Origin: Chiloscyllium plagiosum
Taxonomy: Eukaryota
Length of the DNA stretch: 64,000 bases
Direction: 5' to 3'
NCBI RefSeq assembly: GCF_004010195.1
Contig: NC_057724.1
Coordinates: 44,140,624-44,204,623, forward strand
Shown here: in pieces, positions 1 through 64,000 of the stretch
Layout of the letters: each line of letters starts with the position of its first letter
Position numbering within the stretch: position 1 is the first letter of the stretch
Position numbers and translations under genes: made by a program
The notes under the pieces: model-generated
What the model was told of the DNA's origin: nothing
Database searches by the model: none
Seen by the model: only the letters and a program-made list of their open reading frames with translations

Positions 1-1762
1 GCCCACGGGTCCTAGTCTCCCCACCTAACGGAAACAACTTCCCAGCGTCCACCCTTTCTAAGTCATGCATTATCTTGTAAGTTTCTACTAGACCTCCCTT
101 CAACCTTCTAAATGCTAATGAATACAATCCCAAGATCCTCAGCCGTTCATCATATGTTAGGTCTACCATTCCAGGGATCATCCATGTGAATCTCTGCTAG
201 ACACGCTCCGGTGCCAGTATGTCCTTCCTAAGGTGCGGGGCCCAAAATCGGACACAGTATTCTAAATGGAGCATAACTAGAGCTTTATGAAGTCTCAGTA
301 GCACATCGCTGCTTTTATATTCCAACCCTCTTGAGATAAATGACAACATTACATTTGCTTCTTAACCATGGGCTCAACCTGCACGTCAACCTTTAGAGAA
401 TCCTAGACTCTTTATACTTTGCCTTTATGAATTTTCTCACCATTTAGAAAATAGTCCATGCCTGTATTCCTTTTTCCAAAGTGCAAGACTTCACATTTGC
501 TCACGTTGAATTTCATCAGCCATTTCCTGGACCACTCTCCTAAACTGTCTAAATCTTTCTGCAGCCTCCCCACTTCCTCAGTGCTACCTGCCTGTCCACC
601 TAACTTTGTATTATCAGTGAACTTTGCCAGAATGCCCCCTGTCCCTTCATCTAGATCATTAAAGATAAAGTGAACAGCTGCGGCCCCAACACTGAACACT
701 GCAGGACACCACTTCTCATAGGCTGTCATTCCGAAAAAAAACCTTTTATCCCAACTCTCTGCCCTCTGTCGTGCAGTCAATCCTTAATCTATGCCAGTAG
801 CTCATCTCAAACACCATGAGCCCTCAACTTACTCACCAGCCTCCTGTGAGGCACCTGATCAAAGGCCTTTTGGAAGTCTAGATAGATAACACTGGGTTTC
901 CCTGATCTAATCTACTTGTTACCACCTTTAAAAAATTCTAACAGGTTTGTCAGGCACAACCTCCCCTTAACAAATCCATGCTGACTTGTTCTAATCCAAC
1001 CCAGCATTTCCAAGAATTTAAAAATCTCATCCTTAACAATGGATTCTAGAATTTTACCTACAACCGAGGTTAGGCTAATTGGCCTATAATTTTCCATCTT
1101 TTGTCTTGATCCTTTCTTGACCAAGAAGTTTACAACAGTGGTCTTCCAATCATCCGGGACTTTCCCTGACTCCAGTGATTTTTGAAAGATCACAACCCAT
1201 GCGTCTGCTATTTCCTCAGCCACCTCTCTCAGAACTCTAGGATGTAGCCCATCAAGGCCAGGGGTTTTATCAATTTTTAGACCTTTTAGCTTTTCTAGTA
1301 CTTTCTCTTTTGTATTGGCCACCATACTCAGCTCTGCCCCTTGACTCTCTTTAATATTTGGGATATTTCTCATGCCTTCCACTGTGAAGACTGACACAAA
1401 GTATTTATTAAGTTCTTCAGCTATTTCCTTATGTCCCATCACTAGTCTTCCTGCATCAATTTGAAGCAGCCCAATTTCTACTTTTGCCTCTCGTTTGTTT
1501 CTTATATATTGAAAGAAACTTTTTACTATCATTTCTAATATTACTGGCTAGCTTACCTCAATATTTGATCCTCTCCTTCCTTATTTCTCTCTTTGGTATC
1601 CTCTGTTTGTTTTTGTATTCTTCCCAATCTTATGATTTCCCAGTGCTCTTGGCCATTTTATAGGCTCTCTCTTTTTCTTTGATATATTTCTTGACTTCCA
1701 TTGTCAACCATGGCTGTCTAATTCCACCCCACCCCCACCTCCGGATAATATTTCTTTTCTGT
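1..1762 (-). mobile_element. CR1-type LINE ORF2 (RT) remnant
   Basis: ORFs 912-1532 (PGLDGLHPRVLRE, NYRPISLTSVVGKILE, QHGF..GRLCLTNLLEFF) and 412-780 (KFTDNTKLGG, FNVSKCEVLHFG); frameshifted. Confidence 0.9.
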
Positions 1763-2524
1763 GGAACTCATCTCAGTCCGTAAGGGTCATCTCTTTGTTC
1801 TGAGGCTGTGCCCTCAGATTCTAGTCTCTCCAACAATTGGAAACATCTTCTCCATGCCCACTGTATACAGGCCTCTCAGTATTCTATTAGTTTCAATCAA
1901 ATCCCACCTCATCCTTCTAAATCAAGAAGCATACACCTTGTTGCACAGGACTATGCTCTGTCAATCTCACAGCTTCCCCCAGTTTATACTGCAAACACTT
2001 ACATGTGCAGGAAGCAAGTAAGCAACATGGCTCAAAATCTTAAAGGGATTGTCCTCACTATAGTTCATGGAGGCATCCATTAGCTTGGGGGAGGGGGGGA
2101 GGGGGGTGAGGAGGCAGTGCAGTAAGTCAAAAACAGCCTTTTCATACTAATCAATGGGATGAGCCAGGTTAAAATGTCCAGTTAGCATATTTTCATTCAG
2201 GGGATCCATGGCTGTGCAATCTGGCCAGTGGGTCTCAGTGAGTTCAAAGAACTATAAGGTGTAGGATCAGAATGAGCATAGAGCACTCTTTTCCATTGGC
2301 AAATTGACAAGGGAATCTGGGAAATCTAAAGTGTGAACCTGCTATCACTTTTAGGGAAGTTCAGCATGTGACCCAGCATGAGTCCCTGACCCAGAGAAAA
2401 AGGCAAAAAGCAAGAACCATTTCGGAAAATTCAAAGTATGGCCTGGCATGTCTCCACTCTGGCCCTCCCAATCAAGTTTTCTCTGACTCCGCACTTCTTT
2501 CAGTTTTTATGCAATATTAATAAT

Positions 2525-4368
2525 GTTTAGAGGAGGTTCATGAAAATGGTCAGGAATGTAAAGCTTAACATATGAGGAATGTTTGATGACTCTGGGTTTA
2601 TACTCAATGGAATTTGGAAAGATGAGGGGGAACTAATTGAAACATACAGAATACTGAATGGCCTTGACAGAGTAGATGTTGGGAAGATGTTTCCATTGGT
2701 AGGAGAGACTAGGACCTGAGGGTACAGCCTTAGAGTCATAGAGATATACAGCACGGAAACAACTCATCCATGCTGACCAGATATCCCAACCTAATCTAGT
2801 CCCATTTGCCAGCACTTGGCACATATCCCTCTAAACCCTTCCTATTCATATACCCATTCAGATGCCTTTCAAATGTTGCAATTGTACCAGCCTCCACCAC
2901 TTCCTTTGACAGCTCATTCCATAGATGCAGCACTGTCTTCATGAGAAAGTTGCCCCTAGGTCTCTTTATATCTTTTCCCTTTCACCCTAAACCTATGCCC
3001 TCTAGTTCTGGACTCCCCCACCTCAGGGAAAAGACTTTGCCTATCCATGCCCCCCATGATTTTATAAACGTCTATAAGGTCACCCCTCAGCCTCCGACAC
3101 TCCAGGGAAAACAGCCCCAGCCTATTCAACATCTCCCCATAGCTCAAATCCTCCAACCCTGGTAACATCTTTGTCAATATTTTCTGAACCCTTTCAAGTT
3201 TCACAGCATCCTTCCGATAGGAAGGAGATCAGAATTTCACGCAATATTCCAAAAGTGGCTTAACCAAAGTCCTGTATAGCCACAACATGACCTCCCAACT
3301 CCTGTACTCAGTACTCTGACCAATAAAAGAAAGCATACCAAATGCTTTCTTCACTATCTCATCTACCTGTGACTCCACTTTCAAGGAGCTATGAACCTGC
3401 ATTTCAGCAACAGTCCTTAGGACCTTACCATTAAGTGTATAAGTCCTGCTAAGATTTGCTTTCCCAAAATGCAGCACCTCACATTTATCTAAATTAAACT
3501 CCATCTGCCACTTCTCAGCCCATTGGCCCATCTGATCAAGATCACATTGTAATTTGAGGTAACCTTCTTCGCTATCTGTTACACCGCCAATTTTGGTGTC
3601 TTCTGCAACCTTACTAACTATACCTCCTATGTTCACTTGTGAATAATTTACATAAATGACAAAAAGTAGTGGACCCAGCACTGATCCTTGTGGCACTCCA
3701 CTGTTCACAGACCTCCAGTCCGAAAAACAATCCTCCACCACCACCCTCTCTCTTCTACCTTTGAGCCAGTTCTGTATCCAAATGGCTAGTTCTCCCTGAT
3801 TTCCATGAGATCTAACCTTGCTCATCAGTCTCCCATGGGGAACCTTGTCGAACGCCTTACTGAAGTCCATATAGATCATGTTGACCACTCTGCCCTCATC
3901 AATCTTCTTTGTCACTTCTTTAAAAAACTCAATCAAGTTCTTGAGACATGGTTTCCCAAACACAATGCCATGTTGACTCTCCCTAATCTGTCCTTGCCTT
4001 TCCAAATATGTGTACATCCTGTCCCTCAGGATTTCCTCCAACAACCTGCCCACCACCTACATCAGGCTCACTGGTCTATAGTTCCCTAGCTTATCCTTAA
4101 AGGGAAGACTTTTAGAACAGAGATAAGGAGAAATCTCTTTAGCCAGAGAGTGAATCTATGGAATTCATTGCCACAGAAGGCTGTGGAAGCCAGGTCATTG
4201 AGTATATTTAAGACTGAGATAGATAGGTTCTTGAGTATCACGGGGACGAAGAGTTATGGGGAGAAAGCAGGAGAATGGGATTAAGAAACTTAACAGCCAT
4301 AATTGAATGGCGGAGCAAACTCGATGGGCTGAATGGCCTAATTTCTGCTCCTATGTCTTATGGTCTTA
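2525..4368 (+). mobile_element. CR1 3' fragment (2525-2730 plus 4099-4368) split by a younger CR1
   Basis: The sequence ...cagccttagag | aaagggaagact... rejoins a continuous CR1 3' region ending in a CTTATGGT-type tail. Confidence 0.8.
2731..4098 (-). mobile_element. 5'-truncated CR1 LINE, nested
   Basis: ORF 3229-4056 has RT motifs YMDFSKAFDKVPH and SGVPQGSVLGPLLF; CTATGACT tail at ~2731-2745. Confidence 0.92.
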
Positions 4369-6082
4369 GGTTTTTCAGCAACTTCTATTATTGTTTATTA
4401 CTAATATTGCACCTATGGTGCTCTGGGCATCACTCCTTCCCCAACAATCATCAACTGATCACCTGATCCTGCATCTTCCATTTCTCTTATAATGTGTGCC
4501 CAAGATGTACCCATCTTGTTACAAGTGCCCATCAAAAGCATTATTGATCCCATCCCAACCCCAGATGACCTAATGGAATCATGAAGACATTTTGTAAAGT
4601 AATTCATCCAAGGGATTTTCATTTGTTTGTCAAAAAAAAGACAGCAAACATTTAATTTTCAGCTTTACTTTATAGACTCTGTCTCTTCGCCCTGAACTCA
4701 GACTTTTAAAAAGCTACAGAGAAAAACAGCATAAGTCACAGGTCTTGAATTTCCCTTACTTTGTGCAATGAAATTTGAGAATGATTAATTTCAGACAATT
4801 GGGATAACTTGTTCTATCCATGGCCTATTGTCCAGTAGAAGCAAAATAAGCCAGGATTTGAGCTGTACGGCTTTTGGACAATGCCCCTGTGGGATAGCTT
4901 CCTTGGCTCTCACCTCCATCTGTTCGGCTTGTTTACTGTATCATGTTGCCTGACTCAGAAAACAAAAGACAACGTGATTTGGGGCTTTAACACAGGCACC
5001 TTATCTTACACCTTTTTGAGGAAGGCTTAATTATGGTGTGTGACGGAAGTGGTGTTCAATTGCACCTGGACCAAGTGCTGTGGACATTAAACTCAAACAC
5101 ACACAGACCCTTGTACACAAATAGGGCAGAGGAATTATACCTAACTATCATCAGCATTGAGATTAAAGCCTGCAATGCCTTTTTAGGTTTGATCCACCTC
5201 CTGTAAGGTTTCTTTAACAAAAAAACACAGGTCACTTCCCTTAGCACTAAGGAATGGAGACCAAAACCGGGGTTTTTTTTTGACCCAGTATGGATAGCAA
5301 TGATCTTGTAATATTTGTCTGTGGACCCAAAGGTCGCTTCAGCTTACTACTAGAGAGCCTGTGAATACAGACTCAAAATCAATCTCAAAGAGAATATTGC
5401 AAAGAGCTAGCTTCATAGGAGCAGAAATTGCAATTCAGATGTTAGCATAAACTGAGGTTAGATTCAAGACTATATCATTTTAGACAAACTATATATAAGT
5501 TCAGAGAGGCGCTGCATCGCTATTGGATCATCATTATGTCTGCATAACTGAGTTATATAGTCTCAGAGCATCCAAGATTCATCCGTCTCTGACCTTAATC
5601 AGCACAGACACACGAAAGTTGACCTTGGCATCTTAATGATGTGGTGCACCTACACACAAAGACTGTAGAGGTTCAAACGGTCAGCTCACTGGCATCTTCT
5701 CAAGGCTAATAAGGGATGGATAACAAATGCTGTCCCAGCCTATGACACCCACACGCCATAAATGAATTTTAAAAGTGTCAGCTCCCCTGGGCCTATTCCA
5801 TGACATCTATTGGAAAATACACGTGTGGAATCAAATGGAGCAAAGGTGAACTGGGCCAAATAACTATCAATAGGTATTGTCCAGATCAACATTTGGGAAA
5901 AACCAGAATGCTAATTACCATGAACCTGTACTCCAACAAGACAGTGTCTTCAGGAAAATGAAACATCAGACAGAAAATTTGAAATAGAATATAAGGTGAT
6001 CAGATAGATTCATGAACTGACTACAGTTGAAATGAGCACAGGATTGACCTTACTTTGCCATTTTGTTCCTTTTCTTGTCCTT

Positions 6083-6978
6083 TATAGAGTCATAGTCATA
6101 GAGATGTACAGCATGGAAACAGACCCTTTGGTCCAACCCATCCATGATAACCAGATATCCCAACCCAATCTAGTCCCACCTGCCAGTACCCAGCCTATAT
6201 CACTCCAAACCCTTCCTATTCATATACCCATCCAAATGCCTCTCAAATGTTGCAATTGTACCAGCCTCCACCACTTCCTCTGGCAGCTCATTCCATTCAC
6301 GTACCACCCTCTGCATGAAAACATTGCCCCTTAGGTCTCTTTTACATCTATCCCCTCTCACCCTAAACCTATGTCCTCTAGCTGTGGACTCCCCGACTCC
6401 AGGGAAAAGACTTTGCCTATTTACCCTATCCATGCCCCTCATAACTTAGTAAACCTCTATAAGGTCACCCCTCAGCCTCGGCCGCTCCAGGGAAAACAGC
6501 CCCAGCCTGTTCAGCCTCTCCCTGTAGCTCAAATCCTCCAACCCTGGCAACATCCTTGTAAATCTTTTCTGAACCCTTTCAAGTTTCACAACATCTTTCC
6601 AATAGGAAGGAGACCAGAATTGCACGCAATATTCCAACAGTGGCCTAACCAATGTCCTGTATAGCCGCAACATGACCTCCCAACTCCTGTACTCAATACT
6701 CTGACCAATAAAGGAAAGCATACCAAACGCCTTCTTCACTATCCTATCTACCTGTGACTCCACTTTCAAGGAGCTATGAACCTGCACTCCAAGGTTTTTT
6801 TGTTCAGCAACACTCTCTAGGACCTTACCATTAAGTGTATAAGTCCTGCTAAGATTTGCTTTCCCAAGATGCAGCACCTCACATTTATCTGAATTAAACT
6901 CCATCTGCCACTTCTCAGCCTATTGGCCCATCTGGTCAAGATCCTGTTGTAATCTGAGGTAACCCTCTTCGCTGTCCA
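6083..6978 (-). mobile_element. 5'-truncated CR1 LINE, relatively young
   Basis: ORFs 6446-6904 and 6200-6442 (RPLLEYCVQFWSP, WNELPEEVVEA); tandem CTATGACT tail. Confidence 0.92.
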
Positions 6979-9937
6979 TGTTTCCTCTGTATTAGTTTTA
7001 TTTTCATTTTAGCTCCACAGAACCAGGTTTAGATCCAGTTTCTCTTCTGGATATTTGAACAGACGTATCACCCACTTCTTCAGACTTCAACCTATTCAAG
7101 GAAGAATGGAATCCATAATAGTCGCAAAATATTCCCAACTCAGACATGCCTAATTGATGCGAATTAAGCACATATAGGACTGCAATTGGCTGAGTGCAAA
7201 ACGTTTTTGCATTTTCCTCTCTTGCATTGCCAGAAAAGGGTGCATTAGTGGGGCAGGAAAGAAAAGATTTGCTTCTTTGGGCTTGAGGGCAAATAATTTT
7301 CTGAACAGCTCAGAGGATAATCAGTGTGGTTGACTGCATGCCTGTAACCAAAGTCGCCAATTACCATCCATTTGTCCAGCCAAGATTTATCTAGGGCAAA
7401 GTGCAAAAGACAAAGATTTCCCCAAAATGCAATTGAAATTCTAACTGAAATAGTTTTATCTTAAAGAAACAAAAAGTTTACAATGAGTTGTCCAAGTTTA
7501 ATGATATTGCACATTGTATATGGGTCTAAAACATATGCAACATTAGCCAATTTAGTAAAGCTGAGACCACACTTAATCTACACAGGAAAGGGAGACATTG
7601 CTAAATTAATGGCTTTTTTTTTAAGTGATCTTGCCTGCTGCTGAAATTGAAATAACACTCAGTAATTTTTTTAGACTCTTATCCTACATCACCTTAGCAT
7701 AGGCAGTGTTCATAATGTACAAACTCTGACTGGTAATTTCAATTGTTGAACAGCCTCAAGAATGTCCCCAAACTTGGAAAATATTTAGTATTACTTAGCT
7801 GCTGCTGAATTGCTTTGCCTAACTTCAGAAAACAATTGACAGTCACTACCCACCTTGTCCCTGCCCCTCTCGATTGTCTCCCCATCCCATACCACCTCTC
7901 AGATATAGGTTTGGGATTCAGAACGGACTGATTGCCCTTGTTTTGAAGTGCAAAGAAATTCAGGCTCCAAATGTTTGACTTTCCAGTCATATTAAAGGTT
8001 TTTCACATACAATCAATTACTCTGAAGCACAAATTCTGCAGGCCTGATGAGAGGCAGTCCCCAATTCCCAGTTTTTATGCAAACAAAAGAAGATGTACAA
8101 TGCCCGATCTATCACAAGGAAGAATTTAGCTCACAAAGTAGGAGAAATTTGCATAGGGATTGTGGTGCACAATTAATCTATGTTCATTCATCATGTTGCA
8201 GGCAGAGGTTATTGCTCTTTGAAACTATTGCTGAATGCAGCCAAAGCTCTTCCCTGGTTGTACGAATCAGTCGGACATACAACATCCTGAGTGACTAGCA
8301 CTATTTAACCCACGATTAGTGGGGTTACATCTCTCCTGATATGAACCCAATGGAAACAAAATGTGACAGACACAAAGCAACCTGTCAATTCACATGACCT
8401 GTGTTACATCATTGCCCAAACTCAAAATTACCTCAGTTGGTTATATTAAAAGAACAAAAAATACAGTAAGCAAATGATGGGGCTCTTGTGATGAACTGGT
8501 AGAGTCCCTTCCCATGAACCAGGAGAGCTGGCTTGAAGTTCCACCAGCTCCAGAGTAACATATTAACATCTCTGACAAAGTTGACTAGAAAATGTCTGCA
8601 ATAAGTAAGTGGTAAGATGGGTTATAAGTTATCAAAAAGGATTAGGCTTGTTTAGCAATAATTACTTTTCCTAAAAACAACTCTATAACCATATTCCCCA
8701 CCTGCCCTCCACCCACTGCACCCCCACCCCTCGCACACATATTTGAGTGGATTGCTATTGCCCAATAAGGTATTCCTTCAGTGAAGGGGAAGACGAATAT
8801 CTGAGCAGAAGGAAAGAGTTAATAAATTATTATCTGCCCTGCCCAATGTTCATCTGTTTTCAAAGAACTTCCTCCCATTTCAATGTGTGTCCTTTCTAAC
8901 CTTGAGCTCAAGCCAATTACAAACCTCCCCTCCAAGTTTACAGCTGGTTTGAATAAGAATATAAGGGGTAAAGAGTGCAAATGAAAACACTCTGATCCCA
9001 GATCAGGATCACAACTTTCACAAAAAGATAAACAATTTGGGTATTACCAATCCTCTTAACCCTCTCAATACTGCAAAACCTTTCCAATTTTCAAAGTAAA
9101 CACCACCATTGTTATCATTAAACATCTGCACAATAATTATGTCATTTTCTTCCAAACTTCTTTCCTCACTTCTCCTGAAAGTATTGATCTTTACTGCCGG
9201 TATCATTTTATAAACGCTGGCAGCTGTCCAACAGTATGCCTGAACCCAGGCAGTATGGGCTGTTTCCTTCTATTTGAGCAGGAATCCGACTAGATTGAAA
9301 GAGGTACTCAATGGAAATTGGGTAGACAGTTAGACTGGTCAATAACTTACCTGCAGAAATCCCACTACCTTCCCAAGTGCTGTACTCTGACCCTGATCTC
9401 CTGAGCAAGTGAAAATCTGTGTAATAGTCAGTGAAGGGAGCCCAGTAAGGTAACACAGTTTTGGTGTCCCTGGGCAGCATAACTAGGGGACAGATGAGAT
9501 CAAAATTGCTTCCTGAGGTCCAGAAAAGATCAGGAAACTTGGGGTCTTCTTTATCCCAGGGCTTTTACTCCTTTCTTGTCTGCAAGTCTCTCCTGAAGCA
9601 TTGAGGGGTGAACCACTGCCTCCTGATATCTTGATCCTGTCCACCAGGTCTCCAGACAGGAAGCACTCTCAAAAGGCCAAAGCTCAGGCCCTGAAAATTA
9701 CTTATGTCTTGAGTCTCACGTTGTGAAGGCCTGGACAGTTTGCCACCTTCTAACATGGCTCCCATTTTGTGTTAAATTAATCTGCAGAACGAAGGTAAAA
9801 GTCCACCTCCTTCCCATTTTGTGACATAAGATTCTCCTACGTTCTTTCCTTTACACACACCTTCACACTCAATATTCTAGAAGCTGGAAGTCACCTGACA
9901 GTATGTTAATAAAGCCTGGGAACTAAAGTTTCTCCAA

Positions 9938-10730
9938 TGGTTTGGAAAAGCAAATCAGAGCAGGATTTATGCACTTAATGGTAAGGTCCTGGGGAGTGGT
10001 GCTAAACAAAGAGACCTTGAAGTGCAGTTTCATAGTTCTTTGAAAGTGGAGTCTTAGGTAGATAGGATAGTGAGGAAGGCGTTTGGTATGCTTTCCTTTA
10101 TTGGATAGAGCGTTGAGTATAGGAAGTTGGGAGGTCATATTGCAGCTGTACAGGACATTAATTAGGCCACTTTTGGAATATTGTGTGTAATTCTGATCTC
10201 GCTCCTTTGGGAAGAATGTTGGGAAACTTGAAAGAGGTCTTGAATGTTGGGAAACTTGAAAAGATTGACAAGGAAGTTGCCAGGGTTGGAAGGTTTGAGC
10301 TATAGGGAGAGGTTGAACAGGCTGGGGCTATTTTTCCTGGAGCACGGAGGCTGAGGGGTGACCTTACAGAGGTTTATAAAATCATGAGGGTCATGAATAG
10401 CATAAATAGACAAAGTCTTTCCCTGGTGGAGGAGTCCAGAACTAGTGGGCATAGGTTTAGAGTGAGAGGGGAAAGCTTCAAAAGGGACCTAAGGGGCAAC
10501 TTTTTCATGCAAGGGTGATGCATCTATGGAATGAACTGTCAGAGGAAGTGGTGGAGGCCAGTATAATGACATTTAAAAGGCATCTGGATGGGTATATGAA
10601 TAGGAAGGGTTTGGAGGGATATGTGTGAAGGGCTGGCAAATGGGACTAGATTATGTTAGGCTATCTGGTCAGCATGGACAAGATGGAGTAAAGGGTCTGT
10701 TTCCGTGCTGTACTTCTCTATGACTCTATG
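9938..10730 (+). mobile_element. 5'-truncated CR1 LINE
   Basis: Reverse-complement homolog of 6083-6870; ends ctctatgactctatga. Confidence 0.9.
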
Positions 10731-11589
10731 ATGGTGTCTCACACTTAGTTCATCCAATGCCACGATTGACCCAGTAGTCAAAGACACAACAAATAAAGTT
10801 AGTTTTAAATAAAGTTCTGATAGCTATGTTTTCTAAATAGCAGATAAGTTATGATGATGTTCATAGTAATCCATTCTCGAAACTCTGGTGGCTGACATAA
10901 ATGGGCCTGCACGCAGGTTAAGATGCCGTCACACTCATTGTTTCACCACTAACTAAAAAGGATCTAGAATCCTTGACATCCATGTTCTAGGCATCTGAAT
11001 GCCATAATGAAACACAAATACAAGCTTGAGCAATTTTATTAGACTCCTGTATAACCTGAAGATTTGGCTGCTCTCAGGTAGTGAAACTGCAGGCTTACAA
11101 GGCAATATACCAAGCTATATACAAGGGCTCCCCCCTGTGTATCTAATAGGATACAAACCAAAGACCTCACACACGCAGTAACTAGGTCGTCTTGAGTTTA
11201 GTCCAGTGCACCTCCCACCTATCCTGCCCTCTGGGTTTCAATCTTGTAAATATTAACAAAAGCCTGTTTATAATCTGAGTTATCGTTTAGAATATTCTCT
11301 CGGGTCAAATGTTTCTTCCAGAAATTGTTTGTGGCTCAGTGAACATTTCTGATGCAGCCAAGAGAGAAAGGAATTTACAGTGCAGTCACACACTCGGAGC
11401 ACAGAATTGTTGCATAAATATAGCTGAGCTCTTTCTGAATGCATTACTTTTTTTTAACTCTCTCATTGAACATTTTCCCATCTGTGTCTGTTAAATATTG
11501 TTACCTCAAACTAACTGAGTGATATATTGCTCATCTCTGACACCTAATATTGATGTCATGAAGCCCATTCAATAATCACTGCAATGAAT

Positions 11590-12060
11590 GTCAGCTTGGC
11601 TCAGTTAGTAATTGAATCACAAGGCATTAGGTTCAAGACCCATGATAAGACTTGAGTATATAATCTAGGCTGACATTCAGCGCACTATTGAGGGAGTACT
11701 GCACTGGTTCTCCCTTTAGATAGTAAATTAAAGTTTTATCTGACTGTTCAGGTGAATGCTAAAGCTCCATGTTGCTACTCATATTAACAGCAGGAGTGCT
11801 GAGAAAGATGGGAAACCATTGCTACACATCTGGTTGGTCCCATTGTAGAGAAAGCATCATATTCAAGAGAACATTCATACCCTAAAAGTTTTCCAGCTAT
11901 TTATTTCAGAAGAACAGAGAATTTTCTCAGAATCCTAATAAAAATTCCACCGTCAGCAAACACAGATAAAAATAGCAAGACAGACATTCAACTAATTGCT
12001 ATTTGTGGTATCTTTCTATGAGTCAAAAACACAACAGCACTCATTGCACTGCACTCACTG
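11590..12060 (+). mobile_element. Ancient DeuSINE-like (SacSINE1/AmnSINE1-type) relic
   Basis: tRNA-like head gtcagcttggctcagttag, then actattgagggagtactgcactg ... attgctatttgtgg resembling the Deu domain as I recall it; highly diverged. Confidence 0.55.
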
Positions 12061-12149
12061 AATGAATCTCAATGGAACAAGCCAGATGTGTATAAACTGA
12101 GACCTTATGTATGCACACTATAAGTCACGTCTAAAGTTGGGTTTTGTAC

Positions 12150-12482
12150 CCCCAATAGAGAAACTATTTCCTCTGGTGCAGGAATCTAAAACAAGGGGGT
12201 ACATTTTTAAAATGAGCATGAGAAAATTGTGCAGTTAAAGCAGGAAGCATTTTTTTTCCATAGAAAAAGCATAGTGGAAATCTGGAATTCTCCCATCCCC
12301 AAAGGCTGTGGATGTTTGGTCGTAGGAAATATTCAAGGTTGAGATGAATAGGTTGTGGTTAGGTATCAAGAGATATAGACCAAAATGAGTAAGTGGAGTT
12401 GAGATGCTGATCAACTATGAACTGACTGAACAGTGTAGAAGGATCTAAATGGCCTACTCTTGTTCATGTTCCTATGTTCCTG
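12150..12482 (+). mobile_element. Old CR1 3' end
   Basis: tggaattctc...aaggctgtgga...aatggcctactcttgttcatgttcctatgttcc tail. Confidence 0.7.
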
Positions 12483-13519
12483 CTGCATTCCAAACTGCAA
12501 TGGTACATTCCTCAGGCACCCACACTCATTCAATTCCTCAGGCAAATATAAAATAGTGTATCAGCAGGACATTCAATCACACGGTTGAATCATAATAAAG
12601 ATGGCTGTTGTTCTTGCTGGCTGTTCACGCACACCAACAGGAATCTGAAGAAAAATGGCTAATCGTTTCCATGTCACAGACCAGGGGTTTGAGACTAATT
12701 ATAGCACCTCATTGGCTTAGATCAGCTGAATCTGCACAAACCAAGATGGAATTAGGACTTTCCACTCTGAGAGGCTCAGTTACTCACAGCGCCATCAGGA
12801 AAGCTCCAGTGCTTCATTTTTTTTTTAAACATTTAGTTTATAAAGCATTTGGCAGTAAATGGATTTAACATCTGGTAAATGAGTTCATTATTCCAATGAC
12901 ATTTTAATGTCTATGGGCCTTGACTAGGCACAACTTCGTATCATATTTTCAAAGCAATTTCAATAGTTTAGATGAAACAGAAACATTAACGGTGGGAAAT
13001 GGTGGGTGTGTCATTAAACTACTCCTAAGGTCTGTTGCCCAACAGTAGAACTGCCGCCATCTGTTATAATCCAGGACAGCCCGTACCTTCTCCTTGGCTC
13101 CCTCCCTCACCACCCAATCTTGCTCAATCCATGTGAAGTACATTAGAAATGTCTTGTCCAGTTTTATTTCCGTTTCCAATTATCCCCTTTGCTCTCTGAC
13201 AGGCATTGTTTCCCTCATTGGCATAGGTGCATACAGGAAGCCCACACCTTCCAGTTCCTTAGTCAAGGACTAACACTCAGTGAATCACTACTTATAGGAC
13301 AGTGGAGGTGTCAAAACTAGGGCTGATATTATTAGTCACATTTGTCCTTACAGCAGGAAAGGTTGAGAAGAGATATACTGGAAGTGTTTACAATCCTTGA
13401 GAGTTTTAAGTAATGGGACCAGCTCCTCACTGGAAATTGTCCTTGCAGCAATTGCAGTGTGAAAGCACCACCTTATGGTAAAGAATAGAACAGCAGCTTG
13501 AGGGACCCAAAAAGAAACA

Positions 13520-14400
13520 TACTTGGACAACTGCCAGTGCTGGAAATCAGAAACAAAAACCCAAGGACTGTTCCATCTGGGACACTTTCGTCCACTCCTC
13601 CTTCACTCCTAACAACCCTAGCCCCCACAGCCCCATGGCACCGCAGAAGGTGTAACACTTGCCCATTTACGTCCTCCCTCCTCAGCATTCAAAGGCCTAG
13701 ACACACCTTCCAGGTGAAGCAGCGCTTTACCTGCACTTCACTCAATCTAGTCTATTACATTTGCTGTTCACCATGTGATCTCCTCTACAATTGGGAAACA
13801 AAGCCTAGATTTGGTGACCCCTTCTCAGAATACCTACGTTCTGTCCACAAAAAAGACCCTGAGCTTCCAGTTGCCTGTTACTGGAACACATCACCCTGTT
13901 CCCTGGCCAACATCTCTGTCTCAGGCTTGCTGCAGTGTTCCAGTACAAGCTAGAAGAACAGCACCTCATTTTCCACTTGGGAACTCTACAACATTCTGCA
14001 CTCAATATCGAGATTAACAATTGAGGCACCTTCTCCCATATCTTTATTCCAATCCCCACACACCAGGCCTTGTTATCACATGGTCTGCTTTCATTCAAAA
14101 TCCATTGTTAGCCACTAATAGTCCCCATTTGTAGCTATTCATTCTGCAGACTGACCATTATCCACTCTTTTGTCTGTTTGACTGTTCTCTCTCTTTGGGC
14201 TCTATTTCCACCCATCATTTACTCCTTACCTCCCCCTCGTCTCTCCCCGCTACCACCCTATCCTCTGCTTAAAAACAGATGTTTTCCTAGCTACCATCAG
14301 TTCTGAGGAATTGTCACTGGACCCAAAACATTAACTCTGATTTCTTTCCACAAGCGCTACCAGACCTGCTGAACTTTGCTGGGAAATTCAATTTTTAGTA
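13520..14400 (+). mobile_element. Penelope-like element 3' portion: Cys-rich linker, GIY-YIG endonuclease relic and terminal repeat with a decayed hammerhead
   Basis: ORF 13498-13953 contains RCNTCPF...FTCTSLNLVYYICCSPCDLLYNWETKPRFGDPFSEYLRSV (degenerate VY..YIGET..R..EH); ttctgaggaa...gacccaaaacattaac at ~14300-14335. Confidence 0.85.
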
Positions 14401-15084
14401 CTTACAGATGAAGATGGATTGACACATAGCAGTGATAACCAAAGGTAAAGACAGACAGATAAAAGAGAGATGGTCAGAAAGTGAGAAGGTCAAAGATGAA
14501 GACAAAAGGAACAAGAAAGACCTGGTTTCAAATGCGGGAATTTGAATATTTTAATAATTCCCTTGCACAGTCAAGGTCCACAAATTTCATGCTGCTTGCA
14601 TGTAACTCAATGTTAAATCTGCTGCTGATGGCTATTCAACTATAATTTCATGTGCATGCTGGAGTGACAAGAGTTAAAACAAGGCTGCACTGCTTAACGG
14701 AGAGGTGTTTTCTAACTGCAGTGCAGTAAGTGGTGAAACTATCACCAAAGGGTCTCTAAAAAGAGCAAAGAGTAAATGGGTTAGGCCAAAGAGGGACTGC
14801 TGGATTCTCCAATGAAGCCCAGAAGGTTCAGGCAAACATTGTGAAGGGGATGGAAGTAACTGGTCACAGCTTAATTCGAGGAATGTAGCCCCGTGGACCT
14901 GGATACAGATCTGAAAGAAGCTTAATGGCCTCACTGGAACGGTGAAAGCCAGTGATTACAACCTATACCCTACACACCCTGACACCAACCTCACGCATTA
15001 CACATTGTACCATAGCCGTGCCATACACAGTCAGTGATCTTTAACTATCAAGACATTGTTAGAAGGAACAGATATATAGTCTAC

Positions 15085-15897
15085 ATCTTAAATGGTAAGA
15101 GGTTAGGAAGTGTAAATGAACAAAAGGATCTGGATGTCCAAGCCAATGGAGGTGCATGTGCAGCAAGCTATTGCAGCATGTTAGTCTTTATAGCAAAAGG
15201 ATGAGGGTACAGGAGTAGTGAAGCCTTGCTTCAAGTACATAGAAGCCAATAGATGTGAAGCTGGAAGAACACAGCAGGTCAGACAGCATCTGACCAACAG
15301 GAAAGTCAACATTTTGAGCCGAAACACTTTGTCACATAGAACCTTGGCTAGACTGCACTTTGGGTACTGGGTGCAGGTTTGGACTTCTTATCTCAGGTAA
15401 GAAATTATTGCCATAGAGGAGAGCAATGAAGGTTCATCAGATCTGTTTTGGAGAATGGCAAGTCTGTCCAATGAAAAGTGATTGGGCAAACTGGGCCTGT
15501 ATTCCCTAGAGGTTCAAAGAATAAGAAGGTAACTCATTGAAACTTACAAAATACATAAAGGGATAGACAGGGTAGATGGAGGGACAATGCTTCCCCTTGT
15601 TTTGGAGTCTAAACTGGGAAATTAACTTTAAAAAGGGGAAAGCAATAGGAGACGAGGATGAAAAGTTTTTTTTTATTATTCAGAGGGTTGTGAATCTTTC
15701 AAATTCTCTATTCAGAGAAGCCTGAGTTATGAAGTATGTTGAAAATGGAGACTGACAGATTCCTACTAATCAAAGTCTGAAAAGAATCTGAGGATAGTTT
15801 GGGAAAATGTATGAAACTGGATGATCAGCTATGATCATGTTGAATGGCACAGTAAGTCTGATGGGCTGAATGGCCTACTTATACTCTCATGTTCCTG
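15085..15897 (+). mobile_element. Old CR1 3' region containing a nested PLE-derived insert
   Basis: CR1 RT C-terminal and 3'UTR similarity to other copies in the window. Confidence 0.75.
15245..15333 (-). mobile_element. Short PLE-terminus-derived insert with decayed hammerhead; 8-bp TSD
   Basis: ACATAGAA at 15237-15244 and 15334-15341; the interior matches the reverse complement of 21460-21535. Confidence 0.7.
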
Positions 15898-15974
15898 CTT
15901 TCAGCTGAGGTGAGATACTCACAAATCCACAATGGCTGCCCTCCAACACAAATCTTCCTCCCTTGTGTCAAGGA

Positions 15975-16460
15975 GGCTGACAGCACGGAAACAGACACTT
16001 TGGTCCAACTTGTCAATGCCTCCAAGTTTCCCGAACTAATTCCCTTTTGCCTGCACTTGGCCAAAATCCTTCTAAATGTTTCCAACTCATGTACCTGTCC
16101 AATGTGTCTTTTAAATTTGTAACTGTACCTGCATCCACCCCTTCTTCTGGTGGTTCATTCCATGTATGAACCACCCTCTGTGTGATAAAGTTGCCCTTCA
16201 GGTCCCTTATAAATCTTTCTCCTTTGACCTTATTAATAAGCCGCCTAGCTTTGCACTCAACTACCCTAGGGAAAAGACCTTTGCTATTCACCTTCTCGAT
16301 GTTCTTTGTGATTTTATAAACCTCTATAAGGTCACCCATCATCCTTGTACGCTCCAATGAGAAAAGTCCCAGCCTCTTCATGTAACTCAAACCCTCCAGC
16401 CCCAGCAACGTCCTTGTACATCTCCTCTGGGAACCAGATCCAATTTAATAATATCCTTTA
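15975..16460 (-). mobile_element. CR1 3' fragment
   Basis: ORF 16013-16408 (LGLFSLERTRMMGDLIEVYKI, TQRVVHTWNEPPEE). Confidence 0.85.
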
Positions 16461-17234
16461 TATTTATCAGAAAACAGTTATTTCCAGCACTGAATCTTGG
16501 AGAACCTTAGAATCACCAGTCTCCAGTCCAAGAAACAACCATTTCCAAACTCTCTATTTTCTGTCCTTAAGCAAATGTCATATCCAATCTGGCATCACAG
16601 TCTGTTCTCCATTGTATCCAATACTTGAATCTGTTGACTTTGCTCTTGGGAACTAGATGGGAGATTCAGGACATTATGACCTGAGCCTTTTCCAGTCCTC
16701 TGGCACCTGCTCTGTATCCAGTCAAGATCAGAGCTTCATGGGCAGCTGTTTCATTTTCTCCACCTTCATTTCCTTTTACAACTTGGAAGGCAACTGATCC
16801 AGATGATGCCATTATCTAGCCTGGGCATAACCAGCCAATTCAGTATATGCTACTTCCACCTCATTCATTTCTTCTACCATCTGCAGTATTTCTGATTTGA
16901 AGAATTCACCTGTACTGCATGATGGTTTCTTTTATGGTTTCATTACATTCTGTACCTCCTTCACCACCTTAGCTTTGGTGTTCTTACCAAATTCCTCTTC
17001 AATTCAGTTTAATAAAGAGTTGTCTCTTCATTCTGAGGCTGTATCCTCGGGTCCTAGAACCTCCTACTCATGGAAACATCTTCTCCATGTCCATTCTATT
17101 CAGGCTACTGAGTATTCTGTAAGGCCTACAATGTATGAAAAAGAAAACTGGAGATAAAAGCTTAAAAGCATTTATGAGAACTCCAAGATATCTACACTCT
17201 TCAATGCTGAGGATACCAGTCAATAACGAAAGAA

Positions 17235-17335
17235 ACTACAGAAATTGCTGGAGAAACTCAGCAGGTCTGGCAGCATCTGTGGAGGGAGAAACAGACTAAC
17301 GTTTCAAAGTCCAGTATGACTCGTTTTCAGATCTT
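17235..17335 (-). mobile_element. PLE terminal-repeat fragment with decayed hammerhead
   Basis: Minus strand CTGAAAAC-GAGTC-ATACTG-GACTT-TGAAACGTT; homologous to 14300-14390. Confidence 0.7.
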
Positions 17336-17446
17336 CACGGAGTTATATGTCTCAATTCTACAGCGGTTTTTTTAGACTTCTCTTAGTATTTTCAATCCAC
17401 TATGATGCTATTTCCTTTGCTTGAAATATCCAACACTTACACTTTT

Positions 17447-17880
17447 TTTTTTAATTCATTCAGAGGATATGGGCTTTGTTGGCTGGGCCAACATTTATTG
17501 CCAGTTTCTAATTGCCCTTGAGAAGGTAGTGGTGAGCTTCCTTCTTGAACCATGCAATCCTCATGCTGTAGGTTGACTCACAATGCCCTTGGGGAGGATT
17601 TTTAGGATTTTGACCCAATGACAGTGAAGGAACAATGATGTATTTAAAGTCAGGATAGGGAGTTGCTTGAAGGAGAACTTGCAGGTGGTGGTATTCACAT
17701 GTATCTGCTGCCCTTGTCTTCCTAAATGATCGTGACTGTGGGTTTGGAACATGTCGTCTAGTAGGGCTTGGGTGAGTTACGGCAGTGCATCATCTAAATA
17801 GTCTACACTGCTGCTACTGTATGTCAGTGGTAGAGGGAGTCAATGTTTGTGGCAGTGGTGCCAATCTAGTGGGCTACCTG
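17447..17880 (-). mobile_element. Old LINE 3' end (second family; similar copies near 5640-5770 and 59795-60490)
   Basis: Shared motif attcat...ggc.gggcca.catttattgcc...taattgcccttgagaagg and a poly(A)-like end; clade not assigned. Confidence 0.6.
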
Positions 17881-18484
17881 ATGTGCAGTACAAATTAAAC
17901 TTGCCACTTGTCAGCTCAGGGCTAGATATTGCCTAGGTTATTATGAGCTATTATGAGTAATTCATTGTCAAACATATCTGGAAAGATACAGCAAAAAATG
18001 TTTTGTCACCACAATCCAGCACCATTTTGAGTTACAAAAAGAATTTAAGAAGTTATGTAAATTCAGTTCATCTTCTGTATAAGGCTTCTTCAAACACAGC
18101 TCCAGGCTTCTACAAGGTTTCTGCAAGGTGTCCCAGGCTTCAGGCCTACTGCAGCCAGGAGTCCCTTCTCCAGGCACAGCCCTCGGGCACAGCAATCCAC
18201 TGCTTCCTCCACGTTCATCAGCTGAGGGAGGATGAAGCAGGAAGGTTTCATTGATCATTGTTTCATCTGGTGCCATGAGGCTTTCTTAGATATGGATTCA
18301 ATATTGAGGACTCCCAAGGCAACTCTCTCCTGACTGTATAACCATTGTTTCATCACTCTGCTGGACCTGTCCTACTGATGGGATGGGAAATACCCGAGAA
18401 TGGTGATGGGAGTGTCTGAGAAATTTTAGATAAAGTATTATTGTCTGTAAAGTGAGAATGACTATGTCATAAACAAAACATATG

Positions 18485-19315
18485 CAGCCTCTCCCTATAG
18501 CTCAAACCCTCCAGCCCTGGCAACATCCTTGTAAATCTTTTCTCAACCCTTTCAAGTTTCACAACATCCTTCCAATAGGAAGGAGACCAGAATTGAACAC
18601 ACTATTCTTAAAGTAGCCTAACCAATTTTCTGTACAGTCGCAACATGACCTCCCAACTCCTATACTCAATGCACTGACCTATAAAGGTAAGCACACCAAA
18701 CACCTTCTGACTATTCTGTCGAACTGCGACTCTTAAAGTACTATGAACCTGCACTCCAAGTTCTTTGTTCAACACTCCACAGCACTTTACCATTAAGTGT
18801 ATGTGTCCTTCCCCGATTTGCCTTTCCAAAATGCAACCCCTCACATTTTTCTAAATTAAACTAACACTCAGTGCCAACTAACACTCCTCTGCCCATCAGC
18901 CCACCTGATCACGATCTCATTGTATTCTGAGGTAATCTTCCATCAATCTTAGTGTCATCTAAGAACTTACTAACTATACCTCCTATGTCTACATCCAAAT
19001 TACTTATATAAATGATGAAAAGCAGTGGACCCAGCACTGATCCCTGTGGCATACTACAGGTCAAAGGCCTCCTGTCTGAAAAGCAACCTTCCACCATCAC
19101 CCTCTGTCCCCACCTTCATGCCAGTTCTGTATTCAAGTGGCTACTTCTCCTTGTATTCCATGTGATCTAACCTTGCTAACCAGTCTACCATGTGGAACCT
19201 TGTCAAACACCTTACTGAAGTTTATATAGAACACAATCCTCTTTGTTACTTTTCAAAGCTATATTGACTATCCCTAATCAGTCCTTGCCTTTCCAATTAC
19301 GTGTAATTCCTGTCA
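18485..19315 (-). mobile_element. CR1 RT fragment
   Basis: ORF 18909-19100 (PQGSVLGPLLFIIYI, KFLDDTKI) and ORF 18608-18844. Confidence 0.88.
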
Positions 19316-20321
19316 CTTGTGGAAAGAAAGCGAAGTTAGCCCTTCAGATTCAGGGACTCTTCTTCAGAAAATAACTATGTTATTTTGTTCTACAGTGTGA
19401 TGCTGCAGTGGGAGATTAGAGACAGACCTGCCTGTTCCCATCCTCTAACGATGAAATCTTGGAGATCTCCAATGACTGCAATTTCTTCTTTTTGCTGCTC
19501 CTTCAAGTGCAATCTCTTGCCTATTGGTGCCATGGTGTGGGTTACACTTATTTGAGATGTCACCACTCACAACAGTCTCCAATGCTGACTATCTTGAGTT
19601 ACACACTCTATGAAAATGCTTGTAACTCCTGCCTTTCTAGATAATCTGGATGGCCATCCAAGTGCCATCCTGACTACTTTGTGGAAAGTACAATCCAGGA
19701 AAGTGTTACTCTCCCTGAGGCACGGCTTCAGCTATCACTTTAGCACAGAAGTCTGAGCTCAAATTCGAATGGTTAAAGATACTTCCGACACAAATGACCA
19801 CCCAAAACACGTGGAATGTCCTGAAGTTTCACAAGCAGCAGAAATTGCAAACAGCAAGTCTCAGATGCCTGACCATGAACTAAAAATAAGGTCCATTTCC
19901 TCTTTTAGAAACTAATTAGTATTTTGCTTAAAATATTTTAATTAATGCTTCTGGACCTGATCTGTGCTATTGCTCTTTTAATTCATTTACCTCATGCTGA
20001 ATGAGATGTTTAATTTTCTGTCTTGTATTTTGACTAGAGAAATGTTCATCAACCACTCAGTTAACTGTAATCCAGTGTTGAGACACTGATCTTTTTTCCT
20101 CGAACATGGTCCGTCTGCTTAGTGACCCGAGTGCTTTGTACCTCCTCCCATTTCTACTACAGCTAATGAATAAAAGTAGAAAAGCGATGACAGAAAGTGT
20201 CTTTGGAAGCCGTTTCACACAATCCACAGATGGTTTTCATCCTCAGGTATTCATTAAGATTTTCATTAATGAAAATAGCTTCAAAGATTAGGAACGTAAA
20301 ATAGCGTGACCTCAAAAGCTA

Positions 20322-20526
20322 TGATTTGGAGATGCTGGTGTTGGACTGGGGTGTACAAAGTTAAAAATCACACAACACCAGGATATAGTCCAACAGGTTT
20401 AATTGGAAGCACACTAGCTTTCAGAGCGTCGCTCCTTCATCACCTGATGAAGAAGTGAAGCTCTGAAAGCTAGTGTGCTTCCAATTAAACCTGTTGAACT
20501 ATTACCCTGTTTTGTTTGATTTTTAA
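20322..20526. mobile_element. Palindromic PLE-derived miniature insertion with 11-bp TSD
   Basis: CTCAAAAGCTA at 20311-20321 and 20527-20537; inverted arms ~20360-20527 centred at 20443/20444. Confidence 0.85.
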
Positions 20527-21453
20527 CTCAAAAGCTAAGCAGCTTAAAACTTTCATCCAGTTGCTGGGTGCAGCTGCCATGGTTCACACCAGGTGGCAGC
20601 AGAGATCCACTCCTGTTCTTTCCAACAGGCTCAGGCTATAGCCTACATGGCAGATGGTAATCACGTTGTCCATCTTTTTTTTAGCTAAGTCTGAGTTGTG
20701 TTGAGCTTTTTCGAGGAATTCCCAGTACAAGACCTAACAAGCTTTTTGACCATACATTACCAAACTTGCTGTTAGCTGTTTTATCTAACTACTCTGCCGT
20801 TATGATGTCTGTCACTTCTAATTCTGACCCCATTACACCTTCTGCCAATCCAAGATCAACTCACTACTTGACAGTTATCCAGCGAAAGACTGGCATCCCT
20901 TGCACTGGCACCACCTTTGAAAGGCTGCTGTGCACCCTGACGAGTATTGTCCCACACCAGCAACATGATTGCACACCAGCCACAAAGCCACATTAGTCAC
21001 AACATATTCATGGCAAAGGCTGGCACTGTTTCACAAATACTCATCTCCCATTCTCTCAGCTTAGTCACAGTGTAACCACCAGCCACTCTACACTCTACCT
21101 GTCCATAGGTACATTCTGTTTGAACACCCTCTAAGTCAGCAGAACCCTATCCCCACTGTAGACCCTCGTATGGAGTATGGAGACATCACACGCAGGCATG
21201 TAATCGGACAAATACAAAGGTGACTTTGTAATTACAGAAAGCACAAGTAATCGCAAAGAAAACCAATAGTTGCTGAGGTTCACCCTGACAAAGGAAACCA
21301 TATTTTGGCATCATGAACAACAAATATTTTACAGTCCATGATGGTCTATTGCACCCAGCTGTCATCTCTTGAAAGCAGGTGTCAGTGATATTCTGTCTGG
21401 CTTACAGTGCCTGACACACCCGACCTCTATCAGGGACAACTGTAGCTTCTTAC

Positions 21454-21496
21454 AGGTTCCTGATGAAGGGCTTTTGCCCGAAACGTCGATTGTCCT
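21454..21496 (+). ncRNA. Minimal type I hammerhead ribozyme motif (intact core)
   Basis: CTGATGA(21460-66)-A-GGGC-TTTT-GCCC-GAAA(21480-83)-CGTC; palindromic ACGT in place of stem III; predicted cleavage after GUC (21487). Activity untested. Confidence 0.75.
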
Positions 21497-21547
21497 GCCC
21501 TTCGGATGCTGCCTGACCTGCTGTGCTTTTCCAGCTCCACACTCTCG
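21454..21547 (+). mobile_element. 94-bp PLE-derived insertion carrying a minimal hammerhead; 15-bp TSD with one mismatch
   Basis: ACTGTAGCTTCTTAC (21439-21453) and ACTGTAGCTTCCTAC (21548-21562). Confidence 0.85.
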
Positions 21548-21842
21548 ACTGTAGCTTCCTACTAATGATCCTCATTGGTGATAACAAACCTGCAATCTGC
21601 ATCAGCCAGGAAGCTGCAAAATAGCACCATGAGCTATTGTCATCGTGGTCTTACGTCTCATTGGGTACAGCACTGAAAATTAAGCCCCATTATTCCTGGA
21701 GTTGTCACAAAAGTTCACAATTTTACCAAGTATTCAAAATTCTTCAATTTATCTGTCCTTTTAGACCAAAGTTAACAGAAAGCACAACAAGGTTTCTGTA
21801 CTTTATATGGGCTACTATTATTTTAAACAGAACACCAGAGAG

Positions 21843-22175
21843 ATGCTCCTTTATCAGGTGATTGTCATAAGTTGACAATAGATTTCCCCGCAGTGATAAT
21901 ATTGTCTACTGTGGTTCCAGGGCAGGCTTTGCTATTACTGGTAAGAATGCCAAGCTTCTCCAGTTTTTTGTCCTTGGCATGTATGTGGTGTAGTTTTGTT
22001 GCCTTGTCTGTTTGGCAATGTCACGTCATTGTACTGATGTACTGACAATCACCTGATGAAGGTGCGTCGCTCCGAAAGCTAGTGTGCTTCCAATTAACCC
22101 TGTTAGACTATAACCTGGTGTTGTGTGATTTTTAACTTTGTACACCCCAGTCCAACACCGGCATCTCCAAATCAT
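21843..22175. mobile_element. Rearranged PLE fragment: inverted partial terminal repeat, ORF-start piece and terminal repeat
   Basis: 21843-21866 is the reverse complement of ~22044-22068; the minus strand between them reads TAGKSIVNL (VNLS-like PLE N-terminus); 22050-22175 is homologous to the element at 20322-20526. Confidence 0.7.
22050..22084 (+). ncRNA. Minimal hammerhead ribozyme motif, second family
   Basis: CAC-CTGATGA(22053-59)-A-GGTGC-GTC-GCTCC-GAAA(22074-77)-GCTA-GTG; stem I CAC/GTG; palindromic AGCT; one stem II mismatch. Confidence 0.7.
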
Positions 22176-22399
22176 GCTTTCAATAAGTACACCAAATCCT
22201 TTTTTAATCATTTGCTTTTAAAACGATCCTTTCCCTGTTTCAGTCCATAATCAAAATACAGAAAAATAAGTAGACCTGATCTTTACAGTTGGTAAATCTT
22301 TTCCCCTGATAACAAGCTTTGTAACACACCTGGAGCCTCAAATATACCAGATGCTCAAAATTGCTCCTTGAGCCTCAAATACCCCTGCAGCCTGAGATG

Positions 22400-23140
22400 G
22401 AGCAGGTACACAAGTTGCTCCAGGATGTCGGAGTCAGGGCAGGTACCAGGTAGTGAGCCCATACCTCCTGGAAGTGTAATGGAACCCTTTCCTTTTGATG
22501 AATTCTGCAGCATTGTGATACAGTCCTCTCAGTGTCACGTGTGTGCAGTCAATGGCACCCCCCTGTACCTGGGGGAAGGTAGCTATATTTCTGAATGTGA
22601 CTGACCATCCTAACCTCTTCATAAGGAACACAATGAACCAGTGTGATTTTGCAGAATTAGCATTCGTCGCTGTCCTGATATATTTGTGGGTGCAAAACTG
22701 AGAGATGCCACACAGGTCACTCATCATGCCCTGGAAGGAGACAGTAGCATAAAATTTCAGTGCCACTGTGAACTTCACGGTGACCAGGAGAGGATGGCCT
22801 CCTGCTCCTGCCGCCCTCAGGTTCCACATCAGCATCCGATGTAGTTTGTCACAGTGTCCCAGGACAATTGGGGTTTGCATCAGCGCGGTAGTCAGTGCCA
22901 GAAAATACTGGGCGTCCTTCAGACCTCACACATCCTGAGGGACCGTGCAGCAGTGAAACCTCCCTGAGTTTGTTGCACCTCTTCCTCCCTGTCAGCCTGT
23001 TGCTGTTCCTGGGCTTCTCCCAGCCTTGGTCCTCCAGTATCTCTCTTTACCTTCTTAGGTAGCAGCCGCAATGACCAAATGCCACCCACGACCAGACCCA
23101 TGGCTTTCAGCGGAAATGTCCTAAAATGGAGCAGAAGAAA
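22400..23140 (-). mobile_element. PIF/Harbinger transposase relic
   Basis: ORF 22434-22880: VALKFYATVSFQ..SDLCGISQ ... FPQVQGGAIDCTHV ... FIKRKGFH (HARBI1-family GAIDCTH and NRKGFHS motifs); truncated before the remaining catalytic residues. Confidence 0.85.
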
Positions 23141-24569
23141 CACAAGAGTTTGGAGGTGAGAGTGGAGTACACTTCACCACACTGTGGGTCACAGGGATAC
23201 ATGCCACACCCTGAGGGACATGTCCCCATCATCCTTTCACATTCAGGCTCAGTCTGTGCAACAACTCAGTGAAGGTGTGACCCAGATCCGTACCACTCGG
23301 TGTCATGAAGAAGGGAGTACATGAAGCAATCCAAAACACTACCTACCCCAAACCTTGATCAAACACTCAGTCTCTCACTGCATTCACCACAGACCATTGT
23401 TACACTTACATGACAGATGAAGTGTAACAATGATCTGACACACACAGGATCCTTGGAAGTTGGACAAATAGTGGTTTCACTTCAACCAGTATTGGCCTTT
23501 TGTAATGTCACTGCTGCTCACTTCCACATTATTGAGATGCCAAAGTTTAATTTACAATTATGTTACAAATTGGCATGTTGCAAATCACCTTTGATCAGCA
23601 TCTGACGCCTGAGCACCCTCACACTGCTTGCATTGCAAATAGATGATGAAATGATTACACATGAAATATAGCTGGGGTTTGCAAACAGCTGCATGTATTT
23701 GTTGCTCCAATGTCTTTCCCCAGTCAAACTAACACTTACTCAACCCACCCTAGCATTGTTTCTAGTAACACTGCACATCTAGAGAACAGCAAGTGATGAC
23801 GGGGAACATATCTCATTGTGGACACCATCAGCACTGGCTTCTGCCTGATCACCAGGTACTCCATACCCCATGAGCCTCCATATCCTTTTTACCTTATACT
23901 AGCCTGACAGCCCATTTCAAACTATCCCCCTACCACATTGAACTTTGACTATGACTGTCCCCCCTGCACCCTGTGCACCTGCATTACACCATAATGAAGC
24001 CCATCCTGGTTCTCTGCTCCAACCCTATGGAAGTCACACTAGTGGCTATTGTCATTAACACCCCTCCACCCCTTCTATAGCCTACCAGGTTCTGCAGACC
24101 CTCCTCCCCCATATAAAGTTTCCTCCTATGACTGTCTTTACCCCCACCTTTATAAATGCCACTGCTTTCCACCTTCCCAGCCTTGACTTCCCCCATCCTT
24201 ATGAGCAACCCCCTCACAGAACACTCCTGAAAGATCAACAGAAGGACATCCAGGGCTATATGTTCTCCAGACCTTTGACCAACTAATGAGCAATCGTAGA
24301 CATAACTGACCACAGTGTATTCAGCTCTCTGCCTAACGATATACTATCTCTTAGGGAATGTGCTCTCCTTCAGGATTGATTGCTGAATGTCTCTCAGACT
24401 GCACTGACAGTGTGAGTATCCCAAATGAATAACTGACCTGCACTGTGTGCACACTATTCCTGTAATTCATGATGCCAGGCCCCCCTAACTGACAGCATCC
24501 CTCCTTTGACTGAATTGATGACTAGCCCTCATCAGTTTCTAACATTAGTATGGAATTAATATGCAATGT

Positions 24570-24942
24570 GGATTTCACCAATTTCCTAATTTCCCCTCCC
24601 CCCACCTTATCCCAGATCCAACCTTCCAGTTCAGCACTGCCCTCAAGACCTGTCCTACCTGACCATCTTCCTTCCCACCTAGCCGCTCCACCCTCCTCTC
24701 TGACCTATCACCCTTACCCCCACCTCCATCTATCTATTGCACTGTCAGCTACCTTGCCCCCAGCCCCAACCCCCTCCCACTTACCTCTCCATCTCCTCGG
24801 CTCACACCTCATTCCTGATGAAGGGCTTCTGCCAGAAACGTTGATTCTCCTTCTCCTCGGATGCTGTCTGATTTGCTGTGCTTTTCCAGCACCAAACGCT
24901 TGACTCTCATCTCAAGCAACTGCAGTCCTCACTTTTGCTTTA
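24570..24942 (+). mobile_element. PLE 3' end with pyrimidine-rich tract and hammerhead motif
   Basis: CTGATGA(24815-21)-A-GGGC-TTCT-GCCA-GAAA(24835-38)-CGTT; the downstream sequence matches 21488-21547. Confidence 0.8.
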
Positions 24943-25863
24943 GTATGCAATGTGTTTGCCACACAAGCACTTGGCATGTACTTTAGGTGTTAGATTAATG
25001 TCCCAGTGTACCCATCATCAAGATGACTCCACCCCATCCCTCCTTGACTGATCCCTACTAACAAGCATAACATCCCAGCCTGTCTGTACAATAGACCATT
25101 TCAATAAGACAGTAGTGACAGCCTTTGATTCTGGTTAAAGAGCAAATGCACTACCAGGCAAGGCAACACAATGATCAATCTGTCATGTGCTTGCCCGAGT
25201 TTCCATATAATTTTTTTTTGACATCTAGCTTGTTTGATAAGATAGCAATCCAAATATTAAAGGAACAAGCTGGACCATCAACAAGACTTTAACAAGCAAC
25301 ATTAAGTTAATCAATCAGACTCACAATTTAATGCATTTGGGAGTGCTAGAAGCTAAATATAGATGTACGTAGGCCCTCGTTATATGTAGGTAAAAGGAAT
25401 GCATACAAACACTGCACCTTTATCAAAAAAAGTCTTGATTTCAGCCAATTGTCATTGCATCCCCATGGCAACCACCTGCCAATCAATCTACCTGCTTGGA
25501 GGATTAAAATTGACAGTTAAATGCTCTTGCTCTCCATTCCAGTGATTGACCAACCTATCGATGCCCATTTGTCATGCTTTATAAAACGATGTCTCTTCAA
25601 CCCTTAGCCCACCCTGTTCCATGTCCTTTTTTGATGAGTGCAAAATAAAAAGTTTAAAAAGTAATATTTTAGCAATGCTTAACCCGTGCACCACTAAGCA
25701 TTTATTTATGATCCTCTAGGTGGAGGTGGGTTTGTGGTTAATCATACGTTTGGAAACCAGTCCTTCATTGAAAAGGTTTTGAGAACCACTGGGGCTTTCA
25801 CAATATTCAGCAGAGTATATTTATCATCATTAAGTCTAACATGCTGGCAGTTTATGGAAACGT

Positions 25864-26184
25864 TTAGATTAGATTAGATTACTTAGTGTGGAAACAGGCC
25901 CTTCAGCCCAACAAGTCCACAACAACCCGCTGAAGCGCAACCCACCCAGACCCATTCCCCTATGTTTACCCCTTCACCTAACACTATGGGCAATTCAGCA
26001 TGACCAATTCACCTAACCTGCACATTTTTGGACTGAGGGAGGAAACCGGAGCACCCGGAGGAAACCCACGCAGACACGGGAAGAATGTGCAAACTCCACA
26101 CAGTCAGTCGCCTGTTGTGGAATTGAACCTGGGTCTCTGGTGCTGTGAGGCAGCAGTGCTAACCACTGTGCCACCGTGCTGCCC
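25864..26184 (-). mobile_element. HE1-type tRNA-derived V-SINE, full length
   Basis: Minus strand GGGCAGCACGGTGGCACAGTGGTTAGCACTG (A box), GGTTCAATTCC (B box), core GTGTGGAGTTTGCACATTCT, (AATCT)n tail. Confidence 0.88.
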
Positions 26185-26252
26185 ACAACGTGATAATGAT
26201 CCTAAAAAATTCATCTTGTTTTAAAATTCATCTTGTTTTAAAACGCATTCTG

Positions 26253-29200
26253 AGTAATCCAAGATGGAGGACAGGAAACATTTCTGGCTGTAACAGGCTG
26301 CTCCTTTTTAAAAGTATTTTAATTGTTGGAGGTGATTTCCTCAAATTCCAGGAGTCGCAATTACTGTTTTATATGCTGTTGCACTGTTTTGGAACTTTTG
26401 AGAAAAAAAGTCAAAAAAACACTTTTAAAAAGGAGAGGGACAGACAAAGGAAGCACATGGTGAGGTCAGTGCAGGAGAGAGAGAGTGAGAGAGAGAGCGA
26501 GAGCGTGAGAGAATGTCTTGGAAAACTAACAAACAGTGAAATTCACAACTGATCTTGAAGGACCTGTTTAGGAGAGGTCACAGCACAGAAACAGATAAGT
26601 GAATATTTTTAAATGTGGCCTGACAGTAAGTCTGCAGTAGTGAGCAGAGTGGGTTCTTTCTTAATTTTATGTTTTTATTGGGATATGTCTTTTGATTAAA
26701 CTTAAAAACATAATCCATAAGTATAAGTGGAGCAGTGTTTTGTAGAGCAATAAGACAGTGCTATTTTCTGGGTCTGTAAACTGAAAGAAGCAAAAATGGC
26801 CTTTAGTAGAGTGATACGTTCTTGGCAGATGTGGGAATTTAGGGACACTTTACATGTTACTGAGGATTATATCTGCAATAAATACCATTGGCTGCGAATC
26901 CTATCAGATCAAATGGATCAGTTGGAGTGACAATTAGAGGCAATAAGGAATTTACAAGAGCAAGGGGATGTGATGGATGGCAGTTATAGGAAGGGAGAAA
27001 GGTTACAGATACAGTCACATAGATGGGTTAATGCCAAGAAAGGTAAGAGAGGTAGGCAGGTAGTGCATGAGTCTTTTGTGGCTATCCACATTTCAAACAA
27101 GTATGCGGTTTTAGAAAATGTAGGGGTGATGGACACTCAGGGGATCATAGCATGAACAGTCAAGTTTCTGGTATTGAGACTGGCTCTAATGCAATGAGGA
27201 GTCATCAAGTTCAAAGAGATTCATTGTGTTAGGGGACTCCCAAGTCCAAGGCACAGACAGAAATCTCTGTGGCCAGCAGCGAAAAAGCAGAATGGTGTGT
27301 GGCATCTCTGGTGCCAGGATCAAGGATGTCTCTGGAAAGGTGCAGAATGTTCTCAAGGGGAAAGAAGGCCCTCCAGGAGGTCATTGTGCACATTGGAACC
27401 AATGACATAGGAAGGGAAAAGGTTGAGATTCTGAAGGGAGAATAGTGTGTTAGGCAGGAATTTGAAAAGGAGGTCCTCGAGAGGAGTAATATCTAGATTA
27501 CTCATGGTGCTTTGAGCTAGCGAGGGCAGGAATAGGAGGATAGAGCAGATGAATGCATGGCTGAGGAGCTGGTATATGGGAGAAGGATTCACATTTTTGG
27601 ATCATTGGAATCTCTTTTGGGGTACAAGTGACCTATACAAGGAGGATGGATTGCACCTGAATTGGAAGGGGACTAATATACTGGCAGGGAGATTTACTAG
27701 ACTTGCTTCGGAGGTTTAAAACTATTAAGTTGGGAGATTGGGGTGGGGAGGGGGAACCAGGGAGATAGTGAGGAAAGAGATCAATCTGAAACTGGTACAG
27801 CTGAGAACTGAAGTGAGTCAAACAGGCAGGAACAAAGCAGGAAACAAGGTAGGACTAATAAATTAAACTGCATTTATTTCAACGAAAGAGGCCTAACAGG
27901 GAAGGCAGATTAACTTAGAGCATGGTTAGAAACATGGGACTGGGATTCAGAAAGATGGCTCAGGGATGAACAGGACTGGCTGCTTAATGTTCCAGGATAC
28001 AAATGCTACAGGAACGACAGAAAGGGAGGCAAGAGAGGAGGGGGGTGACGGTTTTGATAAGTGATAGCATTACAGCTGTACTGTGGGAGGGTATTCCTGG
28101 AAATACATCCAGGGAAGTTATTTGGGTTAAACTGAGAAACAAGAAAGGGATGATCACCTTAATGAGCTTCTATTATAGACCCCTAGATCTCAGTTATTTG
28201 TAAGAATAATAGGGTGGTTATGGTAGGGGTTTTTAACTTTCCAAACATAACACTATGGCAGTCCCAGTGTAAGGGTTGAGATGGAGAGGAACGTGTTAAG
28301 TGTGTACAAGAACCTTTTCTGATTCAGAATGTGAATATACCTACTGGAGAAGGTGCAAACTTGACCTACTCTTGGGAAATAAGGCAGGGCAAGTGACTGA
28401 GGTGTCAGTGGGGGAGCACTTTGGGACCAGCGAACATAATTCTATTAGATTTTAAATAGTGATGGAAAAAGATAGACAAGACCTAAAAGTTGAAGTTCTA
28501 AATTGAAGGCAGGCTAATTTTGATGGTATTAGGCAAGAACTTTCAAAAGCTGATTGGGGGTAGATGTTCACAGGTAAAGGGGTGGCTAGAAAATGGGAAG
28601 CCTTCAGAAATGAGATAACGAGAATCCAGAGAAAGTATATTCCTGTCAGGGTGAAAGGAAAGGCTGGTAGGTATAGGGAATGCTGGATGACTAAAGAAAT
28701 TGAGGGTTTGGTTAAGAAAAATAAGGAAGCATATGTAAGGTATAGACAGGATAGATCAAGTGAATCTTTAGAAGTGTATAAAGGAAGTAGGAGCATACTT
28801 AAGAGGGAAATCAGGAGGGCAAAACGGAGACATGAGATAGCTTTGGCAAATAGAATTAAGGAGAATCCAAAGGGCTTTTACAAATGTATTAAGGACAAAA
28901 GGGTAACTAGGGAGAGAATAGGGCCCCTCAGCAAGGCGGCCTTTGTGTGGAGCCGCAGGAGATGGGGAAAGATACTAAAACACGTATTTTGCATCAGTGT
29001 TTACTATGGAAAATGACATGGAAGATACTGAATGTAGGAAAATAGATGCTGGCATCTTGAAAAATGTCCATATTACAGAGGAGGAAGTGTTGGATGTCTT
29101 GAAACACATAAAAGTGGATAAATCCCCAGGACCTGATCAGGTGTAGCCTAGAACTCTGTGGAAAGCTAGGGAAGTGATTGCTGGGCCTCTTGCTGAGATA

Positions 29201-30619
29201 TTTCTATCATCGATAGTCGCAGATGAGGTGCTGGAAGACTGGAGGTTGTCTAACATGGTGCCACTATTTAAAAAAGGTGTAATGACAAGCCAAAGAACTC
29301 TAAACCAGTGAGCCTAACCTGAGTGGTGGTCAAGTTGTTGGAGGGAATCCTAAGGGACAGGATGTACATATATTTGGAAACGCAAGGACTTATTTGGGAT
29401 AGTCAATATGGCTTTGTGAGACATGATTTCCCACACACAAACTTGATTGAGTTTTTTGAAGAAGTAACAGAGGATTGATGAGGGCAGAGTGGGGACATGA
29501 TCTATATGGACTTCAGTAAGGCGTTCGACAAAGTTAACCATGGGAGACTGGTTAGATCTCATGGAATACAGGGAGAACTGGTTCAAAGGTAGAAAACAGA
29601 GGGTGGTCATGGAGGGTTGTTTTTCAGATAGAGACCTGTGACCAGTGGAGTTCCACAAGGATCGGTAGTGGGTCCTCTACTTTTCATCATTTATATAAAT
29701 GTTTGAGAAGTGAACATAGGAGGTATAGTTAGTAAGTTTGCAGATGACACCAAAATTGGAGGTGTAGTGGACAGCAAAGGCAACCTCAGATTACAACAGG
29801 ATCATGATCGGATGGGCCAATGGGCTGAGAAGTGGCAGATGGAGTTTATTTTAAATAAATGCAAGGCGCTGCATTTTGGGAAAGCAAATCTTAGCAGGAC
29901 TTATACACTTAATGGTAAGGCCCTAGGGAGTGTTGCTGAACAAGCACCACAGGTTTATAGCTCCCTGAAAGTGGATTCACAGGTAGACAGGAGGTAAAGG
30001 TGGTATTTGGTATGCTTTCCTTTCTTGGTCAGAGTATTGAGTACAGGAGTTGGGAGGTCATGTTGCAACTGTACAGGACATTGGATAGGCCAGTTTGGAA
30101 CATTGCATGCAATTCTGATCTTCCTATCGGAAGGATGTTGTAAAACTTGAAAGGGTTCAGAAAATATCGACAAGGATGTTGCCAGGGTTGGAGGATTTGA
30201 GCTACAGGGAGAGGTTGAATAGGCTGGGGCTTTTTTCCTGGAGCGTGGAATGCTGAGAGGTGACCCTATAGAGGTTTATAAAATCATGAGGGACATGGAT
30301 AGGGTAAATAGATAAAGTCTTTTCCCTGAGGTGGGGGAGTCCAGAACTAAAGGACATAGGTTTACAGTGAGAGGGGAAAGATATGAGAGAGACCGAAGGG
30401 GCAACATTTTCAAGCAGAGGGTGGCATGTGAAGGGAATGAGCTGCCAGAGGTAGTAGTGGGGGCTGGTACAATTGCAACATTTAAATGGGTATATGAATA
30501 GGAAAGATTTGGGGCAGATGGGACTAGATTGGGTTGGGATTAGATTGGATTGGGATATCTGGTTGGCATGGACGAGTTAGAATGAAGGGTCTGTGTCCGT
30601 GCTGTACATCTCTATGACT
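26253..30619 (+). mobile_element. Near full-length decayed CR1 LINE: 5'UTR with (GA)n, esterase-type ORF1 from ~26796, APE+RT ORF2 ~27860-30510
   Basis: ORF1 motifs VLGDS, GARIKDV, VHIGTND; ORF2 start LNCIYFN, RT KFADDTKIGG; CTATGACT end; many stops and frameshifts. Confidence 0.9.
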
Positions 30620-31821
30620 AAGTGAAATTAAATACTTTGAGCTGTAAATGAATCTAATTTCTCCACTGTAAATTTACACATTGTATAACATTACAGTTCC
30701 CTGGTACATTGGGAAGTTGTGCAGATAAACATCAAGATTTCTTTCTGAATTGACAACAGCAGAGTTCTTTCACATGCCCAGTGTTAATCTCATTGAAAAT
30801 TGTGGTGACAGTGGACAGGCAATTCTCCCATAGGTCAGGCTGTAATAAATAGCACTTCAAAGATCTCCAATGCTGTCTGGTATATTTACTGGACTCCCCT
30901 ATGTTCACCTACCATTGGGAGGTAAATTGTGTTTTCCAGGAATCATACCCAACTGGAATGGCAAACCTCCCTGACCCTTGGTTAAGGGAGTGAATCTTTA
31001 CATTCCAAATGTGTATCTTTGCTGATGCCAAAGGAATCCTACACTTGTCCTCGTGAATACCTTCACTGGATCTACCTTTGTTCACTATCACACTGGCTAT
31101 TGGCTGTGCCAATGCAATGGGAACTCCTCCAGAGTGCCCACACCAGACTCCAACTCAATATCATCTTTACAATCAAAAGGGACAGGGAGAAGCTTCTCTA
31201 ACAAGGCAAGCTGGAAACCTCAGAGCAGAGATCGCAGTGCAACAATCATTCATAATCTTTTCAGGGCAACTCCAATGAGGATTACAAGCTTGTTTTTCAA
31301 CTTCAATGTTAATTGACTGTTCGACCAGGACTGGATTTAATTTTCATTGTGAAACTGAGGTCACAAGGCCAAAGGCCATAGAAGTAAAGCACAGTGAAGT
31401 CAATTATTGAATTTTAAAGCCTTGTTGTAGTAGGAAGGACCTTTGATAATTTTGACTGCAGAAGTGTTAAATGGGCAAAAGTGTTAAAACTATTTGCCAT
31501 TGCACTAAGTCAAACTTCTCTCCACTGGAGATGGAAAATACAAATAAAAGACTATAAAGAAGAGGTTAGAAGTTGACTGTGATTTGTCTTTGTTTTAAGA
31601 TATTGAACAATGCAGAGTAAAGAAAGCTGCATTCCTGGCTAATTTTATTTGCCTTTGACAGTTGGTAGGATTACTGTTGTCCCCATAGCACCACACAATC
31701 CAGATTTCCTCATTTAAGACAGATCTGGCTAAGAATGTTGCCAACTATATTATGGCAGGGTCAGGAAGCTCACTTAAAATAAGTAGTCAAAACATTTCAG
31801 ACATTTTAACCTGAAGTAATA

Positions 31822-31827
31822 TTTATT
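31822..31827 (-). promoter_or_regulatory. Candidate polyadenylation signal AATAAA
   Basis: Plus-strand tttatt; several upstream TGTA motifs (TGTACATA at 31941-31948) and U-rich sequence downstream; alternative AATAAA at 31644-31649. Confidence 0.55.
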
Positions 31828-32614
31828 AAAATGATCTGTACATTTGACAAATTGTCAAGAAAAATATAATTTTAATACAAGTCTTTTTTTAAAAAATCCA
31901 TACAAATGTTTCACATTGGACAGATTTTATAGAAACACAATATGTACAATTGGCAACAAAAACTCAACAAGATAAATACCTGAGATCAAAAATACTCAAT
32001 ATTAAATAGAACCTGTGCCATTCTACATCCCTCAAGGTCTTCCAATCCATGAATACTCAGTCACACATGTTCGTCCTACAGTAATGCGCTGGGCACTGGT
32101 AATATCCATTAATTTAACATACAAGAACTTGTGTTGTACATATGCATTCTTCATGTCCATTCTCTCAACATGAGAATACAATGCCTTAATAAACACAAAG
32201 GTAGAACTAGGTTGAGGGTTGATCTTCACATTTTTCCAATCTTTGATTGTAACGAATGGAAAATTATATAAAACGCATCTGTGATTTCCAAACTACTCTT
32301 AATGGATTAGGCTGTTCACCTAAAGCACAATCCTGTATAAGCAGTCCAGTAATGTTAGTCAAATAGCATACTCTCTGCCAACCCCACACACAAAGCCCAT
32401 TTTTTTTCCCAAACACCTTACTTGGAACAGTGAGCAATTTCAGAGGTCAGAGAAGGGAGTTTGGAATACAAGATATCAGGAATTGAAAAACTGATTTGAA
32501 AAAAATTGAAAAATATGATTCTGCCAGCATATTTGAAGCTTCTGCGAACCTTAAAATATTTTATGATGACCTATCTATCCGTCATTCCATCTCCTGATGA
32601 AATGATCTGTCTAA

Positions 32615-32790
32615 ATACTAAACACCGAATACTTGACAAATTCAGCAGTTTTGGCTGCATCTGTGGAGAGAGAAACAGTTAAGGTTTCATGTCCAGTATG
32701 ATTTTGGTACCCTGCCAGAGCTTCTGGGTTTCTCGAGCATTCTCTGTCCATTTCAGAGTTCCAGCATCTGCAGTATTTTGTCTTTAATTG
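32615..32790. mobile_element. Old inverted PLE-terminus relic inside the putative 3'UTR
   Basis: gcatctgtggagagagaaacagttaaggtttc is similar to 17270-17305; followed by opposite-orientation ccagcatctgcagtattttg. Confidence 0.65.
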
Positions 32791-35700
32791 CATTAATTCA
32801 CTTTTGGGAACCAGAGACAATTCCAGAATATTTAACTATTTATACAACATCATGTCTCTTTATAATTATATTTCTTGGTTTGACAGATCAATGATTCTTA
32901 CAGTTTGCAAGGCTTTTTGACAGAACTTAACATTTGATCAAAAGATGATGGTACGTACTTTGAGACTCCATCCAAATCCTTATGCTAGGCTCACTAGTGA
33001 TTTTTTTTTAAGCAACACTTCTGTTCATGAAGATATATAGTTTTTGCAGTTGGTTGCTGTAATACATCTGGATTGCAGATCTTTTATCCTCACAGCACAC
33101 ATTGTTTTGATTACTTCTTTCCTTTCCCACATCCTTCCTCTTCCAGCTTCCTATGACTAGCACATTTCATCCTTTAAAAGTGAGTATACCTTTCTTTCAA
33201 CACAGATTAAAAACCTCTCTACCGTACTCAAAAGATCAACTTTGTTGATCTTGCGATGCGTTTGGTCATTTTGTAGCTCATTAGATGCATCACAAGATTC
33301 AGTCAATTTAAGAATTGCTATAAAATGCTCATTTTTCACATTTTCTGTCACAACACAGCTCAACTACTTGTCAGATTTCTTTTACTCGAGGCCTGAAGGT
33401 CAACTATATTCAATTTTTAAGAAAATCACATCTACAAAAGTCTTTTGACAGTGATTAAAATTCTATAACAGCCCCCAATTTTATTCTTGTGATTAAGCAA
33501 AAATTTCACAATAAGTGGTATGTGGAAGAAATAGAAAGGTGAAATGTGGCAATTGAAAAGTTAAGATTCCTGGCAGGGATATTTAATTTTGCTTCCTTAT
33601 TTAACAATTTAAACGTGACGCTGTTTCACCTATAGTTCAATAAAATTCAAGCAAGAGTCCATTCAAACTCTAAAATAAAACAATTTCTTCTAATCTCTAA
33701 AAATTGGGATTGTAACGATCAACTAAATTGGATTTATTAATTGAAGATATGACCACGCCAGCTTTTAAAAGAATCTGATAGCTAAAATATGGTCACCAAC
33801 TTCTCCTTCAACAAGGCTCCTTCAAATCAAAAGAAAGAGTTAAACAATGCAGATATATGAATCATAGACAAAGCTAACAGTATTTAAAGTTTTGCTATGC
33901 AAAAAAGTGTGACTGAATATAATGTAACAACTAGCAGTTAATGTTAAATATCAGCATTCCAGCCAAATTACCATTCCACTTTGAAAGCTGAAGAATTGTT
34001 CAATTTATGGCAATCAGGCCAACTGAGAATGCTGGACCAGAGATGCAACTACTAACAGAGCTCGAGAGCAACACAATCTATACATCAAAACCATGCAAAT
34101 ACAAATGCCAATTTATTTCTAATATTACAGTGACCAGCAGCAAGTAGGCTGAAATCAAAGCACCAGGTAATGACAAGTATCTACTTTGACCATAAATAGC
34201 ATTGTGCAAAAGAAAATACGAATACTCCAACGTGCACCAATTTAAATTAAATGCATTCACTCATTTGTAGTTCAAAGGGTTGTTTAAGTTTTAAACTGCA
34301 TTTTTTCAAAAACAAACTATATGGGACTTTTTTTTATATCTATTAATTAAATTGTATTTTTACTAAATGAAATTGAGGTTTATTACCAGAATACCCAAGA
34401 TAAACATAATCAGTAATGTTCATATACTGGCATAACCACTGGGTTAGGTAGCCAATCAACCAAGATGCATCAAGCTCTTCCCTTGCACGGTGCTAAAAGT
34501 CCTCAAACAAAATTAATACACAAACTGCCATATTACAAGGATTGTATCATGGAAAATAATATTAAATTGGAACTATAAGGGTGTTAAGCCAGCACTGGGA
34601 TGCTAAAACTGTCATCTCAAAGACCTAGAGTGGAATGACCTATCCAAACTACTTAAAATAAAATTTGGATAATTAAAATAACAAATTCAAAGCAGAGAAA
34701 TAAGAAGAGGGCAATCGCACAGACGTTCCATCAATGCCCTCTTATGAAAGGCATCCAGAGCATTGCAAAAGAATGGAGTAGGTCTACGGTTGCCATCTCT
34801 GGTCAGATATATTTCTGCAGATTCATCATGACCGCTCTGGTCAAAATGTAGCCCTGCACTCCCTTACAGCATCTTCTCACAGCCAATTGGAAAGGGAACA
34901 AACTAGATTCATTAGATTGCCAATGAGACAGTCTTCCTCCGATTTCCAGCTCCAAGATTGTTTTATGTAAATAAGACAAGAAATTGTCTATATAAATGCT
35001 AGGTATTTGCACAGTACAAGGATCTTATTTGTGCAGCAAGTCAATGTAGTACGCTACAAGAGTATACAAGATCAGGTATGAGCATGAAGTTTAATAAAAT
35101 AACCTCAAATGGTTTAAATGTTTATTCTTGCTACAGAAAGAACCTATTTGCAGGCCAGTCAGCAGCAACCCACACAACTTCCTAAAAACACCATTCCACT
35201 TCAGTTCCACAACCAAGTCACACATGCTCCCATCAACATCCCCAGCACTTCCCCATACACAGTAAACACTTCTCTGAAAGTTAACAATCATACACCTCTC
35301 ATTTCCTTATTCCATTGTTTAAGGGTCTCGACCCCATAATTCCAAGACATTTCCTTGCATTTATCTTTCCTGCTAGTTGAATGTGTTGGTTGACAATATC
35401 ACAGTGAACAGATTTAGACATTTTGCTCTTTTGGGCTGGTTTACTTTCAACAAATTGAGATAACCCCTTTCTTTACCCCAGATCTATGGGTGCAAGAATG
35501 TCACAGCAGTTAATGAATTAAAGCCATACAAAAGATTAAAACCAAGACACTGGACAGAAGAACAATGTCATTTTTAATGTATCTCACCAACTCATTAGTG
35601 TGTTACTGCTAAAATCTAATTATCAAATAACAATTACTTATTGAGTCCCACGTCAGGAATGATATCTTTACACAAAGCATGGTGGTAACCAGGATACCGG

Positions 35701-35911
35701 ACACATTAAACCAACAGTTGGGTACTATGAAGGGATGACAGAAAGTCTGGTATATTGTAAATATAATGCTGAATGGGCTGAAGATCCATCTTCATCTGGA
35801 CCTCTCGTGATGCATCTTGTCCAGTTAGATTAGATAGAAGACACAGATTAGTGACAGTTGTGAAGAGGGAATATTCATTAAATACAATTTTCTCTTGCTT
35901 GCAGTATTAGC

Positions 35912-36026
35912 TCATTGCAGATGTAGACCTCGTGAGTTTGGTGGCAGGAAGGAATCCCGTATCCTCGCAACTTCTACTGCGCAGAGGTACCCAGAGACCT
36001 TGTTATACCATTCTGGAGTCCGACCC
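35912..36026 (-). CDS. STARD8: STARD8-like terminal coding exon
   Basis: Acceptor tatctgtcAG|G; GRTPEWYNKVSGYLCAVEVARIRDSFLPPNSRGLHLQ then TGA at 35912-35914. Confidence 0.9.
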
Positions 36027-36129
36027 CTGACAGATAAAAAGAAAATAGAAACAGAAGAAAAGTCAACAACAAGAAAAAGAAAAATATTCAGCCCGTATAG
36101 ATGCAATGGTAAAGGCGGCATAAGAATGC

Positions 36130-36685
36130 CTCTTCTTCCTCAGACAGCTCGGGAAATTCAGGCATGTTCATAAGGACCCTCACCAACTTTTACAGATACA
36201 CCATAGAAAGCATACTGACTGGGTGAATAATGGCCTGGTATGGCAACCACTCTGCCCAGGAACTAAAACGACAGAAGGTTGTGTGCACAGCCCAGATCAT
36301 CACTGAAGCCAACCTCCTATCCACGGATTCCATTTACCCAGACCATTCCCCTGGAAAGACTTTCATCAAAAGACCTATCCCACCCCAGTAAAGCTCTTCT
36401 ATAACCTGTATCAGGCAGAAGATACAGAGGCTTGAACACACGCATGTTCAACAACAGCTACTCCCCTGCCATTATTAGACTGATGAATGGACTCTCGAAC
36501 TTCAAATAACGTTGATCTTGCTAAATGTTGATCTCGCCCAGCACACCCCTTGTGCGACGTAGTTTGTATGCCTGTCAAATTTTTTTCCATCCTATGATCT
36601 GTATGTCTTTGCTATGATCTGCCTGTACTGCTCGTAAACAATGCTTTTCACTGTACTTATGTACACGTGACAATAAACCAAATCA
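36130..36685 (+). mobile_element. Rex1/Babar-like LINE 3' fragment in the last intron
   Basis: Translates as FLRQLGKF..RTLTNFYRYTIESILTG*IMAWYGN (typical Rex1/Babar C-terminal motif); ends tgacaataaaccaaatca. Confidence 0.75.
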
Positions 36686-37262
36686 GTAACATAACTCTCC
36701 CAATATAATATTCAGCTTGATTTGAAACATCTCTAATCGCTGTCACTGCTACTCCAAACAAGTGATTCTAAACGTTTGTGTAAAGGTGTACTTACTTGAA
36801 ATGAAAGGAATTAAACATTCCTATACCATGAAAAGGTCCATATCAAACTCCATCTTTGTAGAATACAATGTACTTTATGCAATACAATACAATACACAGA
36901 TCAAAACAGAAGCTGCTTGATTCAGCAGCTGACTGGAGTGGAATATTCATGAGAAGTGTTTGATGACCCATACCCAAGAAGAAAAATGATCTTAACAGGA
37001 GACAAATATCTCAGAATTTAATTCAAAATTAGACTTTGAGGTTTTTAGTTGATTACAATAGCTGTTAGAGACAGTGCATCTTTCACTCCATTTAGTACCC
37101 ATGAGAATTCTTGAAGCTTAACCAACTAATGCACTTGGATCTGCATGAAGGGTAACCCCAGTGCCTAAGAATGAGAGCCACCAGGACAGCTCTCTCTCGA
37201 TTGATGCTCACGTTCCTGCATAGTTTAATCTCAGAATGGAAGGAACAATGTGAAACACAAAC

Positions 37263-37439
37263 CTCAGGTCTGTCCTGGAGATGTATGTGAGTCTAGACCG
37301 GCCTGGGCCGCAAGCTTCAACCACGTACTGCGAGTTCAGGACTACTGCTCTCACACCACCTTCCAGGGGCACTGCATCATGCTCAACAGAAACTGCTACC
37401 AGAATGCATGCTTCTTTCAGTAATTCAGTCCGCCATGCC
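37263..37439 (-). CDS. STARD8: STARD8-like exon, START domain (absent from the ORF track)
   Basis: Read by hand. Acceptor ctgatgtAG|G, donor AG|GTTTG; 177 bp; AWRTELLKEACILVAVSVEHDAVPLEGGVRAVVLNSQYVVEACGPGRSRLTYISRTDL(R). Confidence 0.92.
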
Positions 37440-38164
37440 CTACATCAGAGATAAAACAAAAAGTACATTGTGACAGTGGATTGGACATTGCTATGCTAAC
37501 TATAAAAATTTGACACAAAGTAAAGGCACAAAAGTAAACTGTTGTCACTGATAGTAAAGACCACTCAAAGGAAGCTTGGTGCTTACTGAGAATGCACCAA
37601 CATGTTGCAATAAGTGGTAAAAATCATTGAATAACAAAGAACCGTGACACACCACACCTGAGTGAGTGTGGACTGAGTCAATGCCAATTGGAGTAGCTAT
37701 TAAGAAAATACACATTATAATTTGTTATTACATTAATCAAATCCAACAGGATTGGAATGTTTCTGAATATACAAGTATATTCACAATAGTTGCCAGGCAA
37801 TAAGTTTATGATGAATTAAATGAAATGGGAAGTATCCTAATTTGTTATGCCTTTAATTTGTAACTTAATCTTGATGGTACCAGTAGATAGCCATTGGTGG
37901 CACCAATAGTAAATAAGAGGTACATGGGGCAGATTTTCACACTTCTCCACTTGGTATACTAAATTATTTTTAAAGCCAGCCACAAAGACGTGCACGTTCA
38001 TAGAAAGAAGTCTGCCTAATATTCAAATCAGTAATTTTAGTGTGAGGATTTCAGAATAGATTTTTAAATGTGATGTGCCCAATCAAAATATACTTGGAGA
38101 GAAACAAAAATCTGTAGAATGGGCTTTTAAAGTAAGTATCAAATGTGTCTTTGATTGTCAAGAA

Positions 38165-40210
38165 GCACATAAACCAGGAAGAGTAGGCCATTCAACCCTT
38201 TATGCCTGCTCCTACATTCAATACGTTCATGGCTGATCTTCTATCTCATTGCCATATTCCCACTTTCTCACCTTACCTTGACAACTTGTTAAAAACAACT
38301 TTGAGTATATTCAGTGTTTTGGCCTCCCTTTACTGTGATAAAGAATTCTATAGGTTCACTACCGTTTAAATGAACGGCCTTTTCTTCATCTCAGTCCTAA
38401 AACTCTACCCAGTATCCTGAGACTGGGGAATCTAGAACCAAGGGACACAATCAGGGAAAACATCCTCTCTACATCTAGTCTGTCCAACCCTACTAGAATT
38501 TTGCACTTTCCAATCAGATTTCCGCTTATCCTTCCACACTCTAGTGAATACAGGCCTAGTCAAACCAATCTACACTCATAGCACAATTCTGCCATCTCTA
38601 GTATCAACCTCGTGAGCCTTCACTGTACTCCCTCAATTGCAAGTTTTTTTTTGGGTAAGGAGACCAAAACTGATGCAATACTCCAGAGGTGATCTTATCA
38701 AGTCTCTGTGTAACTGCAGTACAACAGCCCTACTTCTGAACTCAAATCCGCTCGTAATGAAAGCCAATAAATCATTTGCCTTTTGAGTTGCTTGCTGCAC
38801 CTACCTATCTACTTTCCTTGACTAGTGTATAAGGAAACCCACATCCCTTTTGTATGACCACACTTCCCAAAATATCACCATTTTAATAATATTCTTCCTT
38901 TGTTTTTCACATTGAGCATGTAATGCATCTGCCATGTGTTTGCCTACTCACTGAACTTGTCTAAATCACATTGAAGCCTCCATACATCTTCCTCAACTCT
39001 CAATCCACCCTAGTTTTGCATAATTATCAAACTTGGAAATGCTGCATTTGGTTCCCTCATCGTTATAGCTGAGGCCCTCCATTGATCCTGGAGATGCCCC
39101 ATTAGTCACAACCAGCCACTCTGAGAACGACCCATTTATTCCCCTACACTGTTTGGCAACAAACCCTGGATGCATGCAAAATATATTACACCCTAGCTTG
39201 GGTGCTCTATTTGGACAACTAATCTATGGGACTTATCCAATACCTTCTGAAATTTTAAATACACCACATCCACTGGTTCTCCATTAGCTACTCTACTAGG
39301 TTCATCCTCAAAAGTCTACAGGTTTGTTAAGCTTGCCTTGTTCAAACCCATTAATGCTTTCTATATGTTGTTACCATTTATAATAGACTAGGCTAACTGG
39401 TCTGTAATTCTGTTTTTCTCTTCCTCCCTTTTTAAACAGTGGGACTACACTTGTCATCTTCAAATCTGTAGGAAATGTTTCAGAGGCTATGGAATTTTGG
39501 AAGATTCCAAAACATCCAATATTTTGTTATAGACTAGGGCAGACCACACAAAACATTCTTAAGCAGGCAGCACAAACCATAACTGTGCAATTTGTTTCGG
39601 TACAATGAAAATTACCCAGAGCAAGTTAGCTAGGTTGATGGCCAGGATTGAAAACAAAAATTTATTCACAAAATTACACAATGAAACACAAACATAATAA
39701 AGACCCCTTACAGAACTCAGTCTATCCAAACTAGACTCAATTATGCTGTTCCAATTATACACAACAGTCCCAAAAAGCAAACCCCATGAAACAGTAAAAA
39801 TAAAACAAGTGCTTATAGGTTGAAGTTAGAAGGACAGAAGGAGAGAGAAAGTTTAGCAACCTGTTTCCACACAGCTGAACTCCTAACTAGTTCTGGACTG
39901 AACTGCTAGCTAGAGAGCTGACCATTCCCCTTTCAGTACAGTATACAGGTCACTTCTAAAACCTGACCATTTTGGCCTGAGGTCTCACCTGTGTACATAA
40001 TAAACAAATCCTTTTTCATCTCTGTAACGAATTAGATGCTTCGGAGCCCGAAGGGTTTTATGACCCCTCTGAAAAAAAAATCAAGGACACAGTATCCTTG
40101 AGAAAATGAACAAGCTTTTTAGAGAAAACAAAAGGACTAGCTTTGTGATAATTTCTAGGGCCACTTCCTTTATTACTCTGCAATGTAGATCATCAGGCCC
40201 TGGTGATTTG
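38165..40210 (-). mobile_element. Old CR1 interrupted by a solo LTR
   Basis: CR1 3' end at ~38165 and RT relic ORF 38993-39175; the sequence rejoins as catccaatattt|ctagggccac across 39525-40150. Confidence 0.75.
39525..40150 (-). mobile_element. Solo LTR (probably Gypsy-type), 626 bp
   Basis: Ends TGTTATA...TGTGATA (degenerate TG..CA inverted termini); ATTT 4-bp TSD at 39521-24 and 40151-54; minus-strand AATAAA at ~39661. Confidence 0.65.
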
Positions 40211-41439
40211 AGTAATAAAAATATTTGGAATATACATTTGGGAATAAGCATAGCAAAAAAAATGTTGGAGGTTTTAAAAAAATAGCCAAGATATATTATA
40301 GATATGCATTAATCCAGAATACATTGAGGCACTTGACAGAAGTAATAGGATCTGGAATAGTTTGGCGTTAAATATCAATACTGGACTCAAAAACAAAGCA
40401 ATTTGCACAATCAAATCTACAATAGAAAAATAAAGAAATGAAAGCAAGGAAGGTGATCAGGAAATGGAACAGCAATACTAACGTGGAAGGAGGAATGGAT
40501 CCAAACACAGCACAACAGTGAGTGCCAGTAACCAACGGAGGGGAGGTAGAAAGTAAAACAAATGTCAGAGGATCCAGAGTAATAGTGGAAGCTAGGGATT
40601 GAAATGTTATAGAGTAAATTGAGGAATCAAGATGGTATCTTTAAGGTTGAATTGGGTCTAAAATGGGTCACAACACTCACAAAATAGGGCAACACGATGA
40701 GAGGAAGAAATGGTTATTTTAGCAAAGGTATCCAAACTCAGATTCTTAGTAATAGCAAAAGTGAGGCTGAAGGGTGAAAAACAGTGGGGAACAGAATCAG
40801 AGATAAAAGTACATTTTGAAACAATACTGTCAGAAACTGGGCTGAAAGTCCGAGCATTAATTTGAAATGAAAAAAACTATATAACTTGACATTTAGCCAT
40901 GATGTCAACAGTTGAATTCCAAGATCCAACAATAATCAGAAGTCAACCAGAGGCTACTTATTTCAGAGTCACTACAGAGGCTTTGAACACAATTTCTACA
41001 GTCAAACATATTTGAACTATGCTCCTGGTGGTGGGGTAACTGAATCAGAGCATAGGAGACCATTCAGACTATCATATCTGTTCTCCAATCAGCCTTACTC
41101 AACTGCACTTTTCCTAAAGTCCTGCAAATAGTTTCAAATCAAGATACCTGAGCGCAATTTGCTATGAATCTGCTTTCACCACCCATCCAGATCATAACAG
41201 TGACTTGAATTTTTCACAAATAGAGGGGATCACTGGTTTAGCCAAAGTTACACCAGAAACTGGAATCTCAAGATCCAGCCCCAGACCTTAAGAGACAGAA
41301 TTTCAATGTCATGCAAATCTTAGAAAAATTCCCCATTTCTGTCCTTAAAGGGTAACAGGCTTTTTTCTTAAAAAAAAAAGTACCTCCTTGTTTTAGAGTC
41401 ACCCATATCCTTTCCAAGTTCCCCTTGTTATAGTTCAGG

Positions 41440-42105
41440 ACCTTACAGACTTCAGGTAATTAAGGCAGTGAATGAAATTTTGACCTTCTTTGTTAAAGGG
41501 ATTACATTTAAAAGCAGGTAGGTTATGTTGCAGCTATATAGGGTGCTAGTGAGGCCACACCTTAAGTACTGCATGCAGTTTGGTCTTCTGATGTGAGAAA
41601 GGATGGACTGGCATTGGAGGGGGTGCAGAGAACATTCACTATATTGATTCTGGAGTTGAGGGGGTTGGCTTATGAGGAGAGACAGTAGCCTGGGATTATA
41701 TTCATCTCAATTTAGAAGAATGAAGTTAGATCTTCTAGAAATATGAAATTATGAAGGGAATAGATAAGATAGAAGTAGATAGGATGTTTCCACTGGTGGG
41801 TGAAACTAGGACAACAGGCATAGCCTCAAAATTAGGGGCAGCAGATTTAGGACTGAATTCAGAAGGAACTTCTTCACCTAAAGGGTTGAGAATCTGTGGA
41901 ATTCCCTGCCCAGTGGAGTGATTGAAACTTCCTCATTGAATATTTTTAAAGCTAAGATGGAGAATTTTTTTGAAAAAATAGTAAAGGAATTAAGGGTTAT
42001 GGTCAGAGGGTGGGTAAATGGAGCTGAGGCCATGATAAGATCAGCTCTGATCTTATTGAACGGTGGAGCAGGCTCCAAGGGCCAGACGGCCTACTCCTGC
42101 TCCTT
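41440..42105 (+). mobile_element. CR1 3' fragment
   Basis: RT C-terminal and 3'UTR similarity (ctgtggaattccctgcccag, ggcctactcctgctcct). Confidence 0.8.
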
Positions 42106-43439
42106 ACGTTCAAGAAAGTACCTCCTCACTCCTCTAAACTCCAATGGAAATGTGCCCTTCAGTCCAATCCTTCCATATACCACAAACAAATCCATGTGTC
42201 AATCTAGTAAACCTCCTCTGAACCACCTGAACATGTTTAGATCAAACCTGCGCACAATATTGAAGATATGGTTTCTTCAACATCATGCAGAACTGAAACA
42301 AAACTTCACTTTTAAGTTCAAGTTCTCTTATTTAAAGATAGCATTCCATTAATAACCTTCTATATCTGCATATTAACTTTGTGATATGTACTAGCACATC
42401 TAGGCCTCTCTGCACCTTGGATTTCTGTAGTTGCTCTCAGTTTAACTACTGCTCTTTTTTAAAACAAAGAAGTCCTGTTAAAACCAAGTTAAAACTTTCC
42501 CCACAATCTACTCCATTCACCAGATTTCTGTGCACTCACCCAATCTCTCTATATCTGTCTGCATATTTATGTAATTTTTACAACATACTTTACTACATAT
42601 CTTTGTATCATCTGCAAATCTACCAGGTGCCTCAAAAGTCTAAAATTAACACCTAGGATGAAGTCAACCAAGACCTGATGTCTTGTCAGACTGCAGTTCC
42701 ATCAATGTACACAGTACTGCTTCCCTAGTGGTTGCAATTGCACCTCTTGACATTAGACGGAGGTCAATCACTACATGATTCATGCTGAATGACCCATTTC
42801 ACAACCTCTCATCATCATATTGGGCTGCCTGCCAGCTCGCAGCTTGATGGACAGCTCCAAGTGGTTATAGACTTTTTTGTTAAATAATCAGTGAGTAAAT
42901 GAACACTTGAGAAGCTTTTATAGTCTTAGCATTATCCCGAGGTCTGCTCATGATGGATACTAGGTTCTGTTGGCATGGAGGTTGAGGGGGGAAAAGGTGG
43001 CACTAACTGAGCCTCGGGGCTATAAAGGACATGCTTAGAGAAATCTAGCTTGGCAAGGAGGACTACAAACAAGAGAGTGGGAAGAAGGGGCTAAAGTTGA
43101 CGTGGAAGGTATAAGGGGCCATGGGGTGGGTACAGGCCATGAGATGGCATAGGCAGAGATATGTGATTGTTCTTTTGTAGGAGGGCATGAGAGCTGGAAG
43201 ATATTATCTTTTTCATAAACAAAAAAACCAGGTCACTTTTTCTTGACAAGGGAACAAGCCAGTGCTTTAACTTGCGTTAGGGAGCATGCTACTTGAAGAG
43301 GTAGCATGAAATAGTCACTGCTGGAGATGTACATTTGCAATAGCATAAAACAACAGATAGTTTCAATCATCAAAAATAAAATTTCTAATTCTGTGCAGTT
43401 AGCAAAAACTAATTAAGGCCTACCAACTATTTAAAGTCT

Positions 43440-46400
43440 CCCATTTTACATTTTTATGGCCTTCCAGAAGGCATTTGATAAAGTCCCACTTAAGAGACTG
43501 TTAACTAGGTAACAGTCCATGGAATGGAGGGCAAATTATTAACAGACCTGTGAAATTGGTTGAGTGGCAGGTGTCAGAATATAGCAATATTGGGTAAGTA
43601 CTCAAATCGGCAGGACGTGACCTGTGGGTGTCCCACAAAGGGTGTGAGAGATTTCCACAAGGAATACTTTCCAGATCATATGAAGTTAAATGTAGTGGAT
43701 GATGTCCTAAGAGACTTGGGGTTCAGGTGCATACATTTTAAAATGTGAGCAGATACAGAAAATTAATCAAGAAAGCTAATGGAATTCTGGCCTTTATATC
43801 TAGTGAACTGGAGTTCAAATTGCAAATGTCATGTGGCAGTTATACATAACTCTGCTTAAACCCCGCCTGGAGTACTATGAGCAAATATGAGCACCACAAA
43901 CTTTGGAAGGATATATTGGCCTTGGAGGGAGTGCAATGTAGGTTGACAAGAATGGTATCTGGACTCAAGAGATTAAGTTTGAGGAGAGATTGTACAAATT
44001 GGACTTGTTTTCTAGAACATAGAAAGTTAAGGGGTGGTCTGATCAAAGTTTTGAAGGTGTTAACAGGAAAAGTCAGTTTATCTTTATCTACTCTATTTCC
44101 ACTGATAACCTGTGAGGTGCTGCATTTTGGAAAAAGGCAAATCAGGGCATGACATACATACTTATTGATAAGGTGTTGCTAAATAAAGAGAACTTGAAAG
44201 TGCAGGTTCATAGTTCCTTGAAAGTGGAGTCCTAGGTACAAAGAACAAAGAAAATTACAGCACAAGAACAGGCCCTTCGGCATTCCAAGCCTGCGCCAAT
44301 CCAGATCCTCTATCTAAACTTGTGACCTATTTCCTAAGGATCTGAATCCCTCTGCTCCCTGCCCATTCATGTATCTGTCTAGGTACATCTTAAATGACGG
44401 TATTGTGCCCACTTCCACCACCTCCGCTGGCAATATGTTCGAGGCACCCACCACCCTCTGCATAAAGAACTTTCAATGCACATCTCCCTTAATCGTTTCC
44501 CCTCTCACTTTGAACTTGTGACACCTAGTAATGGAGTCCCCCACTCTGGGAAAAAGCTTCTTGCTATCCACCCTGTCTATACCTCTCATGATTCTGTAGA
44601 CCTCAATCAATCAATCAATCAGATTCCCCCCCTCAACCTCTGTCTTTCTAGTCAAAATAATTCTAATCTACTCATCCTCTCTTCATAGCTAGCGCCCTCC
44701 ATACCAGACAACATCCTGGTGAACCTCCTCTGCAAAGCATCCACATCCTTTTGGTAACGTGGTGACCAGAACTTTATGCAGTGTTCCAAATGTGGCCGAA
44801 CCAAAGTCCAACACAATTGTAACATGATCTGTCAACTCTTGTACTCAACACCCCATCTGATGAAAGATAGCATGCTGTATGCCTTCTTGACCACTCTATT
44901 AACCTATGTTGCCAACTTCAGGGTACAATGGACCTGAACACCCAGATCTCTCTGTATACCAATTTTCTCCCAGAGCTTTTCCATTTACTGTATAGTTCAC
45001 TCTTGAATTGGATCTTTCAAAATGCATCACCGCATATTTGCCCAGATCAAACTCCATCTGCCATTTCTCTGCCCAACTCTCCAAACAATCTATATTCTGC
45101 TGCATTTTCTGACAGTCCCCTTCACTATCTGCTACTTCACCAATCTTAGTGCCATTTGCAAACTTGCTAATCAAACCACCCATACCTTCCTCCAGATCAT
45201 TTAGACAGGACACTGAAGGCGATATTTGCTGTGCTTTCCGCTATTGGTCAGTACATTGAGTATAGGAGTTGAGAGGTCATGTTGTGGATGTATAAGACAT
45301 TGGTTAGGCCATTTTTGTAATAGTGTGCGCAATTCTGATCTCCCCGCTATAGGAAGGATGTTGTGAATCTTGAAAAGGTTCAGAAAAAATTTACAAGGAT
45401 ATTGCCAGGGTTGGAGGGTTTTGAGGGAGAGACTGAATAGGCTGGGACTATTTACCATGGAGCGTTGGAGGCTGAGGGATGACCTTCTAGAGGTTTAGAA
45501 AATCATGACAGCCATGGATAGGGTGATTGGATAAGGACTGTTCCTCAGGGTAGGGATTCCAAAACTAAAAGGGCATAGGTTTAAGGTGAGAGGGGAAAGA
45601 TTTAAAAAGGACCTTTTTCCATGCAGAGTGTCTCTATGGAACGAGCTGCCAGAGGAAGTGGTGGAGGCTGGTCCAATTTAAAATGCATCTGGATGGGTGT
45701 ATGAATAGGAAGGGTTGAGGAGTGATATGGACAAAATCCTGGTAAATGTGACTACACTAATTTAGGATATCGGACCAGCATGGACGGTTTGGACCAAAGG
45801 GTCTGTTTCAGTACTGTACATCTCAATGACTCTATACACTAGTTGGGAGCTCTACAACTGGGAGATATTAGTGTGAATTAGGGCCAGTCTACTCAGAATC
45901 CCTATAACTTGGAAGTAGGCCATTCAGCCCATCAAGTTCAAACTGACCGTCCAAAGAGCATCTGACCTAGAATCACTCCCTACCCTAATGCTGTAAGCCT
46001 GCATTGCCCATGGCTAATTCAACTTTTCTGCATATCCCTGGACACTGTGCAATTTAGCATCACAATCCATCTAACCTGCACATTTTTGTACGGTGGGAGG
46101 AAACCAGAGTACCTGGAGGAGACCCATGAAGAATGTACAAGCTCCATACAGACAGTCATCCAAGAGTGGAATGGAACCTGGATCCCTGACACTGAAGCAG
46201 CCATGCTAACCATTGACCCACCATGCTGCTCAAGAGAGGTGTTAGGAAGCAGTTCTATACACAAAGGGTGATCAATGTTTGGAACTCTATTTTACAAATT
46301 ACAGTGGATGCTGGATCAGTTGTTAATTTTAAATCTGAGAAAGATAAATTGTTAAGCAAAAGTATTAAGGGATATGAGCCAAAGTCAGGTACAGATATAT

Positions 46401-46495
46401 GGAATTAAGTCACAGAGCAGCCATGATCTCACTGAATGGCAGAACAGGCTCAAGGGAACAAATGGTCTACTCCTGCTCCTACATTATGTTCCTAA
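43440..46495. mobile_element. Nested stack: CR1-A (+) containing CR1-B (+, ~44106-45832), which contains CR1-C (-, ~44239-45200); plus an HE1-like SINE (-, ~45895-46228)
   Basis: Each outer element rejoins across its insert (B: gagtcctaggt|agacagg); distinct tails CTATGACT-like (B) and TTCTTTG (C); ORF 44899-45213 is an RT relic. Confidence 0.8.
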
Positions 46496-47385
46496 CAATG
46501 CTGGACCACTTAAGTATTGACATTTCAAGATGATAGTGATTCAAGATTACAGTGATGTTGTAGAAACTTGCTGTATATTCCACTGAGTTTGCAAAGCTAA
46601 AGGGTAATGTGAACGACAAATTTTAAAATATCTAAAACAACCTTAGGACCATCACAAAAGTAGTGAAAATCAAGCAGAACAGTTGATAACTTGAATCCTA
46701 AGCAAAACCTGAAGCAGTTTAAACTTTTGTATATTTAATGAGGAAATGCATCTGACATTGTAAAGTAAAAGGCACATATAAAGTAACTTTATTCAAGACC
46801 ATTAAAAAAAAAATGCTTTTGATTGTTTATTTGAACTCCAAGTCTGCTGATCATGTAAATATTTTTGGCAGCTCTTTAGGAACACATCATAAATATGCTC
46901 ATGAAGATTGTTTCAAGTCACTTGATGCAGAAGATTCATACATGTGCTCAATGAGAAAATACTAAGCAGAGGAAATCGTTCACGTAGCATGCTTGGCCTT
47001 GTGCCTAAATCTAATTATTCTCATTCACAAAATAATAGCTGTACCCAAAGATGTGCAAATTACTCTCTGGCCATTGAACCCATTGTAAAATATTCATAAC
47101 CACAAAATAACTTATGAACATAAAACAATTTACTCTATTTCCTGATGTTGATCTTATGCTGAGAAAGAAACATCAAGCAGCATAACAACTTCAACATTTA
47201 ATGCAATTTTAATGTTTCATTAAAATTGTATTTAGTTATTTTACATATAATACTCAGGACAGGATTCTAGTGAGTAAAAGGTTTCTCAATGTGCCAATTA
47301 CAAGTATTAATGAATTACAATGCTACACTTTAGTTATGGACACATTTTCATGAAGGACTGATGCTGACCCAATAATCAGTCTTAC

Positions 47386-47603
47386 CTTAGAACAACAAAG
47401 TCTCGCCTGGGATGTGGCGCCATGCTATCGAGAACATAATGGCAGATCTCCTTATTTTTATCTAATTGTTCCACAACATTTACAACCAGCACATCATCAT
47501 CCCAAAGGTGGCGTTCTCTAAGCAGACGATTTAATACAGAATTAGGAGTTGCTTCTATCTCGGTTGTCACTTTCCATAAACGAAGGGGATGTCCATCACC
47601 AAC
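47386..47603 (-). CDS. STARD8: STARD8-like exon, START domain
   Basis: Acceptor gttggtAG|GTT, donor AG|GTAAG; 218 bp; VGDGHPLRLWKVTTEIEATPNSVLNRLLRERHLWDDD...HYVLDSMAPHPRRDFVVL(R). Confidence 0.93.
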
Positions 47604-47671
47604 CTACCAACACAGGGTAGAACAGAAGGAAAACATATTAGGATGTTACAGAGAGAGAGATTGTCATCCCC

Positions 47672-48225
47672 TTTCAAAGAACAAAGAAAATTTACAGCCC
47701 AGGAACAGACCCTTCGGCCCTCCAAGCCTGAGCCGATCCAAATGTACTGTCTAAACCTGTCGGTCAATTCCTAAGAATTTGTATCCCTCTGTTCTCCACT
47801 TACTCATGCATCTGTCCAGACACATCTTAAATTAATCTATCGTGCCTGCCTCTACTACCTCTGCTGGCAACACGTTCCAAACGCCCACCACACACTCTGA
47901 AGTACTTGCCACGTGTATCCCCCTTAAACTTTCCACCTCTCACCTTGTAAGCATGACCTCTGGTTATTGAATCCTTCACCCTGGGAAAAAGCTGGTCTCT
48001 ATCCACCCTGTCTATACCCTTCATGATTCTGTAAACCTCAAATCAGGTCCCTCCTCAACCTAACCTACTCAACCTGTCTTCATAGCTAGTACCTTCCATA
48101 CCAGGCAACATCCTTGTAAACCTTCTCTGCTCCCTCTCAAAAGCATCCACATCCTTTTGGTAATGTGGCGACCAGAACTGTACACCGTATTCTAAATGCG
48201 GCCAAACCAATGTCTTGTACAATTT
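47672..48225 (-). mobile_element. CR1 3' fragment with TTCTTTG tail, ~70 bp upstream of an exon acceptor
   Basis: ORFs 48055-48258 (WPHLEYGVQFWSPH) and 47827-48024; homologous to 44239-44830. Confidence 0.88.
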
Positions 48226-48559
48226 TAGAGAGGGAGCCAAAAATAAAAGCCATCCCAAAGTTTATTTATTTTCTTCTAAAACTCAGGGCATTCCAGGAAA
48301 TATTCTTGCTAAGTCATGCCTATTTGAAAACTACTCCCTAGCCCAATTCCAACATGTAGGAAACCTTCCCACTCTACAAGTACTTAGATCACTTCATCAC
48401 TACATTACCTCATGCAATAAGGATAGCTCTCCTCTATCACACAAGCACATCTAATGCAAGAAACCCCCAGGATTATGTTATATCAGAGGAAAATGTGTAT
48501 AAAGCTGCCAAAGATCATGGTGAGTTTGGGGATTTTGATGATTTTAAGAATTCTGCAAA

Positions 48560-50050
48560 GAACAATCAATAAAAAGGATTAAAAGAACAAATAGAATGAG
48601 ACAGTAAACTAGCCCAGGTGAAAATAAACTTAAAAAGCTTCCACAGGGATGAGAAACAGCTGAGCAAAAATAAACGAGAGTCCATTACAAGCAGAATCAA
48701 GGGAAATTATAATGGGAAATAGGAAAATGGTGGAGAAACAAAACAAATACTTTGTCTGCCTTCAGAGCAAGATACAAAAAACCTCCCAAAAATAATGGAG
48801 AATCTGACAACTAGGGTAAATTACAAACTGCAAGTTATTCATATTTTTTTTAAAATAGTAATGAGACCTGATCATCTATGTCAGTGTTGAAAGAGGTGTC
48901 TGTAGACAGAGTAAATGCGTTAGAGGTCATCTTTCAAAATTCTAGAGACTCTGGAATGATCCCATAGATTGGAAGGTCACAAATGCTATTTGTTACTATT
49001 CATGCTACTATTTAAAAGGAGAAGCGAGTGTCAACATGAATTTATGAAAAATAAATGTTTGACAAACCTTGAGGATGTAACTAACAAAATAGATAAGAGG
49101 GAATTGATGAAAACGCTGTATTTTTTCAGAAGGCTTTCATAAAGTCCCATACAAAAGGCGGGTAAACAAATATAAAAATACTTGGGATTAGGGATAATAT
49201 ACTGACATGGATTAAAAACCAGTTAATAGACAGAAAACAGTAGGAGTAAATGGCTCATTGCCAGGCTGCAATTAGTGAGGTGGTACAAAGATCAGTGCTT
49301 TGGCCCTAGCTATCTATGATCTAGATCAAATGATTGATGATCAAAATTAAATGTGATATTTCCAAGTTTGCAGATGATATAATTGGGGAGGGTGTAAGTT
49401 TTATATATTAGTCACCCAAAATTAACATGCAGGTGCAGCAAGCAGTAAAACTTCACATGGTATGTTACCCTTTATAACATGGCTAAACATTGGACCAGCA
49501 ATGCCTTACTCTCATTACATAAAGCTTTGGTGAGACTATATCTCACCAAAGATATGTTTTAGCCTCATCATAGAAGGAAATGTATTTTTGATACAGAGGT
49601 AGTGTAGCAAATGTTCACCACTATATTCCTGGAACGAAGAGAATGTCCTTGGAGGAAAGATTAAATAGCCTGGCTTACATTCTATGAAGTTTCCAAGAAT
49701 CTCATTCAGACATAGAAAGTTCATACAGGGATTAACAAGGTAATGCAGTAAGAATGCTTCCTCAAGCTGAGGGGATCTATTTCCAGGGGAGACAGTCTCA
49801 GAATAAGAGTAGGCCATTTTGGACTGAAACAAGGAAAATTTCTTCACTCAGAGGATGTCGAATGTTTGGAATTCTCAGGTTCAGCCGGTTTTAGAGGCTC
49901 TGTCATTGAACCTGTTCATTGCTGAAATGGATAGATTTCAACTATTAAAAAAACACAAGAAATATGGAAATAGTGCAAGAGAATTATATTGAAGTAGATA
50001 ATCAGCCATGGTGAGTTCAAAGAGCTGCTTGGCCTATTCCTGCTCTTATG
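48560..50050 (+). mobile_element. Heavily decayed CR1 ORF2 remnant
   Basis: Scattered RT motifs (tccaagtttgcagatgata = SKFADD) and a CR1 3' end. Confidence 0.7.
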
Positions 50051-51234
50051 TTCTGATAGTTTATAAAATACATCAGTAAAAAGCAGCTCCAGATGGAAAA
50101 CATTAACCACATTGCATTGCCAATTGTTAAATTTGTTGTACTGTCTGAAGGCAGGCATAAACAACTACAACTGTGTTACCAATAATTCTCATCAACTATT
50201 CCAGTCACAGACTCGATGATTCAGTGGATATTTTAACTTATGATACCAAATGGGATAGTCCTGCTTGACTGAACTAACCAGCCACATTCTTAATGGTAGA
50301 ACAGACAAAGTCTGGTCCCTTGTGTATTCACTATCTGTAGACAATTTTGTTTTCCTACAGTCCATGATTTTATCTACAGTTCTACATCCGAAAAAAAAAA
50401 ATCAGTGGCTGAGATCACAATGTCTGGCCAGATAGATTAGCAAGAAAAAAAGCTGGAAGTGGTTTAAACACACTTAGAGAACAGGATTATCTCATAAATA
50501 ACCCACAAGTACCATATACACTATCTGTTAAGCGGACTGAAGCTTTTAACTGATTTCCTCTTTTCTGTTAGTTTCTATATTAATCACTTGTCCCAAAGCT
50601 CTGCTGTTGAGACAGTTGTACAGTCATCAAAATCTTCCCAAAAAATCCAGCAATTGAAAATACTTGTGACCAGCGGTTAAAGAAGTTGCACAACATTTAG
50701 CCGTTAGAAAAGCTAATGAACTGTCAAAGCAGCCTCTTCAGCTCAAGGAAAAACTGAATCAGCCTGTGACTACTGAAATGTATTGTTGACTGAGTGAATG
50801 TATGGTTGAGTGAAAAACAGTGACTATAAGACTGATCCTCCCTTAAACTGAATAGCCTACAGACTTTGATTTGTTGAAGTCATGGGAGTGTTGGTCTGCA
50901 AGGTCAGTGTTTCCGACCCATTCTACACTGTCCTTAAAAAGGTATTAGCACTCAATCTGAACATTGCAGGCTTCTTGGAAAAGGAACTCCAGTATTAATG
51001 TGGCTCTTCAAAACACAAATAGGAAAATGGAGGTTGGAATGGCTCCAAGGTTTAGAAAGCTATGGATGATACATTTAAGTGGTTGGTGTCATATTTCAGT
51101 GGAAGCACTGATTTCTAATTAGAACACAGTGCAGCACAGGGAAATTGGTAATCCCAACAGGAAGGGACTATCCAGACATATTTCAGCCAGTTCAGAGAGG
51201 CACTGATAAACTTGAATGCCTTCACAGTAAAGGT

Positions 51235-51560
51235 TGATTAGACTAGATTAGATACCCTGCAGTGTGGAAACAGGCCCTTCAGCCCAACAAGTCCACACCA
51301 ATCCCCTGAAGAGTAACCCACCCAGACCCATTCCCCTCTGACTAATGCACCTAACACTATTGGCCATGCTAAATTGCCCATTCACCTAACCTGCACATCT
51401 TTGGACTGAGGGGGGAATTCGGAGCACCCAGAGGAAACCCACGCAGACACAGTGAGAACGTGTAAACTCCACACAGACAGTCGGCTGAGGCTGGAATTGA
51501 ACTTAGATCCCTGGCGCTGAGAGGCAGCAGTGCAAACCACTAAACCAGTGTGCCACCCCG
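51235..51560 (-). mobile_element. HE1-type SINE
   Basis: Homologous to 25864-26184 along its length. Confidence 0.88.
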
Positions 51561-51959
51561 TATGTGACACAGGGACACTAGAGGGCACAACAATTGCAAT
51601 CCTAGCATTTAGTCTTGGTTTTACAAATGTGAACTCACGTCATAAAATACAGATCACATTAACAGTAACACAATTTTTAATTCTATAAAAAAAATAAAAA
51701 ACGATTTTAGGATATAACATTCATTATCATTTTAAGAACATAAATATAAAGTACTAGTGTTCTCATAACAGTAAAGTCACCATTGTCCCACCAGATCATA
51801 GAGCTGCTCTCTCGTTCGAGACACATGACTGATGGTAACTTGACCCAAGAGTCATCATGCCTCAGGCAACAGGATATGTTGAGAAGGAGTGTCCATCATG
51901 GGCACCTCAGGAATTGAATCCACCCTATTTACATTAGTCTGCATGCAAACCAACTATCC

Positions 51960-52180
51960 ATAGAGTCATAGAGATGTTCAGCACAGAAACAGACCTTTCA
52001 GTCCAACTTGTCCATGCTGACCAGATATCCCAACCTAATCCAGTCCCACTTGCCAGCAGCCAGCCCATATTGCTCCAAACCCTTCCTATTCATATACCCA
52101 TCCAGATGCCTTTTAACATGTTGCAATTGTACTAGCCTCCACCACTTCCTCTGGCAGTTCATTCCACACATGTACCACCC
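51960..52180 (-). mobile_element. CR1 3' tip
   Basis: Homologous to 6084-6310. Confidence 0.85.
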
Positions 52181-52412
52181 AGTCAACTAATCAAACTATA
52201 GATGGCAAGCACAAAATAAAGTTATACATGCATGTGAAGATATGATTCAAGTGTAAGTGAAAGTTCACTTTTGCAAATTGTCCACTTCAATCCAAATAGA
52301 GGGATAATTTGGTAAGCAAAACTTGGCCTAAACTTAACCTTGAAAGCACAATGTGTTTGTAAGATGATAATCCATTTCAAGGGTCTAAACATGTGAAACT
52401 TCAATAAAATAC

Positions 52413-52634
52413 CTTCTTGTAAGAAAGTTCTGTGTTCACAGGTCCTTGGATACTAGTCCAGCCTTTGAATTTTTCTCCAGCCTCCCTTTGTAGGTCCTGA
52501 ATAATGTCTTCCACGCAGATCATATATTCTTTATCCTTGCCTTCATGATGTCCCCTTAAGCTGTCCATGGGCAGAGGATGCGCATCACCTGCAATGTAGG
52601 AGTTTCGAGACTGCACCATTATATCATGTGGGAT
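52413..52634 (-). CDS. STARD8: STARD8-like exon, RhoGAP-START linker and start of START domain
   Basis: Acceptor ttttgacAG|ATC, donor AAG|GTATT; 222 bp; IPHDIMVQSRNSY...IQDLQREAGEKFKGWTSIQGPVNTELSYKK. Confidence 0.92.
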
Positions 52635-53185
52635 CTGTCAAAAACAAAAATCGATAAAATTTTCAATGGTCAAATTTGTGGTCCACTAAATATTTTGTCT
52701 AGAGTTGCGCCAATCGTATAAATGCTGCAAGTACCTTATGTTCAACAGTGTGCCCATACTGCCCAATAACAAAATTATTTACATGAGACATTGAGTCTTC
52801 CTCACAAGCTAAATCCACATATGTTCCTTCAATTTTTAACAGAAGCAACTAAATCATTTCTGAGACAAGAAAATCTTCATGTTACAGATAGCAAGAAAAC
52901 TTGCAGAACAATAGATAACCACATCAGGATCCCCATTTTAATTCAATCTGCCCTAACAGACAGATCTGAGCCTCCTAGTCTTTCATGGTTTCTTTCCCCC
53001 TCAGACATTAAGTACTCGCTGTTTATCATTGAATGTGTTTCCCTTCACTCCTTCCGGTGGAGGAACTACTGGAGGGAGAGGGACAGCGGAATCAGGAGGC
53101 TGGGAAACGAGGAAGGACAAGCAACAGGTGAACCTGTTAGCAGAGTGCAGGCTAGGGGAGACACTCAGAAAAGGCCTTACAAATA

Positions 53186-54148
53186 CGGGTTGGTGACGAT
53201 TCGCCACGGCAGATTCACCGCCGATGATTAGCCACTGCCAGTTCTCCACCAGCGTTTCTCCACTGGGGTGGTTTGACCTCTGGAGGCGAATTCTCCGGTG
53301 GCGAATAGTGATTGTTTTCCCTCCCGCCTGTTCTTTCATACTTCTCAGTCCCCTTTATTTATACAACTACATACTTCACATTGATAAAAAAAAAGGTAAA
53401 ATAAATATCATTTTATTGGTTTATATATAAAAATGAGTTACAAACTTGAACCTGAAAAAGGAAATATATTTTAAAAATCTTTATAATGGCCATAAAATCT
53501 CATTAATATTAAACAATGAAATTTTAGTTCATTTGATAGTCATGCACTATTTATTTATAAAGATAAAAACCAAAGCAATTATCATTTTTGCTTTTAAAGC
53601 ATAATCAGGATCGGTGCTGTGTTGACGAGTTGCTCCAACTGCAGCAATATGTCTATGCATACTTTGTGCCAAATGAAAGAAACAGCCCCTAATTCTAACT
53701 TCGGGAAAATATTCTCTCATAGCATTGATAGCTGCCTACTCAAAGTCACAATGGATATACTGTGGTCTGGGATTAGGTACCAAGGACTTCATTTCAAACA
53801 TGCATACGTATATTGAACGCTGCTTATTTGGTAGACGTATATACACTGTTGGATGATCAAGAAAGTAATCGTATAATCATATTCGGTAGGGAATCTTGGA
53901 TACATCATTTAGAAGAGTCAACCTGGTCTGTGGATGGCACGTACAACATAGCCCCTATTTTACTCTCTCAGGTATATTGTATTTTAGCAAAAAGACTTGA
54001 TGGGGTTCATTCAATATTGTATATACTTCTATTTGTGGTGGCGAATCGTCTTCAGTGGCCAATGGCCGGTGGCTAAGTGCCCGCGGTGGTCAAAGGGCAG
54101 TGGCTTATCAGCAGCAGCGAATCAGCTGTGACGAATGGTCCCATCCCG
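53186..54148 (-). mobile_element. Non-autonomous MULE/MuDR-type DNA transposon with TIRs and transposase remnant
   Basis: Imperfect ~65-bp TIRs (CGGGTTGGTGACGATTCGCCAC... / ...GTGACGAATGGTCCCATCCCG); flanks TACAAATA and AACAAATA; transposase motifs WSVDGTY..AP...QVY, LPNKQ, CDFE*AAINA..FP and GCFFHLAQ. Confidence 0.85.
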
Positions 54149-54252
54149 AACAAATACAGCACATTTCAATTCTAACCTTTCCATCGCCCTCTTTCACTCC
54201 CAAGTGTGGTCAAAAGATTCGAAGTATGAACTCAAATTATCTTTGATTGTAC

Positions 54253-54367
54253 CTGAAATAATTTCTTGCACTCTGCAATCATGTGACCCAGTCCCTCAGT
54301 CGCTGCCAGATTCTCATTGAGGTCCCTCTGATCAGGTTTGTTCAGTACACCCCTTCTTCGAATCACC
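54253..54367 (-). CDS. STARD8: STARD8-like exon, end of RhoGAP domain
   Basis: Acceptor atttgtAG|G, donor CAG|GTACA; 115 bp; VIRRRGVLNKPDQRDLNENLAATEGLGHMIAECKKLFQ. Confidence 0.93.
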
Positions 54368-54691
54368 CTACAAATAAGGTCAAGAAAACAAATCTTAAGA
54401 CGACCCATATAAACCTCACACAAACTTCACTACTTTTGTCTCTAACTGCTTTGTTACCATCCCGCAAAAAGCAGTTGAATGGATATAACATTGAACTACA
54501 ATACAAATCTTCCATGTTTCACCAGTAAGCAAATTCACTTAGGCAATGGAGACAAAGGTTGACTCTCTGATTGGAATTTTTGTTCTGCAGTGGTACTGAT
54601 CTCCTTATTGCCTCAACATTTTAAATGCTGTGTTGCTAGTCATTGTTTCCAAGATCAGCAAAAGGCAACAAATTGAAAAGGAAATCCTCAA

Positions 54692-55003
54692 GGGCAGCAC
54701 AAGTTCTCAGTGGTTAGCACTGCTGCCTCACAGCACCAAGGACCAAGGTTTGATTCCACCCTCAGATGACTGACTCTGTGGAGTTTGTCTGTGTGGGTTT
54801 CCTTCAGGTGCTCCAGTTTCCACCCACAGTCCAATGATGGATTTCCCAAGCTAAATGGCCTATAACATCCTGGCATGTGCAGTTAGGTGGGTTAGCTATG
54901 GGAAATGCAGGGTTACAGGGTGGGCCTGGTTAGAATGCTCTTCGGAGAGTTGTTGTGAACTTGATAGAATCCCTACAGTGTGGAAGCAGGCCATTCAGTC
55001 TAT
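54692..55003 (+). mobile_element. HE1-type SINE with inverted 3' tail
   Basis: gggcagcac...cagtggttagcactgctgcctcacagc head; tail inverted at 54964-55003. Confidence 0.82.
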
Positions 55004-55149
55004 GAGCCTATGAAGGATGGTAATCTCTGGATTGTTATCTGAGCTTCAAGCCAATTGGCTGGGGGCACATAAGATTTGAGAAATGGATATGTAGCTTGAA
55101 GATTGATGTGGGAGAATTGGATTCCAGTTGTGGGGCACAAGTATCTGTA

Positions 55150-56275
55150 TGGAGTCACAGAATCAGAGTCATAATTGTACAGCACAGAAATAGACCCTTT
55201 GGTCCAACTTATCCATGCTAACCACATTTCCCAACCTCACCCACTTCCCTGCATTCGGTCCATTATCCCTAAACCTTTCCTATTCATGTATCCGTCCAAA
55301 TATCTTTTAAACTTTGGAACTGCATCTACACTTCCTCTGGCAGTTCATTTCGCATATGAACCATGTGAAAAGTTGTTCCTCAGGTCCCTTTTAAATCATT
55401 CCCCTCTCATCTTAAAAATATGCCCCTCATATGAACTCCCCAACCCAAAGGAAAAAACCTTTGCTATTCACATCATCTATGCCCCTCATGATTTTATAAA
55501 CCTCTAAGGTCACCCTTCAGTTTCTTATGCTCCAGTGAAAAATATTTCAGCCTATCAGCTCCACCTCATAACTCAAACCCTCCATCCCTAGCAACATCCT
55601 GGTAAATCTTTTCTAAACCCTCTCCAATTGAATAATATCCTTCTTATAACAGGGCAACCAGAACTGTACACAGTACTCCAAAAGATGGCTTCAACAATAT
55701 CTTGTGCAATCTCAATCTCAACATGATGTCCCAAGACTTCTACTCAAAGGTCTGAGCAAAGGCAAGCATGCTAAATGCCTTAACCACCCTGTCTATCTGC
55801 GACACAACTTTCAAAGAACTATGTACCTGAACCCCCTTGGTCTCTCTGTTTGACAACACTGCCAAGGACATGGCCATTAAATGTATAAGTCCTGTCCTTA
55901 TTCGCTTTACCAAAATGCAATACCTCGCATTTATCCAAATTATAGGCGGCACGGTAGCACAGTGGTTAGCACTGCTGCCTCACAGCACCAGGGATCCAGG
56001 TTCAATTCCCGCCTCAGGCAACTGTCTGTGTGGAGTTTGCACATTCTCCCAGTGTCTGTGCGGGTTTCCTCCCACAATCCAAAGATGTGCAGGTTAAATG
56101 AATTGGCCGTGCTAAATTGCCCGTAGAGTTAAGTGAAGGGGTAAATGTAGGGGAATGAGTCTGGGTGGGTTGCTCTTCGAAGGGTTAGTGTGGACTTGTT
56201 GGGCCGAAGGGCCTGTTTCCACACTAAGTAAATCTAATCTAATTAAAAAAAACTCCAACTGCCACTCCTCAGACC
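55150..56275 (-). mobile_element. CR1 3' fragment interrupted by a SINE
   Basis: Homologous to 6084-6930; rejoins across 55945-56240. Confidence 0.85.
55945..56240 (+). mobile_element. HE1-type SINE nested in CR1
   Basis: GGCGGCACGGTAGCACAGTGGTTAGC...GGTTCAATTCC...(AATCT)n; AATTA on both flanks. Confidence 0.88.
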
Positions 56276-56900
56276 ATTGAGAGGGCTATATCATTGGGAT
56301 GGTCTGCATCTGAACCATGCTAGACCAATGTGCTGGAAAATCACACAATTAGGTAAATAGAGAGATCAAAACTAAACAACATTGATGAAGGACCAAATCT
56401 GGCTAGATGTAACAAATAAAAATCGAGGTCAGAGAGCAAAATACTAATGTTGGTAATAAAAAAGGTTAGAGAATTGCAGGAAGAGACAGAAAACAAGCCT
56501 CAGAATATTTCAACGACTGAGACTTGATATTACAAAGGTAACAGAAAGACAAAACCAAAGTCTCCATATTTCAACGTGCACTGCATTCATAACTATGTAA
56601 ATAAATTTATGGCACCCATCAAGTTAAATAAATATGATCTAGACACAGATATGCAGTCAGGGCTGTATGGTGGCATGGATTTGATTCTGAATATTGAGGG
56701 ACAAAAGACATTCAAGAATAGGAAGCTGGGTAAATGTGGAAGGGTAGTACCATGTGATAGTTAGAGGTGACCTTGGTCCAGGAGACTGAGATGCAGAATC
56801 AGCATCAGTGGAACAGCAGGAGAATTAAGTCACTGGTGGAATGGTCTACAGGCCCCCTAAATGTAACCACAATTTTGAATGAAGAAATAATAGGTGTGTT

Positions 56901-57600
56901 TGTGATTGATCTGGACTAGTGGCCAATTACTAATAGGGCTCTCTGCCTTCCAGAGACTGTGACTGGTTGTCAAGTAGCTGAACAGCTTCAGCTGTGAACA
57001 AAACAGAGAAGCTAGTCAGACCAAATGAGAAACTAAGGGGTCTACAGCAACCAAAAAACACACAATGCAGTAAGACATTTAAACCAGAAGGAAACAAGCT
57101 TATCTTTCCTTCAGTTGATGTCCCAAGTTGTGACTTTGAAGGGGACAAGTCAAAGCCCTTTCATAAATAAACCAGCGCCCTATGCCTCTTGCTGTTCCAA
57201 AGGTTGGCCCTCACCCTTTCTTTTCTAGAATGCTCCCATTGCTTTGCAAGAGCTAACCCAAAAGATCTTGCGACCAAAGACTATGGAACAGTTTTTCTAG
57301 CTTTCTCTCCATCCATGTGTTTTTATTTTTGTCTGTGTGCAAGAGTTGGGTTTTTAGAAGATAGGGTTTTATTTGAAGAGGTTGCTTAATTTAGCTTAAC
57401 TGTTTACAGTAGCTAGAATCTAATTAGCTGTACTAAATAGCATTTCTTGACAAGTACAGAAACCTGGTCGATATTATCTACTAATCTGATTCAGAACAAA
57501 GTAGTTTAGGAATTTTGCATATTTCTTTTAAAAACTTAACTTTTGTGACGACTCTGGGAATAACAGAGCTTATAACAGTGCACATCCTCAATGAATCACA
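56901..57600. mobile_element. Possible solo LTR or TIR element within CR1 debris
   Basis: Termini TGTGATT...AATCACA (7-bp inverted), 700 bp, CR1 fragments on both sides; no matching TSD. Confidence 0.35.
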
Positions 57601-58419
57601 TGGAAAAGTCCAGAACTACAGTGCATTATTTAAAATTTAGGCATTTCTCTTTTAAGACAGATATTTTTCGCTGAGAGGGCTATGCAACTGTTAAACTCTG
57701 CTTCAGAAGGCAATGGAAGCATGGGTCATTAAATACTTTGAAGTTAATGGTACATAACCATTGATTCCCTTACCTGACAAGAATTTATCACGATTTAATG
57801 GGAACGTAGAGCTCAAAACTCAGAGATCAAACAAATTGACTTACTGAATAGTACAGTAGCTCTTGGGTTGAATGGTCTGCTTATGCTTTTAATTCATTTG
57901 TTTGCATGTGCAAGGAATGGGAGGCATTTTAGTTCTCATTTGCAATGATCCAATGACAGGCCTTTGGATTGTATCTTTGCCTTCCAGTCTGTATTTTCAC
58001 CATTGATCTCCTGCCTTCCTTAATTTTCTGTCTTCTCCACACCTTTCATTTTCTTTTGCATCATCGGAATTAATTCAGGGAGGATAACTTAAATCTAGCT
58101 CTAATGAGGAAAGTGAAGGTTTCCTCCTTCTGAAATACAACTGGGTGGTAAATTGACATTATTTTATTTCTGAGGTGCCCAGCAATCAAAAAGCAAACAA
58201 AATAATTTCACACAAACCAAACTCCAAGCAAATAGATATAATGTGAATGCTGTTTCTCTAGTAGTTGCTCAGCCTCCAACTGGTTCTCTACTTTTATCGG
58301 TCAGTGACACTTTCCTTCCTGATTCAAGGTCAAATGATGGAGCATAACTATAGGACCAAACTCAATCTAGCTCCACAATCCAAAAGGAACAGAAAAGGAT
58401 CACAATTGTTAAGGATCAC

Positions 58420-58670
58420 ACCATTTTCCAGCTGAGATGTGAAAACGACCTCCTATTTGTTCAAGTTGGCACTAAACATCCAATGGCATAGTTAAGTCAG
58501 AGCAAAGATGTTCACAGTGTCTAAAAGCAGCAATCCTCCATCAAGCAACAAACAGATTTGACTGCTCATTCATTTCATTGCTATCAATGGGACAAATCTG
58601 GTATAAAACAGCAGCTTCATTGTCAAAACCGAACAGAAATCATGTATTCCAGCAGTAATCAATTGTAGAT
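58420..58670 (+). mobile_element. DeuSINE-like relic
   Basis: Similar to 11710-12020 (catccaatggca...cattgctatcaatggga). Confidence 0.45.
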
Positions 58671-58711
58671 CAGGTTTTAGGAAAAATGGCATTTTGTCAA
58701 ATCACTTATTT

Positions 58712-59097
58712 TTACATGAGGGGTGACCTCATCGAGGTTTATAAAATCATGAAGGGTATGAATAGGATAAATAGATAGTCTTTTCCCTGCAGTGGAGGAG
58801 TCCAGAACTAGAGGGCATAGGTTTAGGGTGAGAAGGGAAAGATATAATAGAGACCTAAGGAGCAACGTTTTTACGCAGGGGTGGTGCATTATGGAATGAG
58901 CTGCTAGAGGAAGTGGTAGAGGCTGGTACAATTGCAACATTTAAGAGACATCTGGATGGGTGTACGAATAGGATGGGTTTGGAGGGATATGGGTCGGTTG
59001 CTGGCAAGTGGGACTAGATTGGGTTGGGATATCTGGTTGGCATGGACGAGTTGGACCGAATGATCTGTTTTCGTGCTGTACATCTCTAATGACTCCA
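58712..59097 (+). mobile_element. CR1 3' fragment
   Basis: Homologous to 10350-10730. Confidence 0.88.
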
Positions 59098-59445
59098 TTT
59101 CATAATTTTACTCCTAGTCAGTTAACCTAGCATGACAGCTTGCTCTTTCATATTATTCAAGTCTGACGATAAACAATTGGCAAAACAAAAATCCCAAAAT
59201 CTGCCTCCCACTAATTTTTAACTCCAGTTTTTACCACTAGAAACGAAGGTAGAAATTTTAGTCCACACACGTTGCTAACTATTTCTCATTACTCTGATCC
59301 AGCTATTTGCCCAGAATGTTGAAGCCATCAGTGAAGCAGAAAAGTCTGCATCATCCCTCAAACACATCAAAGTCATTGGAATGCCCTTCTTCCTTCACTC
59401 CCAAAGAAATCCAATTGCATAGTAACTGGAAATTGCAAAGCTCAC

Positions 59446-59656
59446 CTTGGTGAGGAAGTTTCTTTTTTTGGCACATTTAGGTGGAATAGAGATGGAGCAA
59501 GGCAGACAGCCAGGTTTCCAGCAGTCATTTGGTTCTCTTGCACTGACGCAATGTCACTCAAGAAGTACAGTAGCGACTGAAGCACCTCACGATTCTCATC
59601 TGGCAACAGCACAATTGCAGCCTGAAGGGCTTGGAGGCGTTGGTCCTTTGGCACAT
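59446..59656 (-). CDS. STARD8: STARD8-like exon, RhoGAP domain
   Basis: Acceptor tatctcAG|ATGTG, donor AG|GTGAG; 211 bp, phase 1 to 2; (Y)VPKDQRLQALQAAIVLLPDENREVLQSLLYFLSDIASVQENQMTAGNLAVCLAPSLFHLNVPKKETSSP(R). LLYFLSDIAS and QMTAGNLAV are STARD8-like. Confidence 0.93.
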
Positions 59657-60789
59657 CTGAGATACACAAAGGAGGAGTCACACATTCTTGCTCATTTAAC
59701 ATTTTAAAAATTCTGAACAGAACTCCTACTGCAGTCTTAAGTGTAATAAAACGCACTAACTTCACATAAAAAAAAATTATGTCCATATTCTTTAATTTAT
59801 TCATGGATGAAGATGTCACTGGCAAGGCCAGAATTTATTATCCACCTACAATTGCTTATGAGATGCAACCAAATAGCTTGGCAGACAACATCAGAGAGTA
59901 GTTATGAGTCAACCACATTACTGTGAATCTGTAGTTACATACAGGCCAGATCAAATAGACAGACTTAGGAGGACGTTAGTGAACCAGTTATATTTTTACA
60001 GCAATCCATTAGCTTAGTGGTCAATCTAACTGATATTAGCTTTTTTTACATTTCAGATTTCTTTCATGTACTGAATTTAAATTCCCCAGTTGTCATGACT
60101 GGATTTGAATGCATGTCCCAGGGGCTAATGGTCCATTTATCTGGACTAGTAATCCAAAACTGCACTGTAGCAGCTTCCCAAGCTTCTCTGACAACATCTC
60201 CCAAACTCATGACCTCTACCATTTCAGTAAAAAGCCACAAACATGAGAACACCATGACCTCAAAGTTTCCCTATAGGTCTAACCTAGTTTGGAAATATTT
60301 CCATGTTTCTTCATTAACAATGGTTCAAACCTTGGAATTTGTGACCAAACAAATATCATTAAGAGTAACTTCATCACCCAAACCAGTAATTAAAAGATGG
60401 CATTGCCCCATCACCTTCAAGAGCAATGAGGAATCACAATAAATAGACATCCTGTCAGTGACACTGCATCACGTAAATGAATAAAATACTCAAGAAAATA
60501 ACTGCAACACATGCCATTAGCATAATTGTAAACATCACATTAAGCAGGAGATTGTGTTTAGTTCTTGAGAGTTACAGCACCTCAAAAACAAGTACTGTTC
60601 ATAGTGATGCGGTAACCTGTTGATGATCTAATCGGTAAACACTCATTGGGAGTGACAGTTTCTTGGTCTCACCATCAAAAACAGCTCAACCTCAGGGATC
60701 TGGACAGCAAAGCAAGTTAAGCACTGGAATTATGAAAAATTGCAAGACCATTCATGACTGTCAAGAATTTCAGTGTCGGTGAAGATCTT

Positions 60790-61080
60790 CAGAAGTGTGG
60801 GAAAAATTCTGCACAGCAAGTTCCCACAAACAGCACTGGAATAATGACCAATAAGCGGCTTCTGAAGTATTGAATTACTAAATATTGTTCAGGATATCAA
60901 ATGATACCTTCCTATACCACTTCAATATATTGCCGTGGGATCTTTTATATTCTTCCGAGGGGTCAAATTGTACTTTAGTTTAATGTTTCATCCTAAAGAT
61001 GCCATCTGAATGTAGTCCTCCTTGGAGTTTTGTGCGGAAGTCCTGGAAACTGCTATCACTGAGTCACAGCTGATACACAA
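60790..61080 (-). mobile_element. DeuSINE-like relic
   Basis: Plus strand gcacagcaagttcccacaaacagca...tgccgtgggatctttta...tttaatgtttcatcctaaagatg is the reverse complement of the Deu core as I recall it. Confidence 0.6.
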
Positions 61081-61491
61081 CAGCTCTGAGTTATGATAGC
61101 CAGCTGAACTGGCAGAATGGAATATTCTTGACCATGTGATCGTCATGAACGGAGTATCTCATTATACTGAATCATCGCAACACAGTTTCTAGTGAGCATG
61201 GTCTAATTGAAAAATTTGGCAGTAAATGAACATTTCTTTCATAAAGTAGCAAGTCCAAAATGGAAATCTCATTCTGGCACAAAAGGCACATTCTTGTTTC
61301 AAAGTAAAGGAAGCTTTACCCTGCAGCTTCCTGAATTATGCTCAGCATAAATATACTTACATTGACTCTTGGTAATCTAAATTAAACAGGATTTTATTCC
61401 TCAGCACCATAATATAAGTTGCTTACTGAGAATACATTACAATACATAACAAAGACAATGGGAAGATGTATATTTTTCCTATTTCACTCAC

Positions 61492-61690
61492 ATTGATAGA
61501 TCTGCAAAAAGGTTTCTGTCAGCTTGTTGGTGAAAATAGGCTCCGGAAGGTCCCGGAAATATTGCTTTAACATGTCTGCTACATCGAATGCTGACTGACC
61601 GTGGTAATTAACATTGTCAGGGCTGCTTTCACTCATTTGCCTCAGAGTTTGGATTCGGGATTTTACACCTGACTTCCTGAAGATGCCAAC
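61492..61690 (-). CDS. STARD8: STARD8/DLC3-like RhoGAP-START protein, internal exon (RhoGAP domain with arginine finger GIFRKSG); upstream exons lie beyond the window
   Basis: Acceptor ttctaaacAG|GTTGGC, donor T|GTGAGT; 199 bp; encodes VGIFRKSGVKSRIQTLRQMSESSPDNV...KQYFRDLPEPIFTNKLTETFLQIYQ. GIFR, SPDNV and KQYF resemble STARD8 more than STARD13 or DLC1 (recalled sequences). Confidence 0.93.
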
Positions 61691-62519
61691 CTGTTTAGAA
61701 GACAAAAAAATGTTTCTTTCCCATACATATATTTCTAATCATTGCTGAGTAGAAGATTTTTCAATTATATAACAATGGGCAACATTAATTTCATAAGAGT
61801 TAATGGACATCCAGTCATTACAATAGGAAGGGCATTCTGAAAGATTGCAAAGAACCTTGCATGCGAAATAAATTAGCCAGTAGTATATCAGAATCAAATG
61901 TCGCAATCTGTCACAGGGAATAAAAGGACACAACCTAAACCAAAGATTAGGGAGCTTAGCACTTTCATCCTCATCAGTGACTGCACCAGTCCAGGAGACA
62001 GCTGGAGGAAGCAGAGTTATTTTAAGCCCCGTATAAAAGGTGCAAGTAGCATTTGGGAAAAGTGAATTCTAAAAATAAGTACAGGAGATAATTAGCTTAC
62101 TCTATCTTAGCCACTTCTTTATTGGTTTAGCACTAGCTGTTCCTTTTTAAATTGTGATGGGAACATACCAGACAAATAAGATAAACCACAGCTAAAAGCA
62201 GGTACCTGAATAAATACAACATACCGATGCCCAGCCTCACTGTGTCAGGCCATTTCTGAGATTCTGCAGCTGCTTTAAGCAGTGAAACTACTAAATTCAA
62301 TACACTGCTCCATCTGATAGCAGATAATTGCCTGCTCTTTACGGAAAAGGCAAATTATTTCCGGCTGTTTCTTAAAGTAATTTCTCTCAGCTCCTCCTCT
62401 GGTCTTTGTAACTCACTCATTAGCTGGACTCTAAGATGCACATATCCAAATCTCAATCTGGATCATTCACTGCTCAGCCATTTGAAGATAAAAGAATTTA
62501 ACCTAATGAGGCCTTTACA

Positions 62520-62880
62520 GTGGGTGACCTTACAGAGGTTTATAAAATCATTAGGGGCATGGCTAGGGTGAATAGCCAAGGTCTTTTCCCAGGACTATGC
62601 TAAAGGAGAGAGGGGAAAGATTTTGAGGAGGACCTGAGGCGTAACTTTTCCACGCAGAGGGTGGTGCATGCATGGAATGAGCTGCTGGAGGAAGTGGTGG
62701 AGGCTGGTACAATGTCAACATATAAAAAGGCATCTGGAAGGATATATGAATAGGAAGGATTTAGAGGGATATGAGTGATAATGCTGGCAAATGGGACTAG
62801 GTCAAATTGGGATGTCTGATCAGCACAGATGAACTGGACCAAAGGGTTTGTTTCCATGCTGTATGGCTCTGACTCTATGA
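62520..62880 (+). mobile_element. CR1 3' fragment
   Basis: Homologous to other copies; ctctgactctatga tail. Confidence 0.88.
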
Positions 62881-63242
62881 CATTTCTATCCTCCTGCCAA
62901 ACGTAGCTCATGACTTACTGAGAGTGAAGATTGTCAATTCATATCCAACACTTACAGAAGTACATACATTGGAAAAGCACAAGCTGCACCACTGCACAAT
63001 TTCATTAAGAAATTTTCACCAGAATCTTGTCCAGTGTGAAACAAAGGTGTCAGCAATGTAATGTTATCAGTGTTTATTGAATCTTTAAGGAACAGCTATA
63101 ACTTAATATATTTCCCAGAACTCCCTACAATTATTGTCATAACTTTGCTGACCTTCCAGTAATATCGAATTTCTTGGGGTCCCACTGAAACCCTATTTAA
63201 GAATATCCTCTTCATGTTGCACAGAATAGGAATCTTTGAATA

Positions 63243-63780
63243 ATCATAGAATCTCTACAGTGTGGAAACAGGCCCTTTGTCCCAACAAGTTCACACTGAC
63301 CCTCCGAATAGTAACCCATGCAGACCCATTCCCCTACCTTATTATCCTATATTTAACCCTGACTAATGCATCCAACCTACACCTCCCTGAACACCATGGG
63401 AAATTTAGCACAGCCTATTCACCTAACCTGCACATTTTTGGAATGTGGGAGGAAACAAGAGCACCCATGCAGACACTGGGAGAAGGTGCAAACTCCACAC
63501 AGACAGTTGCCAGATGTTGGAATCTAACCCGGTCCCTAGCGCTGTGAGGCAGCAGTGCTAGCCACTGTGCCATCCCTCAAAGAGCATTCTACCCCATCCC
63601 TGCAACCCCCATGACTAATCCACCTAACCTGCATATCTTTGGACAGTGGGAGGAAATCCAGGCAAACACAGGAAGGAGAATGTGCAAACCTCACACAGAC
63701 AGTCACCCAAGGCTAGAATTGAACCCAGGATTCTGGTGCTGTGAGTCAGCAGTGTTAACCGCTGAGCCATCGTACCACCC
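63243..63780 (-). mobile_element. Two adjacent HE1-type SINEs (~63243-63575 and partial ~63590-63780)
   Basis: Two successive cacctaacctgca...aaac.c.acacagacagt...gctgtgag.cagcagtg blocks. Confidence 0.82.
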
Positions 63781-63954
63781 TAGTGGCAAAAGTGTCAAAT
63801 ACTGACAACACTAACAAAAACAGATCTCAAAAATCCAGAAGTTATCTGACTATCTGAGATGTCAGTCTCTTCACAGACCCCCACTGGTTCAAGGATCCAG
63901 CAAGAAAACCTCTCTAAACCTCATGGTATCCAGTTCTGAGTAATATCGAGGAGG

Positions 63955-64000
63955 ACAAAGTGAGGACTGCAGATGCTGAAGATCAGATCAGAGCCGAGAA
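63955..64000 (-). mobile_element. Start of another PLE terminal repeat, cut by the window edge
   Basis: caaagtgaggactgcagatgctgaagatc is the reverse complement of a sequence similar to 24905-24938. Confidence 0.6.

Follow-up and report, generated by a model that had tools for sequence, protein, structure and literature searches.

Predicted minimal type I hammerheads at the ends of three families of Penelope-like elements dispersed in the genome of the shark Chiloscyllium plagiosum

The hammerhead motifs found in the window (the whole 64-kb stretch of Chiloscyllium plagiosum DNA that was analysed) are very probably minimal type I hammerheads. Their carriers are the terminal repeats of Penelope-like elements (PLEs) of three families, here called A, B and C, which are present as eight truncated and likely inert insertions; the RNA from which such copies derive likely starts just before one hammerhead and, in family A, ends just after the next. 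These families with hammerhead ends are dispersed genome-wide, and the local cluster is not a unit.

The search for the core together with helix II and a 4-nt palindrome gave four matches in 64 kb, with C3 at 20444, 21460, 22053 and 24815 (all on the plus strand), against a mean of 0.08 over 200 dinucleotide shuffles, none of which reached four. The loose core alone is non-significant (12 in the window vs 6.4 expected; 7/100 shuffles reach 12). Family profiles gave 12 matches in the 64-kb window, ten of them within 14292-24935, and the zone of 14.3-24.9 kb holds the four full-core motifs and six decayed relatives. Every canonical position is kept solely at 21460 among the window copies. The eight window insertions differ in strand, family and age, and target-site duplications (TSDs) of 10-15 bp were found for 4/8 units. 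Their parts are the following:

13540..13558, minus strand: probable inverted end of the family C insertion listed next, recognised by eye only (when reverse-complemented it looks like the 3' end of family C in locus L187)
13562..14397, plus strand: 5'-truncated family C PLE, in which an interrupted frame for linker and GIY-YIG reaches about 14022, with 3' UTR and decayed hammerhead (C3 14302)
15244..15340, minus strand: old family B-like short copy, core lost (profile match; candidate 10-bp TSD 15237/15334)
17222..17334, minus strand: family C-type short copy, G8 lost, palindrome retained (profile match)
19314..19369, minus strand: family C-type fragment, first core half retained, GAAA lost (profile match)
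20321..20448, minus strand: tail-bearing arm of a family A fold-back, with a hammerhead without C3 at the fold centre (13-bp TSD 20309/20525)
20439..20528, plus strand: tail-less arm of the same fold-back (20321-20528), C3 20444, helix II damaged (profile match)
21457..21553, plus strand: short tail-less family B copy whose hammerhead is canonical throughout, with C3 at 21460 and the cut predicted after 21487 (15-bp TSD 21439/21548)
21836..21867, minus strand: inverted 30-nt head of a family A hammerhead, beginning 8 nt 5' of C3 (profile match)
21868..22043, minus strand: part of the N-terminus of the family A ORF in inverted orientation, adjoining the two hammerhead heads (88-92% DNA identity to 8 family A loci; 73% protein identity)
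22045..22176, plus strand: family A pLTR end with tail, C3 22053, predicted cut after 22081, ORF ATG 22170; the position of the poly(A) hexamer is 22093-22098, where this copy is mutated, and the poly(A) sites of the family correspond to 22110/22113
24564..24939, plus strand: 5'-truncated family B PLE with the last ORF codons, 3' UTR, hammerhead (C3 24815; C11.1 and N17 changed) and tail (15-bp TSD 24556/24940)
32622..32715, minus strand: decayed family C-type copy, outside the 14.3-24.9 kb zone (profile match)
63957..63987, minus strand: fragment of a family B tail, at the edge of the window (profile match)

The motifs at 21460 and 24815, which lie 3,355 bp apart, were considered as two repeats of one element, and this was rejected: they have separate TSDs and no family B frame lies between them. 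All the sites listed in the sequence-only reading exist, and its decayed copies were recovered by the family profiles at 14302 (plus) and at 15334, 17330 and 19367 (minus); that at 15334 is assigned by its downstream flank, its core being past recognition. The GGAGC/GCUCC stem given for two sites is the family majority, whereas the window copies themselves carry GAAGU/GCUCU (20444) and GGUGC/GCUCC (22053). The motif at 20444 is present, but as one arm of a fold-back whose partner arm (20443, minus) has no C3.

The core CUGANGA / GAAA / UH and the palindromic 15.2-16.2 are column majorities in 87 A, 127 B and 47 C copies. Helix I pairs, which were not part of the search, are Watson-Crick in 26/34 and 30/34 cases, with two and three pair types, compared with 1-9/34 when slid out of register as a control. 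The helices covary between families, as had been suggested, although the counts come from copies of about five families and therefore represent few independent events; no both-sided helix change was seen within one family. The Rfam scan of the window, hammerhead models included, gave no match at the gathering score, and at E<=10 it returned no hammerhead model, only hairpin-driven miRNA matches on the fold-back and weak chance matches. Monomer folds of the copies were not better than those of shuffles (z -1.5 to +0.7), and in two-strand folding, a weak test given so short a helix, the palindrome dimer was not the top structure. The motifs are assigned from their sequence to the minimal type I hammerheads, with cleavage activity as a prediction.

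In family A the hammerhead lies 3' of the endonuclease (EN) frame in 23/25 loci (the two misses have over 1,100 N). Three of six extended loci are arranged as pLTR-ORF-pLTR, with hammerheads 3.4-3.7 kb apart, and N-terminus, reverse transcriptase (RT) and EN are continuous in L182, L183 and L185. This layout was seen in family A; a non-exhaustive search gave no full-length B or C copies. In families B and C the RT and EN frames that precede the motif on its 5' side are interrupted, and they share 23-43% identity with those of A. Domain matches (RVT_1 in A, 8e-5, and B, 0.0017; GIY-YIG in C, 1.8e-4) were obtained for 3/8 scanned frames, all under gathering cut-offs; the Atlas score to HTH_animal/GIY-YIG clusters is 0.96, and a PDB sequence search with the family A RT found no relative. 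A CX4CxxC linker lies between RT and EN in A, B (L031) and C (L051), and a CX2-5CxxC linker has been described as a Neptune/Nematis feature (PMC8557442). The families are very probably EN+ PLEs with a Neptune-type linker; their assignment to Neptune/Nematis is based on this motif, which does not separate Neptune from Nematis. The anatomy published for PLEs is matched in the fold-back arms, the 35-nt tails and the TSDs: an opposite-strand partner occurs in 42/120 events, family A 3' ends fall at +74 to +88 (13/23) or +108 to +123 (10/23), about 35 nt apart, and TSDs were found in 12/66 sampled solo copies.

A sample of 100 arbitrary 10-kb stretches (968,819 bases) contained 54 strict motifs, which extrapolates to about 200,000 per genome, and all end-pieces make up 3% of the sampled DNA, or about a million per genome by extrapolation. 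These counts and the RT/GIY-YIG frames upstream bear out the earlier proposal that several PLE families of high copy number carry minimal type I hammerheads. That the cluster is special is not supported, since the window has 4 strict motifs vs 3.6 expected from the genome sample. Local clumping exceeds Poisson (P about 0.002), and 8/10 of the window insertions lie inside 10.65 kb (scan P about 0.0007), 11-22 kb past the stop codon of a neighbouring RhoGAP-START gene, as a selected functional array of ribozymes might, for example in a terminator zone downstream of that gene. Such an array is nevertheless extremely improbable: one of ten copies is canonical, and it is antisense to the gene; a full core is missing from every copy that shares the gene's orientation; several hundred equally dense 10-kb tiles are expected by chance in 3.56 Gb; and core decay in sampled copies is close to flank decay (core vs flank changes: A 8/145 vs 37/617; B 28/759 vs 151/2635; C 30/234 vs 63/545).

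Short-copy 5' ends pile at -13 to +3 from C3, with a sharp drop upstream. Short or fold-back copies starting at this 5' edge account for 27/36 A, 74/124 B and 31/37 C core-retaining copies; a further 50 B copies sharing upstream sequence with others (control 2/300) are long copies of other subfamilies and are not counted among the 74. In all three families a TATA-like box lies 30 nt upstream of the edge, at a fixed distance while the spacer changes between subfamilies, and from it transcription may start at -8 (A) or -4 (B, C). Untemplated G is not in excess at 5' junctions (B 25/96 vs 27.6% expected, A 7/23, C 1/22; a count confounded by subfamily differences), so that this start site is a proposed one. 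A possible, though somewhat doubtful, explanation for the 5' pile in the same PLEs is that RT stalls at a folded or protein-bound hammerhead on long read-through RNAs, the poly(A) site being mainly host-used. It agrees with the absence of cap-derived G, with the multi-copy RNAs in which PAc is described as transcribed, unprocessed RNA being the main substrate (PMC11167929), and with an ORF coverage 50-500 times below that of the 3' repeat, a difference that is nevertheless expected from a 3'-end library. However, ends produced by stalling would be expected within the structure or on its 3' side; the pile instead sits 5' of helix I with a cliff upstream, and the TATA-like box stands above it in every family.

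In one RNA sample the poly(A) tails of family A reads begin 29-32 nt beyond the predicted cut (+57/+60 from C3), with 260+321 reads at the two positions and, in a second count, 443+528 of 5,776 reads at the same positions. These data come from a single sample with a 3'-end library; a second run of the sample gave 0 reads. The poly(A) reads are sense-biased, 978 to 131, and AUUAAA or AAUAAA is present in 78/87 family A copies; for B or C no poly(A) tails appeared among the matches listed. The tails could come from host transcripts using the element's signal. Read ends do not pile at the predicted cut, although a poly(A) library could not reveal such cleavage. Taken together, the poly(A) site past the cut and the short copies starting 5' of the core suggest an LTR-like terminal repeat holding the ribozyme, and family A element RNA likely carries a ribozyme at both ends.

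In the Anolis element PAc the two boundaries of the tail are sites of internal initiation of reverse transcription, and extension takes place on both strands of the target (PMC11167929). In the present families, RT begun at about +85 or +122 would run off the RNA 5' end and give 95-130-nt copies, and longer copies would require a read-through RNA or template jumping onto the repeated 3' end. The hammerheads at both ends of one RNA would pair via their palindromes and may cut with protein help; inserted short copies have neither promoter nor partner, and their decay is about as fast as that of their flanks. A more specific proposal, made tentatively, is a retrovirus-like U3-R-U5 layout: the RNA would start at the first hammerhead helix and be polyadenylated 30 nt past the next repeat's cut, so that the 65-70-nt terminal repeat R would essentially be the ribozyme and the two R copies of one RNA would be dimer partners, while strong-stop cDNA from the tail sites would jump to the 3' R or insert directly. 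About a million stubs would place this genome among the most hammerhead-rich described, and A stubs would seed poly(A) signals with a tail-removing ribozyme.

Short copies outnumber long ones, and animal retrozymes derive from pLTRs and are present in one cartilaginous fish tested, according to bioRxiv 10.64898/2026.07.22.740005. Both facts would suit self-propagating non-autonomous families, SINE-like or non-LTR retrozymes, spreading via hammerhead-cut circular RNA. This is quite improbable, as the window holds no head-to-tail tandem array, insertions have separate TSDs and lie on both strands, 5' ends avoid the cut site (5/186 B copies start there, about background), and short copies have no upstream box. 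The same loop variants occur in long, fold-back and solo copies, and the separate non-autonomous derivatives previously invoked are not needed. The likeness to non-LTR retrozymes consists of pLTR-derived, non-coding, hammerhead-bearing short repeats; retrozymes are head-to-tail tandems, whereas dispersed single or head-to-head insertions are found here.

Cervera and De la Pena (2014, PMC4209133) had already described the association of hammerheads with PLEs, the occurrence of solo copies by the thousand in a genome and the dimer dependence; the present families, which Repbase or Dfam may already name, are additions to that class. As in the metazoan motifs described there, the core has an extra base between 9 and 10.1, G10.1-C11.1 and a palindromic 15.2-16.2, and there are several families per genome, mainly solo copies from truncated PLEs, with close opposite-strand pairs. 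Unlike them, helices are shorter here (I 2-4 bp, II 4-5 bp), and the extrapolated number is about 200,000 vs about 9,000 in Xenopus and 4,000 in coelacanth, with differing descriptors. No cartilaginous fish occurs in the part of PMC4209133 that the comparison covered, and our literature search found no paper on shark PLE hammerheads, although the supplements of that paper or of bioRxiv 10.64898/2026.07.22.740005 may list shark motifs.

Like Neptune/Nematis EN+ PLEs (Craig et al. 2021, PMC8557442; Arkhipova et al. 2013, PMC3846280), the elements have a single RT-then-GIY-YIG frame with the CX4CxxC linker, partial tandems, an inverted 5' copy, a 30-40-bp tail, TSDs, and TATA and initiator-like pLTR motifs. 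In the passages of these two papers that the comparison covered, no poly(A) site directly after the hammerhead is described; literature searches gave none either, and no paper on PLE poly(A) or strong-stop products. As in PAc, a Poseidon element of Anolis (Frangieh et al. 2024, PMC11167929), two 3' ends define the tail, the hammerhead is near the ORF start and no RNA-seq read ends at the cut site. The ORF of PAc begins within the hammerhead, and reverse transcription is initiated 111-118 nt downstream of the ORF start; the family A ATG, by contrast, lies where the tail ends, about 90 nt beyond the predicted cut. Protein was required for the cleavage of PAc, whereas cleavage here is a prediction. 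The predicted cut site lies between coding sequence and poly(A) signal as in the Clec2 3' UTR hammerhead (PMC6765202), so that cutting would remove the tail; the Clec2 ribozyme is split-type, host-owned and shown to work, whereas here the motif is transposon-borne and its activity predicted.

Of interest for the mechanism of PLE transposition and for the role of PLE hammerheads (PMC8557442, PMC11167929), about a million datable end-pieces in this genome record where reverse transcription started, stopped and jumped, and in family A RNA 3' ends are mapped beside the ribozyme. Both make the terminal-repeat model, and the proposed active dimer between the two ends of one RNA, directly testable.

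Four hammerhead motifs satisfying strict criteria (CUGANGA, a paired helix II, GAAA and a palindrome of 4 nt) were found in the whole 64 kb, with C3, the cytosine of the first core half used here as position zero, at 20444, 21460, 22053 and 24815; shuffled windows held a mean of 0.08, and none of 200 shuffles contained four. The bare core is not commoner in the window than chance. Profiles made from genomic relatives of three families (A, B and C) gave 12 window matches, divided among the three, 10 of them within 14292-24935. The hammerhead observation is real, as is the grouping of at least three families within about 11 kb proposed by the sequence-only reading. The palindrome is AGCU in A and ACGU in B and C, helix II has 4 bp in B and 5 bp in C, and among window copies all canonical positions are intact only at 21460. 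No Rfam model caught the window hammerheads. Loci L072, L087 and L090 represent two more families, not present in the window, whose helix II has 7 bp and in which A9 is followed by an unpaired U.

The hammerhead motifs are ends of Penelope-like retroelements (PLE), the origin also suggested from sequence. Broken RT and GIY-YIG frames lie 5' of B and C hammerhead copies; in the window, the hammerhead at 14302 stands 3' of a remnant of such frames and that at 24815 is preceded by the final ORF codons. In family A the hammerhead is 3' of the endonuclease frame in 23/25 loci, three of six extended loci show the pLTR-ORF-pLTR arrangement (same-strand hammerheads 3.4-3.7 kb apart), and the ORF has its ATG at the end of the tail, an optional 3' extension. 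Pfam recognised RVT_1 or GIY-YIG in 3/8 frames, with scores under the gathering cut-off, and Atlas grouped the family A C-terminus with HTH_animal/GIY-YIG clusters (0.96). Identity between A and the other two families is 23-43%, and all three share a CX4CxxC linker, a type which PMC8557442 gives as a mark of Neptune and Nematis. A (CA)n-rich tract follows the family A stop codon (L187:3930-4050, L014, L179), where many loci have assembly gaps. In family C (window 14336-14358), a pyrimidine tract, CAG and ATG lie directly 3' of the cut site, an arrangement that resembles a splice acceptor followed by an initiation codon.

The pLTRs of metazoan PLEs are already reported to carry minimal hammerheads; solo copies number in the thousands, some copies pair on opposite strands, and dimers cleave weakly (PMC4209133). 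Penelope elements are listed for the whale shark (PMC8455134) and retrozymes for one cartilaginous fish (bioRxiv 10.64898/2026.07.22.740005); passages of PMC6155905, PMC2377424 and PMC4350176 contributed no information about either sharks or poly(A) sites.

The expectation of several high-copy ribozyme-bearing families was confirmed in 100 stretches of 10 kb taken at round coordinates from contigs C1-C39 (968,819 bases in all). These held 54 strict motifs (0, 1, 2 and 3 in 61, 26, 11 and 2 stretches) and 319 profile matches spanning 3.1% of bases, against 1-2 strict motifs per 578 kb in Markov controls. Extrapolation from these stretches, with small contigs unsampled, gives about 200,000 strict motifs and 1.2 million profile matches per genome. 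The window's four strict motifs compare with 3.6 expected. The local density (8 events in 10.65 kb) is in the upper tail (Poisson P 0.0016), more than five events being found in 0/60 sampled stretches; several hundred equally dense tiles are expected by chance in 3.56 Gb. PMC6765202 notes a tendency of PLEs to land close to existing PLEs. About 38% of the window matches retrieved loci. The low-PLE half, 36-64 kb, coincides with the body of a gene on the minus strand, from which PLE ends are almost absent and whose final coding exon lies near 36,000:

35900-61738, minus strand, exons of a RhoGAP + START gene (Pfam matches 61487-61738, 59445-59834, 47385-47603, 37211-37444)

We take this gene to be DLC/STARD13-like. 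High-copy repeats between PLE ends (15340-15900, 15967-16430, 18477-19200) are presumably CR1-type LINE remnants.

The covariation-like variation between families that the sequence-only reading saw in stem II and the palindrome extends to helix I. In 34 motifs picked by core and palindrome alone, 26 have a Watson-Crick first pair (two pair types) and 30 a Watson-Crick second pair (three pair types), compared with 1-9 of 34 in a slid control; since the motifs stem from only about five families, independent events are few. Variants shared inside families fall at N7 and loop II and spare the core. Core decay after insertion is about that of the flank (A, 8/145 vs 37/617; B, 28/759 vs 151/2635; C, 30/234 vs 63/545), the slightly lower B value possibly reflecting base composition and ascertainment. 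Helix I pairing, the core spared by shared variants and the flank-like decay thus indicate that the ribozyme is maintained in source elements and not in the stubs, the end-pieces of 95-130 nt.

Insertion anatomy matches the published PLE pattern. An opposite-strand partner was present in 42/120 sampled events, where the merging rule may have joined neighbours. Family A 3' ends form two groups about 35 nt apart, a tail traced to two internal RT start sites (PMC11167929). Insertions in the window include:

15244, insertion, 10-bp TSD
20321-20528, fold-back insertion (head-to-head arms), a single unit, 13-bp TSD
21457, insertion, 15-bp TSD
21836-22176, rearranged family A insertion, a single unit: two hammerhead heads, both from -8, with an inverted ORF piece between
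24564, insertion, 15-bp TSD

In four window units the TSD is absent or doubtful. As a hairpin of 84 bp, the fold-back matches plant miRNA precursor models under their cut-offs.

Among core-retaining copies, long copies of other subfamilies being taken out, 27/36 A, 74/124 B and 31/37 C are short or fold-back and start about -13 to +3 from C3; a further 20 A, 52 B and 26 C have evenly spread internal starts, and the cut site itself is the start in only 5/186 B copies. An initiator-like A, at -8 in family A and -4 in B and C, is preceded by a TATA-like box 30 nt upstream, at constant distance while the spacer varies between subfamilies. Similar motifs were noted in a rotifer pLTR (PMC3846280). 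No cap-derived G was found at 5' junctions of copies.

Raw poly(A) single-cell reads came from one sample with the same species label as the run matching the window's unique flanks. In this sample, poly(A) tails follow positions +57 and +60 in family A reads (581 tailed reads in one search; 971 of 5,776 placed in another, from 12.96 million). AUUAAA/AAUAAA precedes these sites by 12-15 nt, in 78/87 copies, and a GU-rich tract follows. The reads, of several haplotypes, cross the cut site into the upstream pLTR and show no read-end pile. No poly(A) tail was seen at the family A sites among six DNA-contig matches listed, nor for B and C among the matches listed from the RNA sample.

The analysis establishes the PLE origin, the two groups of 3' ends, the pile of 5' ends near C3 and the poly(A) site; internal RT starts and two-strand extension are taken over from the literature (PMC11167929). 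On this basis a mechanism can be proposed. The RNA would run from -8 of one repeat to +57/+60 of the next, its terminal repeat being the hammerhead. Reverse transcription begun at the tail sites would run off the RNA 5' end, giving the common stubs, and a jump instead of run-off would give longer copies. The main rival is RT stalling on read-through RNA. Two independent joints carry the family A ORF interior directly to repeat position -8 (L187:3451 to 4434; window 21867/21868), as expected if RT switches template on reaching the 5' end of an RNA. The two ends of the proposed RNA could form the hammerhead dimer. Fold-back insertions such as 20321-20528 could supply double-stranded RNA in large amounts.

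Follow-up and report, generated by a model that had tools for sequence, protein, structure and literature searches.

Insertions of endonuclease-positive Penelope-like elements (PLEs) such as Pen2a_Av are reported to comprise a pLTR, an optional tail of 30–40 nt and an inverted, 5′-truncated arm, enclosed by a short target-site duplication (TSD) (PMC3846280; PMC8557442); inverted arm, one-sided tail, palindromic junction and TSD are all already described in these two sources. For Poseidon of Anolis carolinensis (PAc), PMC11167929 describes cutting and extension of both target strands, with RT initiating at two internal positions that delimit the tail; uncleaved RNA is reported as the main substrate, with hammerhead mutants inserting normally, and hammerhead cleavage needs the PLE protein. 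In D. virilis, the transcript is reported to start inside the upstream pLTR (PMC2377424). The minimal type I hammerheads of metazoan PLEs are described as mostly dispersed singles from truncated PLEs (PMC4209133), and retrozymes have already been described as PLE derivatives (10.64898/2026.07.22.740005).

Against this background, we analyzed an insert of 94 nt (21454–21547) in a 64-kb window of shark DNA (the whole stretch studied, 64,000 nt of Chiloscyllium plagiosum). It is a pLTR stub of an endonuclease-positive PLE rather than a demonstrated separate mobile unit. In the following, coordinates given as +n or −n are relative to the initial C of CTGATGA (window position 21460 = 0), “arm” denotes one pLTR segment, and “unit” one insertion, single or head-to-head. 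The insert lies on the plus strand between 15-bp direct repeats with one mismatch. The left copy, ACTGTAGCTTCTTAC (21439–21453), is part of an older dispersed repeat forming the left flank; the right copy, ACTGTAGCTTCCTAC (21548–21562), agrees with it at 14 of 15 positions and is not extendable. At the 5′ junction stands a 3-nt filler, AGG (21454–21456), which is not family sequence, long copies reading TCA there. It is followed by a tail-less pLTR end piece in sense orientation (21457–21547), which begins 3 nt ahead of the core and stops at the first 3′ end site. In all, the insert is the last 91 nt of a pLTR plus the filler, with neither ORF nor clear second arm nor tail. Past its 3′ end the family sequence reads CTCG-ACT-CTGATC, and ACT (21548–21550; +88 to +90) is common to the element and the start of the right repeat, forming a 3-nt overlap at the putative priming end.

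The piece contains a minimal type I hammerhead motif (21460–21487, plus strand), consisting of CUGAUGA, an extra A, a 4-bp stem II closed by a UUUU loop (GGGC-TTTT-GCCC, 21468–21479) and GAAACGUC with a palindromic ACGU; GAAAC-GTC precedes C17, and by the motif definition of PMC4209133 cleavage is predicted after C21487 (C17). A preceding reading of the sequence alone (the sequence-only reading) had described a 15-bp repeat with one mismatch around 94 nt, a core beginning 6 nt into the insert, a perfect GGGC-UUUU-GCCC stem and GAAAC-GUC, all of which we found in the sequence, with C17 at 21487.

The insert is the pLTR end fragment of an abundant PLE encoding RT and GIY-YIG. Its family yielded 2164 first-look candidates; among the 40 that were scored, the closest non-self match had 96% identity over 90 nt, and near-identical sisters were absent. 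Copies that extend further upstream code for RT motifs and a GIY-YIG-like region as well as a CX4CxxC linker. The linker, CHRRKCKTC in copy L013, fits the CX2-5CxxC that precedes the GIY-YIG domain, which is given as a Neptune feature common to Nematis (PMC8557442); judged by this linker, the element would be placed with Neptune or Nematis, unlike PAc. Pfam returned no match for the ORF pieces of L013, which are too broken. A search for homologues of the ORF found 14, among which RVT_1 and GIY-YIG are represented; the best is a Chiloscyllium punctatum protein with 71% identity.

ORF and hammerhead segment are linked at the level of loci. Among 20 loci selected solely through the ORF end (the query's own locus included), 19 ran into the hammerhead segment; by eye, 11 had the ~35-nt tail and 8 stopped near +90 like the present copy. 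Of the loci chosen by the ORF N-terminus, which hold runs of N, 20/20 ended in the hammerhead segment. Open frames of 900–1200 aa were rejected as intact source ORFs, as they span runs of N. L221 and L224 have a leader in common, into which the tail runs: L221 holds a 5′ remnant running into the ORF as well as a 3′ copy, and in L224 the 3′ copy runs into the same leader. As these two loci show, the segment occupies the 5′ as well as the 3′ end of the transcription unit. The first ATG of L221 comes after the tail, 38 nt past it, unlike in PAc, whose first ATG lies in the hammerhead. Two ORF-bearing units carry exact duplications, of 15 bp in L219:2812–5815 (oriented), where a 3-kb arm is joined to a 105-nt inverted arm, and of 16 bp in L221:2129–5951 (oriented); the third, L224, shows none because it continues in tandem. 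In the copies tested, ORF-bearing elements share both 3′ ends and the duplication length with the short copies.

In its architecture the shark element resembles endonuclease-positive PLEs such as Pen2a_Av: an ORF with RT followed by GIY-YIG, a hammerhead in the pLTR, a tail of ~35 nt at one end only, head-to-head arms, a TSD, and a pLTR plus tail running into the ORF start. It differs from the rotifer examples, for which PMC3846280 and PMC8557442 give TSDs of 8–10 bp, in that shark TSDs are mostly 14–17 bp long, and from the endonuclease-positive examples in the extent of truncation: the present copy retains only the last 91 nt of the pLTR, and such stubs are the majority in the shark (99/164 units are short singles or short-short pairs). 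A longer copy of the family, with C-rich upstream pLTR and tail and a mismatched stem II, lies at ~24640–24935 of the window.

A repeat of this kind is uncommon in the window yet not unique, since six pairs of 15-mers with at most one mismatch lie 60–200 nt apart, this locus included. The 15-bp repeat is nevertheless a real TSD, because it is in register with both fragment ends and because duplications occur elsewhere in the family. We detected them in 36/47 inverted units, mostly 14–17 bp long, vs 7/489 in the shifted-flank control. Among short single copies a duplication was present in 16/73, some of them doubtful, which suggests that many short singles arose or decayed differently. In one contig of organism B, a T at 21559 would make the right copy identical (15/15) to the left copy of the window.

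The insertion is older than the splits from organisms B and C, because contigs of both carry it. Left-junction contigs of B (from two studies) and C run from unique flank into the insert by 27–28 nt, slightly short of the 31-letter threshold of the tool; at the right junction, the contigs include 25 nt (B) and 10 nt (C) of the insert. Compared with the locus, the left-junction contigs of B and C show 16–18 substitutions in ~480 nt of flank plus insert. The empty site that the sequence-only reading had proposed to look for in related sharks did not turn up among the listed contig joints of organisms B and C, which carry the insert instead. In one further contig of organism B, alignment to the right flank does not begin until 21567 and is preceded by 323 unaligned bases; this contig may represent another insertion or allele.

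The left flank itself (21279–21453) is an older dispersed repeat with 162 first-look candidates of 70–88% identity. Its paralogues align through one copy of the 15-mer, and by eye 0/14 had a PLE piece after it, an observation that we do not count as evidence. A paralogous empty site within this repeat was considered and rejected: the right-flank continuation was no better than in controls (91/300 equal or better). In minus-strand translation, these paralogues show a CCALxN-like motif, which presumably recalls Harbinger-type transposases.

To take a census of ends, we built a profile from 19 natural copies, its ends fuzzy by several bases, and ran it over 120 stretches of 10 kb at fixed coordinates (1.2 Mb, divided into 800 kb of discovery and 400 kb of replication sequence). 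Of 258 segments, 199 reached at least 40 bits; the 59 below this score were kept only as partners of a stronger arm. This gave 164 units, 117 single and 47 head-to-head, with 211 arms. Extrapolated to the genome, these numbers correspond to ~500,000 units, among them ~190,000 short singles and ~76,000 that are short, single and tail-less.

The 5′ ends pile up at the hammerhead. Of all arms, 118/211 start at −18 to +9 (78/141 in discovery, 40/70 in replication), a zone ~28 nt wide as judged from fuzzy HMM ends, vs six at −46 to −19 and six at +10 to +24. Across the 800 kb of discovery sequence, the stop rate per base amounted to 0.020 within −18 to +9 and to 0.001–0.005 elsewhere. The fixed pile-up of ends that the sequence-only reading had named as its check is therefore present and recurred in the second 400 kb. 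Plain random 5′ truncation of a PLE copy, a process given as typical of PLEs in PMC8557442, would agree with the 54/211 arms that reach beyond −46 and end at scattered positions; a stop rate ~4- to 16-fold higher in a 28-nt window, replicated in an independent sample, makes it a very improbable account of the stubs. This would change only if the profile ends were artefacts caused by subfamilies that the profile does not represent; in a comparison with a 40-copy library, 1/40 short copies had pLTR sequence further upstream.

The 3′ ends cluster near +89 and +124, ~35 nt apart. Inverted pairs combine one tailed and one tail-less arm in 44 of the 45 classifiable cases (12/12 in the replicate). 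Long and short arms also go together, with 38 short-short, six long-long and three mixed pairs (p = 2e-5 pooled; p = 0.15 for the replicate alone). Two arms belonging to one insertion resemble each other more closely than arms taken from separate insertions do (0.88 vs 0.80; 22 pairs), which fits one source and also gene conversion.

Why the 5′ ends lie where they do can be read in two ways that share the element and its enzymes. In one, the RNA runs on upstream and the pile-up comes from structure, RT stalling at a hairpin or the cDNA joining at a palindrome. An imperfect hairpin that can be read from long copies, AAGCC-TCAT / ATGA-AG-GGCTT, overlaps both pile-up and core; it is the MFE fold in L063, the 5′ peak is broad, and PMC3846280 reports palindromes at inverted PLE junctions. 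The hairpin is, however, not the MFE fold in 3/4 long copies tested, and short arms joined to unrelated ORF sequence still end at 0 and −25 (L200 and L194). The correspondence of arm lengths within pairs also speaks against a structural stop, although shared timing could produce it as well. We regard such a stop as possible, on the doubtful side. In the other reading, the pile-up marks the transcript start, and the stubs result from priming in the 5′ pLTR followed by run-off. We give this about even odds and prefer it, because the segment stands at the RNA 5′ end in the two loci above, because arms are short or long together, and because short arms end there beside ORF sequence.

Fixed ends and the ~190,000 short singles obtained by extrapolation could also suggest an independent SINE-like or retrozyme-like mini-element, in which short masters give rise to short hammerhead-headed RNAs that are mobilized in trans by the PLE protein. 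Non-autonomous PLE derivatives are indeed reported (PMC8557442; 10.64898/2026.07.22.740005), and the insert resembles non-LTR retrozymes in being non-coding, in its type I hammerhead and in its relation to PLE pLTRs; dispersed monomers occur there, too (10.64898/2026.07.22.740005). Active retrozymes are described in the same source as head-to-tail tandems with at least two hammerheads, in contrast to the single TSD-flanked copy here: there is no head-to-tail hammerhead array, and the next same-strand core lies at 24815, 3.35 kb away. A tRNA-derived head is absent from 20000–23000 (0 ARAGORN genes), and Rfam gave no tRNA, 5S or 7SL match at the locus; apart from 3 nt, the insert is PLE-derived. 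The best non-self match of 96% over 90 nt among the 40 scored copies argues against a young clade from this copy. Far-upstream duplications, a sign of 5′ transduction, occurred in 2/49 short copies vs 2/147 in the control, so that 5′ transduction is not established. A separate SINE or retrozyme is not needed, because ORF-bearing copies share ends and duplication length with the short ones and extra pLTR sequence upstream was found in only 1/40 short copies (against a 40-copy library); we consider a mini-element unlikely. The PLE origin proposed by the sequence-only reading stands, the mini-element it had offered as the alternative is not needed, and truncation at random is the wrong description. 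A bacterial promoter scan was empty, its bacterial model being irrelevant to the shark.

The insert was probably made by the nuclease and RT of the PLE itself, through staggered nicks, internal priming and a stop before the uncut hammerhead. The element's nuclease would nick the two target strands ~15 bp apart, the duplication reflecting the stagger; RT would start inside the RNA ~90 nt past the hammerhead, the two 3′ clusters representing two start sites; and copying would stop just upstream of the uncut hammerhead, at what is probably the RNA 5′ end. In head-to-head copies, both target ends would prime, one at each RNA site. At this locus, priming would have occurred at the first site, with the ACT overlap to the target, and the second arm would be absent or at most 3 nt long. 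Staggered nicking and internal priming are transferred here from the Anolis element (PMC11167929). The shark element resembles PAc in having two putative RT start sites ~90–125 nt past the hammerhead that bound the tail, and presumably also in extending both target strands and using uncleaved RNA (PMC11167929). That source reports no bulk difference in start sites between the strands of PAc, whereas single events in the shark pair both sites (44/45), and this one-tail rule suggests one site per strand.

Carried further, every integration would be a double priming event, with nicks ~15 bp apart and one priming at each of the sites that bound the tail, and priming in the 5′ pLTR would lead to run-off before the uncleaved hammerhead. 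We put the chance of this general scheme at a little under one half. If true, roughly half a million insertions would form a fossil map of transcription start and PLE dimer geometry, and at the present locus synthesis of the tail-primed arm would have broken off after no more than 3 nt.

The AGG filler bears on this point, as an inverted arm primed at the tail would begin with the same three bases. It may be a 3-nt remnant of such an arm or may stem from fold-back synthesis off the target end; three bases alone do not decide between these origins. In another short copy, L096, the junction filler of 8 nt matches a stretch of that copy's duplication in reverse complement. The flank, the left duplication and the start of the insert (21429–21465) fold into one DNA hairpin (z = −3.0), as a fold-back origin of the filler would allow, and a junction hairpin as good was found in 2/56 other short copies.

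RNA data were also inspected. Reads on a long family copy (3708, both strands, one run) showed no end pile-up, in a polyA single-cell library that is poorly suited for this purpose, and no RNA carrying this locus was among the RNA matches listed. A splice acceptor at −8 was considered and rejected, as the loose end seen in 234 RNA reads consists of genomic sequence flanking an expressed copy, L192. This tailed stub (L192:~1520–1650, minus strand of that locus) starts at −8 or −9, is well expressed and likely lies inside a host transcript.

Most arms keep the whole core, which argues that templates were copied uncleaved. Arm starts at +25 to +32, around the cleavage site (11/211 vs 15 in 30 flanking positions), show a small excess, several of them explainable by an AT overlap with the inverted arm; a few templates may have been cleaved.

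As to the ribozyme at this locus, the motif shares with the minimal type I hammerheads of metazoan PLEs described in PMC4209133 the core CUGANGA / GAAA / UH, an extra base after A9, the G10.1–C11.1 pair, a palindromic 15–16 region (ACGU) and the lack of helix III. A search of Rfam with E values up to 10 found no hammerhead family here. In place of a helix I of 4–6 bp, there are 2 bp and a U-U mismatch, unlike the trematode examples with 4–5 bp in PMC4209133. The sequence-only reading had proposed a bulged stem I involving AGG; these bases are present, although they are not family sequence and the stem adds ~0 kcal/mol (−8.0 with it vs −7.9 for stem II alone). The 44-mer has an MFE of −13.4 with its core paired.

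The local sequence also departs from the motifs of PMC4209133 in a variant predicted to break helix II. GCCCTTC (21497–21503, plus strand) is complementary to GAAGGGC (21465–21471), so that stem II is predicted to be displaced by this pairing. In contexts of 94 and 124 nt, helix II is predicted not to form (probability 0.04–0.06); in 201 nt, stem II is predicted at 0.69 and the core pairs with the flank. The predicted probability of the first stem II pair is 0.06 here, vs at least 0.74 in 40/44 arms with an intact core. The CCCTTC variant is rare, being found in 0/146 scorable sampled arms and in three of the best-hit loci.

These models predict that the ribozyme at this locus is misfolded and inert, and the locus is likely an ordinary dead stub. 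Its core bases are all intact, its stem II is perfect and the insert was retained in three species, as one would expect of a live self-cleaving ribozyme kept in place. Intact cores are, however, common in the family (44/147 sampled arms), and retention across species ~3–4% apart is expected of neutral DNA. In addition, the motif has no stem III, and PMC4209133 reports that single minimal hammerheads did not cleave in vitro; the Anolis hammerhead depends on the PLE protein (PMC11167929); and besides the predicted displacement of stem II, the co-folded dimer has an MFE structure in which the core is paired in a non-hammerhead fold. We therefore hold a live ribozyme here to be highly improbable. 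Having been put forward as the best candidate for one, this copy is by prediction one of the poorest folders.

Taken alone, the locus is ordinary and matters mainly as one record of how this class of PLEs inserts. The family statistics bear on how PLEs form tails and inverted arms and on the purpose of the hammerhead, and they supply figures that the existing in vitro system can test: a stagger of 14–17 bp, one start site per strand per event, and an end just upstream of the uncut ribozyme. We did not find the strict pairing or the 5′ pile-up stated in the PLE literature searched, where the supplements of PMC11167929 and PMC8557442 may bear on both; PMC6155905 contributed nothing specific. The statistics also caution that minimal hammerheads in shark DNA, even if they look intact, are mostly passengers of PLE stubs.

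The window also contains a second family with a hammerhead motif. At 20315–20528, with a core at 20444, a head-to-head pair of one long and one short arm shows the same one-sided-tail pattern and is flanked on both sides by CTCAAAAGCTA. Rfam matches to MIR860 and MIR845 at 20387–20501 were rejected, as they are below the gathering score and are explained by the palindrome of this pair. A single copy of the second family, starting 5 nt before CTGATGA, lies at 22048–22175, and a 30-nt fragment of it is found on the minus strand at 21838–21867.
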